Shown here piece by piece: positions 1 to 64,000 of a DNA stretch of 64,000 bases. Location: sequence record LC494302.1; one strand, 5' to 3'. Positions within the stretch are counted from its first letter, which is position 1. The number at the start of each line of letters is the position of its first letter. A model generated the notes under the pieces. The model worked only from the letters and a program-made list of their open reading frames with translations. It ran no database searches and had not been told where the DNA came from. The position numbers and the translations under genes are program-made.

Positions 1-3000
1 ACATCAGAACCAGTTTTAACTGCACCAGAGGTTGTTAGAGAACCTAAAGTTGTAGCACCAGTTACACCTAATGTTCCACCAATTGTTGCGTTATTGGTAA
101 CTGCTAATGCAGCACCTTCACCATTAAGAGCGATTGATGGAGCAGATACTGCACCAGTTACGCCTAATGTGCCACCAATTGTTGCGTTGCCATCTGAATG
201 TAGAGTTGTAGCTACAGAAAGACTGTTAGCAACTACATCAGTACTAGCTAAATCCAATGCACCTGGGGTTAATGTACCAGTAATGTTAACATTATTACCA
301 AAGGTTGCTGCACCAGTCACATCTAGTGTAGTACTAAATGTACCAGAGGTTGCAGAGATTGCACCTGAATCTAGTGATCCAACAGTTGCTTTACCAGTTA
401 CACCTAAAGTTCCACCAACAGTTCCATTTGTGGTTACATCCAATGTACCAGTACTTAGTTCTTGTGCGGTTACCTTACCGGATGCAGTAACAGTTGAAGT
501 GGAAACGCCACCAGTTAGAGTACTAGCACCAGTAACACTTAATGTGGTTGCAGCAGTTACGCTATTTACGCTAAGATCAGCACCGGATAAGTCCAAACCA
601 CCTTCAGGAACAAATACACCCTTAACAGTTAGTTTTTGTACTGTACTATCACCTGTTACATCCAAGGTAGAAGCAGTTAAACCACCATTCATACTTGCTG
701 CACCAGTAACACCTAGTGTAGTGGTTACAGTAGCACTATTAAGTGTTGAACTACCAGAAATATTAGCACTAGGAGCAGTAATAGTTCCAGAATCAACTTG
801 TATACCACCAGCAACAACCTGAATTCCACCAGCATTAACTGTTAGTTTACCAGCAGTATTCAATGTATTTGAAACTGTTGTTGCACCAGTTAAAGTTGTA
901 GTACCAGTTACACCTAAGTTACCAGAAATAGATGGACTACCTGTAATATTACCAGTAGTTAGTATCAAATCAGTACCTACGGTAGTGGAGCCAGTACTTT
1001 CTAGTGTCACACCAACGATGTTTGCAGAACTTAGGTTAATAGTACCATCAACAGTTAAGTTACCTTGAACGGTTGCATCACCTAGAGAAGTTAATGTCTT
1101 CACAGACACATCAGTTGTGCTAAGATCAATAACACCCGCAGTTAGTGTTCCAGATACTGCTAAATTACCAGTAATCGCGGTATTTTTAGTAATGGATACA
1201 TTTTCTGCCGCTGAAGTAATAGAACCAACAGTAAGTACACCACCAACAGTTGCGTTATTAGTTACATTTAGAGCAGTTCCAACACCAGATAGTGTTGCTG
1301 ACCCACCAGTAATTGCACCTGAGATTGAAGCTGTTGCTGCTGAAACATCACCAGAAACTACTGCATTTGTTGCATTTAGAGCAGACACTGTAACTTCAGT
1401 ACTTTGAACTTTAGGTAGAACGTTGATACCTTCTGCACTACTAACTGTAATAATACCAGTACTTGTTAGAGATTTAACAGATACATCAGCACCACTTAAA
1501 TCAACTGTACCAGAAACAACAAGATCTCCACCAATATTTGCTCCAGCGGTAGTAGTAATGGATTTTGCACTTACATCAGTTGTGCTCAAATCAATTGCAC
1601 CTGGTGTTACTGTACCAGAAACTGTTAGGTCACCAGTAATAGATGTATTATTGGAAATAGATACACCATCAACGTTACTAATTGTTGGGGTTTCTACAGA
1701 AACTGCTTTAACTTTACCTGAAGAAGTTACGTCAGCTACGGTAGATGCACCAGTAACATTCAAATTAGTAATATTTGCAGTTGTTGAACCAAGGGTTGCA
1801 ATAGTTGCATCAGTACTTTGAAGTTTAGGTAGAACACTACTAATTGTGGATTCATTACTAACAATTGCACCAGTACTAGTTAAAGATTTGACAGTAACAT
1901 CAGCCGTAGTAAGATCTACTGTACCATTAACAGTTAGGTTACCACCAATAGTTGCACCAGCAGTAGTAGTAATGGATTTAGCATTAACATCAGTTGTTGC
2001 TAGATCGATAGAGCCTGGAATAACTGCACCAGTAACGGTTAGGTCACCAGTTACATTTGTATTATTGGAAATAGTGACACCACTTGCATTTGAAATGGTT
2101 GGGGTAACCAACGATGCAGTTGTAGTTTCACCAGTTACAGTTAAAGTTGACCCAACTAGAACAGATGAGCTTGAGTAAATTGTACCCAAATTAGCAGATC
2201 CGGTAACAGTTATATCATCAGCATTAACAGTAGGAGCCGTTATGGTAGTACTATTAAGTACTGGAAGTACGTTAGCATTAACAAGATCATTACTTTTAAC
2301 AATACCAGAAGTAGTTAATGATTTAACATTAAGGTCGGCTGCTGATAAATCAAAAGAGCCTTGAACTACTAAATCACCACCAATAGTTGCACCAGCAGTA
2401 GTAGTGATTGATTTAGCATTAATATCGGTAGTGCTCAAGTCTAGAGAACCAACAGTTAAGCTACCAGTAATATCAACATTTTCTGTAAAGTTAGTATTAC
2501 CACTAATAGTTGGTGCAGTCAGAGTTGTTGCACTAATATTAGTACCGTTAATTGTTTGTCCACTTACAGTCCCACTCGCAGTGATAGTAGGAGCCGTTAC
2601 TTCAGTAGATGCACTAATTGTTGGTGCAGATACAGAAGTTGTACCAGTAATAGAACCAGAACTTACTGAACCAGCGGATAATGCACCAGAAAGAGTTGCA
2701 GTTGTACCAGCAATATCACCAGTAACAGTTAGTTTAGCACCCACGGTAGTGTTACCAGTACTTTCAAGTGTTGCACCTTTAATATTTGCTGCCGCGACAA
2801 CAGAATTAGGTGTTAGATCCTGCCCACTAACATCAACAGTTAGCCCAGTTACTGTTCCAGTAAATTCAACATCATTAAGAATTGCTTTACCACCAACTTG
2901 TAGGAATGGTGTACCTGGAGCTTGTGTTTCGTTACCAGTAATAGTTAGGTAATCTAGTTTGTTTAGACCGTTACCAGTAATACCATAAGTGGAAAGAGAA

Positions 3001-4343
3001 GCGTTACCGAAAGTTGCTGTTTTAAGAACGTTCAATGTAGAAGGAGAAACGACTTCTGATTGAACTTCGTTAGGTAGAATAACTGTTGGGCGTTGACCTG
3101 GTGCAGTATATCCAAAACCTAGTTTCACTGCCGCATCTTGACTATTTTGACCTAAGCTGATAGCTTTAAAGGATGCAGTACTGTTATAACCAGTAATATT
3201 AGAACCAAGAGTAACACCACCAACTAATGAAGTTACACCAGTAACGTTCAAAGATACTGCATTAATATCGTCTAGTTGGAACGTTCCACCAAGAAGACCA
3301 GAAACATTAATGTTATTAAAATTAGCAGTACCAGTACTTTCGATATTTGGAATAGTTGCAGTTCCGGTTACTTCAAAGTCAGCAACTTTAGTTTTTCCTT
3401 TTTGAACTTCTAATAGTGGTGTGTCTGGTGATTGTGTATTGTTACCAGAAACTGTTAGATAATCTAATTTGTTTAGACCATTACCAGTAATACCATAAGA
3501 AGATAATGACGCATTACCAAAAGAAGCAGAGGTCAATACTGTCAAGTTTGCAGGTGACATTAGCTCGGACTGAATTTCGTTTTGTAGAATAACAGTTGGG
3601 CGTTTACCAGGAGCAGTGTAAGGGAAGCTTAATCTGAAGGTTTGTGATTCAGAGTTAGAACCAATACGAATGTCTTTAAAAGTAGCAGTACTGTTAATAC
3701 CAGTTACGTTAGCACCGAAAGTTACTGCACCTTGTTGGTTAGATGCACCAGTAACGTTCAATGTTACTGCATTTAAGTCAGATAGATTAAACTCACCACC
3801 AAGTGTACCACTAATTGTCACATCGTTAAATGTAGCAGTACCAGTACTACTAATATCTGTTGTACTTACATTAGTAATTTCTGCGGTATTAGCATTAATT
3901 TTATCAAATGCAGCAGTAGTCCCAACATCAGCAGTAATATTACCTTTAAATGCTGTTGTTTCAGCAACTTCTAAGTTTTTAACTTTAGTTGCTTGTAGAG
4001 TGGTTGTACCAGCAGTTTGTGTAAAATCAGAACCAACTGATACAGTACCGTTAAAGGTAGCGTTTGAATTAATTGTTGCTGTATCAGACCCGACAACTGC
4101 ACTACCGATTGTAGTATTACCCTCAACACCAAGACCACCAGAAAGTGTTGCTTTGCCACCTACATCTAAAGTAGATGTAATGTTGGCAGTTGATGATTCA
4201 ATGGCAGTAAAAGTTGCATTTGCAAAAGTTACAGTACCATTTACAGTTAGGTTATTGTTGAAAACAGCATTTCCTTTGACTAAAAGATCCTTACCAACCG
4301 TACCAGCACCAGTAATATCTAAGTCAGTTTTTATTGAGTACAT
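1..4343 (-). CDS. Very long repetitive tail fibre/appendage protein, partial (runs off left edge), >1,447 aa
   Basis: ATG at 4343 with a GGAG RBS upstream (MYSIKTDLDITGAGTVGKDLLVKGNAVF...). The same frame reads ...GSLTTSGAVKTGSDV at the window edge, and spot checks between were open. T/G/V/S/N-rich with short beta-strand periodicity. Missing from the ORF track because there is no stop in the window. Confidence 0.85.
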   Translation of the reverse strand, partial: MYSIKTDLDITGAGTVGKDLLVKGNAVFNNNLTVNGTVTFANATFTAIESSTANITSTLDVGGKATLSGGLGVEGNTTIGSAVVGSDTATINSNATFNGTVSVGSDFTQTAGTTTLQATKVKNLEVAETTAFKGNITADVGTTAAFDKINANTAEITNVSTTDISSTGTATFNDVTISGTLGGEFNLSDLNAVTLNVTGASNQQGAVTFGANVTGINSTATFKDIRIGSNSESQTFRLSFPYTAPGKRPTVILQNEIQSELMSPANLTVLTSASFGNASLSSYGITGNGLNKLDYLTVSGNNTQSPDTPLLEVQKGKTKVADFEVTGTATIPNIESTGTANFNNINVSGLLGGTFQLDDINAVSLNVTGVTSLVGGVTLGSNITGYNSTASFKAISLGQNSQDAAVKLGFGYTAPGQRPTVILPNEVQSEVVSPSTLNVLKTATFGNASLSTYGITGNGLNKLDYLTITGNETQAPGTPFLQVGGKAILNDVEFTGTVTGLTVDVSGQDLTPNSVVAAANIKGATLESTGNTTVGAKLTVTGDIAGTTATLSGALSAGSVSSGSITGTTSVSAPTISASTEVTAPTITASGTVSGQTINGTNISATTLTAPTISGNTNFTENVDITGSLTVGSLDLSTTDINAKSITTTAGATIGGDLVVQGSFDLSAADLNVKSLTTSGIVKSNDLVNANVLPVLNSTTITAPTVNADDITVTGSANLGTIYSSSSVLVGSTLTVTGETTTASLVTPTISNASGVTISNNTNVTGDLTVTGAVIPGSIDLATTDVNAKSITTTAGATIGGNLTVNGTVDLTTADVTVKSLTSTGAIVSNESTISSVLPKLQSTDATIATLGSTTANITNLNVTGASTVADVTSSGKVKAVSVETPTISNVDGVSISNNTSITGDLTVSGTVTPGAIDLSTTDVSAKSITTTAGANIGGDLVVSGTVDLSGADVSVKSLTSTGIITVSSAEGINVLPKVQSTEVTVSALNATNAVVSGDVSAATASISGAITGGSATLSGVGTALNVTNNATVGGVLTVGSITSAAENVSITKNTAITGNLAVSGTLTAGVIDLSTTDVSVKTLTSLGDATVQGNLTVDGTINLSSANIVGVTLESTGSTTVGTDLILTTGNITGSPSISGNLGVTGTTTLTGATTVSNTLNTAGKLTVNAGGIQVVAGGIQVDSGTITAPSANISGSSTLNSATVTTTLGVTGAASMNGGLTASTLDVTGDSTVQKLTVKGVFVPEGGLDLSGADLSVNSVTAATTLSVTGASTLTGGVSTSTVTASGKVTAQELSTGTLDVTTNGTVGGTLGVTGKATVGSLDSGAISATSGTFSTTLDVTGAATFGNNVNITGTLTPGALDLASTDVVANSLSVATTLHSDGNATIGGTLGVTGAVSAPSIALNGEGAALAVTNNATIGGTLGVTGATTLGSLTTSGAVKTGSD
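1390..2450. repeat. Degenerate intragenic tandem repeat, 414-bp then 435-bp period (138/145 aa)
   Basis: cagtactttgaa.tttaggtagaac at 1397 and 1811; gtagt(a/g)at(g/t)gattt at 1552, 1966 and 2401. Confidence 0.8.
2941..3710. repeat. Intragenic duplication, 510-bp period (170 aa)
   Basis: Blocks starting at 2941 and 3451 both encode YTAPG(Q/K)RPTVIL.NE.QSE..SP....FGNASLS.YGITGNGLNKLDYLT on the minus strand. Confidence 0.85.
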
Positions 4344-4441
4344 TTATACCCTCCATTATAACCTTGTTAATATGTATATATTTAGTTTTATTATGCTGTT
4401 ATCCAACAATTAATATGTTATTTGACAAAAGCAAATATAAT

Positions 4442-4473
4442 AAAAACCAGACTTATTTAGAACAAGTCTGGTT
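4442..4473 (-). terminator. Intrinsic terminator after the spike operon
   Basis: 10-bp stem aaccagactt/aagtctggtt with a U-run on the minus strand. Confidence 0.6.
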
Positions 4474-4481
4474 AATTTTTT

Positions 4482-5378
4482 TTACTTACCAGAGATGACA
4501 ATCTTACCACTGAAAGAAATATCAGAAGTGAAGATTACATCACCAGTACTACTAATTTGTGTATCAGTCACTACCAATTCAAATGGAGATGACGAAACAC
4601 TCCCAGGTGTTTTATTTGCATAAATTGAAATATACAAATTATCTGGTGTTTGATTGTGTTCAGATGCAGGAATAGTGATTGTAAAATCACCATCACTAGA
4701 AACCCAATCTGCTTGGTTTACCAATTTACTATAAGGTACTGTCATTGTTGTTGCTCCTATAATGTTTACTTTAACACTTGCATAATCTGTGATTTGACCA
4801 ATCACATCAATTGTTATATCCCCAATACCACTAACTGTTACTGTGGTTTGGAATACTGATTCCAATGCAACATTACCTGGGTCACCTTGTAGTTGGATCA
4901 TAATATCAGAACCTCTACCATGAACTGATTCTGGTAGTGTGTAAGTATAATGATCAGTAGTATCTGGCACTAATGTAAATGCAGAAACAGGAACTATTTC
5001 AGTAGTTACATATGAGCTATCAGTCCCAGGTGAGCTACCTTTAAATGGTTTCCAAATACCAAGATCTTTAATATAAATTTGAAGAACATTAGTACTATCA
5101 ACCAAAAAGTAAACGTCACCATCTAGACCGATCGAATCGGATGGTGCTGTTGTTCCACGTAAGATACCAGAACTACCACCACCACTGTGTGCGTTTAAAT
5201 ATCCTAATGTAACCAAGTGTGTGTTTGCAGTTGGTTCACCTGCTGAAATTGGAAGAAGTTGTGTTCCTGAGTAGTTTTGAATTTGCACAACACTACCATT
5301 TGTGGTAATCTGTGCACCATTCTTCCCAAGAATGAAGGACTTCTTCATGGTTCCTTCTAAATTAGAAAAAACTGCCAT
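4482..5378 (-). CDS. Tail spike/fibre adaptor-like virion protein
   Basis: The N-terminal ~105 aa are paralogous to the adjacent spike (MAVFSN.EGTM...FILGK.GA.I); two short beta-rich C-terminal repeats; no enzyme domain recognised. Confidence 0.65.
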   Translation of the reverse strand: MAVFSNLEGTMKKSFILGKNGAQITTNGSVVQIQNYSGTQLLPISAGEPTANTHLVTLGYLNAHSGGGSSGILRGTTAPSDSIGLDGDVYFLVDSTNVLQIYIKDLGIWKPFKGSSPGTDSSYVTTEIVPVSAFTLVPDTTDHYTYTLPESVHGRGSDIMIQLQGDPGNVALESVFQTTVTVSGIGDITIDVIGQITDYASVKVNIIGATTMTVPYSKLVNQADWVSSDGDFTITIPASEHNQTPDNLYISIYANKTPGSVSSSPFELVVTDTQISSTGDVIFTSDISFSGKIVISGK

Positions 5379-5394
5379 TTTAATATAATCTCCT

Positions 5395-7536
5395 TTATGG
5401 TAGGGTTATGTAAGTTACGGGTTGGGCAGCTTTTAATGCTGCACCAGCGGCAGTTGCTGTTATGATAGGATCTGCAATATCAATTCTATATACGTTGTTT
5501 ACAACATACACTGCACGAGTTATATACGTTCTCAAATCACCACCATTTTCACCAGCACCGGATATAATGATCTCAGTACCAGCAGCTTTTGCATATTGGT
5601 TTTCACCCCATGACACACCCAATGCTTCTATGTATGTTTGTCCTGCTACCGTTTGTCTAATTGTGTCATATTTTCCGAAAAAAGAACCACCAACAGTTAC
5701 AATATATTTTCCACCCGATTGTTTATGAATAATCGTGCCTTCAGAGAAATAGCGTCCCCCAGGAAAAGTATCGTATGGAATATAATATTGCTCAACTACA
5801 GGTATCAGTACTGGGCCACGGTGTCCTGTACCATCGATTGCAGTTGTAACTTTAAAGTTATTAGATGATTGGTCTATTCTGTCTACATACATTTTAGAAA
5901 AACTATATTTTGAAACATTACAATCATCTTGAACAACACAGTTAGTCCAATTAGTATAAGTATATTTAGAGCGAGTATAGATACCACCACCTTCGCCTTC
6001 GGTAGAGAGGTGTTGACCAATTACATCTAATTCTTTAGTTCTAATATCACTAAATTTAGATGATGATGGCAAACCACGCCAAAGGATTTTAGAACAGGTG
6101 ATATTGCTCAATTCTGTATTATTTAACCAATTATCAGAACCGGAAGTATAAACAAGTATAGAAGACTCTGGAATATAGAGATTAGAAATTTTAAAGTTTC
6201 TAGGTGGTCCAGCAAAACGACCAGAAGTTACACCCCAGTTTATTGAAACCATTCTATTTGTGATAGAAGGATCATTAAGCAAATGACCAGTCAACCCATC
6301 AATAATGAATTCTTTCGAACCATAAGTTATAACACCAGCAGTGGTTAATCCAGTACCAACAGAAACTAAAGATGATGGATAAACTTCATTATTAAGTATT
6401 TTAAAGTCCATTCCTAATTCAACGTGGATACATTGTCTAACATTATATAGTCTGTTATTTTTAATAACAAAGTTTCTGACATATTGTGTATCTGGTGCAT
6501 CTAAACCATAAGGACCAGAACCAGCAACGCCAATACCAATGCCCCAGTTTGAAAGTGGGATTGGAGCGTTAGAACCATCAACGTTTTCAATTACGTTTCC
6601 TTCAATCACAAAACCATCAGGATAATGTGAGTTAATTACGTTTAGTTCAATTGCATCACCATATATATCATGTATGTGGTTATATGAATATCTACCAACC
6701 TTCATTTTCTCACCAGTACCTTGTTGAAGAACACCATACTTACATTGGGTCATTTCATTAAAGCAAAAATCTATTGTTCCTGGTTGTGTCATACCTTGCA
6801 TTAAAAATGCAGCAGTACTTGTGATGTTTATAAATTTATTAAAATAAAACTTACCATCGCCACCGAAGAATTTTAAATAACATCCAGTAAGTGTTGCAAA
6901 TTGTATTTGGGAATTAATAACGGATACCATAGTACCACCATTACCAGTAATAGTTCCCCCAAACCAAGTTACATCTTCCAGGTATATTGCAGTTTTGATA
7001 CGGTAATTACCACCAGCCTGAATTTGGATTTTATTTTCTTTAGCATAAGCAGCACATAAATTTACAGCAGCAGTGTCATCAGTTTCGCCATCACCTTTAG
7101 CACCAAATTCTTCTGGTGTTATATAAAACTGGGCCTGTTGAACTGTACCTCCAGTAATAAGTCCGATGAAATCGCCACCATTTTTACTGGATAGAACTTT
7201 TTTATTAATGTATAATGATTTTACCCATGTACCATTACTTTTTGCAAAAATATCAACAATACCATCTTCATCAATTTGAAAATACGTATTATTGTTCTTT
7301 CCTACATCATCGGTAGGGGGTACAACACCAAATAATGCATTAGGGTTATCTTCAAGATATTTTACGTTAACTGCTGAATTAGGGTCAGATGAAGTTCCTA
7401 CCTTCAGTGGTAGGAACTGTTCTCCTAGATAATCTTTTATAGAAACTGAATCATTGATAAAATTTATTGAAGCACCTTTTTTCCCCAATATGAATTTGGG
7501 CTGCATAGTTCCTTCAAAATTAGAAAATACTGCCAT
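5395..7536 (-). CDS. Tail spike, WcaM-like (colanic-acid-type) beta-helical depolymerase
   Basis: ITPEEFGAKGDGETDDTAA is the pectate-lyase-3-type start. GDAIELNV...NWGIGIGVAGS...NFVI...RQCIHVE matches recalled enterobacterial WcaM motifs. Confidence 0.8.
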   Translation of the reverse strand: MAVFSNFEGTMQPKFILGKKGASINFINDSVSIKDYLGEQFLPLKVGTSSDPNSAVNVKYLEDNPNALFGVVPPTDDVGKNNNTYFQIDEDGIVDIFAKSNGTWVKSLYINKKVLSSKNGGDFIGLITGGTVQQAQFYITPEEFGAKGDGETDDTAAVNLCAAYAKENKIQIQAGGNYRIKTAIYLEDVTWFGGTITGNGGTMVSVINSQIQFATLTGCYLKFFGGDGKFYFNKFINITSTAAFLMQGMTQPGTIDFCFNEMTQCKYGVLQQGTGEKMKVGRYSYNHIHDIYGDAIELNVINSHYPDGFVIEGNVIENVDGSNAPIPLSNWGIGIGVAGSGPYGLDAPDTQYVRNFVIKNNRLYNVRQCIHVELGMDFKILNNEVYPSSLVSVGTGLTTAGVITYGSKEFIIDGLTGHLLNDPSITNRMVSINWGVTSGRFAGPPRNFKISNLYIPESSILVYTSGSDNWLNNTELSNITCSKILWRGLPSSSKFSDIRTKELDVIGQHLSTEGEGGGIYTRSKYTYTNWTNCVVQDDCNVSKYSFSKMYVDRIDQSSNNFKVTTAIDGTGHRGPVLIPVVEQYYIPYDTFPGGRYFSEGTIIHKQSGGKYIVTVGGSFFGKYDTIRQTVAGQTYIEALGVSWGENQYAKAAGTEIIISGAGENGGDLRTYITRAVYVVNNVYRIDIADPIITATAAGAALKAAQPVTYITLP

Positions 7537-7550
7537 TATGACATCCTCCC

Positions 7551-8678
7551 TTAAATATTATCTTGAATCGGTTGGATAGGAGCTTGCCATGAAAGAGTAC
7601 AAATAATTTCCATTTTTCCATAAGGACTGTTGTTAACAGAATCGTTGAATACACATGAAATAATTTCATCAACATCGGATGCTGCATGATTAGTTTCATT
7701 AACAATAAAACGCATCTGACGATTGATATCAAAGTAGGAAGTTGGTGCAATTACAGTCCCACCAATATCTTCTTGTGCTTCACCACCAAAACGTACAAAC
7801 ATATCAGTTACAGGAAGAGAATAAGGTTGTATAACGTTTACATCAATATTAGAAACTACATATCCAGCAGGACACGTACCAATAACTAATAGTGCGTTAG
7901 TCCATGAGCTATCTATTGTATTTCTAATAGAAATTGTATCTTTACCTGGTGCACCTGGTTCGCCTTGTATACCTTGAATACCTTGCTGACCTTCTTTACC
8001 ACGGAATAGAATACCCTCACTCCACTCTTTTGAAGGAGGGGTAGTTGTAGTTACTTCATCAACATAATATAGTTTTCCATCAGTGTTGTTATAAAAACAA
8101 TAATCAACTGGAAGATTTTCAATACTTGGAAATTGATCACCACTGCTATCAATATGGAAACGACCACGCGGACCTTGTTCACCACGGAAAGGTATACCAT
8201 CACTCCAAGTAGCAGTTACACTTTGATAGAAATAAAGTTTACCATCTTGAGTATTATAAAATGTATAGTTATCAAAAAGACCAGTTGTTGGGAAAGTAGT
8301 TCCAGCACTATCAATGTGGAACGGCTTACCCGCTTCACCCGTATCACCTTTACCAAACTCAACACTAATCCATGTACTTGTCGGATCTTGTGCATCATTT
8401 GATTTAAAGTATAGAGTACTGGTATTGTTAGCCAAGCTTAAGTAGCACCACCCAAGTGGTTCACCAACTTTAAATTGTTCGGAAGGAATTTCAAAACCAA
8501 TCTCATTAGGATAAAAGTTTTTACCATTCTCGCCATTCTGTCCTACAACAAGACCTAAATCTTGAATTGTGTTATCTGCATAGGTTACAATTAAATGCCC
8601 AGCACCATTAATAACTAGACTTTTGATGCCGGAGTTATTACATGAACCACTGGACCCATTGTTAAATGAAATTGTCAT
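7551..8678 (-). CDS. Collagen-like repeat fibre/whisker protein
   Basis: GXY runs (GQQGIQGIQGEPGAPGKD) separate three ~50-aa repeats. Start moved to MTISF at 8678, which has an AAGGG RBS. Confidence 0.7.
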   Translation of the reverse strand: MTISFNNGSSGSCNNSGIKSLVINGAGHLIVTYADNTIQDLGLVVGQNGENGKNFYPNEIGFEIPSEQFKVGEPLGWCYLSLANNTSTLYFKSNDAQDPTSTWISVEFGKGDTGEAGKPFHIDSAGTTFPTTGLFDNYTFYNTQDGKLYFYQSVTATWSDGIPFRGEQGPRGRFHIDSSGDQFPSIENLPVDYCFYNNTDGKLYYVDEVTTTTPPSKEWSEGILFRGKEGQQGIQGIQGEPGAPGKDTISIRNTIDSSWTNALLVIGTCPAGYVVSNIDVNVIQPYSLPVTDMFVRFGGEAQEDIGGTVIAPTSYFDINRQMRFIVNETNHAASDVDEIISCVFNDSVNNSPYGKMEIICTLSWQAPIQPIQDNI

Positions 8679-8713
8679 AATATTTCCCTTGTATGAGTTA
8701 ATGTCATATACCA

Positions 8714-8756
8714 ATATTTATCAGTACAAAATACATTTCGTTATCATTAATAAATA
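8714..8756. promoter_or_regulatory. Divergent late-type promoters (GATAAATA on -, AATAAATA on +)
   Basis: T4 late consensus TATAAATA variants face each of the divergent structural operons. Confidence 0.55.
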
Positions 8757-8788
8757 AATGAAAGTTCACTACTAAAAGGGCTTAAACA

Positions 8789-9286
8789 ATGGCATTAAGA
8801 TCAAAAGACTTTCTCTTCAGAAGAAAAACAAAAGATGGTTCATGGCAAGATTTTCCTGAATCTGATAGCTGGTATCCAGCTAACTTGGATTATCACTGGA
8901 ATGAACAAACGTTACCACTCGCAAGTGGTGGCTACTATGGCTGTACTACAGGTTTACATACTATTTCATTTACACTACGTAATTTTATTGGTAGAATTTA
9001 TGTGTTAGCTACATTAGCTAGTAATCCTACTGATGATGATTGGTTTCCAATTAAATTCACTGAAAGTTGTAATTATTATCTTGAATTTACTGATATGGTT
9101 ATTTTAAATCCAAATGGTGGGGATTTAATTAGACAACAAGGAACTACCGGAACATTTGCTGAAACAGTAACTGGTAATTTTACTTACCTTAAAGTTGGTA
9201 TAGACCGTGATTATATTAGTAAGTATCCATCAGATGTCCAAAAAAGTTTAGCTGGGAAGTTAGAACAAATTTTAATTAACTACTAA
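8789..9286 (+). CDS. Hypothetical virion protein
   Basis: 165-aa ORF with an AAGGG RBS, first gene of a late operon. Confidence 0.6.
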   Translation: MALRSKDFLFRRKTKDGSWQDFPESDSWYPANLDYHWNEQTLPLASGGYYGCTTGLHTISFTLRNFIGRIYVLATLASNPTDDDWFPIKFTESCNYYLEFTDMVILNPNGGDLIRQQGTTGTFAETVTGNFTYLKVGIDRDYISKYPSDVQKSLAGKLEQILINY

Positions 9287-9295
9287 GGATTAGAA

Positions 9296-9904
9296 ATGAA
9301 ATTAGAAACAGAACAACCAAAACTATTTGTTAAAGGTCATGTCCTAATTACTGACGTTACTGATCCATCAAATCAAAAAATCGTTTTAGATAAATCTAAC
9401 GCTATTCACCCTGAAAATATGAGTACTGCCATTGCTAATGCGTTAGCATATAATCAAGACAGTACTGGTATTCCTATTGGTTCTATTAGCGAGATGCGTT
9501 TTGGTAATGGTGGTACAGTAGTTTTAAGTACTGGTCGTGTTACTTATAAAAAACCACGTGTTACATCATTCGGTGGTTTGTATTCACAAACATATTTGAA
9601 AAAAATCAACCCACGAATTACGGCAGGTATTGATTCACAATACAATAATATTACAACTGTACATATACCAGGACAGTCCTATACTGATATTGTATGTATT
9701 TGTACTCTAGGGTTAGGTGAACCATCCGACCAAGGTGTAAGCTCAGGGACAAGCATGGATGGAACTTATGTATTTGATGAATTGGGATTGTACACGGATG
9801 GCGATAGTGGTATTCCTTTAACCCATATCATTTTTCACCCAGTTGAGAAAAGTGCAAACCGTGTCTTACAAATTAAATACACAGTTCGTGTACAATTACA
9901 ATAA
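9296..9904 (+). CDS. Putative baseplate/fibre-attachment virion protein
   Basis: 202-aa ORF with an AAGGA RBS, beta-rich (FDELGLY...LTHIIFHPVEKS); function inferred from context. Confidence 0.55.
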   Translation: MKLETEQPKLFVKGHVLITDVTDPSNQKIVLDKSNAIHPENMSTAIANALAYNQDSTGIPIGSISEMRFGNGGTVVLSTGRVTYKKPRVTSFGGLYSQTYLKKINPRITAGIDSQYNNITTVHIPGQSYTDIVCICTLGLGEPSDQGVSSGTSMDGTYVFDELGLYTDGDSGIPLTHIIFHPVEKSANRVLQIKYTVRVQLQ

Positions 9905-9916
9905 TGGGGACATATA

Positions 9917-11017
9917 ATGAGTGTTAATTATACAATTTATAGAAGTAATGGTAGTGTTTATGCTACCATTCCAAATAATGTTATTTTAGGACCAAACCAG
10001 CCCGGAAGTAACCCAGTTCCGTTAAATTTAGTTGGTAGAAATAAAGTAAGTTACGGTCAAGCATGGAATGAAAACTTTTTACATTTAGTTGAAAATTTCA
10101 GTTCAGCATCTGCACCACGTGGCAACGTCAATGGTCAACTTTGGTATAGAAACACTGGTAGTACTGGTGAGTTATTGATATCATTAGTTGATAATGCTAG
10201 ACAACCTGCTGATATGGTAAGTGAAGCTGAATGGGCGTCTATCCCTATGATTACTGTTTTTAACACAGTACCTGATGGTGAAAATAGTGTTATGGGTCGT
10301 ATGGTATTAACTAGTAACGGTGATTCTCTTCGTGTGTTAATGAAAAACAAAGAATGGCGTGAAATTCAAACATCTAGACCAGAAAACAAAGAGTATTCAT
10401 CATTATTAGATATTAACTATGATAATGGTAAAAAATATATAGAGTTCACACAAAGTAATAGTACTAAACCAATTGCGTATTTTAACTTAGGTGGTACTTC
10501 ACAAGTAGATACAAATAACTGGACAACATTAACTAATGGTACTGGTGTCTTTGAATTTGGTAGCAACTATTTCTATGAATTAAAAATTATGATTAGAGAA
10601 GTAAATGATTCTTCTGGTGAGATAGTTTCTCTTCCATACAATTCAAAAACCTTTTTTATAAAAGGGCAATTTTATGTAGATAATCAAGGAACTTTTGTTC
10701 CTGGTTCGGTGGGGGCAAGTCAAATGCCAGACCCACGTAGGATTACACAATTAGAATCCATAAAAGATGTTATTACCAGTAGTCGCCCAAACTGGGACGT
10801 AAATATTGTTATTAATGGTGTAGATCCATCTATCCCAAATCCTAATGGAACATCTAAAGCTGATTATGAAAATTGGGTTATCAATTCTCTAAACTCAAAT
10901 AAAAATTTAGGTTTTCGAGTTGATGGTAGCATTAGTAATCTAACTGCTGGTGAATCCGTTAAACTACAAGCATCCGTGTTGTTAAATATTACAGGTATTC
11001 CGATTATTGGAGTATAA
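9917..11017 (+). CDS. Putative fibre-associated virion protein
   Basis: 366 aa; N-terminal LVGRNKVSYGQAWNENFLHLVENF...P....GQLWY module of the kind seen in myovirus fibre/baseplate proteins. Confidence 0.55.
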   Translation: MSVNYTIYRSNGSVYATIPNNVILGPNQPGSNPVPLNLVGRNKVSYGQAWNENFLHLVENFSSASAPRGNVNGQLWYRNTGSTGELLISLVDNARQPADMVSEAEWASIPMITVFNTVPDGENSVMGRMVLTSNGDSLRVLMKNKEWREIQTSRPENKEYSSLLDINYDNGKKYIEFTQSNSTKPIAYFNLGGTSQVDTNNWTTLTNGTGVFEFGSNYFYELKIMIREVNDSSGEIVSLPYNSKTFFIKGQFYVDNQGTFVPGSVGASQMPDPRRITQLESIKDVITSSRPNWDVNIVINGVDPSIPNPNGTSKADYENWVINSLNSNKNLGFRVDGSISNLTAGESVKLQASVLLNITGIPIIGV

Positions 11018-11043
11018 AAAAAGGAGCCACACGGCTCCTTTTT
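11016..11043. terminator. Bidirectional intrinsic terminator
   Basis: aaaaaaaggagcc-acac-ggctccttttt between convergent genes. Confidence 0.9.
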
Positions 11044-11046
11044 GTT

Positions 11047-11511
11047 TTAATATCTATATGGTAAACTGTTGACAAACTGTGTACCTTCACGTATACTTTC
11101 CCATAGTGAGTAAAAATCTTTCATTAAGTTTGTGTTAAGTAAAGTATTTTTAGCACCAGGGTGTAATGGTTTAGGCCAAGAACCAATTCTAACCCAAGCA
11201 TAACCAGAGCTTTCATGATTTAAAGTTGGTACAAATTCATTCTCAACTACAATAACAAATGAATAATATTTAAATTTACCATTTTTTGTACAAAATACAT
11301 CAAACGGTATAATATCAATAATGTTAGGTATTGAGTTGCCCAACTCTTCTTTAATTTCTCTCATCAGACCTTGTAGTGGTGTTTCGTTATGTTCAAGCTT
11401 TCCACCAACAAATGCCCAGTTGTTAGAATAGGTACTTCTTTCAGAACGCAAGTTTAACATCATATGTCCAGTACTTTTTGATAAAAATATAGCACCAACC
11501 GCTTCATTCAT
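11047..11511 (-). CDS. NUDIX hydrolase
   Basis: Intact Nudix box GGKLEHNETPLQGLMREIKEELG. Confidence 0.9.
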   Translation of the reverse strand: MNEAVGAIFLSKSTGHMMLNLRSERSTYSNNWAFVGGKLEHNETPLQGLMREIKEELGNSIPNIIDIIPFDVFCTKNGKFKYYSFVIVVENEFVPTLNHESSGYAWVRIGSWPKPLHPGAKNTLLNTNLMKDFYSLWESIREGTQFVNSLPYRY

Positions 11512-11524
11512 AACAACACCTCCT

Positions 11525-12868
11525 TTATTTGTCAGTGAAAGTTATTTTCCAATATCCCTGACGATACACAGGCATGATACTTTTATGCCATTTAAATTTG
11601 TCATTATATCTATAATAACCATTGTCTTCTTTATTATAAATGTAATTTCGTACAGTAGATGGATCAATTAATTGTGCACCATCATTTGTAATTTTAAACA
11701 AATAATTTGATGGGATTTCGGTTTCTTTATAAATGATGTTATGTATACTGTTATTTACATAATATTGTTCAGGTAATGCACTTGAAAGTACTGAATCTTT
11801 CTGCACAAACCCATGTATAGTGTAATCAACAGTATAATTGGTATTATCAAGCTGTACTATAATTTTGTTGGCATCTTCATTTTCACCATACGACGCTATA
11901 TGACCTTTTAGTGGGTTGTCTTCTTCAATAGATTGTTGAAATTTAATCCCTACTTTTTTGTCATCAAAATTTGGTTCTAGATATTTAAGATATTTTTCCC
12001 ATGAATATATTCCACCGTTGGGAGAAACCGCAGATAGCGATTGGCTAACCAAGGTAAGTTGGTATGTATCAGGTAAATTATACTTGGAATTAGTAATTTC
12101 TTCAACTTTAATGCATAAATTCTTGGGTGTAAAAACATCTGTTATTATATCTGAATAATTTCCCATTTCAAAATCAAATTCGTCACGAGCACCTTTAATA
12201 TTTGTAGTAATCTGTTGGATTAATTTTGGTTTTTCAACAATAGCTGGTAAAGAAAACCATATTGTCGTTTCAAATGTTAAAACCATTATATCCAAATCTG
12301 GGTCAGTTCCTTGTGGAAAACCACGAGTAGAAAACTGACAATCTATTAGTTCAACATCACTAAGCGATGTCCAATCTAACGGGTTATCAGATAATTGAAG
12401 TTGTATACTAGGTGCAAACAAAGTTGAGATTTGTTCGAATAATTCCATTTTAGTTTGAGTTTGAGTTACCCAAATATTCAAATCAAACGTAAAAGTCCAA
12501 GGTACTGGGTTATGTCTTACAATTTTGTATTGTGTGTCAAGATCTTTTGTGTACTCATTAATAGCAGGGGACTTGTTAGACCCCATTACTATAGTTTCGT
12601 TGGCATTAGAACGAATATTTTTACGATCCAACTTTAGTTGATTAACACTTATGGTCATTATAGGTGCTGATGGGAGAACATTTTCACTATTCCCATTTAT
12701 AATTGCTGCTGCCATTCTTGAAATATCGGCATAGCGACATGGAACCTTTTTGTATTTTGGGTTTCCATTAGCATCAATACCATTTTGTACTTGAAATTCA
12801 CCAAAAACTCTGATAAGATGTTTCAGTACTCTGCGAAATTGACCGTCATAATAATAATCTATTTTCAT
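11525..12868 (-). CDS. Tail terminator/sheath stabiliser (T4 gp15-like) with C-terminal extension
   Basis: YYYDGQFRRVLKHLIRVF...VPCRYA resembles the T4 gp15 N-terminus; lies next to the neck gene. Confidence 0.75.
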   Translation of the reverse strand: MKIDYYYDGQFRRVLKHLIRVFGEFQVQNGIDANGNPKYKKVPCRYADISRMAAAIINGNSENVLPSAPIMTISVNQLKLDRKNIRSNANETIVMGSNKSPAINEYTKDLDTQYKIVRHNPVPWTFTFDLNIWVTQTQTKMELFEQISTLFAPSIQLQLSDNPLDWTSLSDVELIDCQFSTRGFPQGTDPDLDIMVLTFETTIWFSLPAIVEKPKLIQQITTNIKGARDEFDFEMGNYSDIITDVFTPKNLCIKVEEITNSKYNLPDTYQLTLVSQSLSAVSPNGGIYSWEKYLKYLEPNFDDKKVGIKFQQSIEEDNPLKGHIASYGENEDANKIIVQLDNTNYTVDYTIHGFVQKDSVLSSALPEQYYVNNSIHNIIYKETEIPSNYLFKITNDGAQLIDPSTVRNYIYNKEDNGYYRYNDKFKWHKSIMPVYRQGYWKITFTDK

Positions 12869-14358
12869 TCTGTGTCCTTATGTATGCGATAAACAGTATT
12901 AGGTTTAACTGCGTCATGTAATGGAACTTTGTTATCACTATTTACAAACTGTGTAAGTGCTAAGTCTGCACCTTCCCACGGTTTTCTTCCACCATAATCA
13001 AAAATAACCCATGAATTCTTAGTTGCATTGAATTCCCATAACGTAACTGGAGTATAATCGGTGCGATAGAAATAGTCACCATCTACTGCATCAGTTGGGA
13101 ACATATTTCCTTCAGGGACTGTACCTCGTGCTGGTGGAATTTTAGGACGATAATCTTGTTGCGAATCAATATTACCATATACACAATTGGACGTGAATGG
13201 TTCATTGACATAAGTTACCTTTGGTTCCCCCCACTTGTCATCATTATACTGATAAATGTGTGGTTCTTTATAAAAAATACAAAAATCTTCCACATCTTCT
13301 GGTGGAACATCACTGGTAGTATATTCTACATCACAATTTAACCATTTTTTAGCACTTTTATCATATTGATACAACGTATAACCTGTCACATCTGCGTCAT
13401 TTTCTTTAAAGAAGAAGTCACCATCCATTGGTTTTCTGGGAAAGATGGTTCCACGCTTGACTTCCACAGAAATCCATGTATCATTAACAAACTCTTTGAG
13501 TACTGGGTATGTTTTTTTCAAAAAATACATTCCATCGGCAGGTTCTTCTGGAAAATCATAACCGTTAAGCATATATTTTGATAAATCTACTGTATCAGGT
13601 CGATCATCATACAAATGTTCATTTGTATAATGAATATAGGGTACTTCATCATCAGCTTGCATGATGATACGGTTCATGATATCCATTTCATTGCCATAGT
13701 TACTGTTTTCCGACGAACCATCATCGGTATTTCCATTACCATTATTAGGGTCATCTGGATTATCAGGATAATTATTGTTACCGAGTAAATCGGAGTACTC
13801 AGGTGAGTCGGTTAGCGGTTTAACTCTAAGTTTATAAATGTGATGTTGCCACGTAACCGAGTATCCCTCAGATGTACGAAATGCATCTTGGACGACATAG
13901 AAGCGGTTTAGACCTGTATCTTTACCCAATACATCAAAATCACGTAAATTTGGTAGTTCTATCACATCCCCTGGCATGATTTTTCTACCTAAACGCTGCA
14001 TCATTGTATTATAATGGATTGTGATGTCCATAGTGTTGAAATTAAAGAACAATCCTGGGATTTTCAAGTCTGGAGTTGCTTCTTGAACTTGATAGACACA
14101 ACTAAGTGTGATAGCTTCAAGGTTGTAGTTTCTGTTTGGTGTGTCACCAAAAATTAAATCGCCAATACTTGACACAACTGATCCTGAAGATGTATAATCA
14201 CCTCCATAGGATAAGTCAGTGTTGTCAGCAACTTGTTTTGGACCGACATATGCATAAAGCCACATGTCAACTCCACCAATGTTGTATTGTTCAGCAATGG
14301 CAGAATCAATGAACTTGTAATCATTGGTTCTACCTTTTTTCCACATTCTATATGTCAT
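12865..14358 (-). CDS. Neck/head-completion protein (T4 gp14-like) with repeated C-terminal modules
   Basis: DLIFGD and GDVIELP match gp14 motifs. Start moved to MTYRMWK at 14358, which has a GGAG RBS. Confidence 0.7.
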   Translation of the reverse strand: MTYRMWKKGRTNDYKFIDSAIAEQYNIGGVDMWLYAYVGPKQVADNTDLSYGGDYTSSGSVVSSIGDLIFGDTPNRNYNLEAITLSCVYQVQEATPDLKIPGLFFNFNTMDITIHYNTMMQRLGRKIMPGDVIELPNLRDFDVLGKDTGLNRFYVVQDAFRTSEGYSVTWQHHIYKLRVKPLTDSPEYSDLLGNNNYPDNPDDPNNGNGNTDDGSSENSNYGNEMDIMNRIIMQADDEVPYIHYTNEHLYDDRPDTVDLSKYMLNGYDFPEEPADGMYFLKKTYPVLKEFVNDTWISVEVKRGTIFPRKPMDGDFFFKENDADVTGYTLYQYDKSAKKWLNCDVEYTTSDVPPEDVEDFCIFYKEPHIYQYNDDKWGEPKVTYVNEPFTSNCVYGNIDSQQDYRPKIPPARGTVPEGNMFPTDAVDGDYFYRTDYTPVTLWEFNATKNSWVIFDYGGRKPWEGADLALTQFVNSDNKVPLHDAVKPNTVYRIHKDTE

Positions 14359-14400
14359 GATTGTCTCCAAAATAAATCGGGTATATCTTTATTTACCTTG

Positions 14401-14428
14401 TAGACAAACCGTAAGAATGTGATATAAT
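14401..14428 (+). promoter_or_regulatory. Promoter TAGACA-N16-TATAAT with extended -10 (clpA)
   Basis: tagaca aaccgtaagaatgTGa TATAAT. Confidence 0.75.
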
Positions 14429-14468
14429 GTTTATTAATTAGAGTGACGTGAATCACATAGGAGAATAC

Positions 14469-16757
14469 ATGAATCTTACTCAATTGTTCAAAAAAAGCGA
14501 CGAACTGGCAACATCTCTAGGTCATACATTCTTGACTATTGACCACGTAAGTGCCACAGTACTGACTATTGATAGCATCAAGAACGTATTTGAAGATATG
14601 AACATTGATGCAGACAAACTGCACAACCGCCTGATGAACTATCTTAAAAATACAACAGTTCCACATGCACCAAAAAGTGTTAAAGATGAAGACGCGAATC
14701 GAACTTCACTTCTAGTGAATCGCGTTGTACATGAGCTTTCTAAAAAATCAGTTATTGAACAACTAAAAAGTGATGATTTTTCGATTGATGCATATTTTGT
14801 TCTATTCGAATGTCTGTCTTTCCCTAACACAGCACTAGAAGCTGCGTTAAAAGAAGAAGGTGTTAGCTGTACTGAAGCTGCACGTGCATTACAGAAACAC
14901 GTTGAGTCACTTGATAAAGGTATCAACTTACAAAGTATTAATGACGAACCGATTGGAGATAAAAAAGTGGCCCAACAGCAGCAATCATCTAAACAAAAAG
15001 GTTTGGAAGACTATACAACGAATCTAACTGCTCTTGCAAAAGAAGGCAAACTAGATCCTATGATTGGTCGCCAGAAAGAATTGTCTGCATTGATTGAGAC
15101 TCTTGCTCGCAAAACCAAAAAGAATGCTATTCTCACTGGTGAAGCTGGTGTAGGTAAAACACAAATCATCGACGGGCTTGCACAAGCTATTGCTGATGGT
15201 AACGTACCTGAACACCTGAAAGACGTTGAAATTCTTTCACTAAATGTTGGTGCATTGACTGCTGGTACTAAGTATCGTGGTGAATTTGAAGAACGCATCG
15301 ACAATTTGCTAAAAGAACTAAAGAAACGTGAAAATACTATTGTTTTCATTGATGAAATTCATATTATGGTTGGGGCTGGTTCCGCAAGTAATGGTTCTAT
15401 GGACATGAGCAATATGCTTAAGCCAGCACTTTCACGTGGTGAGATTCGTGTAATTGGTGCAACAACATATGATGAATATCGTAAAAATATCGAGAAAGAT
15501 AGTGCATTAACTCGTCGTTTTATGAAAATTGACGTAGTTGAGCCGACAATTGATGAAACTCGTGCAATTGTTAATGGTTTGAAACCAACGTATGAAAAAT
15601 TCCATAATGTTGAGTTCACATCTGATGCAATGGATGCTGTAATTTCTCTCAGTGATAAATTCCTGAAGAATAAGCACTTCCCAGATAAAGCAATTGATCT
15701 AATGGATGCTGCTGCGGCTAAAGTTCGTTCACGTGACAACAATAGTAAGCTAATTACTGCCAATTTGATTCAAGAAGTTGTTGCTGGTATTGCCAATTTG
15801 GATATCAACGTGGTTGCATGTACTGAAAGTGATCGTATGCGTAATCTACCAGATGCACTACGCTCACGTGTATACGGTCAAGAGGAAGCTATTCAAAAAT
15901 TAGTTGATAACGTGATGGTAGCTCGTGCAGGACTGCGTGACAAATCTAGTGTTCAGGGTGCATTTATGTTTGTTGGACCATCTGGTACTGGTAAAACAGA
16001 AATTACCAAAGCATTAGCAGACGCAACTGGTGCGGAACTCATTCGCTTTGATATGTCAGAATTTTCTCAAGAACATACTGTTTCTAAACTAATTGGTTCA
16101 CCTCCAGGTTATGTTGGTCATGATTCTGGTAACGGTTTACTGTTGGATAAAATTGAGCAGTTCCCTAATGCAGTACTGTTACTTGATGAAATTGAAAAAG
16201 CAGATCGTAAAGTACTACTAACCTTCCTACAGGTTTTGGATGAAGGTCGTCTGACTGGTTCTCAAGGTAAAACTGTATATTTTAATAACGTAACTGTTAT
16301 TATGACTACAAACCTTGGTGCGGCTGATTCAACAAAGCGTAGCATTGGTATGAGCGGTAGTGACACTGCACAGGACAAGGCAATTAAAGCATTCTTGCCA
16401 CCAGAGTTTATTAACCGTATTGATAGTATCGTTACGTTTAAAGACCTAAGCAGTGAAGCTATTGACAGCATCATTGATAAGTTCATGGGTGGTTTGAATG
16501 AACAAGTCAAAGACCGTAATGTTAAAGTTACATTAACAAAAGCTGCACGTGAATGGCTTGCGAAAAATGGGGTAAAAGTTGGTATGGGTGCACGTCCAAT
16601 GAAACGTACCATTGAACAAAACATTCGTGTGCCACTAGCTAAAGAAATGTTGTGTGGTTCACTTGTGAATGGTGGTAACATTACATTTGATGTTATTGAT
16701 GGTAAAATCGGTATTAAGCCGAAACGTACCAAAGCTGTAGATAAAGCACTAGTATAA
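14469..16757 (+). CDS. clpA: ClpA-like Hsp100 AAA+ ATPase (two NBDs, no ClpB M-domain)
   Basis: Walker A motifs GEAGVGKT and GPSGTGKT; Walker B motifs FIDEIH and LLDEIEK; DMSEF; GARP; short inter-NBD linker. AGGAG RBS before the ATG at 14469. Confidence 0.9.
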
Positions 16758-16763
16758 AAAAAG

Positions 16764-16793
16764 AAAAGGAGAGCATAATGCTCTCCTTTTTTT
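16764..16793. terminator. Bidirectional intrinsic terminator
   Basis: aaaaggagagca-taa-tgctctcctttttt. Confidence 0.9.
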
Positions 16794-16794
16794 A

Positions 16795-19700
16795 TTACTT
16801 AACTAATAATATATTTTTAATATCATTACCACTAACTTGTAGACTATCAGTGTATACTGAAAGATCTATAGTGTAACTATTTTGTGTGTAACGTTTTAAC
16901 ATATCATAATTACCTAAATTAATTCCATTGAAAGAATATGTAGTATTAAGTTTAAAATCATGTTCTGCACTATACATTACACCACGGAGTAAATTATTTG
17001 CATTTCTAACTTCAACTTTTTCATATCCAATCGATATAATATCATTCATGTTTGCGGCTGAACCGGATAAAACATTATTTCTAATACTATAAGGACTTAT
17101 TGATTTAGGTTGAGAAACATAGGTTGTATTTTCTTCACTAATGGTTGTGATGTTAGTAACAGTACCACCAACAACACCGATATACATACCGTCAACCATT
17201 GGGAATCCATAAACCCATATCCCTTCATTATTTCTAAACGGTTGAATAACACTTGAATCATATTCGATAACGTTGATTTCTAAACTATCAGTCATTTTAG
17301 TTCTTGCCAATTCACTAAGAACTCCCGCACCCGTAATTGGTAAGTTATAACCGTTATCGATAGTAATTCCATCAACATCAAATATTTCATTAGAGATTAT
17401 CCAAACGTCAACGTCATCTGGTGTTATTCCGTCATTGTACTTACCACCATTTAAAGTAGTATCGTAGAAAACATCATAATTAATTACATCAATGGTGTAA
17501 TTTCTATTTTGTTCATACAATTTAATACCATTCTTGACAAATTCAGGGTCAGCAAATGTTCTAACACGAACAATGTTCAATGCTAGAGGCTGTACTGGCT
17601 CATTTTGTTGTGCAAGAGTGATGTTATCATAACGGAGAACTGCACCAGTACTCTCATCAATCAATTCAATCGTTTCCTTACCTGTATTTCTTACAGTGAA
17701 TAGGATCGGAGTTGTATTGTTTTTGATGTTAGATACACGCAAGATTGTTTCCCATGTGTGATTTTGATATCTCACAAAATCTTCACCATCAGGAGTGAAA
17801 ATCATCACCTTATCACCATCAGATAGGTCATTGTCAACTATTTCTGCTTCAGTTAAGCTATTAATAGATCTCACACGATAGAAATATTTTTCATCAAACT
17901 TCGATGTTGTTTTATTAATATCATTTTCAATCTTAGCATATGAAGGAATACTTACAATTGCTTCTGTATGTTTATATGGATTGATAATTGCCATACCTTC
18001 AGTTTGATATCTGCTGTTATCACGTAATTGTACAAGAGATACATTGTCAAACCCATATCCATCAACTGTAAATCTAATTTGACCTACATCACGCCCAGAA
18101 GGGTTTATGTCAGATATATCCACAATATAAGGATCAACTTCATCATCTTTAACTTCCCATTTTATTGAAGAAGTTTGAGATTCCAATGCTAGGTTATCAA
18201 ATGCATTCATATCATTGAAGTACTTAGCTTCAGTAATACTATCAAGTATATATTGATAATCAGAATACATTGGATTATTTTGATCTAGTGGTAAATCATC
18301 AAGATTTATTTCAGCTAGTTCAACCATTTCACCATTTGTGATAAAATAATCTTCCATGAAATCATCAATACTTTGTTCATCAGGTATACTTTGATATACA
18401 CCGTTAACATTTAAGTAAACATATTTTCGTGGAATCATTGTAATTGCATAGATATCAATTGGGGTCTTACTAAGAATCTCTTCAGCTTTTTCGTACTTAT
18501 CAGTAGCGTCTTTGTCGAATAACCCTCTCATACCTGCTAATACGTGAATAGCATCAGTATAGAAACGGGTATCACCACCTACTTCATCATAACGATAAAC
18601 ATATACACCATACTCAACTTCAAGTTTAACTTTTACTTCATAGTCTGATGCGTCAGGATTTTTATCTTTAATTAATGAAATGTATTTTTGATACAATTCA
18701 CTGCTTATTTCAAAATATCCATAGTTATAATCATTACTAGAAGAAAAGCCTAATGGAAGTCTAGTACTAGGATTGTCATTATAAGTAAGTCCACTAAATC
18801 CACATCCAACTTCATCGTGAATTTTCTCATCACTTATATCTTTATAAAGTTTCAAACGGTTTGCCAATGTGTTATACTGAACATATTGTCTAAGGTCAGT
18901 AAACATATCGTTATGCGTTGATTCTTTATAAACACGTTCCAATGTAGCAGTGAATTCATCAGTTGCTTCTAAATCTTCCGCATGGTCTTTATACCACTGG
19001 TTAACGCCATATGCTGTTCCTAGTGTTACATCCAATTCTGGATAGTAGATTTGCATTTGATAAGCAATAAGAAGATCGAAAGTTTCTTCACTATATTCTG
19101 GGAAAGAATATATATAACGTTGTAATTCATAGTTACTAACAGCATCCTTTTCATTGGATTGATATTTGTTATTAACACTTACTAATTCATTTATGCTTGC
19201 CAAATCTTCATTTGGTTTACACTGAATATTATCATAATGCATAATAATATCAATTTCTTGGAATCTTCTATTTGGTGTAACGAAATCACTTGGTAGTGAA
19301 CCTACCTGTTCCCATTTTTGGGTAATTTCATTAAATTGAGCGTACTCATAATCCCAAATATCTTTTTCAGTTTTGATCCAAGAACCGTCAACGAAAATAT
19401 ATCCATTAGGATCTAAATCATTACATAGACCTTTTATTAAATCATCATCAGATGTCTTTTGCTCTATTTGTGAACGAATTTTAGTTCTATAAGGTTTAAC
19501 TTCTTCAAAATATTCAACAATTTGATTAATCAAATTATCGTTTGAATAGTTTTGAACTAATGATTGTTCCAAACCAACAATATAGATATATGATGTTTTA
19601 AATACCCAATCCACAACACTTTGTTCAACATGTACATATTTGACCATATCAAAAACAATTTCGCTTTGATGTAAATCGAAAGAATTTTTGAGTAAAGCTA

Positions 19701-22700
19701 GTGCTTTACGAACGTTGATTTCACGATTGCTTAGTGAACCATTATCATTATGAACACTATAATCTGCGTAAAGCATATCATTGAGTTCAACTGTACTGTT
19801 TTCACGACCAATCGCTTTCCAATAAATTGAATCGCGTGATTGTGATTTAATATACAATGTCCAAATGTTTTCACTATCGGTAACTCTGATAATATCGCCA
19901 ACTTGGTAGTTTTTAGTATTAGCATCTTCTAAGCTTGACTCTTGAGTATAAGTCGTGTTACTATCATATCCAACATCATACCAATCAGCATATGACCAGT
20001 ACTGAGTCATGTCTAATGAGGTTCCTAGTGATTCAACATAATCAGATTGTTTAATCATTTTATGTTGTCCCTCACCTTTGTTTTCTAACGTTATAGTAAC
20101 AACACTACCCGCGTTTGCTGGACTATTCATTAACTGAATATATCCATTTTCGTCGAAGTGAATAAAATAAACAGCACTAGAAGTTAATGGATTTGGTAGA
20201 TATCCACTAGTACTTAAAATAACAGCGTCATTTTCTTTAAATTTATCACTTTCAACTGCAATAACTAATTCATTATTGTAAGACAACACACGGAAAGAAA
20301 CTTCATTAGGGTTAACTTCAGTGGTTTTAACATTAAACACATCTTCCATAACAACACTATTAGTGGTTATGTTTTGTGACCTATAATAATTATTAGCACT
20401 TTCTACAAAGTTTCTACGAGCTTCTATAACATTTTGGAACCAAGTTTTGTTTGATCCTAAACCGTTATCAACATCTGGATATAATAAATTAATCACAGAA
20501 CCTGATTCAGTTGTTTCTTGACCAATTAGTGAGTTCCACATTGAATCCCAAATTAGTGGGTTAAAGTTATAGCTGTCACCTTCTTTACATAGTTGATACT
20601 GGTCATGTTTAACAACTTCAGTACTATCCATGTAATAAGAAACAGTTAAAATACTGGTATCATCATTCACTTTAAATTGCATATTACTAAGAATAAACGA
20701 GTTTTCATTTATTGGAGCGAACCAAGGAATGTTTAGCTGTGTTGGATCTTTAATAATACGAGCAATGTCAGTACATGATTTCGTTCTGGTATGTAGTGGT
20801 GGTACATAAATTGTATCACGTACCCAGAAATAGTATTTTGTTACATAACTATCAGTTGAACTATCATATTCCAAAAATGTACTATAATTATCTTCAAGTG
20901 CAGTTCCACTTGGTAGATACATAGTATTATTTTTGTTTTTCTTAGCAACATCTTTACAGTATTTGTCCCAGTTATATGGCTCAACTGGTGAACAAACCCA
21001 CTCTAACACATCAATGGTACTATGTGGTAACAAACGGCCCCAGTTGTAACGTTTGTATTCATTGGTTGCATCAATATCAACATTACCGTCTGCGTCATAA
21101 ATTGCACGAGTATAATCCAAATAAAATGCAGTGCTAGTGTTCCACCATACTTGACCAACTTTATCAGCACCCCAAGCCTGGATTAACTCTCCATTACTAT
21201 TATACTGTGCAGGATCAACTGGTGAAGTATATGTTACGTTTTGCATAGCCGCACCTGGAATAACACCATTAATTGGGTCATAAACGTTTAGATATAGCTC
21301 AGTAATGTTAGTACGTTCATCATATGTCGTTGGACGATCAAATAAAGTACTTTGTGGTGCTTTAAAACTATATTTCTTGTCAATGTAAGCTTGACGATCA
21401 TCAGTACTGGCAAAACGTGATACATAACGATACAAACGTGGACGTGTATCTGGATCAGTAAATTCAATATCAATAGAAGTGTCAAATGGAACTACCATAA
21501 CTTTAGGATCAGAACCAGCAGTATAATATTGACTTTCTACTGTTAAAGTATCTGGCATAAAGTTAGTTTCATCAACAAAATAATAATAATCACCATCTTC
21601 AAGTGGTACATTATCAGTTAAAGTTACTTTACAAAATTGTTCAGCATACACATCGGTATTTTCAATAGGTGTTATAGAAACCATTTGTACATTAGTATCA
21701 ACCAATTCAAAAATGTTCCACAAACCATTACCGTCTTTAAACATCCACACAGATTCAGGATTTTCACCTTTACCATTAGTATAAGTTATGCGGTCATTAT
21801 ATGCAGTACTGAAATCTTTTGTTGTGTACGATACTTCATCCAATGTTACTGGACCAATATCTGGAAGTTGGATGTTTTCACTTCTTCCACTACGCATTGG
21901 GAATGAGAACTTACCATTTGGACGTGTAATCCAACGAGGATCTTTACCTTGCTCACCGAAGTATACAATATGATTACCATTACCATTTGAAGTTGCATTT
22001 ACATCAAAAGAAACCATTTGAGGTTGTTGTTTAAATTGGTCATTGATTAGTTTAAATTGAAGGTTTTTCTTACCATCAATATTACCATATGTACCAATTT
22101 TAAATGCCCATTCTTGTAATGCTTTATATTCATCAGTGTCATATGATTTAGAAACACGAAGTACACGTTCTAAAACTTGGTTAGTACCTTTATCGTGAAT
22201 GAATCCTTTATAGAAATCAACACGACTAACATCACTACTAATCATACGCTGTAGATAATCACGAGATTGATAACCAATCAAATGGTTTGACAACTCTTGT
22301 AATTGTACATCACTTACTGGAGTTTCACTATCATAATAATGTTGGAAATCCGACACTAATTTTTCAAATGATGGTAGTGTTCCAGCTTCCAAGATAATAA
22401 ATCCAGGAGCTTGTAGGCGACCAGTCCATGAACCAGTAATATATCCATACATTTTAATTAGTTCTTGAATAGAACCATATGTTGGCTGATAAATGTAATC
22501 ACCAAAAATAGTTTTATCATCAAAAATAACAGCATGTTCATATGAACACAAACTTAAACGAATCAATGCAATGCGTTTATTAGATTCTAAAGTTCTAACA
22601 GTGAAGATATTTCCAATACGAGAAGTTTCAATTTCATATTGGCGAATACCTTGGTTATTATCATCAAGTAATGACCATACACCACCATTATTTTGCGTAA

Positions 22701-25700
22701 TAGATTGTACTGAACCAAAGTCTGCCCCAAATTTAGCGTTTGCAGCACTTGGGGTACAAGAAATAAATTCACCAGTTACTAGAGAATTCTGACTCCAGAT
22801 CACGAAATCTTTAGCAATAGTGTTCCAATCTTGTTGAGCACCACTATCATTTACATCTTCAAAAATCCAACCATGTTCTTTAAGATATTCACCATATCCA
22901 CAAATAAAAGTATAAACTTCTTGGTAACTATTGAAAACTTTACCATATTCAATTGAAGCTTCAGACTTCCATTCATTATAATGAACAACATTACGGTTTT
23001 CCAATTTAAGAGTTACTTTTCTACCATTTTTTACTGGAAGTTTATATTTAAATTTAGCACCAACTAGATCATATCCATCAATCTGATATGCACTACCATT
23101 CCAAGTAATTTTGATCGCACTCATTTGCTCATCACGGATATTATTAGAACGAACAAGACCAATGGTTTGGTTTTCTTGTGAAATAAGACCGAAAGATTTA
23201 GCATTGAATGTTAGCTGATCTGCTTTAGTAAATCCTCCAATTTTATGACCAACATTTATATAAGAAGAACGAACTACATCCCCATACTTGGTGGTAATAT
23301 TTTTATTTTGATACATCAAATGGTCACTTACAAACATTTGATAACCAATTGTTCTTGTGCTATTTTCACCATGAACTACTGTATTTTTATCAAAATTAAT
23401 ACGCTTACGTGTATCACCATAAAGGAATTGTGAACCATCAGTGAATACTTCTTTTAAGTTATCGTTGCGGGTATCCCAGAAATAGTTAGCAAATTGTGCT
23501 GGTTTAGCTTTATACAAAAGCATCATTTGGTCATATGCAAACAATGTAGTGTTCATGTATGTAAATTCCATGTCACCCATATCACCATATGTCCAAGGTT
23601 CTGCTCTATGATTTAAAGATCCAGACACTAAACCTAAAATTTCAGGTGCAATATATTCAACCACACAAATATCAATACCAGAAGATGTTTTATTTCCAGT
23701 TTTTGTAATTTTGAATGGCTGTACACCAAATCTTTTATATTTGTCATATTGACCACGACGATCACCAAATAAAATAGTTCCAGTACTGCTATCTCCAATA
23801 GTTCCGTCAATATCCCAAAGACCACTAGGAACTAAATCACCTTGCTCATTCATAACAAGTGCTTCATATACATATACAACATCACTATCACGTTCACCAA
23901 CTTGAACAGCCGTTGGTTCGTATTCTTGGTTCCACCAAGTTGGACGTTGTGTAAAGCCAAACATTTCCCACGGATGGGTAGCTGGGCGATATGTACCATA
24001 TTGGTCAGTGTAAATGGCACGCCATGAACCACGTGCAGGAATTTCAGTACTTTGACCATTAACTACATAATAAGTGCCAGTATAGTTCCAAGTTCTCCAA
24101 TTGTTAGGATCATAATCATGTGTACTATTACTGATACCATTAGTTGCGGTGAAGTTAATGTATCCACGTAGTAATAATGTTTGTTTCTCTTCAGCACTAT
24201 ATTCAGTTTTAGTGAAATATGGTGTAGGGAAAAGGTCATCACTATTCAATACTGGTACGTAATCAACATCTTTGAATTTATTATCAATACTATTAAAAAT
24301 TCTATTTTCTAATTCATATACAACATCATCCATTTTATCAACACCATTGATAACACGGTATGCTTTGGAAATAATACCAGTATGACTGATGTTATAACAG
24401 CTTGGTTTACTACCAGCAGTGAGGAATGTCGCTTTTTCTGGTACATATGCTTGAAGAATACCTAAGAACTGTGGTGTTGGTGGTATAAATGCACGAATGA
24501 ATCCAGAAGTACTTCCAACATTATCATAATAGAATGGGAATGAACTATCACGTCCCATATTAATAGTAGTTAAAATTGCATCAACAATGTTTGCAGCACT
24601 ATTTTGTAAAAAGTCTGATGGATTTTCATCATACATACGAAGCATTTGTGTATTAAATTTATTAATGAATCTAAAATATTCAGATTGCATAAACATAGTT
24701 GCTTCAAACAAATCAATATCTTCATTTGCAGTATGTGCCATCAATGGAAGCATAGATGCTTCATTTTGGATAATTTTAGTACCTACGCCATTATTAACCA
24801 ATCCTTTAGCCAAACGTTCTTCATAGTCATTGAAATCATCAGAAGAACCACGTGTAATGTTCTTTTGAATAATATCCTGAAAATGTAAAGTGTAGTCACC
24901 TTGGTTAATGTATATAATATTAGAATTATATGGGTTATTTTGTAGGTTGATTGGAACTTCATATGCACCTAATTCTTTATTAGGAGTTACAGTACTGCTA
25001 TAAGTTCTAATTTGAATAACAGAATCTTCATCCAATTCTACAGTACTATCTAGAGTGATGCTTTGTACTTGACCTTTTGAAACATTTTTGGTATATTTGG
25101 ACACATCAACACCATCAACCACAACTTCAATAATATCAGAATCATTATCTAAAACTTTTTGTGCCAATTCGAATGTATGGTCATATTTTACAATCTGAAC
25201 ACCATCACCAGTAATTGGATGCCAATCTAGATAAGTTTCACGGTCAGCTTTATAGTACTGATATGTTCTATCAACTTCAATAACATATGCATACATACCA
25301 TCAACTGGTTCTTTAAAAACTTCCATATCATAAACAGTACTGAATACACGATACATATCAGTACGTTGGACTTGTGGAGTTTGTTTTACAAATTGTTTAG
25401 AGTACTCTTCTGAACGAACCCAATCGGTTTGAAGATTCATTTCATTATTTTCATCAATAATGTTATAATAGTATAAACCATCAATTTCAACTTCTTTTCC
25501 AAGATGGTCATAGGTATAACGTTGGGATTGTAAAAAGTTTTCATAAATGTAATAATTATAATCACCAAGTTCAATGTTATATCCATATACACTATCAGTT
25601 GCATAGTTGTAATTTATTTTAAAACCAAACAACTCTGAACCTTTAAAGTTACTTGATGGATATGTAGTACTGTTGTCAAGTTTGATACCATTACGATCAT

Positions 25701-26766
25701 AAAGTTGGAATTTAGGGAATACGTTAACACTAGTTTTTGATTGTGCACGAACCCACAAAGATCCATTCCAGTACATAGAACTATTACCATACTCATTACC
25801 TTTAGTGATTAGAACAACATCACCATCTTGAGGTTCACCACTTGGGCGTGATTCGGTTTCTTCTTCTGGATCTAGTGCTAAACCATAAACACGAGTACCA
25901 TCTTGCATTTTTTTCACATATACATTATAAATTCTATTGTTTTCACCATTGTTACCAATACTGGTGAATAGAATACGCATTCCATCTTGCGGAATAATAC
26001 CATCAATACGTATACCACTATTAATATCTTTTTGAACGATATCTTCAGGTTTAATAATATCAGAGAACAGATCAACAGTTCCACGGAATTTTGTACCGTA
26101 GTTAATTAGCTCAATATTTTTATTATATTCAATAATTGGTGCACGTGCACGAATAAAACGTGAATCTTGCATTAATTCTTCAGTTAATATTGAGCCATCT
26201 TCTAATGTTTCACCTAAAGTATACCAAAAGTTTTGTAGTGACCATGTATTACCATTAAGTGCTCCACGTTCCATTACAATGTAATCAGGTGAAGTAATAT
26301 TATAAGAGTTTTTAGTATCCCAAAGATATGAGCTAAAATTGTTCATTTTATTTGGGTTAATAGCTGGAGTCCATGCATAAAACTTACCGTTGAACAAACG
26401 GCTTTCATTATCGGTTAGTGCTCCATAATGATTCATGTATCCAACTAGATCATCATAAAATTGAATTGAACGAATTGTCGAATCATCATTTTTTGAGACG
26501 TAAGCAGTGGACAACTGATAAAGTTGACGTGCTACAGTACTTTCATGTAAGAAGATATTACCAGCAGCGGCAGGAGAACCCATATCACCAATATAGCCGT
26601 CAACTAATTCGTTTTCAGCCGGATTAAACCATTGTTGAATAACATCATCACTGACTTTTTGAATATCTTCTAAGCCTTGCATCCACTCAGGCAATCTTTT
26701 AATAAAAAGCTTCTTCTGTACTGCTTCAGCCATCTGTGTAGGTTGAAACTTAAAATTATTAGTCAT
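16795..26766 (-). CDS. Giant baseplate wedge/platform protein (~3,323 aa, gp7-like position)
   Basis: Single uninterrupted ORF directly downstream of the gp6-like gene. Start moved to MTNNFKF at 26766, which has a GGAG RBS. Function inferred from position. Confidence 0.65.
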   Translation of the reverse strand: MTNNFKFQPTQMAEAVQKKLFIKRLPEWMQGLEDIQKVSDDVIQQWFNPAENELVDGYIGDMGSPAAAGNIFLHESTVARQLYQLSTAYVSKNDDSTIRSIQFYDDLVGYMNHYGALTDNESRLFNGKFYAWTPAINPNKMNNFSSYLWDTKNSYNITSPDYIVMERGALNGNTWSLQNFWYTLGETLEDGSILTEELMQDSRFIRARAPIIEYNKNIELINYGTKFRGTVDLFSDIIKPEDIVQKDINSGIRIDGIIPQDGMRILFTSIGNNGENNRIYNVYVKKMQDGTRVYGLALDPEEETESRPSGEPQDGDVVLITKGNEYGNSSMYWNGSLWVRAQSKTSVNVFPKFQLYDRNGIKLDNSTTYPSSNFKGSELFGFKINYNYATDSVYGYNIELGDYNYYIYENFLQSQRYTYDHLGKEVEIDGLYYYNIIDENNEMNLQTDWVRSEEYSKQFVKQTPQVQRTDMYRVFSTVYDMEVFKEPVDGMYAYVIEVDRTYQYYKADRETYLDWHPITGDGVQIVKYDHTFELAQKVLDNDSDIIEVVVDGVDVSKYTKNVSKGQVQSITLDSTVELDEDSVIQIRTYSSTVTPNKELGAYEVPINLQNNPYNSNIIYINQGDYTLHFQDIIQKNITRGSSDDFNDYEERLAKGLVNNGVGTKIIQNEASMLPLMAHTANEDIDLFEATMFMQSEYFRFINKFNTQMLRMYDENPSDFLQNSAANIVDAILTTINMGRDSSFPFYYDNVGSTSGFIRAFIPPTPQFLGILQAYVPEKATFLTAGSKPSCYNISHTGIISKAYRVINGVDKMDDVVYELENRIFNSIDNKFKDVDYVPVLNSDDLFPTPYFTKTEYSAEEKQTLLLRGYINFTATNGISNSTHDYDPNNWRTWNYTGTYYVVNGQSTEIPARGSWRAIYTDQYGTYRPATHPWEMFGFTQRPTWWNQEYEPTAVQVGERDSDVVYVYEALVMNEQGDLVPSGLWDIDGTIGDSSTGTILFGDRRGQYDKYKRFGVQPFKITKTGNKTSSGIDICVVEYIAPEILGLVSGSLNHRAEPWTYGDMGDMEFTYMNTTLFAYDQMMLLYKAKPAQFANYFWDTRNDNLKEVFTDGSQFLYGDTRKRINFDKNTVVHGENSTRTIGYQMFVSDHLMYQNKNITTKYGDVVRSSYINVGHKIGGFTKADQLTFNAKSFGLISQENQTIGLVRSNNIRDEQMSAIKITWNGSAYQIDGYDLVGAKFKYKLPVKNGRKVTLKLENRNVVHYNEWKSEASIEYGKVFNSYQEVYTFICGYGEYLKEHGWIFEDVNDSGAQQDWNTIAKDFVIWSQNSLVTGEFISCTPSAANAKFGADFGSVQSITQNNGGVWSLLDDNNQGIRQYEIETSRIGNIFTVRTLESNKRIALIRLSLCSYEHAVIFDDKTIFGDYIYQPTYGSIQELIKMYGYITGSWTGRLQAPGFIILEAGTLPSFEKLVSDFQHYYDSETPVSDVQLQELSNHLIGYQSRDYLQRMISSDVSRVDFYKGFIHDKGTNQVLERVLRVSKSYDTDEYKALQEWAFKIGTYGNIDGKKNLQFKLINDQFKQQPQMVSFDVNATSNGNGNHIVYFGEQGKDPRWITRPNGKFSFPMRSGRSENIQLPDIGPVTLDEVSYTTKDFSTAYNDRITYTNGKGENPESVWMFKDGNGLWNIFELVDTNVQMVSITPIENTDVYAEQFCKVTLTDNVPLEDGDYYYFVDETNFMPDTLTVESQYYTAGSDPKVMVVPFDTSIDIEFTDPDTRPRLYRYVSRFASTDDRQAYIDKKYSFKAPQSTLFDRPTTYDERTNITELYLNVYDPINGVIPGAAMQNVTYTSPVDPAQYNSNGELIQAWGADKVGQVWWNTSTAFYLDYTRAIYDADGNVDIDATNEYKRYNWGRLLPHSTIDVLEWVCSPVEPYNWDKYCKDVAKKNKNNTMYLPSGTALEDNYSTFLEYDSSTDSYVTKYYFWVRDTIYVPPLHTRTKSCTDIARIIKDPTQLNIPWFAPINENSFILSNMQFKVNDDTSILTVSYYMDSTEVVKHDQYQLCKEGDSYNFNPLIWDSMWNSLIGQETTESGSVINLLYPDVDNGLGSNKTWFQNVIEARRNFVESANNYYRSQNITTNSVVMEDVFNVKTTEVNPNEVSFRVLSYNNELVIAVESDKFKENDAVILSTSGYLPNPLTSSAVYFIHFDENGYIQLMNSPANAGSVVTITLENKGEGQHKMIKQSDYVESLGTSLDMTQYWSYADWYDVGYDSNTTYTQESSLEDANTKNYQVGDIIRVTDSENIWTLYIKSQSRDSIYWKAIGRENSTVELNDMLYADYSVHNDNGSLSNREINVRKALALLKNSFDLHQSEIVFDMVKYVHVEQSVVDWVFKTSYIYIVGLEQSLVQNYSNDNLINQIVEYFEEVKPYRTKIRSQIEQKTSDDDLIKGLCNDLDPNGYIFVDGSWIKTEKDIWDYEYAQFNEITQKWEQVGSLPSDFVTPNRRFQEIDIIMHYDNIQCKPNEDLASINELVSVNNKYQSNEKDAVSNYELQRYIYSFPEYSEETFDLLIAYQMQIYYPELDVTLGTAYGVNQWYKDHAEDLEATDEFTATLERVYKESTHNDMFTDLRQYVQYNTLANRLKLYKDISDEKIHDEVGCGFSGLTYNDNPSTRLPLGFSSSNDYNYGYFEISSELYQKYISLIKDKNPDASDYEVKVKLEVEYGVYVYRYDEVGGDTRFYTDAIHVLAGMRGLFDKDATDKYEKAEEILSKTPIDIYAITMIPRKYVYLNVNGVYQSIPDEQSIDDFMEDYFITNGEMVELAEINLDDLPLDQNNPMYSDYQYILDSITEAKYFNDMNAFDNLALESQTSSIKWEVKDDEVDPYIVDISDINPSGRDVGQIRFTVDGYGFDNVSLVQLRDNSRYQTEGMAIINPYKHTEAIVSIPSYAKIENDINKTTSKFDEKYFYRVRSINSLTEAEIVDNDLSDGDKVMIFTPDGEDFVRYQNHTWETILRVSNIKNNTTPILFTVRNTGKETIELIDESTGAVLRYDNITLAQQNEPVQPLALNIVRVRTFADPEFVKNGIKLYEQNRNYTIDVINYDVFYDTTLNGGKYNDGITPDDVDVWIISNEIFDVDGITIDNGYNLPITGAGVLSELARTKMTDSLEINVIEYDSSVIQPFRNNEGIWVYGFPMVDGMYIGVVGGTVTNITTISEENTTYVSQPKSISPYSIRNNVLSGSAANMNDIISIGYEKVEVRNANNLLRGVMYSAEHDFKLNTTYSFNGINLGNYDMLKRYTQNSYTIDLSVYTDSLQVSGNDIKNILLVK

Positions 26767-26814
26767 TTTTGGACTCCATATAATTCGTTCATTCATTTGA
26801 TTTATTTATGATAT

Positions 26815-26838
26815 AAAAAAGGCGTTCCGAAGAACGCC
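26815..26838 (-). terminator. Intrinsic terminator with cUUCGg loop
   Basis: Minus strand reads ggcgttc-ttcg-gaacgcc-tttttt. Confidence 0.9.
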
Positions 26839-26845
26839 CGTTATA

Positions 26846-29800
26846 TTAAGAACCGATATTAATATTACTTTTAGCTAGTGAGTTAACAATTTGAACATTT
26901 TCAACAGATGCAGTACTCAAAAATATTTGGTCTGAACGTGAAGGGATTTCAAATAGAGAGCCAAATTTTGAATTTGGATTTTGTGCAACTATAACAATGG
27001 TACTAATATGTCTACCTAACTGTGAGTGTATGTAAGTACACAAATCAGTATAATAGAAACTTTCACCGAAATCCCAGTTGTCAACATTGAAGTATTCATT
27101 AGTTAATGCTATAACATTTTGACGAATTTCATCGTCACTCATTGTGCTGTTTGGTAATTTCACTACTTTAAAATCAGCTTTGTAATCTTCAGCAGCACTG
27201 TTGCCAAATAAAGGTAAGTACTCAGCACTATGCCAAATAATACTATCACTAATGACTATTTTTTGTTCAACATCTTTGAACATATCTTTCAATTCAACCG
27301 ATGTAGGTGGTTTAGGAATACTACCAACAGCATTATTTTTCAACCAAACGTCAACTTCAGTTTTATATGAATTGGTTAATACATACATATCAATTAAGTT
27401 TGTTCTACTAGGATCAATGCGATTGTCGTCAGGTGCATAGTGTTTCCAATGGAAGTCTATACTAGTACGTGCATTAGTTTTAACAGTGTACTGTGAAGTA
27501 ACATCTTTGTATCCATAATAATCTAGCTTCTGATTCTCGTCAGCATTAGTTCCCATGTTATTAATTGCACGATAAAAAGCCAATTCAGGACTAACAGTGC
27601 CAGTATCATCGGAATAAGTTAAATTACTAATTAGCTGTCCTAAACGATCATTGTTGTTACCAACTGTTTGTTCAATAAAATAATATTTACCATCATAGTT
27701 AAAACCAACTAAAAATCCAGAACCTTTACTATATAATCCACTCAATGTGGTTGAACGAATTGCGTTATTTCTAACAAATTCAGTTCTTTTATATGCATTC
27801 GGCTCTGCCAAGGCTTGTTCCATTGTATAAGACCACGATGAATCAAGAAGTGTGAAGGTATCATTTGGTAACGACAGTACTGATATAGTGAAATCACTAT
27901 TTTCCTGAAATACCAAAATACCACCATATTTTAATGCATCGGTTCCAGTCCAAGTAGGAACAATTTCTTTAAATTGGTTTGGTTCCAATGGTATACCATT
28001 ACTATCTACTTTCCTAGATGTAACAATAACACGAGAACCATCTAGATAGCCATTCTCTTGTTGAATTGTGTCATAAATTTGAAAATCTATATTACTTGTC
28101 AATCCTGAATTACTACTACTAGTAGTGTTAGATGATAAAATTTCAATCTTATCACTTTGAACTGTACCAGTACTAATATCAGTAATTTTTTTAGATGATA
28201 CAAAGTAAAATCTTACTTTTTCTCCACCCACAAAAATATATTCAATACCGTTAGCATCAAATTCCCAAGTTTCTGCTGTATATTTTACATTAATTATAAT
28301 TAAAACTTCATTACCATTATATACAATAGTATCATCATTGGTACTTACTTCAATAGGAACCCATGATGTCGTTTCTTTGTCATGTACAATAACAAAATCA
28401 GTTTTTTTATCTAGCATAGCAGAAATTGCTTGAACTTCAACCGAGTTAAATCTAGTTCTATATGGTAAAATGTACTCTATGGCTTGCATTCCACTTGGAA
28501 CCGATGTACTCAGTACATAAAATCCATTATCCAATACACTAACTACACTAGCCCATATAGTAGTTCCAGAATTAGAAAATTTAATTAGAGTACCAACCTG
28601 ATATGAACCATAAACTGTACCAGATGAACCCAAAATTCTACCATATGTGTTAGTTGTATAATTTGAATTGTATACCGGAGTCCATGCTTGTTGTATTTCA
28701 ATACCAATTGTATTTGATGGAAACGCTTGGTAACGTTGTATTACCGCATTTTCACCAATCAATGGTTGAATATTGTCAATAACAATACTAGCATTTGTTT
28801 TTGTAGTTGGTAGCAATAATGATCTATTAAATTGTGTGTTTTCTTGATATAATGCACCATCATCACTAAAAACATCGGTATTTTGATACTTACCAGTAGG
28901 ATCATTAATATCAATAAATCTTGATTGTCCACTATAAATTCTATTAATAGCTTTAGATTTAAGTACAGTATTGCCTAAACTAAGTGGTGCAATATTATAA
29001 TCTTCACCATTGACAAAACGGTTTTGTGTATAGTACATTTGTGGTGCACGTGCTTTAATCTGCTCAATAGTCTCTGCACTTTGTGCACGGTCGGACTCAT
29101 ATTGTAATGAAAAACGTATATCCAATGTACTAGATTCATAACTTGACTGTGTTTTTGTACGATATGTATATTTTACGCTTTTGTTTTGAATTTCAGAAGT
29201 TTTAATGTTATATGTTTTACCATTACTAACACGATACCATACGCGGAACGTCCCACGGGGAACAACACCACTTCTTGAGTCTGGATACTTAATTGTTATT
29301 TGATCTTTATCACGAGTAGTAACAGCAAAAATTGTTTTTAATTGACGATTAACAGTGTTATATGCAATACTTTCCATTGATGGAACTTTTGTCCATTTGG
29401 TACGAACAATACCATCTTCATTTATTTCTTGAACCCATACATCAGTTTCGTTGATATTATCAACGTTAATATCTTGTATACGGTTCTCTTCACGGATAGC
29501 ATATTGATAATCTTGATATGTCAATGTACCTTGTACGAAATATACAAAAAAACCAGTATTTGGTGAACTAAATCCATTACCATCATTTTGATAAACAATA
29601 TATTTTTGCTCTTGTGGTTCTGGATGTCGTTCTTCAACACCAACAGACGTAATATCAGGATTCACTACTTCAAATGTCATAGATTCACCATTGACAGTTG
29701 CAATAAATGGAATACTGGGTGCTGTCATTGGGATGGTGTTCATTCGATATAGTTGACGAGAGACACCATTAACATCAATACGCTTGACTGGATTACCAAA

Positions 29801-30307
29801 TTGGTTAGTACTGACAAATGAACTGTTCATTACTAGAATGAAGTTTTCATACCAGTTAGCATCCATCGGGTCATTCCAACGAATGATTTTATCTTTTAAT
29901 GATTCATTAAAACTATTACGAACATCTTGGTTTGTTTTAATTTCGGTTAATTTAGCAACTGCACGACCTGGATATGAGCGGCGTGGTGAGTAAGAAATCA
30001 TTTTAGCTAGTTTTAGTACTGATGCACGACGAGTTGCAGTATCTAAAAAGTTTTCACGTGTGTTCAAATCCATACGAAATGCCAAGTTCTGCCCTAGCAT
30101 AGAAATCGTATCTAAAATAAAAATAAACTGGTCGTTTTCGATCCAGTCGTTGAATGAGTCTGGGTAAGTTGCACGTAGATAATCAATCATACTCTGACGG
30201 ATAGTATCGAAGTCATAAGCTGTAAGATTGATTTTATAAAAACTTTCATATACTTGAGTCCAATCCTCACCAGCGTATAAATTTGATTGCCTTTTTTGTT
30301 GTGACAT
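26846..30307 (-). CDS. Baseplate wedge subunit (T4 gp6-like)
   Basis: DFDTIRQSMIDYL...ENFLDTATRRASVLKLAKMISY.P; RAPQMYYTQNRFVNGEDY. Confidence 0.85.
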   Translation of the reverse strand: MSQQKRQSNLYAGEDWTQVYESFYKINLTAYDFDTIRQSMIDYLRATYPDSFNDWIENDQFIFILDTISMLGQNLAFRMDLNTRENFLDTATRRASVLKLAKMISYSPRRSYPGRAVAKLTEIKTNQDVRNSFNESLKDKIIRWNDPMDANWYENFILVMNSSFVSTNQFGNPVKRIDVNGVSRQLYRMNTIPMTAPSIPFIATVNGESMTFEVVNPDITSVGVEERHPEPQEQKYIVYQNDGNGFSSPNTGFFVYFVQGTLTYQDYQYAIREENRIQDINVDNINETDVWVQEINEDGIVRTKWTKVPSMESIAYNTVNRQLKTIFAVTTRDKDQITIKYPDSRSGVVPRGTFRVWYRVSNGKTYNIKTSEIQNKSVKYTYRTKTQSSYESSTLDIRFSLQYESDRAQSAETIEQIKARAPQMYYTQNRFVNGEDYNIAPLSLGNTVLKSKAINRIYSGQSRFIDINDPTGKYQNTDVFSDDGALYQENTQFNRSLLLPTTKTNASIVIDNIQPLIGENAVIQRYQAFPSNTIGIEIQQAWTPVYNSNYTTNTYGRILGSSGTVYGSYQVGTLIKFSNSGTTIWASVVSVLDNGFYVLSTSVPSGMQAIEYILPYRTRFNSVEVQAISAMLDKKTDFVIVHDKETTSWVPIEVSTNDDTIVYNGNEVLIIINVKYTAETWEFDANGIEYIFVGGEKVRFYFVSSKKITDISTGTVQSDKIEILSSNTTSSSNSGLTSNIDFQIYDTIQQENGYLDGSRVIVTSRKVDSNGIPLEPNQFKEIVPTWTGTDALKYGGILVFQENSDFTISVLSLPNDTFTLLDSSWSYTMEQALAEPNAYKRTEFVRNNAIRSTTLSGLYSKGSGFLVGFNYDGKYYFIEQTVGNNNDRLGQLISNLTYSDDTGTVSPELAFYRAINNMGTNADENQKLDYYGYKDVTSQYTVKTNARTSIDFHWKHYAPDDNRIDPSRTNLIDMYVLTNSYKTEVDVWLKNNAVGSIPKPPTSVELKDMFKDVEQKIVISDSIIWHSAEYLPLFGNSAAEDYKADFKVVKLPNSTMSDDEIRQNVIALTNEYFNVDNWDFGESFYYTDLCTYIHSQLGRHISTIVIVAQNPNSKFGSLFEIPSRSDQIFLSTASVENVQIVNSLAKSNINIGS

Positions 30308-30374
30308 AATTTATTCCTTTAAATCAGTAAAGTACTAGTTCAGTACTGGGAATTATATATAGAAATATTTATTC

Positions 30375-30404
30375 AAAAAGAAAAGCACTCCGAAGAGTGC
30401 TTTT
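30375..30404 (-). terminator. Intrinsic terminator with cUUCGg loop
   Basis: Minus strand reads aaaagcactc-ttcg-gagtgcttttcttttt. Confidence 0.9.
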
Positions 30405-30408
30405 GTAA

Positions 30409-30804
30409 TTATAAAGACGATACTGAATATGTTGCCATTCTGTTATTACTTCTTGCATCGAATACAATAGTAAGTTCTTCTAATGTATCCAATACTACGT
30501 ACTGTAATACAATATTCATTTGGTATCCATATTCTATTCTTGAAATTTGCAATTTCTTAAGATTTAAGCGTGGATCTAAGCTAATTATTCTACGGGCATC
30601 TGCTTCCAAAAGGTTGATAGTATTATAACCTTCCAATTCAAACAGCAAATCCCATGCAATAAAACCATAGTCAGCATCAAATGCTCTTTCGCCTTTTTTT
30701 GTATTGAAATGATTCATTAAATCTTGGCGAACCAATTCACTATCATACAATGTTTCAGTTCTACCCACTACTGGGGTAGAAAAACCTTTAAAAACAACTG
30801 CCAT
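30409..30804 (-). CDS. Baseplate wedge gp25-like protein
   Basis: DLMNHFNTKKGERAFDADYG...DPRL, the GPW/gp25 pattern. Confidence 0.85.
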   Translation of the reverse strand: MAVVFKGFSTPVVGRTETLYDSELVRQDLMNHFNTKKGERAFDADYGFIAWDLLFELEGYNTINLLEADARRIISLDPRLNLKKLQISRIEYGYQMNIVLQYVVLDTLEELTIVFDARSNNRMATYSVSSL

Positions 30805-30819
30805 TGACTATTTCCTTTA

Positions 30820-31308
30820 TTATACGGATTCAACAATACGTGCCATCTTTTCCGCTCTTGAAGTGGTTTGTTTATACCATGTACTATCACGCAATTCCTT
30901 ACCAGCAGTTTTATAATCAGCCTTACCTAATGCGGTCATTGCTTTTTTAAATTTTAAAACTTTGGTTTTGCCCATCTGGAATACCATCAACCATAATACA
31001 CGTTGAACCTGTATAGGTGCGGTCATACCAAATTGTTCATAAATTGATTTTGCATCATTGTACGCAGTTTGAGCATCTTTAAGAAGAAGTTGGTCAGCTT
31101 GTGCTTCTGTTAAACCATTCTTGAAATTTTCACCAGGTAAAACTAGGTGACCATAGCCAATTGTATCAAGACCTAAGCTGTCTTTATATACCCAAAACTT
31201 ATCATTTTTAAAATAACCAAGTTTTTTCTGATAAGCAATAGTTCCTTCAAATTCTTTAATTTCCTTAAAAAATTGCTCATCTGTATTTTTAATTTCCCAT
31301 TTACTCAT
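30820..31308 (-). CDS. Stand-alone T4-type (GH24) lysozyme, probable endolysin
   Basis: Catalytic triad pattern E(G)...YKDSLG.DTIGYGHL; WYKQT..RA; has its own late promoter. Confidence 0.85.
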   Translation of the reverse strand: MSKWEIKNTDEQFFKEIKEFEGTIAYQKKLGYFKNDKFWVYKDSLGLDTIGYGHLVLPGENFKNGLTEAQADQLLLKDAQTAYNDAKSIYEQFGMTAPIQVQRVLWLMVFQMGKTKVLKFKKAMTALGKADYKTAGKELRDSTWYKQTTSRAEKMARIVESV

Positions 31309-31324
31309 AAAGATATCCTCGTTT

Positions 31325-31332
31325 TATTTATA
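31325..31332 (-). promoter_or_regulatory. Late promoter TATAAATA
   Basis: Exact T4 late consensus upstream of the lysozyme gene. Confidence 0.8.
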
Positions 31333-31344
31333 GTACTAAAATAT

Positions 31345-34008
31345 TTATTGACATGCCTCTAAACGACGAGCCATTAACTCAGCACGGCGAGTAGTTTGGC
31401 GATACCAAGCTGAATTACGTATTTGAGCAGCAGCTTGTTTATAATTACCTTTAGCTAATTCAGACAACATAGTTTTAAATTTAAGTACCCCACCTTTACC
31501 CATCTGGAATACCATTTGGCATAGTACTTGTTGAGCCAAATAAGGTGTTTTCATGTTATATGAAGCATAAATTGATTTAGCATCATATATAGCTTTACTA
31601 CTATCACGAACTAACATATCGTTGGCTTGCTGTTCAGTTATTCCATCTGAAAAGTTTTCACCACTAATAATCAAGTGACCATAACCAATAGTTGGATACC
31701 CACGACTATCCAAATAACGCCAGAATTTACCATTACGATAATATCCTTTTGCTTGTTGGTATTGTAATGTACCTTCATATTCTTTTAATTCAGAAATAAA
31801 TTGTGCATCACCTGGAACAACTTTCCAATCGATTGCAGTTTTATCAACATTTCCAATATTATAGGTAGGTTGCTCCACCGGAGTTGTTGAAGCTCCACTT
31901 CTCTGTGTTCTTCTCCTACGAGGCACATGACGAGAACCACGTTGAGAATATCCAGTACCTATCGTTTTGATTTTTGTTGTAACTACCAATTCATCACTAT
32001 CAACTGAAGGTTGTACAACTGCTTTTGGAGCAGATTGATTAGTTGCTTGACCACCAATTAATGTTTTATTCGCCGCATCAGACCCTGTTCCTGTTTGTGA
32101 AGCATAAAATAATCCTGGGTCAACAGAACCACTGAATCCAAGAACATTTGCTGATGTAACACGAATTTCAAACTGTATGACACCATTTGCTTTTCCAACA
32201 ACTTGACCTTTTTGAACAACATCTTTGTTTAATAAATCAGATTGAATATTATAAAAAATAGATTTATATCCAGACTTATGTTGTATTAAAAGAGCACCAT
32301 TAGTAATTACTACCACACCACCATCTGGTGCAACTACATCACCTTTACATTGTATTTCCCAACCTGAACGGTCTGCCTTTCCTCCACTTTGTGTTGGAAC
32401 ACCTTTCCCCCAGTAACCATATTGTCGAATAGTACCGCTACATGGCATTAACATATGTAAACCTTCATATGTAATACTATATCCAGTCATCCCAGGATCA
32501 GATGTCATCAAATCTTGTGATTGAACTTGTTCAGTTTCTGATGTATAGTTAACAAACTGAACAGCTTCAGTGTCTTGTGCTACGGGTAATTCTGGTGATA
32601 CATCATTTGCTGGTTGTGGTTGTACTGGTGATTCACTAGAACCACTTCCACCACCTTGTCTTGGTGGTTCAACATAACTACCATGATTTTCAGCGTTAAC
32701 CCATGCAGCGATATCATGAATGTGTTCATTAAGACCAGCAGATGGTGTTCTAAAGTTTGGTGCAGTAAATTCAGCAGTACCGCTATTACCACCACTATTA
32801 ACTGTTAATGTTTGACCACCACCACTAATAATTGCTGATGATGATCCAATTAGGTTTGCAGATGTTGCGGCAGAAATAGAAGCATTTGAACCAGCCGTAA
32901 TATCAGTACTGCTACCACTTTGCATACGTAATGATGCAGCCGTAACTAAACGAAGGTCTGCCCCAGAATTAACAACAACTTGTCCACCAACTTTTGCATC
33001 AAGAGCACCAATTAGATCTAATTTAGTATTTGCACCAACTCGTGCATTGAAATCTTGTCCGGTTTCAATATTATATGAACGTCCAGCAGTAATATTAATA
33101 TCTTGACCAGCACGAATATTAATATTCTTATCACAGTGCATGTCAATATCACCTTCACCAGTGAATTTTATACGTGCAGTGCCATCACGGTTAATTAAAA
33201 GAACATCACCAGTAGCTTCTGATAAAAGAAGTTGTGCACCACTACGTGTTTTTATTACGACACCTTCATTTTTACGAGAACCAACACGTGTATCGTTTAC
33301 TGGGTTATTAAATTGTGTATCTTGATATCCATCTGGGTCTTGATCCCACGTTGGTGCTGTTAATTCCTCTTCAGTATATCCATCATCAATAATAAAACTA
33401 TTACCACGTGGCGAAGACATACCATATACAGTACTGGTGGTTTGTCGAGTACTACTACGATTCGCCAACCCAGCTTCTTCGTCATATAAAAGGTTTTGCT
33501 TTTTAAGACCTGCGATAATTGGAACGTTAGCATATTTGTCTTGCATATCGGTAGTGATAGTGTTACGATCATAGTCAGTAACAGGAAGTGGCATATCAGT
33601 TCCACCATAATTACTTACTTCAGTTGCCATACCTGGAACCATAGTATTCATACGCTGGTCATATACACAACCAATCCAATATGCTTGGAATGTACGGGCT
33701 TGTGCAAAAATTACAACAACTGTACACCCTACGTCTGGTGGTACTGCCCAAAAACCGTATCCTTTTGGATATTGACCATATGCATCAGCACTTGGAATAC
33801 CTGGTGTTTTACCAGCAAAAGGAGACATGTAAGATGCTTCTATCCATGATTCTTTTGAGTTTTTATCACTTTGAGAACCTTGTATCCAAACTTTCAGTTT
33901 TCCTGATTTAGTTGGATCTCTGTTATCCATAACAGTTGCTAACTGCGGATAAGATGGGTCAAAACGACCCAACTGCTGTTGTGCATACTTTTTACTTGTA
34001 TCTGCCAT
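31345..34008 (-). CDS. Baseplate central spike (gp5-like): OB fold, beta-helix, degenerate M23-like domain, C-terminal lysozyme
   Basis: ATVMDNRDPTKSGKLKVWI OB-fold start; short periodic beta repeats (NINIRAGQDINITAGRSYN); C-terminal EYEG...YLDSRGYPTIGYGHL. Confidence 0.85.
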   Translation of the reverse strand: MADTSKKYAQQQLGRFDPSYPQLATVMDNRDPTKSGKLKVWIQGSQSDKNSKESWIEASYMSPFAGKTPGIPSADAYGQYPKGYGFWAVPPDVGCTVVVIFAQARTFQAYWIGCVYDQRMNTMVPGMATEVSNYGGTDMPLPVTDYDRNTITTDMQDKYANVPIIAGLKKQNLLYDEEAGLANRSSTRQTTSTVYGMSSPRGNSFIIDDGYTEEELTAPTWDQDPDGYQDTQFNNPVNDTRVGSRKNEGVVIKTRSGAQLLLSEATGDVLLINRDGTARIKFTGEGDIDMHCDKNINIRAGQDINITAGRSYNIETGQDFNARVGANTKLDLIGALDAKVGGQVVVNSGADLRLVTAASLRMQSGSSTDITAGSNASISAATSANLIGSSSAIISGGGQTLTVNSGGNSGTAEFTAPNFRTPSAGLNEHIHDIAAWVNAENHGSYVEPPRQGGGSGSSESPVQPQPANDVSPELPVAQDTEAVQFVNYTSETEQVQSQDLMTSDPGMTGYSITYEGLHMLMPCSGTIRQYGYWGKGVPTQSGGKADRSGWEIQCKGDVVAPDGGVVVITNGALLIQHKSGYKSIFYNIQSDLLNKDVVQKGQVVGKANGVIQFEIRVTSANVLGFSGSVDPGLFYASQTGTGSDAANKTLIGGQATNQSAPKAVVQPSVDSDELVVTTKIKTIGTGYSQRGSRHVPRRRRTQRSGASTTPVEQPTYNIGNVDKTAIDWKVVPGDAQFISELKEYEGTLQYQQAKGYYRNGKFWRYLDSRGYPTIGYGHLIISGENFSDGITEQQANDMLVRDSSKAIYDAKSIYASYNMKTPYLAQQVLCQMVFQMGKGGVLKFKTMLSELAKGNYKQAAAQIRNSAWYRQTTRRAELMARRLEACQ

Positions 34009-34021
34009 AATATTTTATTCC

Positions 34022-36271
34022 TTAATCAACTATACTATCGTGACGTTTGAGTGCACGAATTACAATTGCAGCTTGAATTTGTTGTGTAAAAGAACCACCT
34101 GCACCAAAATCATGAACAATTTTATTAACACGATAAATTGTTTGGTTAAATGTGGTTGGTGTATTAATATCCAAAACACCAGTGTTATCATTTATTGATA
34201 TTACTGGTTGTAATTTTAGTAATAGATACGCTTCAGATGTTATATAATTTGCTACATGATAATCATCTGGGTTAATTTCCATATCTTCACCATTAATTAC
34301 TTGTTCTAGATATTGTAAGTAAGAGTAATCACTCCACCCTAACCAGTACGGGTCGCCTACTACACGCATATCGAGTTTACACAAAAAAGGTCTATTGTAA
34401 TAGTTGTCACGTATTTTACGTCTATCCATTTCATATGTGCTGCTGTTATCGTTTAACGAAGCGGATAAAGTTGTTTCATTGTTAGTTGCTTCGGTTGGCA
34501 TTGTGAACACTTCACCATAACGGTGACCAACACCATCAGTGCCACCATCGTTTTCTTCATAAGTGGTTACATAATCTTCAATATATTGAGGTAAAACATT
34601 GACTTGATAGTTATTATAACGGTCTTGTTCTTCTGCGTTACCAACCTGCATTTGATTTTTTGCTAAAGTTTCAACTTCAGTTAACAATTGTTGTTGGGCT
34701 TGTGTTAACATCCCTCCTAAATCACGAGTTACACGTAAATCACTTGTTTTTGCCCATGCGTCTGGTATACTATTGTATTGTACACCTTGAATATTGAGTT
34801 CTTGGGATGTATGTGTACCTGCATGGTTCGCTACATCTTGTATCGGACCAGGGTTACGTGTAGTGGCTACGAAAAATTGCTGATCAAATTTCAAATCCAA
34901 ATCAAGTATCTCACTATTAAGTCCACTAAATTGATAATTATAAGTTTTCATGTTTATTTTTGGTTTTTGATCATTAGGATCTACGTATTTTTCTGCGTTC
35001 TCAAAAAAGTACTCAAATGTGAAATTTTCAGGTTGTAAATCCGATTCATGAACAATATCACCTATTTTAAATCTAACAATATAAAAAATTACTTTATAAA
35101 CAGAAGTATTACGATAATTATCAAAACCAACGTATTGTTTAACTGGTATAATGTTTACAAATTGACGCACACTAGTACTATCATCGGCTTGTACAGTACA
35201 TGTATCAATAACGTCATCAATAATTCGAGATATAGGAGTACTTGGGTTCCATGAAAAGTTTTTAGAACCTTGTGCACCACTTTTAGTTGTTCCGGCCTCT
35301 GCCATTTGTTTAGAATCATAGTTTATAAACAAATCTTGCAAATCTGGTGCTACTTTAAATTCGAAAAATTTACCTTCGGATAATTCACCAAATTTATATC
35401 TAAGATAACCATATTGTTGGTCAGCCATCTGATTTAATTTATCTTCTAAATCAAAACAGAAGTCACCAAAGTTTTCAGCAGTACAATTGAATGGTTCTTT
35501 TAAGGTCCATTCAATGTTATCAACTAAAGCTGCTCTATTATGAACTAAGTTCATAGTATACATCATAGTACTACCACTTTGTGAAGCACTTGCAGTAACA
35601 CTATTAATTTTAACTGACCAGCGTCTTGTTGTTTCTGGGATAATTTCAGGTATTCCATTTTTATTAAAGCCAATAAACTTTAATTCCAAGATCAATGGCA
35701 AGTCCATAAATTTATGATATCTAAGTTTGTTACTTAACGAAATTAATTCATCATATAGACTCATACTATTATTTTCAGACATATTAAGTACTGCTGTATT
35801 AAAACAATAGTTTGTTGTCATTCCTGGTGTTGAAGGTCCAGCTTGTGTCATTTGTACACTAGTGATATTATATTTGCCAGTAACACCACTTTCTGATATC
35901 ACATGTCGTTGCACTTCTGCATCTGGGTAAAGCCAAAAGTTTTTAAAATCATCTTTATCTAAGGCAAATAAACAAAAGTGCCAAGTTGGGTTATCATATT
36001 TCAATAATTTATTGTCATACGGTATTACAAACTGACTTAAATCGAGATCTTCATAAACTTGATCAACACTAGCACTTTGTTTTGGTAATGATACTACATT
36101 ACTTACATTTGCTTTGTAATTATTTTTTGTAATAGTTTTTACATCATTTTGTAATGTATTTGCTGTAGCTTTCAAACTATCAAGTGCATTAGATGTGGTG
36201 GTTTTAGCCTTACCAGTAATACTTGTAATATCATTTTGAAAATTATCAACTGTACTTCGTAAATCTGCCAT
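34022..36271 (-). CDS. Putative baseplate hub protein (gp27-like position)
   Basis: 749 aa between gp53 and gp5; C-terminal MRVVGDPYWL. Function inferred from position. Confidence 0.55.
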   Translation of the reverse strand: MADLRSTVDNFQNDITSITGKAKTTTSNALDSLKATANTLQNDVKTITKNNYKANVSNVVSLPKQSASVDQVYEDLDLSQFVIPYDNKLLKYDNPTWHFCLFALDKDDFKNFWLYPDAEVQRHVISESGVTGKYNITSVQMTQAGPSTPGMTTNYCFNTAVLNMSENNSMSLYDELISLSNKLRYHKFMDLPLILELKFIGFNKNGIPEIIPETTRRWSVKINSVTASASQSGSTMMYTMNLVHNRAALVDNIEWTLKEPFNCTAENFGDFCFDLEDKLNQMADQQYGYLRYKFGELSEGKFFEFKVAPDLQDLFINYDSKQMAEAGTTKSGAQGSKNFSWNPSTPISRIIDDVIDTCTVQADDSTSVRQFVNIIPVKQYVGFDNYRNTSVYKVIFYIVRFKIGDIVHESDLQPENFTFEYFFENAEKYVDPNDQKPKINMKTYNYQFSGLNSEILDLDLKFDQQFFVATTRNPGPIQDVANHAGTHTSQELNIQGVQYNSIPDAWAKTSDLRVTRDLGGMLTQAQQQLLTEVETLAKNQMQVGNAEEQDRYNNYQVNVLPQYIEDYVTTYEENDGGTDGVGHRYGEVFTMPTEATNNETTLSASLNDNSSTYEMDRRKIRDNYYNRPFLCKLDMRVVGDPYWLGWSDYSYLQYLEQVINGEDMEINPDDYHVANYITSEAYLLLKLQPVISINDNTGVLDINTPTTFNQTIYRVNKIVHDFGAGGSFTQQIQAAIVIRALKRHDSIVD

Positions 36272-36282
36272 ACGTTACTCCA

Positions 36283-36597
36283 TTAGCCTATGTTTCGAGT
36301 ACCATTAAGATAATTCTGTACTCTTTGATTTGCTGGTATTCTAATTGTTACTCCACTTTTAAAATTATATATAGGATCTTCTCCTAGTATGTCTGGATTT
36401 AACAATGCGAAAATATAATATAAGCGTTCATTACCATACATTTCGTATGCTAAACGCCAAGGTTGATATTCATATTTCAATGGGATCTCATAAAAATCAT
36501 CAGTATCAGCCGGAACAATATCACGTGGTAAAGTATACCCAAGATACCATGTTTGTTTCACCTTAGCGTAAGGTGAGTATTGACTATAGTTGGACAT
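36283..36597 (-). CDS. Baseplate wedge gp53-like (LysM-like) protein
   Basis: YEYQPWRLAYEMYGNERLYYIFALLNP. Confidence 0.8.
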   Translation of the reverse strand: MSNYSQYSPYAKVKQTWYLGYTLPRDIVPADTDDFYEIPLKYEYQPWRLAYEMYGNERLYYIFALLNPDILGEDPIYNFKSGVTIRIPANQRVQNYLNGTRNIG

Positions 36598-37328
36598 TAA
36601 ATGAATCCTCCTTTACGTAATAGTTCACCACGTTTGAATGCATTGAGGTTGAACGTTTTAGTCATATAATCCGATGTTGGTTGTTCTTCAAGTTGTAACA
36701 TAACTGAGATTTTTTGTGGAACCCAAACTTCATCTTGTGGGTTCATATATCCAGTACTTCTAAGTTGTTCGAAGAATTTTCTACTATCCATGTCGGATAA
36801 ATTAAAAGTACTATCGCTACTATTCAACGGAACTTGAATATAAGAAACATCATTTGGGTAAGTAAAATTATAAGATTTTAAAATAACAGGAATATCATTA
36901 TATGTATAACGACCATATCCACTTAGAAGTAAGATTGGTGGTGGTGCACCTGCAATTGCGAGTTCGGGGTTATTAGCCGATGCAGCTTGTCTACCAAAAT
37001 CCATCAACGAAACAGAACGTATAAAATGAACACATGCCAACGCATACATAGCTTCTGCTGCTGTATTCGCATAAAATTCACCCTGAATCGTGAAAACTGT
37101 ATTAGTAGTGTTCTTATAGTTGTTATAGTTACTGTTAGTATGTATAGGGGACTGTGTTTCATACTGAATTGACCTTTGTTCAGTAATTGTTGGTGTTACA
37201 GTCCAAACCAACCCATTAGTTGGACGCAGAAACGAAAGTAGAGTTGGTTCGGAGCTATCTCCAAAATCACCATATACATAGTTAGCACCTGCGGCTTTAG
37301 GTCGTAATCGAATTCTACGATCAATCAT
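36597..37328 (-). CDS. Baseplate-tail tube initiator (gp48/gp54-like)
   Basis: Tube-fold-like segments (TPTITEQRSIQY, PPPILLLSGYGRY..DIPVILKSY.FTYP.DV.Y). Start moved to MIDRR at 37328, which has a GGAG RBS. Confidence 0.6.
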   Translation of the reverse strand: MIDRRIRLRPKAAGANYVYGDFGDSSEPTLLSFLRPTNGLVWTVTPTITEQRSIQYETQSPIHTNSNYNNYKNTTNTVFTIQGEFYANTAAEAMYALACVHFIRSVSLMDFGRQAASANNPELAIAGAPPPILLLSGYGRYTYNDIPVILKSYNFTYPNDVSYIQVPLNSSDSTFNLSDMDSRKFFEQLRSTGYMNPQDEVWVPQKISVMLQLEEQPTSDYMTKTFNLNAFKRGELLRKGGFI

Positions 37329-37363
37329 CTTTTTGATTCTCCATAATAAGGGAACATTTGATG

Positions 37364-37371
37364 TATTTATA
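37364..37371 (-). promoter_or_regulatory. Late promoter TATAAATA for the baseplate operon
   Basis: Exact consensus on the minus strand. Confidence 0.8.
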
Positions 37372-37374
37372 CGT

Positions 37375-37402
37375 GGGACAAACTGCTTTTTGGTGCTATA
37401 AT
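37375..37402 (+). promoter_or_regulatory. Promoter GGGACA-N16-TATAAT with extended -10 (gp55-47-46 operon)
   Basis: gggaca aactgctttttggTGc TATAAT. Confidence 0.75.
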
Positions 37403-37459
37403 AACATTGATGGTACAAGGATTGTACCTATTGGATTTAAACATGGAGAGTAAAATACA

Positions 37460-38299
37460 ATGACAAATAGACCAAAGCGTAAAAAGTATCTCAATAATGC
37501 TGATTTACTTCGTGAAATACAAAAAAGTAAAATTTCATATTGCTGGTTATTAGACAAATCATATAGTATGTATGATTATATTGTTTTTCATGAGTCAGAA
37601 ATTACTGCTGAGTTACTAGAAAAAGCTAAGGCAGCACGAATTAAACGACTGAACAATGAAATGCTTGATAGTATTCGTGAAAAGGAAAATATGAGTGCTA
37701 AAAAAGCTAAAGAATATGCAGATGAACACAATTTAGTTATCACTGACGTTCCAATTGATGAAGTTGTTATTCGTGTTATTACAGATGAACATATTCCACC
37801 AGATACTAGAGTTAACTTTGAACCATTCAAGCATTATATTGTAGATAATGAAGGTATTCTCTATGAAGTTTGTCGTTCTCACTGGAAAGGCGACCTTGAA
37901 ACTGGTGAATTCAGTACTGTTCATGGTAAAATTACAAATGAACTTGGGAAGATGTTCATTAAACTTGCAGAGGAAATCTCACACAAATCTAATTACAGAA
38001 ACTATACATACTTAGATGAAATGATGGGTGATGCAAGAATACAATTAGTTAAAAACGCACTTCTCTTTAAAGAGAGCATTCTTTATAAAAAAGATAAACC
38101 AGCAGTTCAGCTAAATCCTTTCTCTTACTATACATCATTCGTAAACAATAGTTTTCGTTCTATATTGAATAGTGAGAAAAATGTTCGAAATATACGTGAT
38201 GATTTACTTGAAATGCATGGCTTTACGCCATCACATACACGTCAAATTGAAATTGAATTGAACATGATTGAAAGGAAAAATGAAGATGGCTCTGTTTGA
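37460..38299 (+). CDS. Late-transcription sigma factor (T4 gp55-like) with insertion
   Basis: YLNNADLLREI...LAEEISHKSNYRNYTYLDEMMGDA...NPFSYYTSFVNNSF aligns with gp55, and it lies directly upstream of gp47/gp46 as in T4-like phages. Confidence 0.85.
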   Translation: MTNRPKRKKYLNNADLLREIQKSKISYCWLLDKSYSMYDYIVFHESEITAELLEKAKAARIKRLNNEMLDSIREKENMSAKKAKEYADEHNLVITDVPIDEVVIRVITDEHIPPDTRVNFEPFKHYIVDNEGILYEVCRSHWKGDLETGEFSTVHGKITNELGKMFIKLAEEISHKSNYRNYTYLDEMMGDARIQLVKNALLFKESILYKKDKPAVQLNPFSYYTSFVNNSFRSILNSEKNVRNIRDDLLEMHGFTPSHTRQIEIELNMIERKNEDGSV

Positions 38300-39317
38300 T
38301 AAAGCAATTACATTCACTGATATTCATTTAGGTTTAAAGAATAACAGCAAGCAACACAATGAAGATTGTTTAAACTTCATTAAATTCATGATTGAGGTAG
38401 CTAAAAAAAATAATATCAAAGTTTGTGTTTTTATGGGAGATTATTTTCATAATAGAAGTAATATCAATATCCAAACACTAAACTATGGTTTACAAATTCT
38501 TCAATTATTAAATGATAATTTTGAAAAAGTATATTTTTTAGTAGGCAACCATGATATGTATCATAAAAACAAACGTGATATAACAAGTATCAATATGGCT
38601 CAAGTTTATGAAAATATAGAATTCATTAATGAAATTACAACATTTGATGATTGTACTTTCATTCCATTTATGATTGAAGATGAATATAAGTTGTTACCTC
38701 AACTAAAAAGTAAGTATGTTTTTGGTCACTTAGAGTTACCAGGTTACTTGCTTAACAAGATGGTAGAAATGCCTGATCATGGTAAAGAAACAGAAGGTTC
38801 TTTTGGTGGTTGTGAGTATGTTTTTAGTGGACATTTTCATAAAAGGCAGTCAAAAACAACTTCAAAAGGAACTCGTGTAGTTTATACTGGTAATTGTTTT
38901 CCACATAATTTTTCCGATACATGGGATGATGCAAGAGGTGTGATGATTCTTGAACATGGAAAAGAACCTATTTTCAAGTCATGGGATAATGCACCAAAAT
39001 ATAGAACATTCACACTTTCTGAATTGTTGACTGATCCAAGCTATTATCTACAAGATAACACAATATCAAAAGTTCAAGTTGATATATCAATAACAACAGA
39101 TGAGATTAGTTTTATTCGTGATACATTTACTAAACTTTACAACATTAGAGAGTTTAATGTTGTAACGAGCAAGCAAAGTATCGCAGAATTAATTGAAGAT
39201 GGTGTTAGTTTTGAAAGTACTGAATCAGTTGATGAGATTGTGTTGCAGCAAATTATGGAAATTGACTCACCCATGTTTGATAAAAATCTTCTAATCCAAA
39301 TTTACAGATCGTTATAA
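38286..39317 (+). CDS. Recombination nuclease, Mre11/SbcD-like (gp47)
   Basis: Phosphoesterase motifs FTDIHLG, GDYFH, GNHD, FGHLE, SGHFH. Confidence 0.92.
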   Translation: MALFDKAITFTDIHLGLKNNSKQHNEDCLNFIKFMIEVAKKNNIKVCVFMGDYFHNRSNINIQTLNYGLQILQLLNDNFEKVYFLVGNHDMYHKNKRDITSINMAQVYENIEFINEITTFDDCTFIPFMIEDEYKLLPQLKSKYVFGHLELPGYLLNKMVEMPDHGKETEGSFGGCEYVFSGHFHKRQSKTTSKGTRVVYTGNCFPHNFSDTWDDARGVMILEHGKEPIFKSWDNAPKYRTFTLSELLTDPSYYLQDNTISKVQVDISITTDEISFIRDTFTKLYNIREFNVVTSKQSIAELIEDGVSFESTESVDEIVLQQIMEIDSPMFDKNLLIQIYRSL

Positions 39318-39325
39318 GGGACTAT

Positions 39326-41473
39326 ATGCTAAACATTACACGTATATCTATGAGGAACTTCTTTTCATTTGGTAATGCACCACAATCAATTGAATTGAAT
39401 GGTTCTGACATTTCATTAGTACTGGGTCAAAATAATGATGCAGTTATTGAAGGTGGTGACAGCACCGGACGTCGAAATGGTGTCGGGAAAAGTGCTATTA
39501 TTCAAGGATTAGTTTTTGGATTATTTGGGAAAAGTATTGGTAATGATATTAAAATTCCTAACTTAGTCAATAAAACTAATGGTAAAAATTGTGAAGTAGT
39601 TGTAGAATTTGAAAAAGATGGTGTACAATATCTTGTTGAGCGTGGGAGAAGTCCCACGTATTTCAATTTTGTTACTTTAGGCAAAGATAATAAAATTGAA
39701 GATGAATCAAGGGGAGAAAAGAAAGACACACAAGAAGATTTGAATGAAATTCTTGGTATATCTCAATTATTATTTGAACATATTGTAGTACTGAATGCTA
39801 ACGTTGAACCTTTCTTAGCTTTATCCACACAAAAACAACGTGATATGATAGAAGAACTTCTTGGAATAACACAGTTGACGGAAAAAGCTGAAATGCTAAA
39901 GGAGATGTATAAGGATACTAAACGTTTAGCCGAACAAGAAAAGTTCAAAAATGAAACTGTAGCTGCAAGTAATGAACGTATTCAAAAAAGTATTGAGACA
40001 CTACAAGAACAGGCAAACCAGTTTGAAATTGATAAAAATAATAGAGTATCTAAGTTAAATGAAGAGTTGAATATATATAAAACTTTAGACTTTAATGACC
40101 TCTATGAAGCTGCTGATATAAAAGAGAAAGCTCTTATTCATAACGCAAAGCGTGGGGAAATCGAACGCCGTGTACAAGAGTTGGCGTTAAAATTTGATGC
40201 ATATGACCGTGAACTTGAAAGATCTAAAAGAGCATTAAATCTAAGCATTGATAAGCTAAAAACTATTGATATTAGTGCAGAATTGGAAAATCATAATGAG
40301 TTGGAGATATGGAAACAGTTAGAGGGTATTCTAAAAGAGAATAATAACCAAAAACGTTTCAAAGAACAAAAACTAAACTCACTAAAAATAGCTTTAAAAG
40401 GATATGAATGTTCAATTAATGCTGAAATTGACAAATTATCAACAGTTGAAAACAGCAAATGTCCACTTTGTATGTCTGAATTAGAACATAACGAACATAC
40501 TTCTTCAATTAAAGACAAAATCCAAAGTACTATTAATGATCTTCAAGCTAAAATTGATAGTTCTTCTTCTGAAATTGAAACATTACTTCAAGAAATTGAT
40601 AGTATTGAGATTTTTGATATGCCACCTAAGCCTGTGACATATTATAATACACTTTCAGAAGCACAAATGCATGAACATAAGCTTCAAGAATTGGTCAGAA
40701 AGAGTGAAGAAGAACAAATAAACATCTATGCAAATGAACTTATGTCATCATATGATGAACTTAACTCATATGAACTAATGGAAGTTCCAGATACATTAAA
40801 CAAATATGAAGTTAAAGAGTTAGAAATGACTGTAAATTCATTATCACAGCAATTAGATCGTGAATTGAAGACTACTAACACATTTATTAGCCAAATTAAT
40901 ACCCTGAAGACTGATTCTTTAGTACCAATCGATTATAGCGACTATAATAATCTTGATAAAATGTCAAATCACCAAGATTTCTTGGTTAAATTACTTTTAA
41001 ACAAGGATTCTTATGTCCGTAAACGTATTATTGAGCAAAATATCTCATATTTGAATACACGACTTCAGTACTATATCGATATGTGCGGTTCTGAGCATAA
41101 TGTTGTGTTTTTGAATGATTTGAGTGTTGAAATTGAGAAGAGTGGACAGTACTTTGACTATAAACAGCTTAGTAGAGGTGAGCGTACAAGGGTAAACATC
41201 GCATTATCTTGTGCTTTCCGTGATACATATGAGTCATTATACCAAAGTATTAATATTCTTATCATTGATGAGATGATTGACCAAGGTCTTGACTCAAGTG
41301 GTGTTCTACGTGTGTGGTCTATCTTCCAAGATATGGCTGCTGTACGTGGTAAGAACGTTTATGCTATTTCCCACAGAGAAGAGTTACTATCTAAGACTGA
41401 AAAAATCCTCAAAGTTGTTAAAGAGGACGGTTTCAGTACTGTTGAATATGCAACCCTTGACGATGTTTTCTAA
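39326..41473 (+). CDS. Recombination ATPase, Rad50/SbcC-like (gp46)
   Basis: NGVGKS P-loop, coiled coils, CPLC zinc hook, LSRGE signature, LIIDE Walker B. Confidence 0.92.
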   Translation: MLNITRISMRNFFSFGNAPQSIELNGSDISLVLGQNNDAVIEGGDSTGRRNGVGKSAIIQGLVFGLFGKSIGNDIKIPNLVNKTNGKNCEVVVEFEKDGVQYLVERGRSPTYFNFVTLGKDNKIEDESRGEKKDTQEDLNEILGISQLLFEHIVVLNANVEPFLALSTQKQRDMIEELLGITQLTEKAEMLKEMYKDTKRLAEQEKFKNETVAASNERIQKSIETLQEQANQFEIDKNNRVSKLNEELNIYKTLDFNDLYEAADIKEKALIHNAKRGEIERRVQELALKFDAYDRELERSKRALNLSIDKLKTIDISAELENHNELEIWKQLEGILKENNNQKRFKEQKLNSLKIALKGYECSINAEIDKLSTVENSKCPLCMSELEHNEHTSSIKDKIQSTINDLQAKIDSSSSEIETLLQEIDSIEIFDMPPKPVTYYNTLSEAQMHEHKLQELVRKSEEEQINIYANELMSSYDELNSYELMEVPDTLNKYEVKELEMTVNSLSQQLDRELKTTNTFISQINTLKTDSLVPIDYSDYNNLDKMSNHQDFLVKLLLNKDSYVRKRIIEQNISYLNTRLQYYIDMCGSEHNVVFLNDLSVEIEKSGQYFDYKQLSRGERTRVNIALSCAFRDTYESLYQSINILIIDEMIDQGLDSSGVLRVWSIFQDMAAVRGKNVYAISHREELLSKTEKILKVVKEDGFSTVEYATLDDVF

Positions 41474-41481
41474 TTAAAGAT

Positions 41482-41507
41482 AAAGGGAGCCTTAGCTCCC
41501 TTTTTTT
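41482..41507. terminator. Bidirectional intrinsic terminator
   Basis: aaagggagc-ctta-gctccctttttt, overlapping the endonuclease VII stop. Confidence 0.85.
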
Positions 41508-41983
41508 ATATCAACCATATTTAATTTACCGTCCTTAATCAGCTTTCTAGCTTGCTTTACACGAGCAGTAGTGTTACTACCAGGGACAACTCCTAACCCT
41601 TCCAGAATCGCGTTTTGCTGTGTTGCTGGAAGCCTTTTAAACTTATTAACATCCACAGTTAGTGCAGTGTGATGTATAACTTGTTCATCGTCAGGAATGC
41701 TGTTATTACGCTCTAAGTAATCAGCAAGATTTCTGAGTACCTCATATAATGGTTTATCAGTTAAGTGCTTCATATATCGATTGAAGCTGTTTTGTACCTT
41801 TCCTTCCCAAGCATTGACTTCATTTTGAAGAACTTGTCTACAATGTTGGTTACCATAGTGGTAGTGATCCAGTACTGGTTTAGTTATTGGTTCTTTAATT
41901 ATAGGATCTATTCCATTTTGTTTCTTTAGCAATTCGTTTCGATAGTTTGCAGCATCCTTACTATCTTTTAATCTTTTTTTCAT
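41492..41983 (-). CDS. Endonuclease VII-like Holliday junction resolvase (gp49)
   Basis: QNG...LDH.H...R.VL...NAWEGK catalytic pattern, followed by L.NL..YL and a C-terminal helical domain as in T4 gp49. Confidence 0.8.
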   Translation of the reverse strand: MKKRLKDSKDAANYRNELLKKQNGIDPIIKEPITKPVLDHYHYGNQHCRQVLQNEVNAWEGKVQNSFNRYMKHLTDKPLYEVLRNLADYLERNNSIPDDEQVIHHTALTVDVNKFKRLPATQQNAILEGLGVVPGSNTTARVKQARKLIKDGKLNMVDIKKGS

Positions 41984-42013
41984 AATTCCTCACCAAACTA
42001 TTTGTTATCAAAA

Positions 42014-42021
42014 TATTTATA
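42014..42021 (-). promoter_or_regulatory. Late promoter TATAAATA (endonuclease VII)
   Basis: Exact consensus. Confidence 0.75.
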
Positions 42022-42075
42022 GATTAGTTATTTGCAATATTTTAAGTACTTAATGAATATTTTTATAAAAATAGT

Positions 42076-42103
42076 GAGACAACTTTAAAGTTTGTGCTAT
42101 AAT
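42076..42103 (+). promoter_or_regulatory. Promoter GAGACA-N16-TATAAT with extended -10, facing an ORF-free region
   Basis: gagaca actttaaagtttgTGc TATAAT; same architecture as the clpA, gp55, dsbA and clamp promoters. Confidence 0.75.
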
Positions 42104-42104
42104 G

Positions 42105-42608
42105 TTTGTTGTAGTAATGACAATCCTGTTGAATGCAGAAATGCATATAAATTAGAACCTGATCCTATCGAAAATGTAGATGGCAGATGAGCAGTTCAAC
42201 AGTGCGATGAGCAAAAGAAACCCGTTAGATGTGGGCATAGTTTGAACCCCTCACGGCAATGCGGCTCAATAAAGAACTCCGATAAGCATACAGAGAGTTC
42301 CTAGATAGACATATAAGGATCGCACCTTACCAGATTTGCTAAGGGAGTTTATTAAGTGATTTTAATAAACAGCCTGAAGTTTGATTGTATAGACTTTCAG
42401 GTGAGTGTCAGGATGATTAAGACTGACGACCGTTGCACATGACTGCGATAGAGAGAAACAGAGCAACCCGCTTTCGTTCTTAATATATTTTTAAGAAATT
42501 CGCAATACAATAAATGCTGAAACCATCAGCGTCAAGAAATAGAGACTTCATTGTCTCTTTTTTATTGTCTTCATTCCCCTGCGGGGGGATGAAAATGTCC
42601 TCAACAAA
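42105..42608 (+). ncRNA. Candidate large structured non-coding RNA (~460-500 nt), family not recognised
   Basis: No ORF of 60 aa or more; visibly less AT-rich than its flanks; at least ten helices found by eye; candidate pseudoknot; upstream promoter; terminator-like hairpin at 42541-42563. No folding or Rfam search was run. Confidence 0.6.
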
Positions 42609-42782
42609 TCCCGTCAAGTATTAAATCTTTTAAAGTTCTTTATAATTAATTTAATTAAATGAATATGAGTTACGTAGTAACGAATATTCTTCAGCTAACG
42701 AATGAAATGAGTTAGATGAATCCAATAATATTAAAATTAATCCTTTCATAATTCAATTCAAATAATTCTGTAGTTTAAAACC

Positions 42783-42807
42783 AAAAAAACCAGCAACAAT
42801 GTGCTGG
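42783..42807 (-). terminator. Intrinsic terminator for the gp26 operon
   Basis: Minus strand reads ccagca-cattgt-tgctgg-ttttttt. Confidence 0.7.
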
Positions 42808-42818
42808 CTATATGAAAA

Positions 42819-43028
42819 TTAGTGCTTCTCGTTTTGTTTTTTAATTTTTTTATTAAAAGACTTAACTAATAAGTCTCTATCTATTAATGGCATATTAAGG
42901 AGTGTTCCATAGTCAATGTTATCCATATATACAGAACATTCCATTAGTGCATTTTTGATTTCTGACTTATTCAGTTCTATCTCCTTCAGTACTTCTTGTA
43001 TTTCTTCAGGAGATGACTGGAGAAGCAT
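42819..43028 (-). CDS. Small baseplate-assembly-associated protein
   Basis: 69 aa, translationally coupled to the gp26-like gene (TAATG overlap). Confidence 0.55.
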   Translation of the reverse strand: MLLQSSPEEIQEVLKEIELNKSEIKNALMECSVYMDNIDYGTLLNMPLIDRDLLVKSFNKKIKKQNEKH

Positions 43029-43864
43029 TACTCGAAAAAATGACTAGGATCATATTTTAGTCCATCAATTTCCCATTGATGATTACATCCATCACATTCT
43101 ACTTCCATACTATGAGATACACCAATTTCAAGTACTTCATCCATTTTTTCACGAATTAGTTTAAGTACTCCCTTCGATTGTTGTCCAAGCCATTCATTAA
43201 TAAATTCTTTTTCAACTACTTCATCACCATCTGGTGTTATAATTTTTGCAATAACTCCACCAATCATATCGAAGTTAAGTTGAGCCATGTTTTCAAATAC
43301 TTCAGAAAATATTTTTACTTTTTCATCTTTATCAATATCAGCAGTTTCAAGAAACTTAGTCTTCTGCTGCTCACTGAACATGCGTTCAGCAAACGATGAA
43401 TATTCTTTCCATGTCAGTGGTCTAAATTCTAAACGTAGTCCATTATCTAAATCAATTGATGGGATTTCTTCAAATGCTTGTGCAGTTTCAAGAAGATATG
43501 ATAGATTACGTTCAAATCGACCTTCTTTTTCACATTCAGGACATACAACGTTAATATCATATGTTTCTTCTTTAGAAGCAACTTTAATAGCAATAAGAAG
43601 CATTTCAACGTCATTTACATACAACTCATCAGCGTCAATTACATTAGGAACACAGTTTTCAATAACACGGGATACTGCATCTCCGTTTAGTAACATATCG
43701 GGGGTATTAAGTGTCATTTCATCACGTGCACTACGTGCACAAACTCCACATTTGACACCTTTTGGACCTAGAACTCCTTCTTTATAAGGAATAACGCCGT
43801 TTGTAACTAACTTAGTACTGATCTCTTCAATTTTAGTGTACTTAGCAAGTGGATTCATAGCCAT
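43028..43864 (-). CDS. Baseplate hub assembly protein (T4 gp26-like)
   Basis: Two CxxC motifs (CPEC, CDGC); DVEMLLIAIKVAS; divergent from the tape measure gene. Confidence 0.7.
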   Translation of the reverse strand: MAMNPLAKYTKIEEISTKLVTNGVIPYKEGVLGPKGVKCGVCARSARDEMTLNTPDMLLNGDAVSRVIENCVPNVIDADELYVNDVEMLLIAIKVASKEETYDINVVCPECEKEGRFERNLSYLLETAQAFEEIPSIDLDNGLRLEFRPLTWKEYSSFAERMFSEQQKTKFLETADIDKDEKVKIFSEVFENMAQLNFDMIGGVIAKIITPDGDEVVEKEFINEWLGQQSKGVLKLIREKMDEVLEIGVSHSMEVECDGCNHQWEIDGLKYDPSHFFE

Positions 43865-43898
43865 TTTATTAAATCTCCATGTAATAAATGTGTTTTAG

Positions 43899-43962
43899 TA
43901 TTTATAAGACTAAAAAAGATTAAATTAAACTAATTTTTATATTCTCTATAGTTTCATAAATA
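43899..43962. promoter_or_regulatory. Divergent late promoters (TATAAATA on - at 43899-43906; CATAAATA on + at 43955-43962)
   Basis: Consensus matches face the gp26 and tape measure genes. Confidence 0.7.
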
Positions 43963-43994
43963 TTTCTATAATACATCTATTAAAAGGGAATGTT

Positions 43995-46199
43995 ATGGCT
44001 GGAAATACAAGTGATTACCTACTCCAGCAGTTGGTTAATCAAACTAAAGATAACAACGATAGTTTGAGTGCTATTCGTGAGTTATTGGCTGAAAATATAA
44101 AAAATGATAGAAAGAAATCCGGTTCTAAAAGTGGAAAACGTAATGGAAGTAATTCATCAAGTACTGGAAACCGTGGCTCTCGAACAAATAACAAAGCTGA
44201 TGATGGTAAAGAATTTGGAAAAATATTCAAATCATTATCATCTGAAGTATCGAATGTCGGCAAAACTATGATGAGTACGTCTGCAAACGTTAGCAATGTT
44301 GTAAACTCACTAGGAATGAGTGCATCTTCATTTGCTGGTTCATTAGCAATGATCCCAGGTCCAGTTGGTGCAGCAGCATCTGCATTCAAATTGGTCGCTG
44401 ACGCTGGTTTAGCAGTTTATAATGTGTTAAATGCACAGCTTGAAGTTTATAATAGAATAAACAGTGCTGGTGTCGCTCTATCTGAAGGTTACGGCTCCAT
44501 ATTAAAAGGTGCTGGTGCATCAATGATGAGTATTGATGCATTTGGTGAAGCATTACAAACTCATAGTGCCGTTGTTGCACAATTAGATGGTGCATATGGT
44601 GATGGTGTTTCTACATTTGGTAAATTATTGGGTACTGTGCAACAAGCACAAAATCAATTAGGTTTATATGGTGTTTCTCAAAAAACATTAACTGATTTAA
44701 CTGCACGTAATATTAAATTCCAAAAGCAATTTGGTGGAAGAGAAATGTTACGTAGTATGGATCAAGCAAAAAGTACTGAACAGTTTATCATGAGTATGAC
44801 TAAGTTCAGTAAAAGTATGGGTGAGTCAGTTGATGCACTATTAAATAAAACACAAAACTTAGATAAATCATTAGACACACGTTCAATGCAAATCGCATTA
44901 CAAAACTATTCTGGATTATCTAGTAAAGCAGCAGTTGCAACATCAAAAGCATTTAACGAAGCTGCTGCCAGTATGGGTGATGCTGGTGCAGATTTTCTAC
45001 GTTTAATTTCACATCGTTTAACTATTGGTGGAGTACCAGATGATTTATTGACTCCAGTACTGAACCAATTTGCTGATTTAGGTGAGAACTTGGTACGTAG
45101 TGGTGTTACTGATTCACAAGAAATTCGCCGTCAACAATTGGAATTTGTTAAAAAGAACAAAGAACTAATAAAGCAAGATTTATTAAATCAGATACAATTA
45201 GGAAACACTACGGCAGCAACCTTCAACCAACAACTACTTGATATGGAAGCTGCGATTAATGATCCTAAGAGTCAACCAGCAGATAAACTAACACAATTCA
45301 CTGATAGATTCAATAGATGGATTAGTAAAGAATTTACTGAACCATTTAATAAAATGTATGCAGATACACAAAATTCTATTGCGGATTACCTTACTGATAT
45401 TGCAGACCGTACTGATGGTGCATGGGAATTTATCGGAGAGTTAGCACTTGATGGTTTTGGTTTGGTTCCTATTGCGAAAGATGCAGTTGCGTATTTGGAT
45501 AGGATTGGTGGTGAGTTTGAGCAGTGGTTAGAAGGGTTAGGTACTGAAATTTTTGGTAGTGGATATAATAAAGTTTCAGAAGCATTTGATAGCTTTATGA
45601 ATAACCTAATGGATCTTCCTGGTAAACTTTGGGATTCTGTTAAAGGTTGGTTTGGTGGATCAGACGACAAAGTAAAAGTAGAAAACAATTCTGTTACCGA
45701 TGGTGCAGAAAAAGTTAATAATTATTTTGAAGAAAAAATGAATTCATTTGGTGATTATATTTCTAGTTCATTTGATGGTTTTTTAAAATGGAATTCAAGT
45801 AGAAACTTTAAACAACCAAAACCCCTTGATGAATCAGTTGCTGAAAAACTTATTAGTAGTGGTCTTGAAAATAAGCCAAGAGCAACTGCGAGAATCGAAA
45901 AATCTGAACATGTTGCACCATATGTTACCATAACTCCAAAAACTTTTGATAAATCAGCATGGGGTCCAAATGAACCACCAATTCAAGCTGAACCGGACGA
46001 TTATGAGGCCATGAAAGCGATGATAAATAGTGGTAGTAGTATGGCAAATGCTAATAATAATGCCACAATATCAGAAGACATGAAAGAGTTACTTAAAAAA
46101 CTTGCTGATGTTAATGAGCAATCTCTATCTGCCGTGCAACAGACAAATAACTATCTAAGAACTATCTCTGAAAACACTCAAGGTGAGAGAAACAGTTAA
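43995..46199 (+). CDS. Tape measure / tail length determinant (gp29-like)
   Basis: 734 aa, alpha-helical A/G/S/Q-rich composition, central W/F-rich repeats, upstream of the portal gene. Confidence 0.7.
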   Translation: MAGNTSDYLLQQLVNQTKDNNDSLSAIRELLAENIKNDRKKSGSKSGKRNGSNSSSTGNRGSRTNNKADDGKEFGKIFKSLSSEVSNVGKTMMSTSANVSNVVNSLGMSASSFAGSLAMIPGPVGAAASAFKLVADAGLAVYNVLNAQLEVYNRINSAGVALSEGYGSILKGAGASMMSIDAFGEALQTHSAVVAQLDGAYGDGVSTFGKLLGTVQQAQNQLGLYGVSQKTLTDLTARNIKFQKQFGGREMLRSMDQAKSTEQFIMSMTKFSKSMGESVDALLNKTQNLDKSLDTRSMQIALQNYSGLSSKAAVATSKAFNEAAASMGDAGADFLRLISHRLTIGGVPDDLLTPVLNQFADLGENLVRSGVTDSQEIRRQQLEFVKKNKELIKQDLLNQIQLGNTTAATFNQQLLDMEAAINDPKSQPADKLTQFTDRFNRWISKEFTEPFNKMYADTQNSIADYLTDIADRTDGAWEFIGELALDGFGLVPIAKDAVAYLDRIGGEFEQWLEGLGTEIFGSGYNKVSEAFDSFMNNLMDLPGKLWDSVKGWFGGSDDKVKVENNSVTDGAEKVNNYFEEKMNSFGDYISSSFDGFLKWNSSRNFKQPKPLDESVAEKLISSGLENKPRATARIEKSEHVAPYVTITPKTFDKSAWGPNEPPIQAEPDDYEAMKAMINSGSSMANANNNATISEDMKELLKKLADVNEQSLSAVQQTNNYLRTISENTQGERNS

Positions 46200-46210
46200 G
46201 GACGAAAATA

Positions 46211-47950
46211 ATGAGTTGGAAACGACATATGACAGTGGGAAGGTCTAAACTATCGACCATCCCGAATCAGTCCAGTAATAGCAATAAATCAACAGGAACG
46301 AAAACAAATTTCGCTTCCTATCTTCCTGTTGTATATAATGGATTGGCAAACCGTACTGAGCGTTATAGTCAGTATGAGCAAATGGACCAAGATCCTGAAA
46401 TTAGAACTGCATTGAATATAATTGCTGACTTTTGTACCCAAAGTACTGAAGATTTTGGTTTACCATATAAAATCAAATATAAAGATGATATTGGTGATAC
46501 TGAAGTAACTACTATTGAAGATCGTTTAGATGCATGGACTGAACAAAATGATTTTAAAACACGAATGTATGAAATTGTGCGTGGTCTTCTGAAATATGGT
46601 GATCAATTTTTCATTCGAGATCCAGAAACATTCGATTGGTATTGGGTAAGTCCCAAAAATGTTGAGCAAGTATTTGTTAACGAAGCCACTGGTAAAACAC
46701 CAGTAATTTATTATATACGTGACGTATCATTAAATTTGAAAGATAAAGTTTTTAGTAACCTTCAAGTAGGATTTGATAAAACCGCTTATCCAGGAGCTAT
46801 TCCGACAACAATGGGTGGTGGTGGTTCAGTAGCTGCGGGTGGTGCATCTGGTTTTACAAGTCAAGGAAATACTGCTGATCCATTCAGTACTAACGGTCAA
46901 TTAGACGTTATTCCTGTTGGTGCAGAACACGTAATTCATCTAACGCTAAATACAGGACAAGATGGGGTATGGCCTTTTGGTACTAGTATACTTGAGGACG
47001 TATTTAAAGTCTATAAGCAAAAAGAACTTCTGGAAGATAGTATCATAATTTATCGTGTACAACGTGCACCTGAGCGTCGTGTATTTAAAATTGATGTTGG
47101 TGATATGCAAGCACACCAAGCGATGGCTTATGTTGAAAGATTTAAAAATGAAATCCACCAGCGTAGAATACCTTCAAACAAAGGTGGAAGTACTTCACTA
47201 ATGGATGCAGCGTATAATCCATTAAGCATTTTAGAAGACTACTTTTTCCCACAAACTTCTGAAGGTCGTGGTTCAGATGTTCAAACATTACCAGGCGGTG
47301 ATAACTTAGGACAAATTGATGACTTACGTTATTTCAATAATAAATTGATTCGTGGTCTTCAAATACCAGCTTCATATCTACCACAAGGTCCAGATGATGG
47401 TGGTGTTTCATTATTTGGTGATGGTGCTACACAAGCTATGGCAAGTGAATTGCGATTCAATAATCAATGTATGCGTTATCAACGTTTAGTTGCAAAACAT
47501 TTTGATGCTGAATTCAAAAGATTTATGGTTAAAAATGGATATAACATTAGTACTTCATCTTTTGAAGTTATTATGAATCCACCTATTAACTTAGCTTCTT
47601 ATCGTAAAGCTGAACTAGATGCTAAACTAATTAATACATATCTTCCTCTTAATGACTTGCCTTATATGGCGAAACAAACAATTCTTGAAAAAATGGGCTT
47701 TTCTAAAGCTGATATTGTTAAGAATGAACAAATGTGGTTACAAGAGAATCCACAAGATGGTTCCCAACCTTCTGGTGGTGAAGAAGATTCCGCAGGATTG
47801 CAGTCTGTTGGTATTGATGCTCCAAATGATCCTGGAATGGATCTTGGTATTGATGGAGAAGGTAATTTGGAAAGTGCTGATGCCGAATACCAAGAGCAAC
47901 AGAGTGGAAGTGGTGGTTTCGACCCTAATAATTTAGGCAATTCTTTTTAA
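46211..47950 (+). CDS. Portal protein (T4 gp20-like)
   Basis: LLEDSIIIYRVQRAPERRVFKIDVG and EDYFFPQ...RGSDVQTLPGG are gp20 signatures. Confidence 0.95.
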   Translation: MSWKRHMTVGRSKLSTIPNQSSNSNKSTGTKTNFASYLPVVYNGLANRTERYSQYEQMDQDPEIRTALNIIADFCTQSTEDFGLPYKIKYKDDIGDTEVTTIEDRLDAWTEQNDFKTRMYEIVRGLLKYGDQFFIRDPETFDWYWVSPKNVEQVFVNEATGKTPVIYYIRDVSLNLKDKVFSNLQVGFDKTAYPGAIPTTMGGGGSVAAGGASGFTSQGNTADPFSTNGQLDVIPVGAEHVIHLTLNTGQDGVWPFGTSILEDVFKVYKQKELLEDSIIIYRVQRAPERRVFKIDVGDMQAHQAMAYVERFKNEIHQRRIPSNKGGSTSLMDAAYNPLSILEDYFFPQTSEGRGSDVQTLPGGDNLGQIDDLRYFNNKLIRGLQIPASYLPQGPDDGGVSLFGDGATQAMASELRFNNQCMRYQRLVAKHFDAEFKRFMVKNGYNISTSSFEVIMNPPINLASYRKAELDAKLINTYLPLNDLPYMAKQTILEKMGFSKADIVKNEQMWLQENPQDGSQPSGGEEDSAGLQSVGIDAPNDPGMDLGIDGEGNLESADAEYQEQQSGSGGFDPNNLGNSF

Positions 47951-48023
47951 ACATAAATAACAGTGTATAAGAATGAGGGTTTATTTTTACCCTCATTTAT
48001 AATGCATATTTCAAGGAGATCAA

Positions 48024-48251
48024 ATGTTAAAGGACATCTTTGAATCTAGCAGTGATTCAATGTACGACCCTGAAGATGATCAGAACGTATATAAAATTAC
48101 TGATTCCAGAAAACCGAAACTAACATTACAAGTATTAAACAACTTAAGAAAGTACCGTGAATTTAAAGCACATGAAGAACAACGCCGCAAAAATGTGGTT
48201 GCAGTTGTTTATGCCGCTGCACCAACTGGTGACGGTTCTGGGTTAATGTAA
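48024..48251 (+). CDS. Small prohead core protein
   Basis: 75 aa with an AAGGAG RBS; late promoter CATAAATA at 47952-47959; gp68/gp67-like position. Confidence 0.55.
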   Translation: MLKDIFESSSDSMYDPEDDQNVYKITDSRKPKLTLQVLNNLRKYREFKAHEEQRRKNVVAVVYAAAPTGDGSGLM

Positions 48252-48352
48252 ATCGAAAATCGCACTTTTTAAAGCTTTTAAAAAAGGCGATTTTATTCAG
48301 TACTAAATAATATCATACTTTATACGAATGTAATATATCTATGGAGGATATA

Positions 48353-49201
48353 ATGGCGAATTTAAAACTACTACAAGAAGCAATTGCGGCGTTTGCAAAT
48401 GGCGAACAAGATATTGCTGATAAAAAAATGCGTAAGTATTTCGTTGAGCAAGCTCAAGAAATTAACAAACAACTAGAAGAAAGCATGGAAGATGAAGACG
48501 ACGATGAAGATTGTGAAGTCGAAGTTAAAGTCAAAGATGAAGAAAAGCTTGACGAAGATTTTGATGTACAACCAGACGAAGGTCTAAATGCTGAAATCGA
48601 ATACACCCTTGGTGAAGAAGATGAAAGTGCAGAAGAAGAAGTTGAATTCTCTGCTGATGCAGATGGTGACGGTGAAGACGATGTTGACGTTGAAGTGAAA
48701 GCTGATGCTGATGTTCCTTCCGAAGACCAATGGGAATCAATCCAAGATGCTTTCCGTGGCCTACAACAAATGTTTGATGAAATCGGTGACGGTGAAGTTG
48801 ATCTAGATTCTGAAGAAGAAGTAGAAGATAGCGAAGAAGAAGTTGGTGTTGACGGTGACGACGAATTTGCTGATGTTGAATTCGGCGATGAAAAATTCGG
48901 TGAATCCTTCAAACTAGAAAAAGTTGCTCCAGTTGATAAGAAAGAAAAAGCTGGCACTCATTCCAAATCTCCAGTAGCACCAGAAGCTAAATCTCCAGTA
49001 GCAGGAGCAGAGCCAGTTAAATTCGCTAAGAAAACTGACCAAGCACCACTACTAGACCTAGATGATAAATCTGTTCTACCAAAAGATAGCCTAGATCTTG
49101 GTAAAAATGCTCGCGGTGAAATGAAAGATGTTAAAGCACCAAAAACTACTGCATCTAATTCTAAATCACCACTAAGCAAAGCACAACCTAAACTAAAATA
49201 A
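48353..49201 (+). CDS. Highly acidic prohead core/internal protein
   Basis: D/E-rich middle and basic KSP-repeat tail; GGAG RBS before the ATG at 48353; lies between portal and protease. Confidence 0.7.
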   Translation: MANLKLLQEAIAAFANGEQDIADKKMRKYFVEQAQEINKQLEESMEDEDDDEDCEVEVKVKDEEKLDEDFDVQPDEGLNAEIEYTLGEEDESAEEEVEFSADADGDGEDDVDVEVKADADVPSEDQWESIQDAFRGLQQMFDEIGDGEVDLDSEEEVEDSEEEVGVDGDDEFADVEFGDEKFGESFKLEKVAPVDKKEKAGTHSKSPVAPEAKSPVAGAEPVKFAKKTDQAPLLDLDDKSVLPKDSLDLGKNARGEMKDVKAPKTTASNSKSPLSKAQPKLK

Positions 49202-49221
49202 ATATCTGAAAGGAGATCATT

Positions 49222-49845
49222 ATGAGTAGTATGATTCGTGAATGGTCTTCATTCAATGATTCTAAAGTTGTTTTGGAACATCGTGATAATGGATTTGGTG
49301 GGCGTGACTGCTATCTTCGTGGTATTGCTATTCAAGCCGACCAACGAAATTTGAACGAGAGAATTTACCCTTTATCTGAAATTACAAGGGCAGTAAATAA
49401 CATGAACCAGCGTTTAGCTAAAGGTGAAAGCATTCTTGTTGAATGTGACCATCCAGAAACACTAACTATTAACCTAGACCGTGTAGCAGCAATGATTACT
49501 AAGGTTTGGATGGAAGGTGCTAATGGTATGGCAGAAATCAAACTACTTGATACTGCACATGGTCAGAATATCCGTAAAATGCTAGAGGCTGGTGTAAAAC
49601 TTGGTGTAAGTTCTCGCGGTTCCGGTAACGTTGATTATAATGGAATAGTTTCTGATTTTGAAATTATCACTATTGATATTGTTGCTCAACCTAGTGCTCC
49701 AGAAGCATACCCAACAGCGGTATTTGAATCTCTGATGAGTAAGTACGGATCACCTTGTAATAGTTCTAAAAAAATCACTGAATCTAAAAAAGTAAATAAT
49801 TTAGATTCTGAAATATACGATTTTTTCAAGAAATTAAAAGGTTAA
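49222..49845 (+). CDS. Prohead protease (T4 gp21-like)
   Basis: ECDHP, GVSSRGSG, TIDIVAQPSAP. Confidence 0.93.
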   Translation: MSSMIREWSSFNDSKVVLEHRDNGFGGRDCYLRGIAIQADQRNLNERIYPLSEITRAVNNMNQRLAKGESILVECDHPETLTINLDRVAAMITKVWMEGANGMAEIKLLDTAHGQNIRKMLEAGVKLGVSSRGSGNVDYNGIVSDFEIITIDIVAQPSAPEAYPTAVFESLMSKYGSPCNSSKKITESKKVNNLDSEIYDFFKKLKG

Positions 49846-49911
49846 CATTTTAAAAATATAAATATCTGTATGTTGAAGTACAGATATTTCAGTACTTAAA
49901 GGAGAGAACGA

Positions 49912-51027
49912 ATGTCTAAATTAGAAAAGCTTCTAAAAGAATCATCTCTTTCTGATGAGGCAAAACAGCTAATTCAGGAAGCATGGAATGAAGAAAAGAA
50001 TACACTAGCCGCAGAGATGCGTGAAGAAATGAAAGGCCGTTATCAGCAAGATTTGGCTGAACTAACCGAAGGTTTGAACACTATGGTTACTCAAGTCATT
50101 GCTGAAGAAATGGGTGCTGTATATGAAGAGAAAAAACGTCTCGTTGAAGATCGTGTAACTCTACGTAAAACACTAAGCAATTTCTCTGCGTTTTCAAACT
50201 CTGTTTTGGCTGAAGAAGTTAAACAAATGCGTAAAGAACGTAAGCATCTTCATGAATGCATGGGTAAATTCGTTAATTTTTCTAACGGTATCCTAGCAGA
50301 AGAGCTAAAAGAATTCCACACTGAAAAACGCCAACTAGTAGAAACTCGCGTTAAACTACTTGCTGAAGGTTCACGTCAAATTGCTGAAGCTCGTAATAAC
50401 TTCATCAAACGTACATCTGAAAGTGCTGCTAAATATATTGCAGAAACCACTCAGAAGAATCTATATGCGTTGAAACAAGATCTAGTGGAAGCAAAACAAA
50501 ATATGTTTGGTCGTAAAATCTTTGAAGCATTTGCTCAAGAGTTTAATGTCAAACAATTTAATGAAAACTCATTGCTACGTTCCCTAACTGAATCAATTAA
50601 ATCTAAAGAAGATGAAATTGCTCAAGTTAAGCAAGAACTACATGAAACTGCTAATGCCGTTAAAGCTGCTAAAACCAAACTACGTATTATGGAAGATGCA
50701 CAAGCACGTAATGCGATTATGTCTGAACTAGTAAAACCACTAACGGCACAGCAAAAACAAATTATGGAATCCCTTCTAGCTACTTCACCTACTGAAAAGC
50801 TTAAAGAAGATTTCAGCAAGTACCATAAGTCAGTACTTAACGGTACTAAAGTAAATGAATCTGCTACCACTCGTCAAGCAGTTCAGTCTTCCGCTAAGAA
50901 AACTCTTGCAGAAGGTAAAGTAATCACTGGCAACCGTCAGGCTATTGTTGAAAGCGAAGAAATGACCGCTGACGATATGGCATTCCTAAAAGAACTCGAT
51001 GTTCTTTCAGGTATCAATAAAAAATAA
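49912..51027 (+). CDS. Prohead core scaffold (T4 gp22-like)
   Basis: Coiled-coil, E/K-rich protein between protease and MCP; late promoter TATAAATA at 49857-49864. Confidence 0.85.
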   Translation: MSKLEKLLKESSLSDEAKQLIQEAWNEEKNTLAAEMREEMKGRYQQDLAELTEGLNTMVTQVIAEEMGAVYEEKKRLVEDRVTLRKTLSNFSAFSNSVLAEEVKQMRKERKHLHECMGKFVNFSNGILAEELKEFHTEKRQLVETRVKLLAEGSRQIAEARNNFIKRTSESAAKYIAETTQKNLYALKQDLVEAKQNMFGRKIFEAFAQEFNVKQFNENSLLRSLTESIKSKEDEIAQVKQELHETANAVKAAKTKLRIMEDAQARNAIMSELVKPLTAQQKQIMESLLATSPTEKLKEDFSKYHKSVLNGTKVNESATTRQAVQSSAKKTLAEGKVITGNRQAIVESEEMTADDMAFLKELDVLSGINKK

Positions 51028-51065
51028 ACATTTTAAAGCATTTTAATAATCAAATTTTTCAGTTC

Positions 51066-51073
51066 TATAAATA
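51066..51073 (+). promoter_or_regulatory. Late promoter TATAAATA (MCP)
   Basis: Exact consensus. Confidence 0.85.
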
Positions 51074-51118
51074 ATATCATACTGAAAAACGAATATAACA
51101 TCTTTAAGGAGATATATA

Positions 51119-52294
51119 ATGTCACAACTACTAAATGAATCCAAATGGGTAGCAGTAAAAGAGAAACTAGTTGAAGGTCTACAGGGTACTCGTAAGTCTG
51201 TAATGGAAACTGTTCTTGATAACCATCGTAAAGTTATGCTAACTGAATCCGCAACTTCTGGTGCAACTACCGCTGGTAACATCGCTACTCTAAACAAAGT
51301 GATTCTACCAATTATGCGTCGTGTAATGCCAACCGTTATTGCTAACGAAATCATCGGTGTTCAACCTATGACTGGTCCAGTTGGTCAGATCCACACCCTA
51401 CGTGTACAATATGCTGATAACGCACCTGGTGTAATCGCTGGTGAAGAAATGCTTTCTCCATACAAAATCGCTAAATCTTACTCTGGTGATCTAAATGCGG
51501 ATAATAGCAACCCACAAGCTGCTCCTACTAGCCAACTAGAAGGTACTATGGGTCGTCGCGTTAACATCCGTATTCTACGTGAAACTGTTGAAGCGAAATC
51601 TCGTCGTCTATCTGCACGTTGGACTGTTGAATCTGCACAAGATGCTCAATCCCAACATGGTGTTGACGTTGAAGCAGAACTAATGGCTGCAATCGCTCAA
51701 GAAGTTACTGTAGAAATCGACCAAGAGCTACTAAGCCGTCTACGTGCACTACCTGGTGCTGCTGCTGTAACTTATGACCAATCTAAAGTTACTGGTGTTG
51801 CAACCTTCGTTGGTGATGAGCACGCTGCTCTAGCAACTCTAATTAACCGTCAAGCAAACGAAGTTGCTCGTCGTACTAAGCGTGGTGCTGCAAACTGGGC
51901 TGTTGTTTCCCCAACTGCACTAACCATTCTACAATCTGCTACTACTTCTAGCTTTGCACGTACCACTGAAGGTACTTTCGAAGCACCAACTAACGTTAAG
52001 TTTGTAGGTACTCTAAACAGCACTATGCGTATTTTCGTTGATACCTATGCTAGTGATGCAGAAGATATTCTAATTGGTTATAAAGGTAATGCGGAAACTG
52101 ATGCTGGTGTATTCTATTGCCCATACATCCCACTAATGGCTTCTGGTACTGTAATGGACCCTAACACTGGGGAACTCGTTACAACTTTTCTAACCAGATA
52201 TGGCTATGTACAGTTGACCGACAGTACTTCATCTCTTGGTAACGCTGCTGACTACTACAGCAAAATCGCTATCAAAAACGTTACTTTCATGTAA
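51119..52294 (+). CDS. Major capsid protein (T4 gp23-like, compact, 391 aa)
   Basis: IIGVQPMTGPVGQIHTLR, VEAKSRRLSARWTVESAQD, FYCPYIPL, FLTRYG. Confidence 0.95.
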   Translation: MSQLLNESKWVAVKEKLVEGLQGTRKSVMETVLDNHRKVMLTESATSGATTAGNIATLNKVILPIMRRVMPTVIANEIIGVQPMTGPVGQIHTLRVQYADNAPGVIAGEEMLSPYKIAKSYSGDLNADNSNPQAAPTSQLEGTMGRRVNIRILRETVEAKSRRLSARWTVESAQDAQSQHGVDVEAELMAAIAQEVTVEIDQELLSRLRALPGAAAVTYDQSKVTGVATFVGDEHAALATLINRQANEVARRTKRGAANWAVVSPTALTILQSATTSSFARTTEGTFEAPTNVKFVGTLNSTMRIFVDTYASDAEDILIGYKGNAETDAGVFYCPYIPLMASGTVMDPNTGELVTTFLTRYGYVQLTDSTSSLGNAADYYSKIAIKNVTFM

Positions 52295-52338
52295 TTGTAA
52301 TCGATTTAAAAGATTTAATCAAGAAATTAAAAACAATA

Positions 52339-52363
52339 GGGACTCTTCGGAGTCCCTTTTTTT
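52339..52363 (+). terminator. Intrinsic terminator with cUUCGg loop after MCP
   Basis: gggactc-ttcg-gagtccc-ttttttt. Confidence 0.93.
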
Positions 52364-52373
52364 ATTAAAAACA

Positions 52374-52402
52374 TTGACATGATGTTTTTGGTTATGTATA
52401 AT
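52374..52402 (+). promoter_or_regulatory. Consensus sigma70 promoter TTGACA-N17-TATAAT
   Basis: Perfect hexamers upstream of the endonuclease gene. Confidence 0.85.
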
Positions 52403-52434
52403 ACGCACATACACACAAACATAGAGACAGAATT

Positions 52435-53532
52435 ATGCCAAACGTAAGTATCAACAAAGACGAGTTTATCAACCAAATGACTGCTAAGTATGGAGAATTT
52501 GACTTCAGTACTTTAGTATTCAAGGCAAGTAAAACAACAGTAAAATGTAACAAGTGTGGGAAAGAAAACACCAAACCTGCACTTCGTCACATTGCATGTA
52601 CATGTGCATCATGTTATTCAAACATGTCACAGCGTTCAAACAACGACACATTCATCAGTACTGTAGAAACTAAATTTGGTAAAGATAAATTCAAATTTGA
52701 TAAACTAAATTACACTAACGCTATATCAAAAGTAACACTATTCTGCACTGATGAAGAACATAACGATTACTTTGAAATTACACCAAACAAATTTCTTTCT
52801 GGTAAGGGCTGTCCTGTATGTAATAAAAATGAAGCATACAGTACTGAATCATTCATCGCAAAAGTAAAAGAAAACTATGGCAATGCGTTTGAATTTCCAA
52901 ATACCAAATATGTTAACAATAAGACGGAAGTTACCGTATACTGTACACGCGGTAAACACGAATGGACTGTTTCAGCCCAAACTTTATTGAAGGGTAAAAC
53001 TGGCTGCGGTACATGTTCTGGTAAAGGTGGAAGAAGCACTGAACGTTTCATTGAACTTGTGTCGCCTATCCATAACCATAAGTATGATTATAGCTTGGTT
53101 GAATATACTTTAAGCGAGAATTATATTGATATTGTATGTCCGACTCATGGTGTCTTCTCCCAACAACCAAAAGCACATATGGCTGGTAAAGGATGTCCAT
53201 CATGTGGGGAATATGGATATCAACCATCAAAACCTGGATATTTCTATGTTCAAAAATTAACTAATAATGATAAGACGGTGTACAAATATGGAATTACAGG
53301 TGATATGAAACGCCGTGTCAATGAACAAAGCCGCAATTCTGAGTTCGAGCATGAAGTACTGGTAGAACGTTACTTTGAGGATGGCAATCAACCATTATTG
53401 TTGGAAAAGTTCATAAAGAAATACATTGAAAGTGGAGTAGTAAGTACTGAAGAGTTGCCGTCAGGATTTACTGAAACGTTTGATGAAAAGTATCTAAAAT
53501 CTGTACTGGAAATTGTAAATAACTTTAAGTAA
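52435..53532 (+). mobile_element. Free-standing putative homing endonuclease (repeated Cys/His DUF723-like modules plus C-terminal GIY-YIG-superfamily domain)
   Basis: Four repeats of the F.....Y....TKV...C..H..F...P...L.GKGCP.C type; C-terminal GYFYVQ...YKYGIT...RR...E..LE. Confidence 0.75.
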
Positions 53533-53555
53533 ACAATCTAAAGGAGTTGACACGG

Positions 53556-53906
53556 ATGTTAACTGTATACAAATTTAATAGAGAAGAGTACTTAAAGAGT
53601 CAGTACTCAAATATAGAAATAAATGTTCCTTATGGTACGTTAGTTGGATATGATGAAGCCACTGAAACATTGTATTATAATGATGATAGATTGGATTATA
53701 GTTTAGATTCTTTCATAGAAGATATACTTAATACACATACTGAAGATATGTTGTATGAAGAATACATCGATCATTATAGAGAACGTATGTCGGTGCTGCA
53801 TTCTGATGCTCCTGTGCTAAACATTGCACAAGAACCATCGGAATTTCAGCCACATAATCCTTTTCAACGTTTAATTGATATTGGTTTAAAATTCACTATT
53901 AGTTGA
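53556..53906 (+). CDS. Hypothetical protein
   Basis: AAGGAG RBS before the ATG at 53556; acidic, 116 aa. Confidence 0.6.
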   Translation: MLTVYKFNREEYLKSQYSNIEINVPYGTLVGYDEATETLYYNDDRLDYSLDSFIEDILNTHTEDMLYEEYIDHYRERMSVLHSDAPVLNIAQEPSEFQPHNPFQRLIDIGLKFTIS

Positions 53907-53927
53907 TAGATAAATATCTCCATATTA

Positions 53928-54254
53928 ATGATGGAGATTGAATCTATGTCACAGATATGTTATGTTATAATAAACTCTGCATGGCCTGACTATGTTAAGA
54001 TTGGTTTCACTTCTAAATCTGAAATGACAGAGCGTTTGAGAACGTATCAGACAGCTACCCCGTTTCGTGATTTTGAAGTTTATCATGAAGTTCACTTTGA
54101 AGACGCACGTTTAGCTGAAAAAGAGATACATAAAAGGCTTAAACAAATGAATGCAACTAGACAACCAAACACGGAGTGGTTTAAAATGTCTAAAAAGATA
54201 GCAGCAAACATCATTGATTCTGTGTGGGATGATATGGATAACGACTTGCTATAG
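53928..54254 (+). CDS. T5orf172/MUG113-like GIY-YIG-superfamily protein
   Basis: YVI...VKIGFT...ERLRTYQT..P...AEKEIH..L...EWF. Confidence 0.8.
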   Translation: MMEIESMSQICYVIINSAWPDYVKIGFTSKSEMTERLRTYQTATPFRDFEVYHEVHFEDARLAEKEIHKRLKQMNATRQPNTEWFKMSKKIAANIIDSVWDDMDNDLL

Positions 54255-54294
54255 GAATAAATATAGTATATATTAATCATAAAGGGATTTATAC

Positions 54295-55905
54295 ATGAGC
54301 ATAAGTTTTAATAACCCATTGGATACAATGACCAGTACTGGTGCTAATGGATCTTTAGAACTAATAGTGCTTGGTGGTACACCAACTAACCCAAGACCTA
54401 TTCGTTTTAATTCGTCATCAGTTATTATACCAGTACAAACGTTACCTACTGGTGAACAAGGTGCAATGGTTTTTGATCGAAACGAATTAGTTTTGAAGTA
54501 TCATAACGGTACAAGTTGGATTGCAGTATACGATACTGATACTATTTTGGAACCAATTAGAATTTCATTAGATGAAGTAAACAGAAAATTAAATTTAAAA
54601 GTAGAAAGTGTAACATACAGTAGTAGTACTGTTCCTAGTGCAAGTATTAGTGGAACAAACTTAAACATTGTATTCCCTACTGCTTCTAGTGGTGGTTCTG
54701 GTCCAACTGGTCTTTACACTTCACTTAAACCAGGTGCTATTACACAATATTCATTGACTTCTGGTCAATCTGTTGCTAGTATACGTGAACAAATGTCAGG
54801 ACAATCGAATGGACAAAGTGGGAGAAACGGTTCACAAGGTGCTCCGTGGAAAACGTCTGACGGTTGGTGTTTTGCTGATGGTATGTGGTGGCAATGGGAG
54901 GGGGAAAATGGTACAATTACCAAACAAGTACCAAACCTTAACCAAAACGCGTACTTAAAAGGGATATCCACATCAGGTGTAACTAAAACTGATAGTGTTA
55001 TTGGTAGTAGCGGTAATATTAGCGGCACAGTATTAAGTGTTGCCCAATTACCATCACACTCATTTAGTTTTAGTGGGACCACAGGGGCTGCTGGTCGTCA
55101 TGGTCATAGTCAAGCACTAAAAGGTATGGACCGTAGTGGTCTAAATGCGTTAACTTCAAGTAATGATAACGGTATACCAACTGTAATCAATAACATTAAC
55201 GAAGCACCAGACCACATTCACTCATTTAGTGGAAACACTAACACACTTGGTGGAAACCAACCACACTATCATGGTATTAGTAACATTGATGTGGAACACT
55301 TTAACGTTGCATATCTATATAACATTGCTGAATCTAACGTCGCATTGAGTGAAAAAGTTGCAAACACTCGTTATGTACTAAAAACTGGTGATACAATGAC
55401 TGGTTCATTGACTATTGCAAACAGTGCGTCAATTAAGTCAAATGATACATCATTAGTTCTATATTTCCGTAACGCAAGCGGTGGTGAGCGTGCGGCAGTG
55501 TATCATAACTCTTCAAATAATACATTGAGATTACGTTCCGGTGGAGCAGAAGTTACTGTAAACTCTTCTGGTACTTTAGCTGCTCCATCATTAACTGTTT
55601 CTAACAACTCAGCTACTGTTGGTGGTAAAAATATTGTTCGTTCAATTAACGGTACTGCTGCTGATGCTAGTGGCAACGTTACTTTGCAAATTAGTACTAA
55701 TAACGTACAAAGTATTCGTTTGAGTGCACGTATTGAAACAAGTAAAATACCTGATTCTTCATGGACATATACACCAGAAGGTGCATTTATGGATGGCGTA
55801 TGGATTTCTGTTAATGGTAGTTCAGGCACTCACTTAGAACGAATTAGTTATCGCTATGTTCAAATGCAAATAAATGGTAACTGGGAAACAGTACGTCAAC
55901 AATAA
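54295..55905 (+). CDS. Tail fibre with collar domain (short-fibre-like)
   Basis: DGWCFADG...VPNL collar pattern; His-rich HSFSFSG/HGHS/HIHSFSG/HYH repeats; RYVLKTGDTMTG; terminal RISYRYVQMQING.W. Confidence 0.8.
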   Translation: MSISFNNPLDTMTSTGANGSLELIVLGGTPTNPRPIRFNSSSVIIPVQTLPTGEQGAMVFDRNELVLKYHNGTSWIAVYDTDTILEPIRISLDEVNRKLNLKVESVTYSSSTVPSASISGTNLNIVFPTASSGGSGPTGLYTSLKPGAITQYSLTSGQSVASIREQMSGQSNGQSGRNGSQGAPWKTSDGWCFADGMWWQWEGENGTITKQVPNLNQNAYLKGISTSGVTKTDSVIGSSGNISGTVLSVAQLPSHSFSFSGTTGAAGRHGHSQALKGMDRSGLNALTSSNDNGIPTVINNINEAPDHIHSFSGNTNTLGGNQPHYHGISNIDVEHFNVAYLYNIAESNVALSEKVANTRYVLKTGDTMTGSLTIANSASIKSNDTSLVLYFRNASGGERAAVYHNSSNNTLRLRSGGAEVTVNSSGTLAAPSLTVSNNSATVGGKNIVRSINGTAADASGNVTLQISTNNVQSIRLSARIETSKIPDSSWTYTPEGAFMDGVWISVNGSSGTHLERISYRYVQMQINGNWETVRQQ

Positions 55906-55915
55906 GGAATGTGTA

Positions 55916-56431
55916 ATGCAACTAACAAATTTTAAGATGTATGAAAAAGAAGGTGGTAATCCTAATTCTTTGTATATGATGTCCGATGAAGGTATGGATT
56001 GGTATGAATCTCGTGAATTGTTTGACATTAATAAAGCAAAATTTATGTATGATATTAACGGTTTAATTGTTTCAGCATCATATAACATTTATGATCTAGT
56101 ACCTTTAGGTTTTAGTGTTTCTGAAATTGAATATGATGGTGATATTAACAAACTTTATGGTATGGTTTACGATGGAAATACTATTCATGACTATATTGAA
56201 ACTAAAGAAGAAAAAATTGAACGCCTAAAAAATGAATTATCTAATTTGAAATACATTGCAATTCAAGAACTTGGACACTTAAAAACTGCTATGGATCTTG
56301 AGTTAGCAACTGATGAAGAAGCTGTATTGTTTGTAAAATTGAAAGATTATGTAACGCAATTGAATTCAATCAAACCAGCAGACATGATCAAGAAAACATT
56401 TTCATTTCCAGTTAAACCGGAAAAAAAATGA
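55916..56431 (+). CDS. Tail fibre assembly chaperone
   Basis: SDEGMDWYESR...G.I...DLVPLG.SV.E and DLELATDEE, Tfa-like; directly after the fibre gene with an AAGGA RBS. Confidence 0.8.
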   Translation: MQLTNFKMYEKEGGNPNSLYMMSDEGMDWYESRELFDINKAKFMYDINGLIVSASYNIYDLVPLGFSVSEIEYDGDINKLYGMVYDGNTIHDYIETKEEKIERLKNELSNLKYIAIQELGHLKTAMDLELATDEEAVLFVKLKDYVTQLNSIKPADMIKKTFSFPVKPEKK

Positions 56432-56457
56432 GACAACACGTAAAGACGTGATACAAT
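56430..56457 (+). promoter_or_regulatory. Promoter GAGACA-N16-TACAAT with extended -10
   Basis: gagaca acacgtaaagacgTGa TACAAT. Confidence 0.7.
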
Positions 56458-56460
56458 TAA

Positions 56461-56496
56461 GTCATCTCACCGATTGTGGTGAGGTGACATTTTTTT
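56461..56496 (+). terminator. Terminator-like hairpin overlapping the predicted transcription start
   Basis: gtcatctcacc-gattgt-ggtgaggtgac-a-ttttttt. Confidence 0.75.
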
Positions 56497-56521
56497 GAAA
56501 ACACACATGGAGAAATACAAA

Positions 56522-56824
56522 ATGGCTAAATCTAAAAAAGAAGTTAAAGTTGAAATTCGTGATCTAAACGATGAACAACGTAAACGTCTCGGTGACGCAC
56601 TTAACAACATTGTTGTACAACTAACTTTCATTGATGATACCAAAGCATCCTTATCTGATTTTGTTTCTAGTGTTTCTGATGAACTTGGTATCGATGCATC
56701 TGATATCAAACAAGCTGCACAACGTATGTACAAAGGTGATTACTTTGACAAACAAAATAAACTCGATAATATCGAAACTATTCTTAGTGTTACTAATAAT
56801 CTTCCACAAGCAGATGATTACTAA
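56522..56824 (+). CDS. dsDNA-binding protein (T4 DsbA/GapR-like)
   Basis: 100 aa; ELGIDASDIKQAAQRMYK resembles T4 DsbA ELGVDGKMFNRLLALYHK; GGAG RBS. Confidence 0.65.
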   Translation: MAKSKKEVKVEIRDLNDEQRKRLGDALNNIVVQLTFIDDTKASLSDFVSSVSDELGIDASDIKQAAQRMYKGDYFDKQNKLDNIETILSVTNNLPQADDY

Positions 56825-56846
56825 TTAGTACTAAAATATATTAAAT

Positions 56847-56874
56847 AGCCTCCAATGACGGAGGCTTTCTTTTT
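56847..56874 (+). terminator. Intrinsic terminator
   Basis: agcctcc-aatgac-ggaggct-ttcttttt. Confidence 0.75.
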
Positions 56875-56903
56875 AACTTAATAAACGTAAGGGAATACAA
56901 ACG

Positions 56904-59900
56904 ATGTATATCGATGCTTATATGGAACGTAAACGTACTGGTGATATTCTTCATGTAGTTGAACGTAAGAATGGTAAACGTATTCTACGCGAATTAGATC
57001 CAGTATATGAATATTATGTTGAATCCCCACAAGGAACACATAAAACTGTTTATGGTACAATGGCTAAACATTTTGAGTTTCAAACTCAAGCTCAAATGAA
57101 TAAAAGTGTAGAGCAACACAAAAGTGAAGGTCTACGTATTTTTGAAAGTGATTGTAACATTACATTTAAAACATTAGCTAAAGAATATATGGGAAAAGGT
57201 TCACCCGATTTGAACATCGTGTTCTTCGATATCGAGACTGATTTCCATAAGAAATTTGGTTATGCTCCACCATCAGACCCGTTTAACCGAGTAACCGCTA
57301 TTTCTCTATATCAATCATGGACTGGAAAGGATTATGTACTTACTTTACCACCTGCTGATATGGAAATTTATGAAGCACAAGATATTGTTCGCCAACTAAA
57401 TGAAGAAACAAACGATCCTAACAGTACTGTAATTTTATATACAGACGAAAAGGAAATGTTTATGGAATTCTTTAGTTTAATTGATGATTCTGATGTTATT
57501 TCAGGATGGAATAGTGAATTCTTTGATATTCCATATATGATCAATCGAACTAAAAAAATCTTCAATGAAGCAACAACTGCTCGTTGGTGTTTATGGAATA
57601 AAAAACCAAATTCCCGTGAAGCAGACAACTTTGGTAAAACTGTTCAAACATATGACTTGGTAGGTCGCGTCCATCTTGATTATTTGGCTTTGTATAAGAA
57701 ACATGCTGGTCAAGTTGAACAATCTTATAAACTAGATTATATTGCTGAAAAAGTAACTAAAGAAAATAAAGTATCCTATGAAGGTTCATTGGATAAACTT
57801 TACAGAGAGGATTACATTACTTTCTTGCGTTATTCTAAACAGGATAGTATTCTTCTTAAAAAGATTGATGCTAAATGTGACTATATCAACCTACACAATC
57901 GACTTGCACACAAAGAATGTGTACTTATCAGTACAACAATGGGTTCAGTAGCACTAATCGACACTGCTATTATCAACTTAGCACATACTCGTGGTGAAGT
58001 TGTTTTCAACAAAGCACCGAAAGATGATCTTGAGTTTGATCCAGAAATGGAATATTATGGTGAAGATGGTGAAGAAGAAGATGAGAAAATTAGTGCAAAA
58101 GCAGCAGGTGCATGGGTACAAGATCCAGTACTAGGACTTGTAAGTGACCTTGGGTGTACTGACTTTAACTCTCTTTACCCTACTGTTCTACGTACTTTGG
58201 GTATGAGTACTGAATGTATTCTTGGTCAATTACGTCAAGATTACACCGATGCGTATCTTGCAGCTAAAATCCAAGAACAGAAGAACAAATCTAAATCTAA
58301 ATCATTTGAACCAGATTGGACTGCGGCATGGCATGGTTTATTTGCTGCTGTTGAATTTACAATGGTTCATGAAAAGTCAGAAGAAACATTGATTGTTGAT
58401 TTAGAAGATGGGAGTTCTTTTAAAGCAACGGGCAAAGAGCTATATGATATTATTTTTGCAGAAGATAGTACTATTGTACTTAGTGCAAACGGAACACTTT
58501 TTGATAAGTCTAAGTCTGGTGTAATTCCTGACATTCTAACTCAATGGTATTCTGAACGTAAAGCACAGCAAAAAATGGTCATTGACTACAAACATATGTA
58601 TACTGATGGTTGGGAGTTTAATGGTTATGAAAAAGTCGAACCACTACTATCAAACTATACCCCTGGTACAATGTTTAGAACTAATATTCATGATAATGAT
58701 CCTGTATACTTACTTCGTAAAGAAATTGGTAAAGGACAGTGGGATGAAGTTGCTAAGTTGATTGTAGAAAACGGATTAGTACTAAAAGATGGTCGTATTT
58801 TCTGTCCTAAAGAAGAAAAAGATTACTTCAAACAACGTAGTGCTTTCTGGAAACAGAACCAACAGATTCGTAAGATTCTTCTAAACAGTCTATATGGTGC
58901 ACTATTGAACAAAGGTTCTCGTTTTTTTGACAAACGTTTAGGTCAATCCGTAACATTAACTGGACGTTCTATGACCAAACATATGGCAAGTCGTATCAAT
59001 GAAATTACTACTGGTGTATATAACCACCAAGGTGGTTCAGTAATTTATGGTGATACTGACTCAGTTTACTTTAGTGTAACTCATTATCTGAAAGAACAAG
59101 GTATTCCATATAATCTATCTAAAGAAGAGATTGTTGATATGTATATTAAAATTGGTGAAGAAGTTGGTGAATCTTTCCCATCATTTATGCATGAGATGTT
59201 CAACACTGGTATTGAAAAAGGTAAGATTGTTGGTGCAGACCTTGAGATGGTTGGTTCGCGTGGCCTATTCTTGAAGAAAAAACGTTATGCAATTCTGAAG
59301 TACTGGGAAGATGGGTTCCGTAAAGATATTGATGGTAAACCAGGTGAAATCAAAGCGATGGGTCTTGAAATTAAACGCTCAGACACGCCAAAATACATCC
59401 AGAACTTCCTAGAAGAGACTCTAATCGCATTACTGGTAGGTGAGAGTGAACAACAGCTAAAACAGCGTGTACGTGAGTTTAAGGACGTATTTAAGGATAT
59501 GCCTGTACATGAAAAAGGTTCACCAAAAACTGTAAAAAACTACACTAATTTAGAGGCTGAATATCAGCTAACTGGTAAGTGTAAAGTTGGTCACGTTCTT
59601 GCTGGTATCCAATGGAACCGTCTACGTGAAGTTTATGATGATAAATCTGTTCCAGAAGTAACAGATGGAACAAAAGTAATTGTCTGTAACTTAAAAGATA
59701 ATCCTATGGGAATTAAAGCAGTTGGTTATCCAATTGACTGTGTTGAGTATCTTCCAGAATGGTTCTTGGAACTACCATTTGATACTGAAAAAATGGAAGA
59801 GATTGTTCTAACTAAAAAATTAGAGAATATTTTTGGTATTTTGGATATGGATATTGGTATTCATGAAAAAAGTACTGCGTCAGTAAACAATGGATTCTTC

Positions 59901-59909
59901 ACTTGGTAA
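56904..59909 (+). CDS. Family B DNA polymerase (gp43-like)
   Basis: Exo I FDIETD, Exo II GWNSEFFDIPY, motif A DFNSLYP, motif B KILLNSLYG, motif C YGDTDS. Confidence 0.97.
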   Translation: MYIDAYMERKRTGDILHVVERKNGKRILRELDPVYEYYVESPQGTHKTVYGTMAKHFEFQTQAQMNKSVEQHKSEGLRIFESDCNITFKTLAKEYMGKGSPDLNIVFFDIETDFHKKFGYAPPSDPFNRVTAISLYQSWTGKDYVLTLPPADMEIYEAQDIVRQLNEETNDPNSTVILYTDEKEMFMEFFSLIDDSDVISGWNSEFFDIPYMINRTKKIFNEATTARWCLWNKKPNSREADNFGKTVQTYDLVGRVHLDYLALYKKHAGQVEQSYKLDYIAEKVTKENKVSYEGSLDKLYREDYITFLRYSKQDSILLKKIDAKCDYINLHNRLAHKECVLISTTMGSVALIDTAIINLAHTRGEVVFNKAPKDDLEFDPEMEYYGEDGEEEDEKISAKAAGAWVQDPVLGLVSDLGCTDFNSLYPTVLRTLGMSTECILGQLRQDYTDAYLAAKIQEQKNKSKSKSFEPDWTAAWHGLFAAVEFTMVHEKSEETLIVDLEDGSSFKATGKELYDIIFAEDSTIVLSANGTLFDKSKSGVIPDILTQWYSERKAQQKMVIDYKHMYTDGWEFNGYEKVEPLLSNYTPGTMFRTNIHDNDPVYLLRKEIGKGQWDEVAKLIVENGLVLKDGRIFCPKEEKDYFKQRSAFWKQNQQIRKILLNSLYGALLNKGSRFFDKRLGQSVTLTGRSMTKHMASRINEITTGVYNHQGGSVIYGDTDSVYFSVTHYLKEQGIPYNLSKEEIVDMYIKIGEEVGESFPSFMHEMFNTGIEKGKIVGADLEMVGSRGLFLKKKRYAILKYWEDGFRKDIDGKPGEIKAMGLEIKRSDTPKYIQNFLEETLIALLVGESEQQLKQRVREFKDVFKDMPVHEKGSPKTVKNYTNLEAEYQLTGKCKVGHVLAGIQWNRLREVYDDKSVPEVTDGTKVIVCNLKDNPMGIKAVGYPIDCVEYLPEWFLELPFDTEKMEEIVLTKKLENIFGILDMDIGIHEKSTASVNNGFFTW

Positions 59910-59920
59910 GGAGTAATAAT

Positions 59921-60070
59921 ATGGTTATTGTAAATGAAATTGAACTAAACTATGACGAAGTAAACGATACTTTCACTAATGAGATGTTGAATCTTACTGA
60001 AGAAAGTGTAAATGAGGCATGGGAAAAATATGTAGAATGGACTTCATTACAAGGTAAAAATGATGAGTAA
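59921..60070 (+). CDS. Small acidic 49-aa protein (below ORF-track cutoff)
   Basis: AAGGAG RBS overlapping the polymerase stop; MVIVNEIELNYDEVNDTFTNEMLNLTEESVNEAWEKYVEWTSLQGKNDE. Confidence 0.7.
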   Translation: MVIVNEIELNYDEVNDTFTNEMLNLTEESVNEAWEKYVEWTSLQGKNDE

Positions 60071-60359
60071 TATATATAAGCGTATTGGTGAAGTATTAGA
60101 AGGTAATGGTATCATTAATTCTGTACTAGCATATGATAATGATGAAGAAGTAGTTCTAATTGGTGCGGGTTTTACTCGCACTGGTTCAGTGGAAGTTGAC
60201 GGAGAGATTGCTGATGTTTACACTCTTGTGAAAAAGCGTAAAGTTGTTTTTGTCGATGATGTACATACATTAAAAGACTTGAAAAAATTACGAGATAAAA
60301 TTGGCATGAGTTCTACAATTGATAAGCCTTATCTTCAACGTTGGAATACAAAATACTGA
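60063..60359 (+). CDS. Hypothetical protein
   Basis: About 98-aa ORF overlapping the preceding stop, with an AAGGT RBS. Confidence 0.65.
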   Translation: MSNIYKRIGEVLEGNGIINSVLAYDNDEEVVLIGAGFTRTGSVEVDGEIADVYTLVKKRKVVFVDDVHTLKDLKKLRDKIGMSSTIDKPYLQRWNTKY

Positions 60360-60368
60360 TAAAAAATT

Positions 60369-60396
60369 GAGACAAGCATCATTTTTGAGATATAAT
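60369..60396 (+). promoter_or_regulatory. Promoter GAGACA-N16-TATAAT
   Basis: gagaca agcatcatttttgaga TATAAT, upstream of the clamp-like gene. Confidence 0.7.
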
Positions 60397-60460
60397 GGTG
60401 CTTGTAGTAATCTTACATAAAAACATTTTTTGATTAACAAATAAAACGGAGAATTATATA

Positions 60461-61192
60461 ATGGATCTACGCAACGTACTACGTGACCTCGTAAACACAA
60501 CCAGTGGTATTGACTTCTCTTGTATTGCAGTAAGCAGTGAAGACCGTGGTGAAGGACAACGTGTATATCTAGAAGCGTACACAGATGACCGAACTCTTGT
60601 AATGCGAGCATATACTAAAGAAGATGTTCCTGAAGTTCAGGGTCGTTTTGGCTTAGGTAATCTAGGTCTTCTTCAGGGTCTAATGTCTCTAAAAACATAC
60701 AGTACCGAAGGAACCACAATCACATCAAATGTTAAAGATGGTTCAGTTAAAAGTCTGGCATTTAAATCTGAAGATGCAAGCACTACATTTATGGTACAAG
60801 CTGAAAAACTTATTCCAGTTCAACCACGTTTTCATGAACAACCATATGACGTACAGGTTATTCCTAGTGCAGCAAAAGTTCAGGAACTAAAGAGTTTTTC
60901 TGGTGTATTTAAATCTTTTAGTTCTCTTGTAACTCCGTATACTGAAGGCGACACCCTATACTTTCACGTTGGTGAGAAAAACAAAAGTAACCACGTTGGT
61001 TCTCTAGCTTTTTCTAAAACTGAAGGTGAATTAGGTCTTGGTTTTGGTTATAATATTGATCGCGTACTTCAAGCATTATCTCGCGTATCTAATGCCGAAT
61101 CAGTATCACTTGGTATTACTAAAACTGGTATGCTAAATGTAACACTAGATACTGGAATTGCAGTATACAAATTTTACGTAACAGGCTGCTAA
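60461..61192 (+). CDS. Putative DNA polymerase sliding clamp (gp45-like)
   Basis: 243 aa with two-domain alpha/beta pattern; FGLGNLGLL resembles gp45 FGIYDLNEFL; close to the polymerase gene. Confidence 0.65.
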   Translation: MDLRNVLRDLVNTTSGIDFSCIAVSSEDRGEGQRVYLEAYTDDRTLVMRAYTKEDVPEVQGRFGLGNLGLLQGLMSLKTYSTEGTTITSNVKDGSVKSLAFKSEDASTTFMVQAEKLIPVQPRFHEQPYDVQVIPSAAKVQELKSFSGVFKSFSSLVTPYTEGDTLYFHVGEKNKSNHVGSLAFSKTEGELGLGFGYNIDRVLQALSRVSNAESVSLGITKTGMLNVTLDTGIAVYKFYVTGC

Positions 61193-61200
61193 TATAAATA
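61193..61200 (+). promoter_or_regulatory. Late promoter TATAAATA (FmdB-GroES operon)
   Basis: Exact consensus immediately after the clamp stop. Confidence 0.75.
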
Positions 61201-61256
61201 ACGGGGAACACTATGTTCCCCAAATTAGTTTGATTTAAAAAGTAAAGGAATACAAA

Positions 61257-61463
61257 ATGCCATTATATACATATCGTTGTGAAAAAGAAGAATGCAAACA
61301 TAGCATGGAAAAAATTGTTAAAATTGCAAATCGTGATGAACCTCATGATTGTCCTAAATGTAATGGTGAAAAAACTATGAAGTTGGAAGTGTTCACTCCA
61401 GGTGATAAGGGTGCTAATCTTTATTTCCGTGGAAAATGGTTTGCAAATACTGGAGGTTACTGA
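61257..61463 (+). CDS. FmdB-family zinc-ribbon protein
   Basis: MPLYTYRC...C.H..E.......CPKC. Confidence 0.85.
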   Translation: MPLYTYRCEKEECKHSMEKIVKIANRDEPHDCPKCNGEKTMKLEVFTPGDKGANLYFRGKWFANTGGY

Positions 61464-61464
61464 T

Positions 61465-61764
61465 ATGAAAATTAAAATGATTAATGATTACGTTCTTGTT
61501 CGACAAATTGAAGCACAGAATAAAAGTACTGGTGGTATTATTCTAGGTAATGTTGAACCACCATGTATTGGGATGGTAATTTCCGTTGGTCCAGGTAAAA
61601 TTCTTCCGAACGGACAACTTGCAGAACATAATATTAAAGAAGGTGATATGGTTGTGTTTGGTCGTTCATCTTTGAACACACCACTGACTGAAGATCTTGG
61701 TGGCGGTGAAGATACATATTATGTAATGAAAATCGAAGAGATTTTTGGTAAGAAAAATGGCTAA
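61465..61764 (+). CDS. groES: GroES-like co-chaperonin
   Basis: DYVLV...STGGIIL...VISVGPGK...KEGDMVVF; GGAGG RBS before the ATG at 61465. Confidence 0.9.
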   Translation: MKIKMINDYVLVRQIEAQNKSTGGIILGNVEPPCIGMVISVGPGKILPNGQLAEHNIKEGDMVVFGRSSLNTPLTEDLGGGEDTYYVMKIEEIFGKKNG

Positions 61765-62482
61765 AAAGAAATTTATTCCATTTTGGATGGTCCCTGCTCA
61801 CTGGGGACTTTCTGGAAAGGCAAAAGAGATAGCTAAAGCATACTACTACAATGATGATTATGAAGCTGATATGAAAGTTGCTGAATTGACATATCTAACT
61901 CCATATGAAGTTGAAGTGGCCCAATTGGATATTAAAAAGAAATATAGCGTAATTGGAGATTTGGAATATCTAATTGCTGCACTTGATGTTGAACTAAAAT
62001 ATTCTAAAATTACTCGTGAACAGTATGATGTTAAAGTTCTTGATGCAAAACTAAGTATTGGAGTTATTACAGAAAAAGAATATGATATGGAAATCATTGA
62101 GTTAATGCCAGAAGGTGATGAAAAAAGGCTTAAGGCTATTGAATTTGCATATCGTTACGATGAAATCACACAAAGTGAATATTCTAAGGAAATATACACA
62201 CTTCGTAAAGAACCTTGGATTGATTTGGATGTTGTTCTTGATCCTGAAACTAATGAAGTTGAGTTTGTATTTGACTATAATGAATATTTCTGGAAAAAGT
62301 TGAAAGCTGAAGGTCATCCAGGAAATGATGAAGAAGAAATTATCGATAACTTTGTGAGAGACTTGGGGCGTAAACTTGCTACGGATGATTTCAGTGATGA
62401 TTACGACACAAAGCTGGTGAGTGCGAACGAAGGATTAGACAAGCTACCTGGTTTGCCTGAAGGATTTCGTTCATATAGATAA
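61757..62482 (+). CDS. Hypothetical acidic helical protein
   Basis: 241 aa with repeated I(T/G)..EY.....L/D helical motifs. Confidence 0.7.
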   Translation: MAKKKFIPFWMVPAHWGLSGKAKEIAKAYYYNDDYEADMKVAELTYLTPYEVEVAQLDIKKKYSVIGDLEYLIAALDVELKYSKITREQYDVKVLDAKLSIGVITEKEYDMEIIELMPEGDEKRLKAIEFAYRYDEITQSEYSKEIYTLRKEPWIDLDVVLDPETNEVEFVFDYNEYFWKKLKAEGHPGNDEEEIIDNFVRDLGRKLATDDFSDDYDTKLVSANEGLDKLPGLPEGFRSYR

Positions 62483-62487
62483 CATAT

Positions 62488-62521
62488 AAAAAAAGGAGAG
62501 CAAATGCTCTCCTTTTCTTTT
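62488..62521. terminator. Bidirectional intrinsic terminator
   Basis: aaaaggagagca-aa-tgctctccttttctttt. Confidence 0.88.
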
Positions 62522-62529
62522 GAAAAATA

Positions 62530-63219
62530 TTAAACCAATGCTGGGATGTATTGGAAAAGTTTAACACCGAAATCACCTGCTGCATCAGCAGATTGGGAAC
62601 GTAGGTAAACTTCGGTAACACCATCTTTAGCAAGTAGTGGAACACCAGTTAGATCATCAATTAGTAGACGGCCTTCTTCGGATTCAGTACTTGGTACACC
62701 TTGTGGTGATTTAAGATCTTTGTTAAAGACACCCGCACGTTCAACTAGGAAGGTAACAACAGAAGCATCAGCAATACTAACTGAACCTGCACTCAATACA
62801 CCATCAGGTGCGTTGGTGAAACCAGTAACTGGAAATACTTCAAGACCATTACCTGCGATGTTAGAGGTAGCGATGATAACCGCACGTTGTTGAACAACAT
62901 CGACAATACGTTTAACGTTAGTTTGTGCTGCATAAGATGCATTGTAATCAGCTTCTAGTGTGCCAAGAACAAATGCAGTTCCATCAATACGTTTGATACC
63001 TTTATCATTTAGATATGCTAGAATTTCTTCTGGAATATCAGTGTTTAGAAAACGTTGTAGACCAGCATAAGAAGAAACTGCACCAGTAACTAGAACGTTT
63101 ACGTCTCCTAGCTTACTGATAGCAATGGATGCTAGGGCGTTAGTGCCACAAAAGTAACCTAGAATACGTTCAAAGGAATAACCATTGATACGTTCAAAAG
63201 AAGTATTAGTATATGACAT
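62530..63219 (-). CDS. Late structural protein, paralog A (possible head decoration)
   Basis: Codon usage like the MCP; shares QQRAV and TF..ER..VFNK with its neighbour. Confidence 0.65.
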   Translation of the reverse strand: MSYTNTSFERINGYSFERILGYFCGTNALASIAISKLGDVNVLVTGAVSSYAGLQRFLNTDIPEEILAYLNDKGIKRIDGTAFVLGTLEADYNASYAAQTNVKRIVDVVQQRAVIIATSNIAGNGLEVFPVTGFTNAPDGVLSAGSVSIADASVVTFLVERAGVFNKDLKSPQGVPSTESEEGRLLIDDLTGVPLLAKDGVTEVYLRSQSADAAGDFGVKLFQYIPALV

Positions 63220-63233
63220 AATCTATCCTCCTA

Positions 63234-63833
63234 TTATAGTTGAACAGGAAGAGCAGCACGTACTTTAATTGCTACAGCAGTAGATGCACCTGCATCACCA
63301 ACACCATCAGTACCTTGACTTACGAAAGTTTTGGTACGGAAAACTTTAGCTTGAGCGATAGACTTAGCTAGGTCAACAGTTGGATCAACTGGAGCAGGAC
63401 ATGCTGAACCAGGACGAACTTCTTGCTTGTTAAATACGTCTTGACGTTCACAGATGAAAGTCAATGCAACAGAATTAGCACCACCTGCTACATCAGCACC
63501 ACTAGTGCCGAACGCAACTACGTTTGGATTAGCATTTTTGAAATCAGCAGGAATAACAACTTCTGAATCAAGAGCTAGTAGAGAGGTAGTAACTAGAACT
63601 GCACGTTGTTGTAGTAGTTGGGTAACCATGAATAGGTTATATTGAGCATTACTTAGAGCAGTTTGATACGCTTCAGCTTGAACATCAGAACCGTCAGAAG
63701 TAACTTTGGTAGTACCTAGTTCAACATCAGTTGGTAGATCGATTACGATGGTAACGAAACCGTTATTACCACCCCACCATTCGCGAGCAACGCTAGACAT
63801 ACCATAGTTACGGTTAAAAGAATTAAGACTCAT
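63234..63833 (-). CDS. Late structural protein, paralog B (possible head decoration)
   Basis: Late promoter GATAAATA at 63880-63887 (-); AAGGAG RBS; paralogous to 62530-63219. Confidence 0.65.
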   Translation of the reverse strand: MSLNSFNRNYGMSSVAREWWGGNNGFVTIVIDLPTDVELGTTKVTSDGSDVQAEAYQTALSNAQYNLFMVTQLLQQRAVLVTTSLLALDSEVVIPADFKNANPNVVAFGTSGADVAGGANSVALTFICERQDVFNKQEVRPGSACPAPVDPTVDLAKSIAQAKVFRTKTFVSQGTDGVGDAGASTAVAIKVRAALPVQL

Positions 63834-63957
63834 GAAAATCTCCTTGTCAAATTTTGTGCAGGTATATCCTGCTTAAAGTTATTTATCAAAAAATATCACT
63901 AGCATTTAAATTTACTGAGATATTTAATGAATTTCTATGATATTATTTATCAAATCT

Positions 63958-63985
63958 GGGAAAGTGATTCAAGATGTGCTATAAT
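63958..63985 (+). promoter_or_regulatory. Promoter GGGAAA-N16-TATAAT with extended -10 (gene beyond window)
   Basis: gggaaa gtgattcaagatgTGc TATAAT. Confidence 0.55.
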
Positions 63986-64000
63986 TATCAATGAAAATCA

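Follow-up and report, generated by a model that had tools for sequence, protein, structure and literature searches.

Does the one large interval without genes in the terminal part of the genome of Escherichia phage SP27 (Asteriusvirus) contain an RNA gene and, if so, what kind of RNA might it encode? The window studied here comprises the last 64 kb of this genome (64,000 nucleotides of record LC494302.1). As the first-pass annotation had noted, it contains a single large gap at 41984-42818, which is the sole stretch of at least 300 nt without an open reading frame of at least 60 amino acids. A second apparent gap, at 2953-3669, is an artefact, since it lies inside a long tail-fibre gene that runs off the edge of the window. 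From the letters of this one sequence it had been proposed that the gap holds a promoter-driven, highly structured and undescribed jumbo-phage ncRNA of about 500 nt. This central proposal was borne out, because it is supported by conservation, by covariation, by a strand asymmetry in the base pairs and by absence from Rfam 15 and from the literature searched; the transcript itself has yet to be observed in any member of the family. Judged by sequence comparison alone, the element in the gap is a member of a previously undescribed family of large structured RNAs of RaK2-like jumbo phages.

The element had been treated as a single locus, and this view had to be corrected. It is one of exactly four paralogues in SP27, located at about 89, 191, 247 and 325.5 kb of the 347 kb genome, and it belongs to a family present in all RaK2-like phages (nhmmer E = 2.7e-124 for the RNA unit, 42104-42616). 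In 72 phage records examined with blastn, of which the full-length ones measure 310-386 kb, most have four to five copies and those of the RaK2/K64-1 group have two. Copies also occur in related metagenomic contigs, and the phage hosts are Enterobacterales. A hallmark motif of the family had no match in 185,579 bacterial and archaeal genomes (GTDB). The blastn matches to other genera, with 67-77% identity, are confined to positions 42140-42625 of the window, and the flanks cannot be aligned. When copies at least 97% identical were dropped, 44 non-redundant copies remained, and these constitute the alignment set. In a tree, several genera fall inside each paralogue class. Across all RaK2-like jumbo phages the copies keep syntenic positions; the RaK2 copy, for example, corresponds in its place beside dam to the 191-kb copy of SP27. 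The paralogues are old and maintained. That three Asteriusvirus copies form one cluster in the tree is suggestive of a recent duplication or of gene conversion. As to existing annotation, several database records put "hypothetical proteins" on top of these RNA genes; the annotated proteins are short, and one record has a repeat_region.

The predicted promoter is present, with GAGACA at 42076-81, a 16-nt spacer, TG at 42095-96 and TATAAT at 42098-103. On the basis of sequence and of conservation in the family we write it as TGAGACA-N13-TGcTATAAT (42075-42103, plus strand), with the upstream box at 42075-81 and the extended -10 element at 42095-42103. Promoter-like sites in the single sequence were not above chance (9 found, 8.8 expected). 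Among the 44 non-redundant family members, TGnTATAAT is found upstream of 42, the remaining two each departing from it by a single substitution, the TATAAT hexamer is exact in 43, and a TG(A/G)(A/G)AC(A/G) box stands at a fixed distance, about 14 nt upstream of TGnTATAAT. A conserved promoter precedes 44 of the 44 copies. The start of transcription, which is inferred and has not been shown, would be near 42108-42111. In some paralogues a hairpin and a run of U come right after the promoter, and for these we offer no explanation. The promoter class is that of the "TGAAACG" / extended -10 promoters of phages CBB and GAP32 (PMC5259590), which in CBB lie mostly upstream of DNA-synthesis genes (Buttimer et al., PMC5259590). 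The suggestion that the RNA is co-regulated with replication genes receives indirect support only, from this DNA-synthesis type of promoter (PMC5259590).

Is the product a folded RNA, and from which strand? The expectation that the folding energy would be better than that of shuffled controls was met for the plus strand (-136.6 kcal/mol, z = -3.86; none of 100 shuffles folded as well); for the minus strand z was -2.76. Further evidence comes from the relatives, in which base pairs are kept by compensatory change beyond controls (44 copies). Of the 64 pairs predicted by RNAalifold, 39 show compensatory changes. In a curated structure of 103 pairs, 94.1% of positions across the 44 copies are paired, compared with 76.9% in shuffles and 38-44% when the pairing is slid. 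Compensatory double changes affect 73 of the 103 pairs (750 cells), and the covariation score is 0.459, compared with 0.164 for shuffles, none of 500 reaching the observed value. The shuffle control ignores the kinship of the sequences, and part of the structure was chosen on the same alignment; the significance is overstated because the sequences are related. Family-wide, paired positions hold 310 G·U and 71 A·C combinations. The large excess of G·U over A·C indicates that the plus strand is therefore the RNA, in agreement with the direction of the promoter.

A protein-coding reading was rejected. No conserved open reading frame was found in the family, the longest frames (29-102 amino acids) varying in strand and position, and the indels in the alignment are not multiples of three. 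The codon-phase entropies of 0.69, 0.83 and 0.83 differ only slightly, and the period-3 power ranks 20th of 257. A search for tandem repeats yielded only a trivial 13-nt repeat of 2.2 copies. About 100 nucleotides are invariant across the family, and purifying selection is strong on both the paired and the unpaired positions of the RNA.

All of the complementary segments listed in the first-pass annotation exist at the coordinates given there, and of the thirteen helices that it had predicted by eye, 11 are supported by covariation in the family and two only weakly. This comparison is an out-of-sample test, since the prediction was made from a single sequence and the confirmation comes from relatives. 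Compensatory changes support the helices 42126-33/42195-202, 42134-45, 42208-12/42264-68, 42274-79/42295-300, 42314-29, 42373-401, 42407-27, 42432-67 and 42477-97, the base of the 9-bp hairpin at 42347-70 and, in the copies with a terminator (23-24 of 44), the terminator helix 42541-63. The small hairpin at 42516-30 exists in the family in a different register, and the GC-rich hairpin at 42570-93 is conserved but nearly invariant. The tertiary and closing contacts that had been suggested did not survive the comparison. The candidate pseudoknot 42202-08/42319-25 is paired in 56% of cases, a value equal to that of shuffles (44 homologues). The closing helix 42105-11/42602-08 is only 51% paired, no better than shuffles, and 42119-24/42564-69 is 57% paired, compared with 53% in shuffles. 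The long-range pairings that are supported are 42384-89/42506-11, 42444-48/42500-04, 42432-36/42463-67 crossing 42451-55/42471-75, 42259-61/42310-12 and 42191-93/42203-05.

The fold that emerges occupies the plus strand of a conserved unit of 513 nt (42104-42616; 477-574 nt in the family), defined by blastn, alignment and covariation, which extends from the end of the -10 hexamer to an invariant 3' CGUCA. Near its 5' end, helix P1 (42126-33/42196-202) has 7 of 8 pairs changed on both sides. P1 encloses a hairpin with a GAAA loop (42134-45; 5 of 5 pairs changed on both sides) and another at 42160-85, with stem 42164-69/42179-83 (5 of 5 pairs changed) and the conserved loop GAAAAUGUA at 42170-78. 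The 3' strand of P1 is flanked by a 3-bp helix, GCA/UGC (42191-93/42203-05), in which column pair 135:148 is 100% paired with the combinations UA 19, AU 14 and CG 11; together with P1 the 3-bp helix forms an H-type pseudoknot. The next helix, 42208-12/42264-68, encloses the helix 42222-25/42253-56 (100% and 99.4% paired, respectively); one pair in these two is AU in 22 copies and UA in 22, and a variable hairpin within 42208-42268 takes two alternative forms across the family. Helix 42208-12/42264-68 is crossed by a 3-bp contact between AUG 42259-61 and CAU 42310-12, in which column pair 229:292 is GC in 33 copies and AU in 11, with none broken. All 5 pairs of the hairpin 42274-79/42295-300 covary, and its AGCA loop (42285-88) is a candidate partner of UGCU at 42337-40, just 5' of the invariant UAAGGGAG. 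This last contact is only moderately supported, by mutual information (MI) at column pair 254:323 and by a self pairing that averages 4.0 bp compared with 3.3 bp for cross pairing.

Further downstream, the hairpin UAAGG/CCUUA (42314-42329) is 98.9% paired with two covarying pairs. It is followed by a hairpin of variable length (42347-42370), which has 9 bp in the window copy, has covarying base pairs in the family and in most other copies carries an insertion of about 45-70 nt with the module UACAAUAUAGAUCCGUCCAAAAUU. A 12-bp hairpin at 42372-42401, in which 10 of 12 pairs covary, presents the conserved loop UUGAUUGUAUAG. Nucleotides AUUGUA of this loop (42384-89) pair with UACAAU at 42506-11 to form PK1, which is 99.2% paired and has 5 of 6 pairs covarying, one of them being CG in 22 copies and UA in 22. 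The pairing sequence of PK1 varies among the paralogues of one genome. A hairpin at 42406-09/42424-28, seen in the covariation alignment, precedes a pseudoknotted 3' core (42432-42504), in which covariation supports GUUGC 42432-36 pairing with GCAAC 42463-67. This helix crosses both UGCGA 42444-48/UCGCA 42500-04 and GAGAG 42451-55/CUUUC 42471-75, and the core also includes the hairpin 42477-80/42494-97. Three of the four core helices are 100% paired and the fourth, this hairpin, 90.9%, with 3, 4, 2 and 3 covarying pairs, respectively.

The 3' end of the transcript is uncertain, because a strongly conserved tail (42570-42616) lies beyond the terminator in the window copy. The intrinsic terminator itself, AGAGAC/GUCUCU with a U run (42541-42563), has a covarying stem and is found in 23-24 of the 44 copies, the others being without it. 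Beyond it lie a conserved hairpin, UUCAUUCCCC-UGCG-GGGGGAUGAA (42570-42593), which is 89% paired with an invariant G run and changes mostly from G-C to G·U, and a single-stranded tail, CCUCAACAAAUCCCGUCA (42598-42616), made up of invariant alignment columns. The tail motif AUCNCGUCA repeats an internal motif at 42525-34, and the two change together (U/U in 36 copies, C/C in 8). Every copy is followed by a module with small hairpins and a sigma-70-like promoter that has a covarying inverted repeat in its spacer. Comparison within the family identifies a degenerate remnant of this module at 42640-42730 in the window copy, where its promoter has decayed and the gene that follows is encoded on the opposite strand. 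It is uncertain whether the module is part of the RNA.

Could this be a known RNA in disguise? The claim of novelty withstood comparison with Rfam 15, which gave no match at the gathering score in the window. At E <= 10, positions 41900-42900 gave only chance-level matches to sRNAs and terminators (<=23 bits), and two of the three other SP27 copies gave no match. The families not matched include ROOL, GOLLD, OLE, raiA, HEARO, group I and II introns, RNase P, tmRNA and 6S. The absence of tRNA and tmRNA, which had been judged by eye, agrees with ARAGORN, which reported no such genes in the window. RNase P RNA was rejected, since the Smith-Waterman score against E. coli rnpB was 20, compared with 18 ± 2 for shuffles, with no Rfam match at E <= 10. 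A group I or II intron was rejected as well, there being no Rfam match and the element lying between genes and starting from its own promoter. The literature searched contained no description of an RNA of this type under any name and no RNA-seq for Asteriusvirus or another RaK2-like phage, and a genomic-language-model preprint made no mention of phages.

What, then, is the most plausible account of this locus? We favor, with somewhat more confidence than doubt, the interpretation that 42075-42616 constitutes an independent gene whose product is a large, autonomously transcribed, folded and trans-acting ncRNA, both transcription and action in trans being inferred. Transcription from the TGAGACA-box / extended -10 phage promoter would begin near 42110 and would produce an RNA of about 450 nt, or of about 510 nt with read-through of the terminator at 42541-63. 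This RNA would adopt two compact domains, as covariation shows, the 5' domain being closed by P1 and the 3' domain built around the knotted core at 42432-42504, with at least four long-range or pseudoknot pairings tying the two together. It would then act in trans as a folded particle during early-to-middle infection, when replication genes with the same type of promoter are presumed to be on; such a particle may serve as the scaffold of a ribonucleoprotein, resemble a ribozyme or, in the manner of ROOL and GOLLD, assemble with itself. The inference of action in trans rests on negative arguments, no cis target having been found. No protein neighbor is common to the four SP27 copies, the flanking proteins being a sigma factor, an HNH endonuclease, unknowns, and endonuclease VII with a baseplate hub. 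A bolder proposal, which we regard as possible and hold only tentatively, is that these RNAs represent a new functional class, a ribozyme or self-assembling particle needed for replication or host takeover or, as a variant, structured origin RNAs that define the origins of these 350-kb genomes. Within that proposal the four to five paralogues would be non-redundant, each self-specific through its own pseudoknot sequence. PK1 and PK2 do covary, and covariation cannot tell whether the paired strands belong to a single molecule or to two copies of the RNA.

The main rival, which we judge improbable, is that each copy marks one of four to five replication origins, modeled on T4 oriF/oriG or ColE1 RNA II. 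A transcript from a middle-type promoter would fold in such a way that its 3' part gives a persistent RNA-DNA hybrid in the AT-rich DNA just downstream, and would then prime the leading strand. T4 oriF and oriG use middle promoters, and ColE1 RNA II is about 550 nt long. A similar length, an invariant G run near the 3' end, AT-rich DNA just downstream (GC 0.24 at 42600-42800), an RNase HI encoded by the phage and the dispersal of the copies are all in keeping with this scheme; the smallest gap between copies in SP27 is 55 kb, for which a hand calculation gives p ~0.05 with four random points on a circle. So is the promoter class, since in CBB and GAP32 promoters of this class precede DNA-synthesis genes (PMC5259590). 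However, R-loop priming has no need of a fold with several pseudoknots and about 100 invariant nucleotides, approximately half of the copies terminate ahead of the AT-rich DNA, no initiator sites or iterons were found, and the GC skew tracks gene orientation only, with no signal at the four SP27 loci. Action in cis on transcription seems to us more doubtful still. Here the nascent RNA would modify RNA polymerase, like a put-type antiterminator, or sense a signal, whereupon the terminator at 42541-63 would be read through; downstream genes or antisense transcription would thereby be controlled. The layout of promoter, structured RNA and terminator invites this idea, many copies are co-oriented with the next gene, and conservation past the terminator implies read-through. 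Nevertheless, in the paralogue class of the window the downstream gene is convergent across several genera, and in the other classes the next gene is separated from the RNA by a second, conserved promoter. Moreover, in half of the copies there is no terminator that could be regulated, no alternative pairing that would compete with the terminator is conserved, and the RNA is 5-7 times the size of put or EAR RNAs. A cis leader or riboswitch was rejected on three grounds: the convergent orientation of the downstream gene, the lack of conservation of the alternative closings and the absence of the terminator from half of the copies. We do not think that the RNA is the leader of a neighboring gene.

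Two other explanations deserve mention. A selfish or mobile ribozyme-like element, such as a degenerate intron or homing element that has multiplied within the genome, would account for the several copies in each genome, the clustering of three Asteriusvirus copies in the tree, the HNH endonuclease gene 0.5 kb downstream of the 89-kb copy and the AUCNCGUCA direct repeats that flank the 3' hairpins. We nonetheless consider it very unlikely, as the copies occupy syntenic intergenic sites across genera, each with its own promoter, and there are no flanking exons, no endonuclease or reverse-transcriptase gene common to the copies and no match to an intron in Rfam. The least credible account is that the element is a repeat at the DNA level (bound by a protein or used in recombination, for example) or the remains of a protein gene, without any function as RNA. 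The annotated hypothetical proteins and the single repeat_region point that way, but no reading frame is conserved, and the compensatory changes and the G·U versus A·C asymmetry signify selection on a single-stranded transcript of the plus strand.

To our knowledge, large and intricately folded RNAs are rare, and those that are understood are nearly all ribozymes or the cores of essential machines; we know of few phage examples (ROOL, GOLLD), and these come from poorly tractable hosts. The presence of the SP27 family in multiple copies, together with its age and the strong purifying selection, implies a function important enough for four to five versions to be kept. Members are found in phages of Escherichia coli and related genera that can be grown in culture, which puts deletion, complementation, probing and cryo-EM within reach; phage Sharanji, one of these phages, has K-12 MG1655 as its listed host.

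Comparison with known systems helps to place the stand-alone, trans-acting RNA that we favor. The pRNA of phi29 is a structured phage RNA in which covarying loop-loop pairings mediate the assembly of a ring. Unlike the SP27 RNA, it is only about 170 nt long, single-copy and tied to the phi29-type packaging motor, whereas the RaK2-like phages have a T4-type terminase. ColE1 RNA II and the T4 oriF and oriG transcripts are also driven by promoters, measure a few hundred nucleotides and start replication by folding or hybridizing; in T4, middle promoters serve several dispersed origins. Unlike the SP27 RNA, these transcripts lack a pseudoknotted core that is conserved from genus to genus. Bacterial RNase P RNA (M1) resembles it in size class, in its pseudoknotted core and in the motifs ACGACC, AGAGAG and ACCCG noticed by eye, but the SP27 RNA is multi-copy. 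In the Pseudomonas jumbo phage PA5oct, RNA-seq has revealed four RNAs of 236-619 nt, ncRNA001-004, in ORF-free regions, two of them abundant (Lood et al. 2020, PMC7318152). PA5oct is a distant relative of the RaK2-like phages, and its ncRNAs likewise come from ORF-free regions. Homology between them and the SP27 family was rejected, none being found by nhmmer or by a search for the hallmark motif. The four PA5oct RNAs are not paralogues of each other, and the 3' hairpin of ncRNA004 bears a weak resemblance to 42570-93 (E = 0.055).

The closest parallels are ROOL (RF03087) and GOLLD (RF01998). The SP27 RNA has no sequence or structure match to either; its hosts are Enterobacterales, whereas those of ROOL and GOLLD are Firmicutes, rumen or lake organisms; it exists as four to five diverged paralogues per genome; and it does not lie beside tRNA genes, the nearest being about 12 kb from the 89-kb copy. 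Like the SP27 RNA, ROOL and GOLLD are encoded by phages as stand-alone genes of unknown function, extend over several hundred nucleotides and are ornate, with conserved unpaired nucleotides and pairings of the pseudoknot type. Both are said to form RNA-only cages built through contacts between RNA copies and, by analogy with these contacts, PK1 could form between molecules. The best reading of the SP27 RNA is that it is comparable in kind to ROOL or GOLLD.

The gap at 41984-42818 and the sequence on either side of it match the 347-kb genome of Escherichia phage SP27 (LC494302.1, genus Asteriusvirus) at 100% identity; subtracting 283,152 from an SP27 coordinate gives the window coordinate. The gap is bordered on one side by the gene for endonuclease VII and on the other by a gene of 69 aa and then the baseplate-hub gene, each of them encoded on the minus strand. 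No other real stretch of at least 300 nt in the window is free of ORFs, as the first-pass annotation had claimed. The promoter, the terminator and all the complementary segments from which that annotation proposed a structured RNA are present where it placed them, and the plus strand folds better than shuffled sequences (z = −3.86, compared with −2.76 for the minus strand). Since a single sequence offers little proof, relatives were sought.

Matches to the RNA were found by blastn in 72 of 50,697 phage records which, save two short fragment records, are jumbo phages of 310-386 kb. Their hosts are Escherichia, Salmonella, Klebsiella, Erwinia, Yersinia, Cronobacter, Pectobacterium and Serratia, with two records labelled Xanthomonas. 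In distant genera (67-77% identity) the alignment is confined to 42140-42625, the proposed RNA and nothing else, which makes a clean phylogenetic footprint. Full-length records contain four matching places in Asteriusvirus, five in most others and two that blastn detects in the RaK2/K64-1 group. A whole-genome search of SP27 yields exactly four copies, all on the plus strand, at about 89.0, 191.1, 246.4 and 325.3 kb, each within a gap of 650-830 bp that carries no annotation. Scanning IMG/VR and metagenome contigs for motifs added more copies, most of which lie on contigs about 350 kb long, and the hallmark motif had no matches in bacterial and archaeal genomes (185,579 species, one genome each). 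Removal of copies with at least 97% identity left 44 full-length sequences of 477-574 nt for alignment. Several GenBank records (e.g. PP886230.1, PQ390715.1, OR699282.2) place two to four "hypothetical proteins" over the RNA gene, and that of UE-S1 a "repeat_region" inside it; these are likely mis-annotations. Another 2 kb of SP27 without annotated genes (132548-134554; 32548-34554 of segment L005) has no Rfam match, and all that it contains are short tandem repeats of 24 and 32 nt (L005 33628-33727).

RNAalifold returned 64 pairs from the 44-copy alignment, 39 of them showing compensatory changes, and long-range pairings were added by scanning the alignment for helices and for mutual information. 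The 103-pair structure, pseudoknots included, is 94.1% paired, as against 76.9% for column shuffles and 38-44% when slid by 1-3 columns. Double-sided changes occur in 73 of these pairs (750 cells), and the covariation score of 0.459 (0.164 in shuffles) was reached in none of 500 shuffles. Pair 42210:42266, for example, is AU in 22 copies and UA in 22; 42192:42204 is UA in 19, AU in 14 and CG in 11; 42444:42504 is UA in 23, CG in 15 and AU in 5; and 42386:42509 is CG in 22 and UA in 22. Among paired cells G·U outnumbers A·C by 310 to 71, and selection therefore acts on the plus-strand transcript; the alignment contains no conserved ORF. The 44 sequences share kinship, and part of the 103-pair structure was chosen on the same alignment. 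This caveat is offset by an independent test: of thirteen helices predicted from one sequence without sight of the relatives, eleven covary in the family, and the other two have only weak support.

The 5′ domain is closed by helix P1 (42126-33/42196-202), inside which lie two hairpins, one at 42134-45 with a GNRA cap and one at 42160-85 whose loop, GAAAAUGUA, is conserved. Beside the 3′ strand of P1 is a helix of 3 bp (42191-93/42203-05), which its 2-nt linker can let cross the deep groove to form an H-type pseudoknot with P1. Helix 42208-12/42264-68 encloses 42222-25/42253-56, a covarying long-range contact joins 42259-61 to 42310-12, and hairpins occupy 42274-300 and 42314-29. Loop 42285-88 is a candidate to contact 42337-40, which adjoins the invariant UAAGGGAG. 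A pseudoknot proposed earlier between 42202-08 and 42319-25 pairs no better than shuffles, and neither do both helices suggested to close the 5′ end upon the 3′ end; the idea that such closings compete with the terminator therefore falls.

The 3′ domain starts with a variable hairpin (42347-70), followed by a 12-bp hairpin (42372-401) whose loop (42384-89) pairs with 42506-11. The sequence of this pseudoknot, PK1, varies among the four SP27 paralogues (AUUGUA, AUCGAA, GUCAUA, AUUGCA). Hairpin 42406-28 then leads to a knotted core, in which GUUGC/GCAAC (42432-36/42463-67) crosses the next two helices, UGCGA/UCGCA (42444-48/42500-04) and GAGAG/CUUUC (42451-55/42471-75), and which also holds hairpin 42477-97. 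The tail comprises the terminator (42541-63), the hairpin at 42570-93 and a conserved stretch, CCUCAACAAAUCCCGUCA. In the alignment about 100 columns do not vary, and many of these are unpaired.

Two recurrent elements were observed in these regions. A module of about 25 nt, UACAA(U/G)A(U/A)AG(A/U)U(C/G)CGUCCAAAAUU, occupies one of two peripheral hairpins, varying by paralogue. The SP27 246-kb copy has it twice (L007 46370-46943), and the 191-kb and 89-kb copies (L006, L004) have it as well; it is absent from both hairpins of the window copy (42347-70, 42477-97) and present in the 42477-97 hairpin of the UE-S1 orthologue, which is 94% identical to that copy. It resembles an exchangeable unit for tertiary contacts or binding. 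Before the terminator (42525-34) and again at the conserved tail end (42606-16) stands the motif AUC(N)(N)CGUCA, whose U/C position changes jointly, being U/U in 36 sequences and C/C in 8. The two may be paired sites for processing or binding, although relatedness alone may account for the correlation.

Upstream of all 44 copies lies TG(A/G)(A/G)AC(A/G), a spacer of about 14 nt and TGnTATAAT, the last with one substitution in two copies. CBB and GAP32 possess a "divergent RpoD-like" promoter whose −35 is TGAAACG and which mostly precedes genes for DNA synthesis (Buttimer et al., PMC5259590), and the promoter of the RNA family is of this class. A hairpin and U run matching 42541-63, with a covarying stem, is found in 23-24 of the 44 copies; the remainder continue directly into the conserved tail. 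Window 60359-60411, which has 76% identity over 54 nt to the RNA promoter region (42065-42118), is probably another TGAAAC/extended −10 promoter. Directly upstream of the 89-kb copy is a gene for a sigma-70-family sigma factor (SP27 87924-88889; L004 37924-38889) with Pfam regions 2, 3 and 4 (PHROG 351), which may read promoters of the TGAAAC type. Several paralogue classes carry a GC-rich hairpin and 6-9 U right after the −10 hexamer and ahead of the RNA core (L006 41086-41125 in the 191-kb copy; the 5′ ends of loci L059, L051, L032, L047, L036, L034 and L057 from other phages or contigs). It resembles an intrinsic terminator placed about 40 nt from the transcript start and remains unexplained; it could attenuate transcription, protect the 5′ end as a stem or terminate the upstream operon.

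A conserved module also follows every copy, about +40 to +150 nt past the conserved CGTCA (window 42640-42730; L018, L027, L050, L036 and other loci). It consists of small hairpins (e.g. CTGAATTGAGTTGATTCAG) and a sigma-70-like promoter, TTGAC(A/T)-N17-TAnnAT, whose spacer contains an inverted repeat with covarying arms (CATTC/GAATG, CATAC/GTATG, CTTGC/GCAAG). At the window copy the module is eroded, with no plus-strand gene after it, and the downstream gene is convergent; in other paralogue classes the next gene is parted from the RNA by a separate promoter. Every paralogue class in the tree of the 44 copies spans several genera, and the duplications are therefore old. Three Asteriusvirus copies cluster, which in this tree suggests later gene conversion or duplication. 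The positions of the copies are syntenic: the endonuclease VII/baseplate-hub gap holds one in Escherichia, Cronobacter, Serratia and Yersinia phages, and a copy upstream of dam is common to SP27 and RaK2. No protein neighbours are common to the four SP27 copies.

These results establish an RNA family that is conserved, promoter-equipped, compactly folded, read from the plus strand, multi-copy and restricted to RaK2-like jumbo phages. Its function is inferred. We regard it as reasonably probable that the RNA would be made early to middle in infection and act in trans as a folded particle. On this reading the density of pseudoknots and of invariant unpaired nucleotides would point to a scaffold that binds a protein or ligand, to a ribozyme, or to an RNA that assembles with itself as ROOL and GOLLD do. 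The main rival, that the transcript primes replication at an origin, agrees with the promoter class, the four to five dispersed copies, the AT-rich DNA directly downstream of the RNA and the RNase HI gene in the phage; however, such a role leaves the elaborate fold unexplained and GC skew shows no signal, and we think it unlikely. Other readings fit worse than these: a cis-acting antiterminator or leader appears quite improbable, a selfish element very improbable, and a repeat acting at the level of DNA hardly credible.

The conservation, the covariation, the plus-strand G·U bias and the absence of both an Rfam 15 match and a description in the literature searched bear out the original suggestion of an undescribed large structured phage ncRNA. 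No Rfam 15 family matches the RNA in the window, in the gap region or in the paralogues on L004 and L006, and no published description was found in the literature searched. A likeness to RNase P was ruled out by local alignment to E. coli rnpB. The distant relative PA5oct has ncRNAs defined by RNA-seq (PMC7318152), which are not homologous to this family. PA5oct ncRNA004 carries at its 3′ end a hairpin, TTCCTTCCCAAACGGGGAGGAA (locus L029, 1172-1219), that weakly resembles the family TTCATTCCCCTGCGGGGGGATGAA hairpin (nhmmer E = 0.055); outside this hairpin ncRNA004 has no similarity to the family. We conclude that this family of large structured RNAs in phages is real and new; the RNA has no relative among the known ornate phage ncRNAs, but in its general kind it is one of them.
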